A stretch of 16,513 nt of DNA from an uncultured bacterium (GCA_964510165.1 CAZEBC010000082.1:1-16513); one strand, 5' to 3'. Positions 1-16,513 are shown, counted from the stretch's first letter. Numbers and translations are program-made. Notes: generated by a model from the letters alone, not told the origin.

Positions 1-88
1 TAAATCCTCTTACCCCCTATATTTAGGATATCTGCTCTCCAAACCCGCCAAAATCCCCAACATTTTGTGTTATTGCTTCCCGAATTCC

Positions 89-118
89 TTGACAATGTTG
101 AAAAGTGGATGATATACT
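89..118 (+). promoter_or_regulatory. sigma70-type promoter upstream of fliQ
   Basis: TTGACA (89-94), 18-nt spacer, TG-n-TATACT (110-118). Predicted TSS ~125. Confidence 0.75.
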
Positions 119-147
119 ACAACATAATGCTGATAAAGGGTTTGGGG

Positions 148-175
148 GAGTTCTTTGCTCCAGAGCAGAGAACTC
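148..175 (+). other. stable hairpin in fliQ 5' leader
   Basis: GAGTTCTTTGCTC (148-160) pairs with GAGCAGAGAACTC (163-175) with one G-U pair. Followed only by GCTTTG, so a weak terminator at best. Confidence 0.6.
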
Positions 176-205
176 GCTTTGAGGCAGATATGGGGGTAAT
201 TGGCG

Positions 206-475
206 ATGACTCCCCAAGCAGTAGTAGACATCGGACGTGACGCTTTGATGTTGACCCTCTTGATCTCGGCGCCGCCGCTCCTTGCCGGCCTGGCGGTCGG
301 CTTGATCATCAGCATTTTCCAGGCGGTGACCCAGATACAGGAGTTCACGCTTACGTTCATTCCGAAAATCCTCGCGGTATTCATCGCGACGATGATTTTT
401 CTGCCGTGGATGCTCCAGGTCTTCCTGGGATACATGACCGACCTTTTCATCCGGATACCGATGCTGGCCAAGTGA
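206..475 (+). CDS. fliQ: flagellar export apparatus protein FliQ
   Basis: ~89-aa hydrophobic protein with GLIISIFQAVTQIQEFTLTFIPKI signature. ATG 206 preferred (GGGGG SD at 192-196); in-frame TTG at 200 is the alternative. Confidence 0.97.
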   Translation: MTPQAVVDIGRDALMLTLLISAPPLLAGLAVGLIISIFQAVTQIQEFTLTFIPKILAVFIATMIFLPWMLQVFLGYMTDLFIRIPMLAK

Positions 476-492
476 GCCAGGCAGGGGAACAG

Positions 493-1272
493 GTGGAAAA
501 CCCGTTCGCATTTACCCTCGCGAGGTTCGAGACATTTCTGCTCGTGTTCATGCGAGTGGGCGCGCTTCTCTTCGCGGCGCCGGTCTTCGGAGGGGGCGGC
601 GTGCCCGTTCAGGCGAGGCTATTGCTATCGCTCGTGCTATCGCTGGTGATGCTGCCGCTGGCGCCCATACCCGCTGGCGCCTTGCCGCTTGACATCGTGC
701 CGCTTGGCTGGCTGGGGATCAACGAGGCGCTTGTGGGTCTGGTGATGGGCGCATCGCTGCTGTTCATCTTTGCGGCGGTGCAATACGCGGGCCAGATCGT
801 GGACTTTCAGATGGGCTTCAGCATCGTGAATCTGATAGACCCCACCCAGGATATCCAGGTGCCGGTGATGGGATTCTTTCATTTCCTTATAGCGACGCTC
901 ATCTTTCTGGCGATGGACGCGCATCACTGGATAATCCGGGCGCTGGCCGACAGCTTCGAGATCGTGCCGCTCATGACAGCGGGTTTTTCGGGACTGGTCG
1001 TCGCCAACGTGGCGCGCGCGTTCGGTGATTTGTTCGTCGTGGCGATGAGGATCGCCGCGCCGGCCATTGCGGTACTCATGCTCTACAATGCCGCGCTCGG
1101 TATCATCGCCAAGACGGTTCCCCAGATCAACCTGCTGATTGTCGGATTCCCGGTCCGAATCGCAATCGGCATGATGGTGGTGGGCATGTCAATGACGTTT
1201 TTCCATCCGTATCTGTCACATGCGTTTGACCTGATGGTGGCAAACGTGTACTCGATCATGCGGCAATTCTGA
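493..1272 (+). CDS. fliR: flagellar export apparatus protein FliR
   Basis: Polytopic membrane protein with RVGALLFAAPVFG, AGQIVDFQMGF and PQINLLIVGFP motifs. GTG 493 has an AGGGGA SD; GTG 472, overlapping the fliQ stop, is an alternative. Confidence 0.96.
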   Translation: MENPFAFTLARFETFLLVFMRVGALLFAAPVFGGGGVPVQARLLLSLVLSLVMLPLAPIPAGALPLDIVPLGWLGINEALVGLVMGASLLFIFAAVQYAGQIVDFQMGFSIVNLIDPTQDIQVPVMGFFHFLIATLIFLAMDAHHWIIRALADSFEIVPLMTAGFSGLVVANVARAFGDLFVVAMRIAAPAIAVLMLYNAALGIIAKTVPQINLLIVGFPVRIAIGMMVVGMSMTFFHPYLSHAFDLMVANVYSIMRQF

Positions 1273-1280
1273 GGCGCCCT

Positions 1281-2381
1281 ATGCCCGAGCCATATGCAGG
1301 TGAAAAGACAGAGCCGGCGACCCCGCGAAGAAGGGAGGAGGTCCGCAAAAAAGGGCAGGTGGCCAAAAGCGGCGACCTGAACTCCTCCGTTGTCCTTCTT
1401 GCCGCGATGCTGGCGCTCTACTTCCTCATGCCGGCGTTCATGCAGAACTTGGCGGATGTGACGCGCGGATATCTTGAGCACGCCGACTCCATAGAAATCG
1501 ATTTCAATTCGGCGCAGACTCTGTTGATGAGGGCGGTCTTGCAGGTAAGCGGATTCTTCGTGCCCTTCATGGCGATAATCCTTTCGGCGGCGCTGTTGGT
1601 GAATGTGGCGCAGGTGGGCTTCAACCTGAGCGGCTATCCCCTGGTTCCGAGGCTCGAGAAGCTGAGCCCTGCGGCAGGATTCCGCCGGATGTTCTCTGCG
1701 CGCTCGCTGGCGGAACTGCTGAAGTCGATGTTCAAGATCGCGATCGTGGGGTTTATCGCGTATCTCACAATACGGAGCGAGATGGACCGCTTGCTTGCGC
1801 TGATGAACGTGGACGTGTGGGGGGCATGGGCGTTCTTCGGAAGACTGTGCTTCAACCTTGGAATGAGAGTGGCCATAGCGTTTCTCGCGCTCGGGCTGGC
1901 CGACTACGGATTTCAGCGCTATCAGTTCGAGCAGGACATCAAGATGACGCGTGAGGAAGTGCGGCAGGAGATCAAGGATTTCGAAGGCGACCCTTTGATC
2001 CGGGCCCGTATCAGGCGTGTGCGCCGACAGATGGCGATAAGCCGAATGATGGCGGAGGTTCCCCGGGCGCATGTGGTCGTCACGAACCCTTTTTTTCTGG
2101 CCGTTGCGCTCAGGTACGACATGGAGAAGATGGCGGCGCCAATGGTGGTCGCCAAAGGCGCGCGCCTGATGGCCGACCGAATAAGGGAAGTTGCGGCGAG
2201 CAACGATGTTCCCATCGTGCAGAACGCTCCGCTCGCCCAGATGTTGTACAGGACCGTCGAGGTCGGCGCTCAGATTCCGGAGAAGCTCTACAGGGCCGTG
2301 GCAGAAGTGTTGGCCTACGTGTATCAGATTGATCGGCGCGGCCGCGAGAGATGGGCCGCACTGAGCGAGGCGGCGCGATGA
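1281..2381 (+). CDS. flhB: flagellar export/substrate-specificity switch protein FlhB
   Basis: EKTEPATPRR...KGQVAKS N-terminus, four TM segments, KMTREEVRQEIKDFEGDP, VVAKG, IPEKLYRAVAEVLAYVY. Cleavage motif reads NPFF. Confidence 0.97.
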   Translation: MPEPYAGEKTEPATPRRREEVRKKGQVAKSGDLNSSVVLLAAMLALYFLMPAFMQNLADVTRGYLEHADSIEIDFNSAQTLLMRAVLQVSGFFVPFMAIILSAALLVNVAQVGFNLSGYPLVPRLEKLSPAAGFRRMFSARSLAELLKSMFKIAIVGFIAYLTIRSEMDRLLALMNVDVWGAWAFFGRLCFNLGMRVAIAFLALGLADYGFQRYQFEQDIKMTREEVRQEIKDFEGDPLIRARIRRVRRQMAISRMMAEVPRAHVVVTNPFFLAVALRYDMEKMAAPMVVAKGARLMADRIREVAASNDVPIVQNAPLAQMLYRTVEVGAQIPEKLYRAVAEVLAYVYQIDRRGRERWAALSEAAR

Positions 2382-2430
2382 CGGTCGTGGGAACAGGCCG
2401 TCGGGGGCTGTTGCTTGGACGCCTGTTTTC

Positions 2431-2526
2431 GATTCCCCGCTCAAACAGGGGAATGACAAATCGAAAGGTCTGAGGTCCTTGTCATTCCCACAACAGTCTT
2501 GTCATTCCCGCGAAAGCGGGAATCCA
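2431..2526. repeat. cluster of REP/dRS3-like palindromes (GTCATTCCC-N-GGGAATC type)
   Basis: Full copy GTCATTCCCGCGAAAGCGGGAATCCA (2501-2526), inverted copy GATTCCCC-GCTCAAACA-GGGGAATGAC (2431-2457), and a half copy. CTTGTCATTCCC is directly repeated at 2478 and 2498. Confidence 0.8.
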
Positions 2527-2558
2527 TACGTTTCGCGAATGGAACATTAGAGGACAAT

Positions 2559-4643
2559 ATGGGTCAGACAGCGGTAGGACCACGATTCTTGCGGATGACC
2601 CGCAATCAGGATGTGATCGTGGCGGCCATCATCATCGGCATCCTGTTCGTAATGCTGGTGAAGGTGCCTCCTATTGCGCTCGACCTGTTGTTGACGTTCA
2701 ACATTTCGATCTCGGTGCTGATGATTCTCGTGACGATGTACGTCCGGGAACCGCTTCAGTTTTCGGTCTTTCCTTCTCTCCTCCTCGTCACCACGCTGTT
2801 CCGGCTCGCGCTCAACGTCGCCTCGACCCGCCTCATACTGATTGACGCGTACGCGGGCCGCGTGATCCAGGCATTCGGCTCATTCGTAGTCGGCGGCAAT
2901 TACGTCGTGGGCATGATCATCTTCCTCATCATCGTCGTCATCCAGTTCGTCGTGATAACACGGGGAGCGGGCCGAATCTCGGAGGTGGCGGCGAGGTTCA
3001 CCCTCGACGCGATGCCCGGCAAGCAGATGAGCATCGACGCCGACCTCAATTCCGGCCTCATTACCGAGGACCAGGCGCGCGCGCGCAGGCGGGCCATCGA
3101 GGACGAAGCCGATTTCTACGGCGCAATGGACGGCGCCACCAAGTTCATACGGGGCGACGCCATCGCGGGCCTTATCATCACCATCATCAATATCGTGGGC
3201 GGACTGATTATCGGGGTGCTCCAGCGGGGAATGGCGCTCGGAGAAGCGGCCAGAACGTACACGGCGCTGACGGTGGGCGATGGTCTGGTCGCCCAGGTTC
3301 CGGCGCTTTTCATTTCGACGTCGGCTGGCATCATCATCACTCGGACGGTCTCGGAGACGAACCTCGGAGCCGACATTACCCGGCAGATGTTCAATTTTCC
3401 CCGCGCGGTCGCCATTGCGGCGGTGCTCCTTGCGGTGTTCGCGCTTGTGCCCGGCCTGCCGCCCATACCGTTTCTGATGATCGCGGGCGGGGCCGGATTT
3501 GTATGGTATCAGCTTAACCGTTCGAGGACCCGTCAGAGAGTGGCCGAGGAGCGCGAGCGTCGCGCGCGCGAAGAGGCCGCTCCGAGGGCGCCCGAAAGCG
3601 TGGAGGGCCTTCTCAAGATCGATGTCATGGAGATCGAGATAGGGTACGGCCTCATTCCACTGGCCGACCCGAAACAGGGCGGCGACCTGCTCGACCGCAT
3701 CTCCGACATTCGGCGGCGCATGGCGCTCAAGATGGGTGTGGTCGTCCCGCCGATACGTATCCGTGACAACATGGCGCTCAAGCCAAACGAATACCTCATC
3801 AAGATTCGCGGCAACGAAGTGGCCCGCGGCGAACTCCTGACCGACCATTACCTGATCATGAATCCCGGCCATATACGCGAAAAGATTCCGGGAATCGAGA
3901 CGAAGGAGCCCGCGTTCGGGCTCGAGGCGACCTGGATCACGCCCGCCCAGCGCCCGAGGGCCGAGCAGTTGGGCTACACCATCGTGGACCCGCCGTCGGT
4001 CCTGGCGACGCATCTGACGGAGATCATTAACGCACACGCGCATGAACTGCTCGGCCGCCAGGAGGTGAGCGGCCTTATTGAGACCGTCCGCAAGACGTCT
4101 CCTGTCGTCGTCGAAGAACTCATCCCGAACCTGCTCACGATGGGCGACATACAGAAGGTGCTCAGAAACCTCCTCAAGGAGCGGGTGCCGGTGCGCAACC
4201 TCGAGACCATTCTGGAGACTCTGGCCGATTACGCGCGGCGCACAAAGGACACGATCCTCCTCACGGAATATGTCAGGCAGGCGCTGGCCCGCACGATATG
4301 CCAGGAGTATGCGGATGAGGAAGGCCGCATCTATGCCGCCACCCTTGATCCAAGGCTCGAGCAGAGACTCTCGGACTCGCTCAGGGAAACCGAGGGAGTT
4401 GCGTTCGTTGCGCTCGACCCGGTGACCGTCCAAAAGATACTGGCCGCGACAACCGCGGAGTCCAAGCGCATGGTGAATGAAGGTCGTCAGCCGATCATTG
4501 TGTGTTCGCCCCGTGTGCGGCCTTACTTCAAACAACTGGTTCAGAGTTCACTTCCCGGCCTTGTTGTCCTCAGCTTTGCCGAAATAACGCAGGAAGCGAG
4601 ACTCCATGCCGAAAGGATGGTGAGCATCGAAGGTGGAGCTTAA
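2559..4643 (+). CDS. flhA: flagellar export apparatus protein FlhA
   Basis: FHIPEP signature RISEVAARFTLDAMPGKQMSIDADLNSG, FYGAMDGATKF, EPAFG, large cytoplasmic domain. ATG 2559 has a GAGGA SD; the track's 2499 start lies inside the repeat. Confidence 0.98.
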   Translation: MGQTAVGPRFLRMTRNQDVIVAAIIIGILFVMLVKVPPIALDLLLTFNISISVLMILVTMYVREPLQFSVFPSLLLVTTLFRLALNVASTRLILIDAYAGRVIQAFGSFVVGGNYVVGMIIFLIIVVIQFVVITRGAGRISEVAARFTLDAMPGKQMSIDADLNSGLITEDQARARRRAIEDEADFYGAMDGATKFIRGDAIAGLIITIINIVGGLIIGVLQRGMALGEAARTYTALTVGDGLVAQVPALFISTSAGIIITRTVSETNLGADITRQMFNFPRAVAIAAVLLAVFALVPGLPPIPFLMIAGGAGFVWYQLNRSRTRQRVAEERERRAREEAAPRAPESVEGLLKIDVMEIEIGYGLIPLADPKQGGDLLDRISDIRRRMALKMGVVVPPIRIRDNMALKPNEYLIKIRGNEVARGELLTDHYLIMNPGHIREKIPGIETKEPAFGLEATWITPAQRPRAEQLGYTIVDPPSVLATHLTEIINAHAHELLGRQEVSGLIETVRKTSPVVVEELIPNLLTMGDIQKVLRNLLKERVPVRNLETILETLADYARRTKDTILLTEYVRQALARTICQEYADEEGRIYAATLDPRLEQRLSDSLRETEGVAFVALDPVTVQKILAATTAESKRMVNEGRQPIIVCSPRVRPYFKQLVQSSLPGLVVLSFAEITQEARLHAERMVSIEGGA

Positions 4644-5778
4644 GCGATTTCGAGCCGGCACGATGCAGGCGGCCCTGGCGCAAGTCAAGCAGGAGCTTGG
4701 CCCCGACGCCGTCATCCTCAACACGAAGACATACCAACAGGGCGGCTTCTTTGGTTTCGGCAAGAGAGAGGTCGTCGAGATCATGGCGTCAAGAGACGTC
4801 AGGATCGTTGACACGCCGCCGGTTCTTCCCCGCCAGACCGAGAGCTACGCTCGAGCCTCGCTTCCGCGCGAGCGACCACCCGCGAAAGTCTCGGGCGACG
4901 GATCGGAGGAAATTCTGCGCGAACTCTCTTCGCTGAAGACGCAAGTCGAGGTCCTGGCCAGAGAGTACGTGCAAGATCCGGATTATCCCCCGCTCCTTAA
5001 CGAGTATTACCACGGACTGCTTGGGGTGGGGGTCTCGAAGCTGCTCGCGAAGAAGATCGTGAGCGCTGTCCATACGGAACTCGCGGGCGCCCAGCTCGCC
5101 GATAAGGCGATTGTCGAGACCAGGCTCAGTCATGAACTGGGCAAACTGGTCAAGCTCGGAGGTCCGATTCGATGTGACAGCGGCAAGCCTCGCAAGATCG
5201 TGATGACCGGGCCAACCGGAGTGGGCAAGACCACTACCATCGCGAAGCTGGCGGCGCTGTATTCGATCAAGGAACGGCGGCGGGTGGGTCTCATCACGGC
5301 CGACACGTATCGCATCGCCGCCGTCGAGCAACTCAAGGTGTACGCCGACATCATAGGAGTGGCGCTCGACGTGGTTCTCACTCCAAAGGAACTGCGCGAC
5401 GCGGTGCGTCGGCATTCCGACAAGGAGCTTGTGTTCATTGACACCGCCGGTCGAAGCCAGCGCAACCAGACAAGGCTTGTGGAACTCAAGAGCTTCGTGG
5501 AGGCCGCCGAGCCCGACGAGAATCATCTCCTTATCAGTTCCACCACCGATAAGGAAGAGGTATTCAACATCATCGACAAGTTCAGCATCGTTGAGGTGAC
5601 CAGTTTCCTGTTCTCGAAAGTGGATGAATGCAGAAAGCCCGGGCTTATCTTCGAAGTGCTCGCCAATTGCGAAAAGCCGGTTTCCTATCTGACGACCGGA
5701 CAGGACGTGCCTGACGATATCGAAGTGGCCACGCAGACGGGACTGCTCACCCTCTTGTTCAGGAGCGCCGACCGATGA
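4633..5778 (+). CDS. flhF: SRP-family GTPase FlhF
   Basis: N-terminal ALAQVKQELGPDAVIL...GFFG, GPTGVGKTTT, DTYRIAA, DTAGR, SKVDE, TTGQDVPDDI. GTG start overlaps the flhA end. Confidence 0.96.
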   Translation: MELKRFRAGTMQAALAQVKQELGPDAVILNTKTYQQGGFFGFGKREVVEIMASRDVRIVDTPPVLPRQTESYARASLPRERPPAKVSGDGSEEILRELSSLKTQVEVLAREYVQDPDYPPLLNEYYHGLLGVGVSKLLAKKIVSAVHTELAGAQLADKAIVETRLSHELGKLVKLGGPIRCDSGKPRKIVMTGPTGVGKTTTIAKLAALYSIKERRRVGLITADTYRIAAVEQLKVYADIIGVALDVVLTPKELRDAVRRHSDKELVFIDTAGRSQRNQTRLVELKSFVEAAEPDENHLLISSTTDKEEVFNIIDKFSIVEVTSFLFSKVDECRKPGLIFEVLANCEKPVSYLTTGQDVPDDIEVATQTGLLTLLFRSADR

Positions 5779-6635
5779 CCGACCAGGCACAAAAACTGCG
5801 CGAACTCGCGGCGGCCGCTCACCACGCGCGGCCCCGCATAATCACCGTCACCAGCGGCAAGGGCGGCGTCGGCAAATCCAATATCGTCATCAACCTCGCC
5901 ATCTGCCTCGCGCGAATGGATAAGCGGGTGCTGATCATTGACGCAGACCTTGGCCTTGCCAACGTTGATATATTGCTCGGCCTCAAAAACAAATACAATC
6001 TCCAGCACGTGCTCGACGGGGCCATGAAACTCAAGGACGTGGTGGTGAGCGGGCCTGCCGGAATAAAAGTGATTCCGGGCAGTTCGGGAATTCCCCGTAT
6101 CGCCAACATGAACAACCGCACGCGCCGCGAGTTCATCTCCTCGTTCAAGGACCTCGAGGGAGAGGCGGACATCATCCTCGTCGACACCTCGGCGGGGATA
6201 ACCAAGAACGTCATCAAATTTGCCGTCCTCGCCGACGAGGTGATCCTCGTGACCACGCCCGAACCCTCCGCAATCACCGACGCCTATGCGATGATCAAGG
6301 TGATACACGCCGAGAAACCCAACGCCGATATCGGCCTGGTCGTGAACCTCGCCCGGAACGAGGCCCAAGCGCTCGATGTCGCGAACAAGGTGGCGCAGGT
6401 CTCGAAACAGTTCCTCAACTTCCCCGTATTCGTGCTCGGGACTTTGCCTAACGACCCATATGTGCCGAGAGCGGTCATGCAGCGGCAACCGTGGTCGGAA
6501 CTGTATCCGAGGGCCGCCGCGAGCAAGGCGATCAGGCAAGTGGCCGCACGGGTATTGAATGGAGAGCGGCCGCGAAGCGGCGAGGGCTTCATCCAGAGAC
6601 TATCGTCCTATTTCAAGGCGGGGGCTGCTTCTTGA
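5775..6635 (+). CDS. flhG: MinD-like ATPase FlhG/FleN
   Basis: DQAQKLR N-terminus, SGKGGVGKS, DADLGLANVD, TTPEPSAITDAYAMIK. ATGA overlap with flhF. Confidence 0.95.
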   Translation: MTDQAQKLRELAAAAHHARPRIITVTSGKGGVGKSNIVINLAICLARMDKRVLIIDADLGLANVDILLGLKNKYNLQHVLDGAMKLKDVVVSGPAGIKVIPGSSGIPRIANMNNRTRREFISSFKDLEGEADIILVDTSAGITKNVIKFAVLADEVILVTTPEPSAITDAYAMIKVIHAEKPNADIGLVVNLARNEAQALDVANKVAQVSKQFLNFPVFVLGTLPNDPYVPRAVMQRQPWSELYPRAAASKAIRQVAARVLNGERPRSGEGFIQRLSSYFKAGAAS

Positions 6636-6650
6636 GGGGCTTTCGCAAAT

Positions 6651-6696
6651 CCCCTCACCCCAACCCTCTCCCGCTGGGAGAGGGCAGGGTGAGGGG
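6651..6696. repeat. palindromic CCCTCACCC/CCCTCTCCC REP-like element, copy 1
   Basis: CCCCTCACCC-caa-CCCTCTCCC-gct-GGGAGAGGG-ca-GGGTGAGGGG. A related copy is at 11985-12029. Confidence 0.8.
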
Positions 6697-6709
6697 GCTT
6701 GGCAGGCTC

Positions 6710-6720
6710 TGTGGTATAAT
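6710..6720 (+). promoter_or_regulatory. extended -10 promoter upstream of fliM
   Basis: TGTG-G-TATAAT 45 nt before the fliM ATG. No recognisable -35 at 17-nt spacing. Confidence 0.6.
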
Positions 6721-6764
6721 TTATGAAAGCATGAGACGGAGCAGTGTAACACCCGGAGATTCAA

Positions 6765-7745
6765 ATGGCTGACATACTAAGTCAGGAAGAGGTTGACGCC
6801 CTTCTGGCCGCTGTGTCGGAGGGCGAAGCCCTCGAACGACCCGAGCCGCCTCCGACCAAGCGGTTCCATGTGGCAAGGTACGATTTCAAGAGGCCCGAAC
6901 GCGTTTCGAAGGAACAATTCCGCGGGTTCCAGACGTTGTCGGAGTTGTTCGCGCGAGACCTCAGCACGGCGCTCGGGGGCTCGTTGCGCGCAATCGCGCG
7001 CGCATCGGTCATATCCGTTGACCAGATAACATATGACGAGTATGTCCTTTCCATATCGAACCCTACCTCATATAACATAGTCCAGCTCCCTCCGCTTGAG
7101 GGAAATCTGATCCTGGAGTTCAGCCCCGGGCTTATCTTCCCGATCATAGACCGGCTGCTCGGGGGCCGCGGCATCGCGATCGCACAGACACGAGAACTGA
7201 CCGAGATCGAACAGAAACTCGTCGCCAAAATGGTCGAGTTGGTGCTCAGCACGCTCGTCCGCACCTGGCGTCATCTTGCAGAGTTCTCATGGAAACTGGT
7301 CGCCCAGGAGAACGACCCGCAGATCGTGCAGATAGTGAGCGGCAACGAGATAGTGCTTGCCATACGGTTTGAGCTCAGCGTGGGCGACATCGCGGGGACC
7401 ATGAGCCTGTGCCTGCCGGTGGTCACCCTCGAACCGATCCTCGAGAAGGCGGGGGCCGAATATACATTCTACGGTGCGCGTCCCAATCACCATGACCCGC
7501 AGAGCGCCCACACGGTGAGGCGCATAATCATGCGCACCAACGCCAGGCTCGATGCATACCTCGCCGGCTCCGCCATAACCGTGAAAGACCTGCTCAGACT
7601 CCAGGTCGGCGACATAGTGAGGCTTGATAACGCGGTCGCAGATGAGAGTTGCATCACGGTCAGTGTCTGCGGCAAGCCAAAGTTCAGGGCGAAGCAAGGC
7701 CGAATCGGCGGCAAACAGGCCATTCAGGTCGTGTCCAGAATCTGA
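6765..7745 (+). CDS. fliM: flagellar motor switch protein FliM
   Basis: CheY-binding MADILSQEEVDALL, YDFKRPERVSKEQ, IIDRLLGGRG, C-terminal SpoA domain (LQVGDIVRLD). GGAG SD. Confidence 0.96.
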   Translation: MADILSQEEVDALLAAVSEGEALERPEPPPTKRFHVARYDFKRPERVSKEQFRGFQTLSELFARDLSTALGGSLRAIARASVISVDQITYDEYVLSISNPTSYNIVQLPPLEGNLILEFSPGLIFPIIDRLLGGRGIAIAQTRELTEIEQKLVAKMVELVLSTLVRTWRHLAEFSWKLVAQENDPQIVQIVSGNEIVLAIRFELSVGDIAGTMSLCLPVVTLEPILEKAGAEYTFYGARPNHHDPQSAHTVRRIIMRTNARLDAYLAGSAITVKDLLRLQVGDIVRLDNAVADESCITVSVCGKPKFRAKQGRIGGKQAIQVVSRI

Positions 7746-7758
7746 GAGCGAGGCAACG

Positions 7759-8715
7759 ATGACAGAAAAGGGCGGACAAGAACGAGAAACGGGCGGAACG
7801 CACAATCGCAAATTCGCGTCGGTCCTGGCGAAAATCCTGGACTCGGCTTCGGTCTCGTTTCCCGTTGAAGAAGACTACTCCGTCGGATTTACCGTGGCCC
7901 TTGTCGGCGAAATGGGAAGGGAGGAATTGCCCAAGCTCGCCGCTGAGTATCCCGTCATTGCCGAGATAGACCTGCATGGCGACTTGGGAGAAAAGGCGGC
8001 GGTGCTGCTTGATACTCCGACCGCCGTTACGCTGGCCAGTCTCCTGCGGACGGGCCAGCCGTCAGGCAGTAAGACCTTCACTCAGGAGGATGTCGCCCCG
8101 CTCCACGATGCGCTCGTTCCTCTCCTCGAGGCGTTTTCTTCCGCCTGCGAGGAGGCTGCGGGCAGACCATTTGGCTCGATACGGGAAATCAAGGCTTCCG
8201 ACCTCAGCATGCAGGAACGTCTCGCCGCAGAACTGCCCGAGAGGCTGTGTCGGGCCACCGTCTCACTCACCGTCGGCGTCGAAACAGGGGGCCGTCTCGC
8301 AATAGTGCTCCCCTCGATCCTGGCGGAGATGCTTTCGGAAACACAGGGGGCCGCCGCCTCTGCCGGCCCGCAGGTAACTCCGTACGAGCAGGTCGAATTG
8401 CAGGAAGGGATCACCGAAGTCTACTCCGAGCAACGGAAGGGACGGGAACCTTCGATGGAAAATATCGACCTTATCCTTGACATCCAGTTGGAACTGACGG
8501 CCAGACTGGGACAGGTGGAGATGCCTATCGGCGAGATCATGAAACTGGCCCCCGGCTCCGTCATCGACATCGACCGCTTCGTGGACGACCCGGTGGAATT
8601 GGTCGTTAACGACCGCCTCATTGCAAAAGGAGAGATCGTCGTTGTGCAGGAAAACTTCGGTATCAAGATCACCGAGATAGTCAGCCCGAGAGAACGCATC
8701 AAAAGCCTGAGGTGA
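7759..8715 (+). CDS. fliN: FliY-like switch protein: degenerate CheC-like N-domain plus C-terminal FliN (SpoA) domain
   Basis: C-terminal NIDLILDIQLELTARLG...GSVIDID...LIAKGEIVVVQENFGIKITEI is clear FliN. The N-terminal ~230 aa resemble FliY/CheC. ATG 7759 has a GAGG SD. Confidence 0.88.
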   Translation: MTEKGGQERETGGTHNRKFASVLAKILDSASVSFPVEEDYSVGFTVALVGEMGREELPKLAAEYPVIAEIDLHGDLGEKAAVLLDTPTAVTLASLLRTGQPSGSKTFTQEDVAPLHDALVPLLEAFSSACEEAAGRPFGSIREIKASDLSMQERLAAELPERLCRATVSLTVGVETGGRLAIVLPSILAEMLSETQGAAASAGPQVTPYEQVELQEGITEVYSEQRKGREPSMENIDLILDIQLELTARLGQVEMPIGEIMKLAPGSVIDIDRFVDDPVELVVNDRLIAKGEIVVVQENFGIKITEIVSPRERIKSLR

Positions 8716-8820
8716 GGAGCCGCGCCGAATGGCGAAACATTGAAGGATCGGATTTATTCAGCCAAAGGCCTTGGGCCGTCCTCACGTTACAGCGACGAAC
8801 TGTGAAAGCCTGACCCCGTA

Positions 8821-9624
8821 GTGAAATCGGAGACGCCTTTGAAACGCAATTCAGCCGCAGGCAGGGAAATCTCGCGGCTGTGGGCGGAATATAAGACGGA
8901 AGGAAGCGCGGCGGCCAAGGACGCACTCACCGTCCATTATCTGAGCCTTGTCAGGATCATCGCTGGACGAATGGCGCTCACCTCGCCGCCACACATAGAA
9001 GAAGATGACCTTATCGGCTGGGGCGTGCTCGGACTCATGGACGCGGTCGAGAAGTTCGATCCCCGGCAGAAAACCAGCTTCGAAACCTATGCCTTTACCA
9101 GAATACGGGGCGCCATAATTGACCAAATCCGATCGCTCGACTGGGCGCCGCGCTCGCTCAGGCAGAAGGCCCGCCGAATGACGCAGGCGGCCTCCGATCT
9201 CAAGGAGCGATTGGGCCGTCCGCCAACCGAAGGGGAACTTGCTGCGGAACTCAACATGACCAATGATGAACTGTTTCAGCTTCAAACCGATGTTCACGGC
9301 GCATACATCTTGTCGCTTGACGCGGCAATTTCCGCCAACGACGAGCCGGAAGAGACTGCACTGAGTCAAATCAGCGACAATAACCCCTCACCCGAGGAAC
9401 GGGCCGCGCGAAACGAAATCGAGGAGCGCCTGGCCCGCGCAATAGAGAAGCTGCCCCCGAATGAACGGCACGTGATCACGTTGTACTATTATGACGAACT
9501 CACGCTCAAGGAAATCGGAGAGGTGCTCGGTCTGTCCGAATCACGTATCTGCCAGGTTCACGGGGCCGTCATGAAGAAACTGAGGAACATTCTCAATTTC
9601 GGGGTGCACGATGCTCTTTCTTGA
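8821..9624 (+). CDS. fliA: RNA polymerase sigma factor FliA/SigD/WhiG (sigma28)
   Basis: DLIGWGVLGLMDAVEKFDP, FETYAFTRIRGAIIDQIRSLDWAPRS, LYYYDELTLKEIGEVLGLSESRICQVH. Start uncertain: GTG 8821 has no SD, TTG 8839 has a GGAG SD. Confidence 0.95.
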   Translation: MKSETPLKRNSAAGREISRLWAEYKTEGSAAAKDALTVHYLSLVRIIAGRMALTSPPHIEEDDLIGWGVLGLMDAVEKFDPRQKTSFETYAFTRIRGAIIDQIRSLDWAPRSLRQKARRMTQAASDLKERLGRPPTEGELAAELNMTNDELFQLQTDVHGAYILSLDAAISANDEPEETALSQISDNNPSPEERAARNEIEERLARAIEKLPPNERHVITLYYYDELTLKEIGEVLGLSESRICQVHGAVMKKLRNILNFGVHDALS

Positions 9625-10132
9625 AACTGTTCTCATAATCGGCGGAGTCGCTCTGCTCATAGCAGCCTTTGTATTGGGAAGGAAGCAAGGCGTCGGCCCG
9701 TATGTGGCAAGCCCGGCGATGCCCGGCCTGTCCGCTCCCAACGCGGTGAAGCTCTATTCGCAACTCACAGAATTGATCCACGAACTTCACACGATCAGTC
9801 GCGATGTCACCTTTGACCTCGAAGAAAAGCTCGCCCAGCTCAAGGAATTGCTTCAGATGGCCGATACAAAGCTTGAGGGCTTGACATCCGCCGATGCAGC
9901 CCAATCGGAAATGCAAACTCCGACCGAGCCGGAGGCTCTCGACGCGATGCCAGCCGAGGAATGGGACCCCGAGGCCGAGATCGGCCCACACGAGGTGTCC
10001 GCCCATCTGGACAGGTATCGCCGCATCTATGAACTGGCTGACCAGGGGCTTTCCCTCGACGAGATCGCCCGACAAGTCGAGATGGGCAAAGGCGAGATTC
10101 AACTCATCCTGAGCCTTCGAGACAAGGACTGA
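9611..10132 (+). CDS. single-pass membrane protein with coiled coil and C-terminal HTH-like motif (SwrB/DUF6115-like)
   Basis: N-terminal TM, heptad-rich middle, C-terminal IYELADQGLSLDEIARQVEMGKGEIQLILSL. Lies directly after sigma28, as swrB follows sigD in Bacillus subtilis. Confidence 0.75.
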   Translation: MLFLETVLIIGGVALLIAAFVLGRKQGVGPYVASPAMPGLSAPNAVKLYSQLTELIHELHTISRDVTFDLEEKLAQLKELLQMADTKLEGLTSADAAQSEMQTPTEPEALDAMPAEEWDPEAEIGPHEVSAHLDRYRRIYELADQGLSLDEIARQVEMGKGEIQLILSLRDKD

Positions 10133-10135
10133 CCG

Positions 10136-11668
10136 ATGTCCCTCCGGTTTTCCGTAAACCTGCCAATAGAATCCGTCTCCGAGTCGGGCCGGACCGGCGG
10201 AGACCTCAGACACGGCGAACTGGTCGCCGGTCGGGTTACCCGCGTTACCCCAGACGGCGAAGCGCTCATCCGGTTTCCGGATTTTCAAGCCCGAGCGCCA
10301 GCCGAGAGTCTCCTCAAGGTCGGCACCCGCGTGTACGCTTCCGTCCAGAAAACCCGCGACGAAACCGTGCTCTCACTACTGCCCGCCGCCGAAGAGGGAG
10401 ACATCCTGTCAGGGCGATTGGCAGACTCGAACGGCCCCGATGCCTTGGCCCGATTCGGCAGCCTGGAACTCAGAGTGCGAATACCCCCCGGCAGCTCACC
10501 GCTCTCTCCGGGCGCTCAGATGCGGGCGCAGCTTCAGATGACTGGCGGCAGTCCCTCGCTCAAGATGATGCCATCCGCCCAAGGCCTGATTTCCGGAACC
10601 GTCCTTGCCGTGCGAGAAGACGGGACCGCGCTTCTCGATGTCGGAAACATGGTCCTTCTCGCGAGGGCAGGAGGCGATGCCCAACCAGGGGACCTTGTGC
10701 AAGCCGCATTGCGGCAAATCGGTGACAAAACGCTGCTTTTGATTATCCAAAATCCTTCAGCGGAAGGAGGACATGGCGCGAGTCAGGCCGGGTTTGATGC
10801 GGCATATGCTCGAATCCTTGACAACGCCCAATACGGCCGGCTGCTCGCCGCTCTGTTGAGCGGCGCCATTGCGGTCGACGAGCCGGCCAGAGCTTTGCTT
10901 CATCTGTTGCAGGAACTGCTGGCTCGATCGGGCAGCGGCAAGCCCTCTTGGGCGAATGATCTCGCCGCCGCCCTCGAAACCATGTTCCTGAATCCCGACA
11001 AGGCAGACCTCGCCACGCAAGTGGCGTCGGCGGTAAGGGAATCCGGAGTCTTCTTTGAGGCATCTCTTCTCGAACGCGCGCTGTCCCGGGAAACCGATTC
11101 GCTTCTTCCAAGTGACCTCAAGATGGCGTTACTGGCCGCAAACCGGGAACTCTCGAAGCTGCTCAGCCCTGACCGAGGCGCTGACTTGTCCGCCAACCCG
11201 GGCGAAATCGCGAGCAGGATAGGTCAGCTCCTCGACCTTGTGACGGCGGAACAATTGCTTAACTCTCGGTTTCATACATCGGGTCAGCTCTATATCCAAC
11301 TCCCATTTGGCGAGTCCAGCGGAATGGAGCGCGTGGAAATTCGCATCTCCCGCCAGAGCGGCGGAGGCTCGCGGAAGATTGACCCCCGAAATGTGACCCT
11401 TGCGCTCGTTGTCGTTACCTCAAGGCTGGGCCGCATACGGGCTTCCCTTTCAATCGTGGACGGACAGGTGAGCTGCCAGTTCAGGGCATCGCGTGACTCG
11501 GTCACTGACTTGTTGAACCGTCATGCCGCCCTCTTAAGAGAGGGTCTCGAAAAGCTCAAGTACAGAGTGACTTACATAGGTTGCACTACCAGCAATGACG
11601 ACCGTGATTATTCGCTCGCGGACGCCTTGGGAACGGTCGTCGCGTCAGGTTTGGACGTGAGCGCATGA
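10136..11668 (+). CDS. protein with C-terminal FliK-like (hook-length control) domain
   Basis: C-terminal LYIQLP...LVVVTSRLGRIRASLSIVDGQVSCQF...LREGLEKLKY fits the FliK-C pattern; central SGVFFEASL. Coupled (ATGA) to an FlhB-C-only gene. Confidence 0.75.
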   Translation: MSLRFSVNLPIESVSESGRTGGDLRHGELVAGRVTRVTPDGEALIRFPDFQARAPAESLLKVGTRVYASVQKTRDETVLSLLPAAEEGDILSGRLADSNGPDALARFGSLELRVRIPPGSSPLSPGAQMRAQLQMTGGSPSLKMMPSAQGLISGTVLAVREDGTALLDVGNMVLLARAGGDAQPGDLVQAALRQIGDKTLLLIIQNPSAEGGHGASQAGFDAAYARILDNAQYGRLLAALLSGAIAVDEPARALLHLLQELLARSGSGKPSWANDLAAALETMFLNPDKADLATQVASAVRESGVFFEASLLERALSRETDSLLPSDLKMALLAANRELSKLLSPDRGADLSANPGEIASRIGQLLDLVTAEQLLNSRFHTSGQLYIQLPFGESSGMERVEIRISRQSGGGSRKIDPRNVTLALVVVTSRLGRIRASLSIVDGQVSCQFRASRDSVTDLLNRHAALLREGLEKLKYRVTYIGCTTSNDDRDYSLADALGTVVASGLDVSA

Positions 11669-11958
11669 ACGACAACACCAATGCTCCGAAAGAACCTCGA
11701 CACAAAGCCGTCGCCCTTCGCTACGACAGAGAGAAGGAGCGTGCGCCGAGAATAGTCGCAAAGGGAAGCGGCTACCTTGCCGAGCGGATTATCGAATTGG
11801 CAAAGGCCCATGGAATAACCATTTACGAAGATAAAGACCTCATCGAGCTTCTATCCCGACTCGAGCTGTACCAGGAAATCCCCACCGAACTCTACCAGGT
11901 CATTGCCGAAGTACTCGCCTTCGTGTACCGCCTTAACAAGAAAGCATTCGAGCTGTAG
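11665..11958 (+). CDS. stand-alone FlhB C-terminal domain protein (FlhX/YlqH-like, EscU/YscU family)
   Basis: KAVALRYD...APRIVAKGSGYLAERIIELAKAHGI...EIPTELYQVIAEVLAFVY aligns by eye to the post-NP part of FlhB in this window. Confidence 0.92.
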   Translation: MNDNTNAPKEPRHKAVALRYDREKERAPRIVAKGSGYLAERIIELAKAHGITIYEDKDLIELLSRLELYQEIPTELYQVIAEVLAFVYRLNKKAFEL

Positions 11959-11984
11959 ACAGCGCGGCATGGCAGGAACCGAAG

Positions 11985-12029
11985 CCCCTTACCCAGCCCT
12001 CTCCCGATGCGAGAGGGCTGGGGTGAGGG
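11985..12029. repeat. palindromic REP-like element, copy 2; possible end of the flagellar transcript
   Basis: CCCCTTACCCAGCCCTCTC-ccgatgc-GAGAGGGCTGGGGTGAGGG, same family as 6651-6696. Confidence 0.75.
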
Positions 12030-12075
12030 AAAACCCCAAAAAAGGAGTTGAGATGTCTCTTTTGAGGCGGATACG

Positions 12076-12093
12076 GCTGTACGACTGGACAGC
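12076..12093. promoter_or_regulatory. candidate upstream activator site for a sigma54 enhancer-binding protein
   Basis: Palindrome GCTGT-N8-ACAGC at about -126 to -109 from the predicted sigma54 TSS. Confidence 0.45.
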
Positions 12094-12135
12094 ACCAGGC
12101 TAAGAATCTTGGAGTGATGATTTTAAGTATATATA

Positions 12136-12148
12136 TACCAATATGTTA
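12136..12148 (+). promoter_or_regulatory. candidate IHF site
   Basis: TACCAATATGTTA has one mismatch to WATCAANNNNTTR and sits in an AT-rich tract between the palindrome and the -24/-12 element. Confidence 0.45.
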
Positions 12149-12174
12149 CAAAATATTAGACATTCACGTGGCTA

Positions 12175-12191
12175 CTGGCAAGCTTGTTGCT
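12175..12191 (+). promoter_or_regulatory. sigma54 (RpoN) -24/-12 promoter
   Basis: CTGGCAAGCTTGTTGCT has one mismatch to YTGGCACGNNNNTTGCW. Predicted TSS ~12202. Confidence 0.8.
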
Positions 12192-12363
12192 TATCTACAG
12201 GTTGCAGTTCGGAAGCAAGGAAGTCTGGAGGGTAAAGGGCATTACGCATGGCCGCAGCACAAGGCTGTGAGACTGAGATGAATAAAACGCGTGGCTCTCA
12301 TCGGATCGTTCAAACAAGCACACACGGCTTCCTATTCATGGTACTGAGGAGGAGAACGAGACA

Positions 12364-12657
12364 ATGTCAGCCACCACTCTGGGGATCATAATACTCTTGG
12401 CTGCGGTAGGCATATACCTCTATGTGATGGGGCTGTGCCACCTCTGCGACGTACATGAGCGAAAACAGGTCGAGAAGAAACAGGCAGAAGAGAAAAGGCG
12501 CAAAGAGGAGTTGCAGCGCGCCTATGAGGAGACGGAATTGAGGCGGAAACAGGAGGTCGAGCGTCGCAGACAGCTCGCCGAGGCGCGCCGCCAACAGACG
12601 GCAGGCCCAAAGAGGGCGAGGCTTGGCGCTCCAACGCACGCCGCCACTGCAAGATAG
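12364..12657 (+). CDS. hypothetical 97-aa membrane-anchored protein (TM, CHLC, E/K/R-rich helix)
   Basis: Strong SD GAGGAGGAG (12346-12354), hydrophobic N-terminal segment, charged helical region, upstream sigma54 promoter. Confidence 0.8.
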   Translation: MSATTLGIIILLAAVGIYLYVMGLCHLCDVHERKQVEKKQAEEKRRKEELQRAYEETELRRKQEVERRRQLAEARRQQTAGPKRARLGAPTHAATAR

Positions 12658-12664
12658 GGAGTGC

Positions 12665-12693
12665 TTGCATTCCGCGAGTCAAGATGGTATAAT
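12665..12693 (+). promoter_or_regulatory. sigma70-type promoter with no conventional downstream gene
   Basis: TTGCAT (12665-12670), 17-nt spacer ending in TG-n, TATAAT (12688-12693). Confidence 0.75.
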
Positions 12694-12699
12694 AAATTG

Positions 12700-12947
12700 G
12701 TTTAGCTAAGGTGTATTACCTTGACGACGAAATCGAAGAGGAAATCATAGCGGATATCGGGTTATGAAAAAACAATTTTTGCGGGCAACCTAAAAATGGT
12801 GTGGGTGGACGGTGGGCGCCGGTCAACGGGGACGGCTGGCGCCTTCGCCCGCAAAATTCGAAGTTTCGGGAAAGAGATTCCGTACCTCCTAAGATAAAAA
12901 CAACGGGAGTCCCGCGTGCCAGTCGGAATCCTTTCCCGAATTTTTTT
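12700..12947 (+). ncRNA. candidate structured non-coding RNA, family not recognised
   Basis: Follows the sigma70 promoter. Stems 12777-12786/12847-12856, 12815-12824/12834-12843 (2 G-U) and 12865-12882/12924-12940, then T7 (12941-12947). Confidence 0.5.
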
Positions 12948-12953
12948 GTCTAA

Positions 12954-12996
12954 AAATATTCGGGGACACCATAATTCATGGTGTCCCCGAATATTT
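12954..12996. repeat. perfect 19-bp inverted repeat (GGGGACACC/GGTGTCCCC REP-like); likely terminator between convergent units
   Basis: AAATATTCGGGGACACCAT-aattc-ATGGTGTCCCCGAATATTT, 15 nt past the stop of the minus-strand gene. Confidence 0.8.
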
Positions 12997-13011
12997 AGAC
13001 CTTTCGGCTGG

Positions 13012-13536
13012 CTATTCGCTCAGGTGCAAAGTGTCGCGGTAGCGCCTCGGCAGCGTCTGGTAAAACTGGGTAGCCAAGGTCCAAAGCCGTTCCTGCTCAT
13101 CGGTTACATCGCACGCGATCTTGCCCGGCACACCCATCACCAGCTTCCTCGGCGGAACCTGCATCCCCGGCTTCATCACGCAGCCGCTCCCGATGATGCA
13201 GCCGTCTCCCACCTCGCAGAAATCCTGGATGACCGCGTTCATCCCCACGAGCACGTGTTCATGTAGGATAACTCCATGCAGGACCGACCCATGCCCGATG
13301 TGGCTGTTCGGTCCGAGCTTCACCGTGAACTCCGGGCGCGCATGGATGATGCAGTTGTCCTGGACGTTCGAGCCGTCTCCGACTTCGATGTCGCACCAGT
13401 CGCCTCTCAGCCTGGCGCCGGGGCCGATCCAACAATTGCTCCCGATCTTCACTCCGCCGATGAGCGTGGCGTCCGGATGCACATACGAGCCCTCTCCCAC
13501 CTGCGGGACCTTCCCCTCAAACTCATAAATAGCCAT
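13012..13536 (-). CDS. gamma-carbonic anhydrase family protein (left-handed beta-helix, YrdA/PaaY-like)
   Basis: Hexapeptide repeats, LRGD, SNVQDNCIIH, IGHGSVLHG (three metal-ligand His), VMGVPGK. Confidence 0.92.
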   Translation of the reverse strand: MAIYEFEGKVPQVGEGSYVHPDATLIGGVKIGSNCWIGPGARLRGDWCDIEVGDGSNVQDNCIIHARPEFTVKLGPNSHIGHGSVLHGVILHEHVLVGMNAVIQDFCEVGDGCIIGSGCVMKPGMQVPPRKLVMGVPGKIACDVTDEQERLWTLATQFYQTLPRRYRDTLHLSE

Positions 13537-13578
13537 AACCCTGAACCCGAAACCCTGAACTCCAAACGCTAAACCAGT
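13537..13578. repeat. heptamer tandem repeat (AACCCTG-type)
   Basis: AACCCTG AACCCGA AACCCTG AACTCCA AACGCTA AACCAGT. Confidence 0.7.
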
Positions 13579-14276
13579 CTGTATTCCTGCCCGGGGGTGA
13601 GCGTGACGATCTTCACGGCAGGCGCCTTTTCCTTTGCCAGTTTCTCGAAAGTGCCCGCATCGGGCTCAAGGATCGGGAAGGACTGATAGTGCATCGGGAT
13701 GCACGCCTTGGGCTTGAGCAGCGTGAGCGCGTGCGCGGCCTGCAGCGGGTCCATCGTGAAACAACTGCCGACCGGAAGCAGCGCCAGGTCAAGCTTGTAG
13801 AGTTCGCCGAGCGTGGCCATTGTGGCGAAGATGCCGGTGTCACCCGCATGATAGATTGCCTTGCCGTTCTCGAGCCTCACGATCACGCCGCACGGATGGC
13901 CGCTTGCCGACGAGTGAAAGGCCTGGGTCAGCGTCACCTTGATGCCGTCTATGTCGGCGGTCCCGCCGATGTTCATCCCGTAGCCGCCATTGACCACTTG
14001 CTCCTGGGGAACTCCGAAATCGCTTTGCAGCTTCGCCATGGTCTCGACGATGCCCACACACGTCGCTTTGGTTTTCAGCGCTATCTCGACCGCCTGCCCC
14101 ATATGGTCAAAATGATCGTGGGTGACGAGGATGAGGTCGGCCTTGGCGACGTCGGAGAGCGGGGTGGCGCATGAGGGATTCCCCTCGAACCATGGATCGA
14201 TAAGGATGGTTTTTCCGCGTGGACTCGTTATCTCGAAATTCGCGTGTCCGTGCCATTTCACAATCGCATCGCTCAT
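13569..14276 (-). CDS. metallo-beta-lactamase-fold metal-dependent hydrolase (UPF0173/YtkL-like)
   Basis: WHGHA, ILIDPW, THDHFDH, AFHSS, YHAGDT, IPMHY. ATG 14276 has a GGAGGTG SD; the track's 14456 start is too long. Confidence 0.93.
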   Translation of the reverse strand: MSDAIVKWHGHANFEITSPRGKTILIDPWFEGNPSCATPLSDVAKADLILVTHDHFDHMGQAVEIALKTKATCVGIVETMAKLQSDFGVPQEQVVNGGYGMNIGGTADIDGIKVTLTQAFHSSASGHPCGVIVRLENGKAIYHAGDTGIFATMATLGELYKLDLALLPVGSCFTMDPLQAAHALTLLKPKACIPMHYQSFPILEPDAGTFEKLAKEKAPAVKIVTLTPGQEYRLV

Positions 14277-14372
14277 AATGCACCTCCATCGTTTTCGCGG
14301 GGGCCGCATGTTGGAGCCACAGCCCCGATAGTACGCACCGTGCCGGGAAATCCAGCGTGGAAAGCAAGCGCA

Positions 14373-14402
14373 ATTATAACAAAGGTCAGGGGCCCATTTC
14401 AA
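14373..14402 (-). promoter_or_regulatory. sigma70-type promoter of the hydrolase/gamma-CA operon
   Basis: Minus strand TTGAAA, 18-nt spacer, TG-n-TATAAT. Confidence 0.7.
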
Positions 14403-14426
14403 AGGCGTTCTCTTGCTTGTCGGCTC

Positions 14427-14456
14427 TTGACCCCCTCCAACACGGTTTGATATCAT
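14427..14456 (+). promoter_or_regulatory. sigma70-type promoter of cstA
   Basis: TTGACC, 18-nt spacer, TG-n-TATCAT, back to back with the minus-strand promoter. Confidence 0.65.
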
Positions 14457-14519
14457 TGAATCATCGGGTCATGTTTGTTTAATGGACGACTGCTCTCGTC
14501 GCCCGAGGAGATGGGTGTC

Positions 14520-16307
14520 ATGCAGGTGCTCATGTACTTGCTCGCCGCGATCGCGCTTTACGTAATCGCGAGCAGGTTCTACGGTGAATACATCGGCCGA
14601 TTCTTTGGAGTCAACGCCGATAATCCGACGCCGTCCGTCAAGTTTAATGACGGCCGCGATTTCGTGCCCACGAAGACGCCGGTCGTGTTCGGCCATCATT
14701 TCGCGACCATTGCGGGCGCGATGCCGATCATTGGGCCGACGCTCGCCCTCATCTACGGCTATATCCCGGTATGGGTCTGGATCGTGTTCGGCGCCATCTT
14801 CATCGGGGCCGTGCATGACTTTTCCGCCTTGTTCGCGAGCGTCCGGGAGGACGGCCGCTCGGTGTCGGAGATCGCGCGCAAGGCGATGGGCAATACCGGC
14901 TTTACGCTCTTCATCATATTCACGATCATCATGATCCTGCTGGTGACCTCTCTGTTCCTGAAGGCGACGGCGGTGTCGCTCACATCGGTCTGGCCCATAG
15001 AAAAGCTAGGACTTGCGCCCGATCAGACGCTGCTTAAGACCGAGGTCGACAGCAACGGTGTGGTGCTCGGGCGTGTGGGCGGGATAGCCTCGACATCGGT
15101 CATTATCATCACCTTGCTGTCGCCTCTTCTCGGCTATCTGCTGTACAAGCGAAACGTAAAGGTGCGATATGTCTTCGCGCTCGCGACGATCGTGTGCATC
15201 GTCTCGGTGCTGGTGGGGTTCAAGATACCGATAACGTTCAAGCCGGAGACATGGATGATCATCCTCACCTTTTACGTTACCTTGGCGGCGGGAATACCGG
15301 TATGGATCATCCTGCAGCCGAGAGATTTCACCAATGTTCAGCTTCTGTACGGCGGCCTGGGTATCTTGATTGTTGGCCTCTTCGTTGGCGGACTCTCGGG
15401 CAATCTCTCACTTGCGGCGCCAGAATGGGATCCGGAGCAAGGCACTGAAAAGATCGGGCTTATGTGGCCGATGCTGTGCATCACCGTCGCATGCGGGGCG
15501 ATCTCGGGCTTCCATGCGCTCGCGGCCGGAGGAACCACCTCGAAACAGGTCTCGAATGAACGCGCGATAAAGACCATTGGATACAACGCGATGCTGCTCG
15601 AGTCGGTGCTCGCGGTCGGCGTGGTCCTGACACTGGCCAGCAGCCTGAAGTTCTCGGATTACCTGGATATCGTGTGGCCGACTGCAGCGGGCGCAAAAGC
15701 CAACCCGATACTGGCTTTCTCGCTGTCCGTCGGACACCTTCTCAACTCCGCCTTTCATGTGCCGCCCATCTTCGGGACTATCTTTGGCATCCTGATGGTC
15801 GAGGGGTTCGTGGTGACCACGCTCGACTCCGCCGTCCGCATCAACCGCTACCTGTTCGAGGAACTGTGGGCGATCATATTCAAGAATCCGCCCGCGATCA
15901 TCCGGTCGTACTGGTTCAACTCAGGCCTCGCCGCCGTCCTGATGCTGGTGATGGCCTACTACAACGCCTTCGTCACCAACGCGCTCGTGTTCGGCTCGGC
16001 CAACCAGCTGCTCGCCGCGCTCACTCTGTTCTCGGTGGCGCTGTGGTTCATCGGACGCAGGAAAGTGGCATGGATGATCATCCTTCCGGCCATCTTCATG
16101 ATGGTCACCACGATAGCCTCGCTCCTGATACTGCCGAAGTTTCTGATCGAGAAGAAGGCCTATCTCCTGGTCGTGATGGATTTCGCGCTCCTGGCGCTCT
16201 CGCTCGGGGTCATCTACGTCGCGGCCACGACCTTCCGCAGAAAATGGCGGGAGATGAAGCAGGCCCAATTCACCATGGCGGCGGAATTGGTCGAGACGAA
16301 GAGGTAG
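14520..16307 (+). CDS. cstA: carbon starvation protein A (CstA) family transporter
   Basis: DGRDFVPT, VFGHHFATIAGA, IGAVHDF, ITVACGAISGFHAL, TTLDSAVR, FGSANQLLAAL, many TM segments. ATG 14520 has a GAGGAG SD. Confidence 0.93.
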   Translation: MQVLMYLLAAIALYVIASRFYGEYIGRFFGVNADNPTPSVKFNDGRDFVPTKTPVVFGHHFATIAGAMPIIGPTLALIYGYIPVWVWIVFGAIFIGAVHDFSALFASVREDGRSVSEIARKAMGNTGFTLFIIFTIIMILLVTSLFLKATAVSLTSVWPIEKLGLAPDQTLLKTEVDSNGVVLGRVGGIASTSVIIITLLSPLLGYLLYKRNVKVRYVFALATIVCIVSVLVGFKIPITFKPETWMIILTFYVTLAAGIPVWIILQPRDFTNVQLLYGGLGILIVGLFVGGLSGNLSLAAPEWDPEQGTEKIGLMWPMLCITVACGAISGFHALAAGGTTSKQVSNERAIKTIGYNAMLLESVLAVGVVLTLASSLKFSDYLDIVWPTAAGAKANPILAFSLSVGHLLNSAFHVPPIFGTIFGILMVEGFVVTTLDSAVRINRYLFEELWAIIFKNPPAIIRSYWFNSGLAAVLMLVMAYYNAFVTNALVFGSANQLLAALTLFSVALWFIGRRKVAWMIILPAIFMMVTTIASLLILPKFLIEKKAYLLVVMDFALLALSLGVIYVAATTFRRKWREMKQAQFTMAAELVETKR

Positions 16308-16370
16308 GAACTCCGGTCCCTTCGCGTCTCAAGGGTGTTGTGTCCGAACGAATTCGACCCTACGGGTTAC

Positions 16371-16423
16371 GTGGACGCCGTGGACGATGTGGACAAACAC
16401 GGACATGCATGGACTTTCTGGAT
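16371..16423 (+). repeat. GGAC-periodic short tandem repeat
   Basis: GGAC at 16373, 16382, 16391, 16401 and 16411, GGAT at 16420 (period 9-10). Confidence 0.65.
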
Positions 16424-16513
16424 CCCGTCCCTTTCTCCCTTTTTCCCTTTTGACTTTTTCCTTTTTCCCCCAACGCAGTTGAAAAACGCCTGGGGTGCCG
16501 CGCCCGGGCGCGG

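Follow-up and report, generated by a model that had tools for sequence, protein, structure and literature searches.

In the uncultured bacterium whose DNA was analysed here (one stretch of 16,513 nucleotides, hereafter the window; its genome is referred to as G000), a flagellar gene cluster is followed at its end by a locus for a structured non-coding RNA. Comparative analysis shows that the locus has a predicted promoter of its own, ends in a predicted terminator, is syntenic with a small upstream gene (orf97), and has paralogs in leader positions. The RNA spans about 250 nt overall, with a two-hairpin core of ~170 nt (12777-12940) followed by U7. The family to which it belongs is probably a new one of regulatory RNAs; its members known to date come from a single family of a small candidate phylum and from a handful of metagenome contigs. 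The reading that we tentatively favour is that of a structured regulatory RNA with an invariant core serving as a partner-binding site, of which the copies in cis would attenuate downstream genes while the window copy would act in trans.

The locus, its transcription signals and its distribution

The genes of the window run in the order fliR, flhB, flhA, flhF, MinD/FlhG-like ATPase, fliM, fliN/Y, FliA/WhiG sigma factor, DUF6115 protein, FliK, FlhB-C-terminal-like protein and orf97. The RNA locus then fills a gap of 354 nt between orf97 and a convergent hexapeptide-repeat gene, past which lie an MBL-fold gene and cstA (Table 1). Two side observations concern the flagellar genes themselves. The FliA/WhiG gene (8821-9624) fits a good sigma-28-type promoter, TAAAG-N15-GCCGATAT, that precedes flgM elsewhere in the genome (G000:C296, ~2058-2085), judged against the sigma-28 consensus. 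Directly 3′ of the FlhB-like gene, at ~11990-12035, an inverted repeat (CCCAGCCCTCTC...GAGAGGGCTGGG) collects contigs from DNA runs, whose summed depth rises to as much as 362 from ~9 alongside; loose ends flank it on either side, and it is probably another dispersed repeat family.

Table 1. Features of the RNA locus and its surroundings, in window coordinates.
Feature	Position	Strand	Remarks
Sigma-54-type promoter motif TGGCAA-N5-TTGCT (predicted)	12176..12191	+	upstream of orf97
orf97, 97-aa small membrane protein	12364..12657	+	constant upstream partner of the RNA
Sigma-70-type promoter of the RNA, extended -10 (TGg-TATAAT) (predicted)	12665..12693	+	kept in 11/11 full copies
Variable leader, two local unconserved hairpins	12700..12776	+	start ~12700 inferred from the -10
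Domain 1	12777..12856	+	outer stem 12777-12786/12847-12856; inner stem 12812-12824/12834-12846
Domain 2, family core	12865..12940	+	P1 12865-12874/12931-12940; P1b 12877-12882/12924-12929
U7 tract; with P1 of domain 2, predicted intrinsic terminator	12941..12947	+	11/11 full copies
Palindromic dispersed repeat, REP-like	12953..12997	.	RNA-to-convergent-gene interval; outside the RNA family
Convergent hexapeptide-repeat gene (gamma carbonic anhydrase / PaaY-like)	13012..13536	-	bounds the locus; syntenic in relatives

The promoter TTGCAT-17-TATAAT proposed by an earlier, sequence-only reading of this DNA can be read directly, with a -35 element at 12665-12670, a spacer of 17 nt, a -10 element at 12688-12693 and a TG at 12685-12686. 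A consensus promoter scan of the window did not list this site, and TTGCAT agrees at only three of six positions with the -35 consensus TTGACA. The call was accepted nonetheless because the site is conserved among the copies: TTGC-N15-17-TGnTAnnAT is matched by 10 of the 11 orthologous full copies, and the eleventh reads TTGATT-N17-TAAAAT. This motif evidence points to an RpoD-type promoter belonging to the RNA itself. At the other end, a T run of 6-8 follows P1 directly in all full copies (group A). An alignment of the seven genome copies accordingly falls into three zones, namely a conserved promoter, an unconserved leader, and a near-invariant core with its T run. The leader varies in both sequence and length, and the distance from -10 to core ranges from 46 to 110 nt among the 11 full copies. 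The two small hairpins noticed earlier (12707-12723 and 12745-12767) do occur in the minimum free energy fold of the window; they sit, however, in this unconserved part. The short ORFs of the leader, with 9 aa in the window and 6 aa in G001, showed no conservation in G004 when the alignment was inspected by eye.

The core (~170-185 nt) is 86-89% identical at the nucleotide level in six other genomes, which belong to different genera of the same family (BLAST). The phylum is a candidate phylum with 11 species genomes in the collection, ten of them in the family of the RNA. Among the 41 genomes searched by BLAST, G000 included, seven of the nine other family genomes were matched, six with the core, and the 31 genomes of other families gave no match. 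A covariance model of domain 2 finds a full-scoring copy (97-105 bits) in G000, G001, G004, G006, G007, G008 and G009, and lower-scoring paralogs in G000, G001, G002, G005 and G007; over 151 genomes it matches nine of the ten in the family and none of the 141 others. In metagenome contigs, a gapped exact pattern picked out 13 loci, seven of which are model-positive and hold eight further copies; the remainder (L164, L165, L167, L168, L173 and L174) are chance pattern matches scoring 20.2 bits at best. The full copies thus number 11, seven from genomes and four from metagenome contigs (L163, L171, L172 and L175). A pattern of 15 letters proved too short for genome contigs: it hit at least 120 stretches, and an nhmmer profile of the core found one real match among those listed (L084, already in the set), the others being chance. 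Viral contigs gave three pattern matches and no model match.

Synteny is fixed in all seven genome copies, with fliK, the flhB-C-terminal-like gene, orf97, the RNA and the convergent hexapeptide gene in this order. Amino acid identities of the flanking proteins range from 43 to 82% (FliK 43-63%, the FlhB-like protein 71-81%, the hexapeptide protein 76-82%), and the RNA core is more conserved than these coding neighbours. One concern was that the element might belong to a dispersed repeat or be hairpins come together by chance, given that the palindrome adjoining it is itself a dispersed repeat: perfect over 45 nt, it has matches at 18 other places in its own genome and dozens in G004, G006 and G009 (BLAST), and shows depth spikes and loose ends in DNA runs. 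Only this palindrome repeats, however. The window's own genome holds one full core copy and one partial paralog, of domain 2, and the core is syntenic, strand-specific and covarying, so that an origin as repeat or chance is refuted for the core and hardly credible as an account of the locus. Separately, a stretch of 22 nt at G000:C165:6739-6764 (-), beside GC-rich palindromes, is 95% identical to GUCCCGCGUGCCAGUCGGAAUC of domain 2; the covariance models give no match there, and it may be a relic or chance.

The RNA appears to be undescribed, as had been supposed, in view of Rfam 15 and of a literature search for 'DUF3347' with 'riboswitch', which found no paper. Rfam 15 has no match at gathering score anywhere in the window, only chance-level matches within 12550-13100 (the best on the RNA 18.7 bits against a threshold of 45), and none at E ≤ 0.5 in 12 homologous or paralogous loci. 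No hallmarks of 6S or SRP RNA had been seen in the element, and the genome's own 6S RNA (RF00013) and SRP RNA (RF00169) lie elsewhere, at C41:23624-23802 (110.4 bits) and C277:1814-1913 (69.3 bits).

The upstream partner, orf97, encodes a protein that has a TM helix at its N-terminus, a tail rich in Lys, Arg and Glu and a YLYVMGLCYLCD motif. Neither Pfam nor NCBIfam has a family for it, and its Atlas look-alikes were generic proteins with a TM helix and a long helix, all below the bar; judged by its alignment, orf97 is a real conserved gene. Homologs occur in nine of the 11 phylum genomes and are followed by the RNA in seven. In the other two, the contig ends 128 nt past the orf97 stop, at an apparent -35 (G002), or within orf97 (G003). 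Neither orf97, with the query used, nor a full RNA was found in G005 and G010; FlhA is present in all 11. The protein-plus-RNA module postulated earlier is supported by this co-occurrence, orf97 standing directly upstream of the RNA in 7/7 genome copies and in 3/4 metagenome copies (L163, L171 and L172), and both being absent together in two genomes. The fourth metagenome contig (L175) is too short upstream to show orf97; its downstream gene has a similar TM-plus-charged N-terminus joined to an FGE-sulfatase domain.

Upstream of orf97, TGGCA-N6-TTGC is present in all eight loci with enough upstream DNA, and resembles the sigma-54 consensus. Two RpoN (sigma-54) paralogs are encoded in the genome (G000:C50:16896-17369 and G000:C20:4709-5182), and this motif is likely to mark a second source of transcripts that run into the RNA. 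A very AT-rich stretch of ~45 nt (12120-12165) directly upstream of it could be a bending or activator-binding region. The 5′UTR of orf97 also carries a motif, CGCGUGGCUCUCA..CUCGUUC (12284-12310), that is kept in most relatives.

Sequencing runs bear on this second source to some extent. None of the runs that carry the locus is recorded as RNA, and their contigs give no strand or ends; two small runs (X5 and X6, of 15.4 and 8.4 million letters) are labelled metatranscriptomic and flagged 'RNA? (probably DNA)'. In a 2-kb stretch around the locus, these two runs yield contigs at 12212-12810, 12213-12487 and 12533-12815 only, whereas two DNA runs cover nearly the entire stretch. The contigs begin at 12212/12213, ~20 nt past the sigma-54-type motif, and bridge the orf97 stop and the RNA's promoter and leader into domain 1. 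They fit a transcript that runs from the sigma-54-type promoter into the RNA, strand and library type being uncertain. No contig of X5 or X6 covers 12816-12947, which is evidence neither way and may reflect tight structure, processing or loss of small RNA.

Fold of the core and pairing of the ACCUCCU motif

The two adjacent hairpin domains drawn in the sequence-only reading are borne out by covariation. In domain 1, an inner stem of 13 bp carries the apical loop AACGGGGAC (12825-12833), and an invariant G-rich internal loop lies on the 5′ side (12799-12811). Three pairs of the inner stem have changed on both sides, with many G-U/G-C/U-A alternations besides, and in the outer stem C-G is replaced by G-C in two sequences. 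Domain 2 had been described as a bulged stem followed by T7, which holds: P1 and P1b lead into the tract, and this U-tract is found in 11/11 copies. Within domain 2, an internal helix, P2 (12886-12890/12905-12909, CUCCU:GGGAG), closes an A-rich loop (12891-12904; 11-15 nt among copies) and is followed by an invariant 3′ bulge of 14 nt, UCCCGCGUGCCAGU (12910-12923). Three long unpaired segments are invariant in 11/11 group A copies, and GUCCCGCGUGC of the domain 2 bulge has been retained by 18 of the 20 copies, paralogs from unrelated contexts among them.

With the reservation that these figures overstate independence, the sequences being related (one bacterial family, 20 only) and the alignments model-fitted, 89.1% of cells are paired in the two-domain alignment (n = 14, six single-domain paralogs left out), against at most 56.8% with the partners slid, and nine pairs have changed on both sides; in the domain 2 alignment (n = 20), 90.4% of cells are paired against at most 69.6%, seven pairs have changed on both sides, and none of 500 shuffles was as good. 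In the two-domain alignment the G002 row is out of register by three columns where the 3′ strand of the inner stem lies, which counts against the structure, and the E-value threshold excluded one reverse-strand match of 30.7 bits from the domain 2 set. Both domains are real, and their helices covary. As in riboswitch aptamers, a conserved fold with covarying stems is combined with invariant junction and loop nucleotides.

Folding energy alone is weak and indecisive evidence (-86.8 kcal/mol, z -2.24, on the + strand; -76.8 kcal/mol, z -2.90, on the - strand), and it is conservation that is decisive. G-U pairs are frequent, especially in the inner stem, and, as claimed before, fit the + strand only; scores of the covariance model are 97.9 bits for the + strand and 26.9 bits for the - strand. 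The RNA is therefore assigned to the + strand. The unpaired parts vary in length in three places (11-15, 11-40 and 25-27 nt) by indels that are not multiples of three, so that no reading frame is conserved.

Both domains contain CCTAA and CAACGGG, a repetition already pointed out in the sequence-only reading. Alternative pairings were weighed as well: GUGGGUGGA could pair with the 3′ strand of domain 1 (84.7% paired), UGCGGG with CCCGCG of the domain 2 bulge (94% paired), and loop GGGAC with GUCCC, a candidate contact examined in the two-domain alignment, where its columns are invariant within group A. Because such columns are invariant, covariation is silent on these alternative folds and candidate tertiary contacts. 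One change, from G to C in alignment column 84, has a compensating change in the standard outer stem and none in the alternative.

The sequence-only reading had also singled out ACCTCCT (12884-12890) as a perfect anti-SD, perhaps acting on SD sequences such as that of orf97. The motif exists, and ACCUCCU is invariant in the 11 full copies; its availability as a free seed is what finds no support. CUCCU is the 5′ strand of P2 and pairs with GGGAG inside domain 2. In 19 of 20 copies the P2 position is occupied by a helix of at least 4 bp, which persists in the paralogs despite altered sequences (ATCCC/GGGAT, TCCCT/GGGGA, CTCCA/TGGAG, CTCCAG/CTGGAG, GCTCTT/AGGAGT and CTCCC/GGGAG). Thermodynamic ensemble calculations leave the motif mostly paired in nine of the 11 copies, the outer P2 pair having a probability of 0.30-0.94; in two copies the predicted probability that the motif is unpaired reaches 0.5-0.7. 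Since the ACCUCCU strand belongs to a covarying helix, a free anti-SD seed is unsupported, and the motif is therefore a structural element first of all. P2 is short and weak (5 bp), so that transient opening to pair with SD sequences is possible.

No specific target emerged from several searches. The flgM and flagellin leaders offer generic SD complementarity only; the core compared with the genome by blastn-short gave chance-level 12-15-mers only; and RNAduplex, run with the whole core against the orf97 leader, did no better than shuffled controls, the core being located in one of seven loci only. Complementarity of 7-12 bp between GGGAGUCCCGCG of the RNA and the orf97 5′UTR motif was considered and set aside, as it is within chance by our own estimate and shows no informative covariation.

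These results bear directly on the possibility that the RNA is a base-pairing sRNA of the CJnc230 (FlmE) type, in which the C/U-rich ACCUCCUAA and the A-rich loop would block SD sequences of flagellar or neighbouring mRNAs. The genome, which is 97% complete, yielded no Hfq, and other bacteria without Hfq use C-rich seeds. The stretch ACCUCCUAA is invariant in 11/11 group A copies, and P2, with one G-U among its 5 bp, closes a loop of 11-15 nt and is predicted to open in the two copies just mentioned. The layout is suggestive, too: CJnc230 of Campylobacter jejuni is encoded directly downstream of an RpoN-dependent flagellar-regulon gene, is co-transcribed with it and also has its own RpoD-type promoter, and acts by anti-SD base pairing (PMC11187230), and the predicted dual source of the window RNA, from the sigma-54-type transcript of orf97 and from its own promoter, follows the same plan. 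Against such an sRNA, the motif is a helix strand maintained by compensatory changes in the paralogs and is mostly paired in the ensemble. A seed would also leave unexplained why three further unpaired segments are invariant and why paralogs are located in cis; the 5′ end is the variable part, and the target searches, the orf97 5′UTR included, came to nothing specific. We regard this explanation, the main rival of the favoured reading, as rather unlikely, though it deserves some weight.

Sequestration of CsrA by an sRNA of the CsrB/RsmZ kind, tied to flagellar control, is far less plausible, and we give it very little credence. CsrA is encoded in the genome, the core contains five GGA triplets, and several leaders have AAGGAGA-like motifs. 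Only two of the five triplets are unpaired, though, and the purine-rich leader motifs are absent from two of the seven genome copies (G006 and G008); known CsrA decoys carry many more sites.

Paralogs of domain 2 and a proposed mechanism

The paralogs comprise nine copies, consisting of domain 2 alone or, in G002, L169 and L166, of domain 2 with a diverged domain 1. In G000, G001, G002, G005 and L170 they are flanked by a DUF3347 gene and a class I SAM-methyltransferase gene, an ORF of 51 aa with a YHS domain coming ahead of the latter in G000. The L169 paralog is 5′ of a cytochrome c gene, that of G007 sits between a ParA/CooC-like ATPase gene and a GAF-HD_5 gene, and L166 has two units in tandem (326-409 and 659-741) between the end of a DUF3347-type gene and the next ORF. 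In the first of the L166 units the bulge has diverged (UCCUCUCGCGCC). A response regulator with a receiver domain and ~190 aa that lack any Pfam family is encoded downstream of the DUF3347-RNA-methyltransferase locus (L191 3182-4120 - and L192 205-1143 +).

The U-tracts of the paralogs are weaker and interrupted, and an ORF follows at 25-150 nt; in their contexts, these copies look like leader or attenuator elements. The 5′-leader position with a stem and U-rich tract is confined to the nine paralogs, the window copy being followed by the repeat and the convergent gene.

According to the reading that we tentatively favour, the RNA would be transcribed from its own housekeeping-type promoter and probably also by read-through from the sigma-54-type promoter of orf97, and would be released by a terminator formed from the outer stem of domain 2 and U7. 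Its functional part would be the folded core of ~170 nt (12777-12947). The window copy is the stand-alone member of the family and domain 2 the shared module, which also serves as an intercistronic or leader element preceding SAM-methyltransferase, cytochrome c and GAF-HD-GYP genes. The covarying helices would position the invariant segments, namely the G-rich loop of domain 1, the UCCCGCGUGCCAGU bulge and the CUCCU:GGGAG helix, to form a binding site for a conserved partner, which we infer to be either a small ligand or a protein. Occupancy of this site might decide, in the copies located in cis, whether the terminator-forming outer stem holds, and so attenuate the downstream gene. For the window copy, which would be expressed together with orf97 where the flagellar cluster ends, the role envisaged is one in trans, as a regulator that binds the partner or as a decoy. 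The riboswitch-like logic is drawn only from the paralogs, because the window copy regulates no downstream gene.

A more specific proposal, which we consider unlikely as it stands, makes domain 2 the sensor of a new riboswitch class with the aptamer within its own terminator hairpin and domain 1 as an accessory. The leaders of the methyltransferase, cytochrome c and HD-GYP genes would then be cis switches, and the window copy a promoter-driven orphan that passes on in trans, to the orf97/flagellar regulon, whatever the switches sense, be it a metal, a second messenger or a methyl-cycle metabolite.

The element could instead be nothing but an elaborate mRNA 3′ end, that is, a terminator and stabiliser of orf97 and, in the paralogs, of DUF3347 and ATPase mRNAs, protecting against exonucleases or insulating the convergent gene. 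Every copy does lie 60-350 nt after a gene on the same strand and end in a stem and U-tract, and contigs span orf97 and the element. This account seems improbable to us in view of the dedicated promoter conserved between orf97 and the element in 11/11 copies, the invariant internal loops, for which a terminator has no need, and a core that is better conserved than the coding neighbours.

As for the function that had been assigned to it, the view of the locus as an sRNA stands as regards an undescribed + strand RNA with a predicted promoter and terminator of its own in a module with orf97, and is unsupported as regards the free anti-SD seed. To a candidate phylum known from 11 genomes in the collection, with no cultured member among those seen, it would add a well-defined family of structured RNAs that has a promoter and a terminator as well as helices that covary and invariant loops. 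Since one module is used both as a stand-alone RNA next to flagellar genes and in methyltransferase leaders, it is a tractable candidate for a new riboswitch or a protein-RNA regulatory pair. It would also provide a second, independent example, here based on motifs, of the layout known from Campylobacter in which an sRNA is combined with a sigma-54 operon and its own promoter. Should it prove to be a lineage-specific sRNA and nothing more, it would matter only locally.

Comparison with known systems

CJnc230 resembles the window RNA (PMC11187230) in lying downstream of an RpoN-dependent gene and in dual transcription (both of which are, for the window RNA, predictions from motifs and from contigs of uncertain strand and library type), in an anti-SD-like motif and in its terminator. 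CJnc230 is 88-98 nt long and holds its anti-SD in a single-stranded stretch of 12 nt (PMC11187230), whereas the window RNA has a core of ~170 nt and its motif in a covarying helix. The window RNA further differs in its large additional invariant segments and its paralogs in non-flagellar leaders, and the two have no evident sequence relation.

MicL and DapZ exemplify sRNAs that derive from a 3′UTR, have an internal promoter, and act via Hfq and a conserved single-stranded seed. The window RNA is like them in sharing the terminator of the upstream mRNA and in having a promoter of its own that lies within the upstream gene or directly after it. It is unlike them in that Hfq was not found here and that the conserved part is a folded core.

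Some RNAs that act in trans derive from a riboswitch or contain one, EutX/Rli55 and SreA among them. A further case is the SAM-I riboswitch/sRNA of Desulfovibrio vulgaris (bioRxiv 10.1101/803072). As in these systems, the module studied here occurs both in cis and as a terminated stand-alone RNA, possibly acting in trans or by titration; in contrast to them, it has no Rfam aptamer match, and its stand-alone copy has a dedicated predicted promoter.

The HMP-PP (thiS) motif is a transcription-terminating riboswitch with the aptamer embedded in the terminator stem. In the window RNA, too, conserved nucleotides lie inside a hairpin whose outer stem and U-tract would form the terminator. Domain 2 is larger, however, at ~76 nt, with an internal helix and a bulge of 14 nt and no conserved antiterminator identified, and its family is without a coherent metabolic gene set beyond the methyltransferase context.
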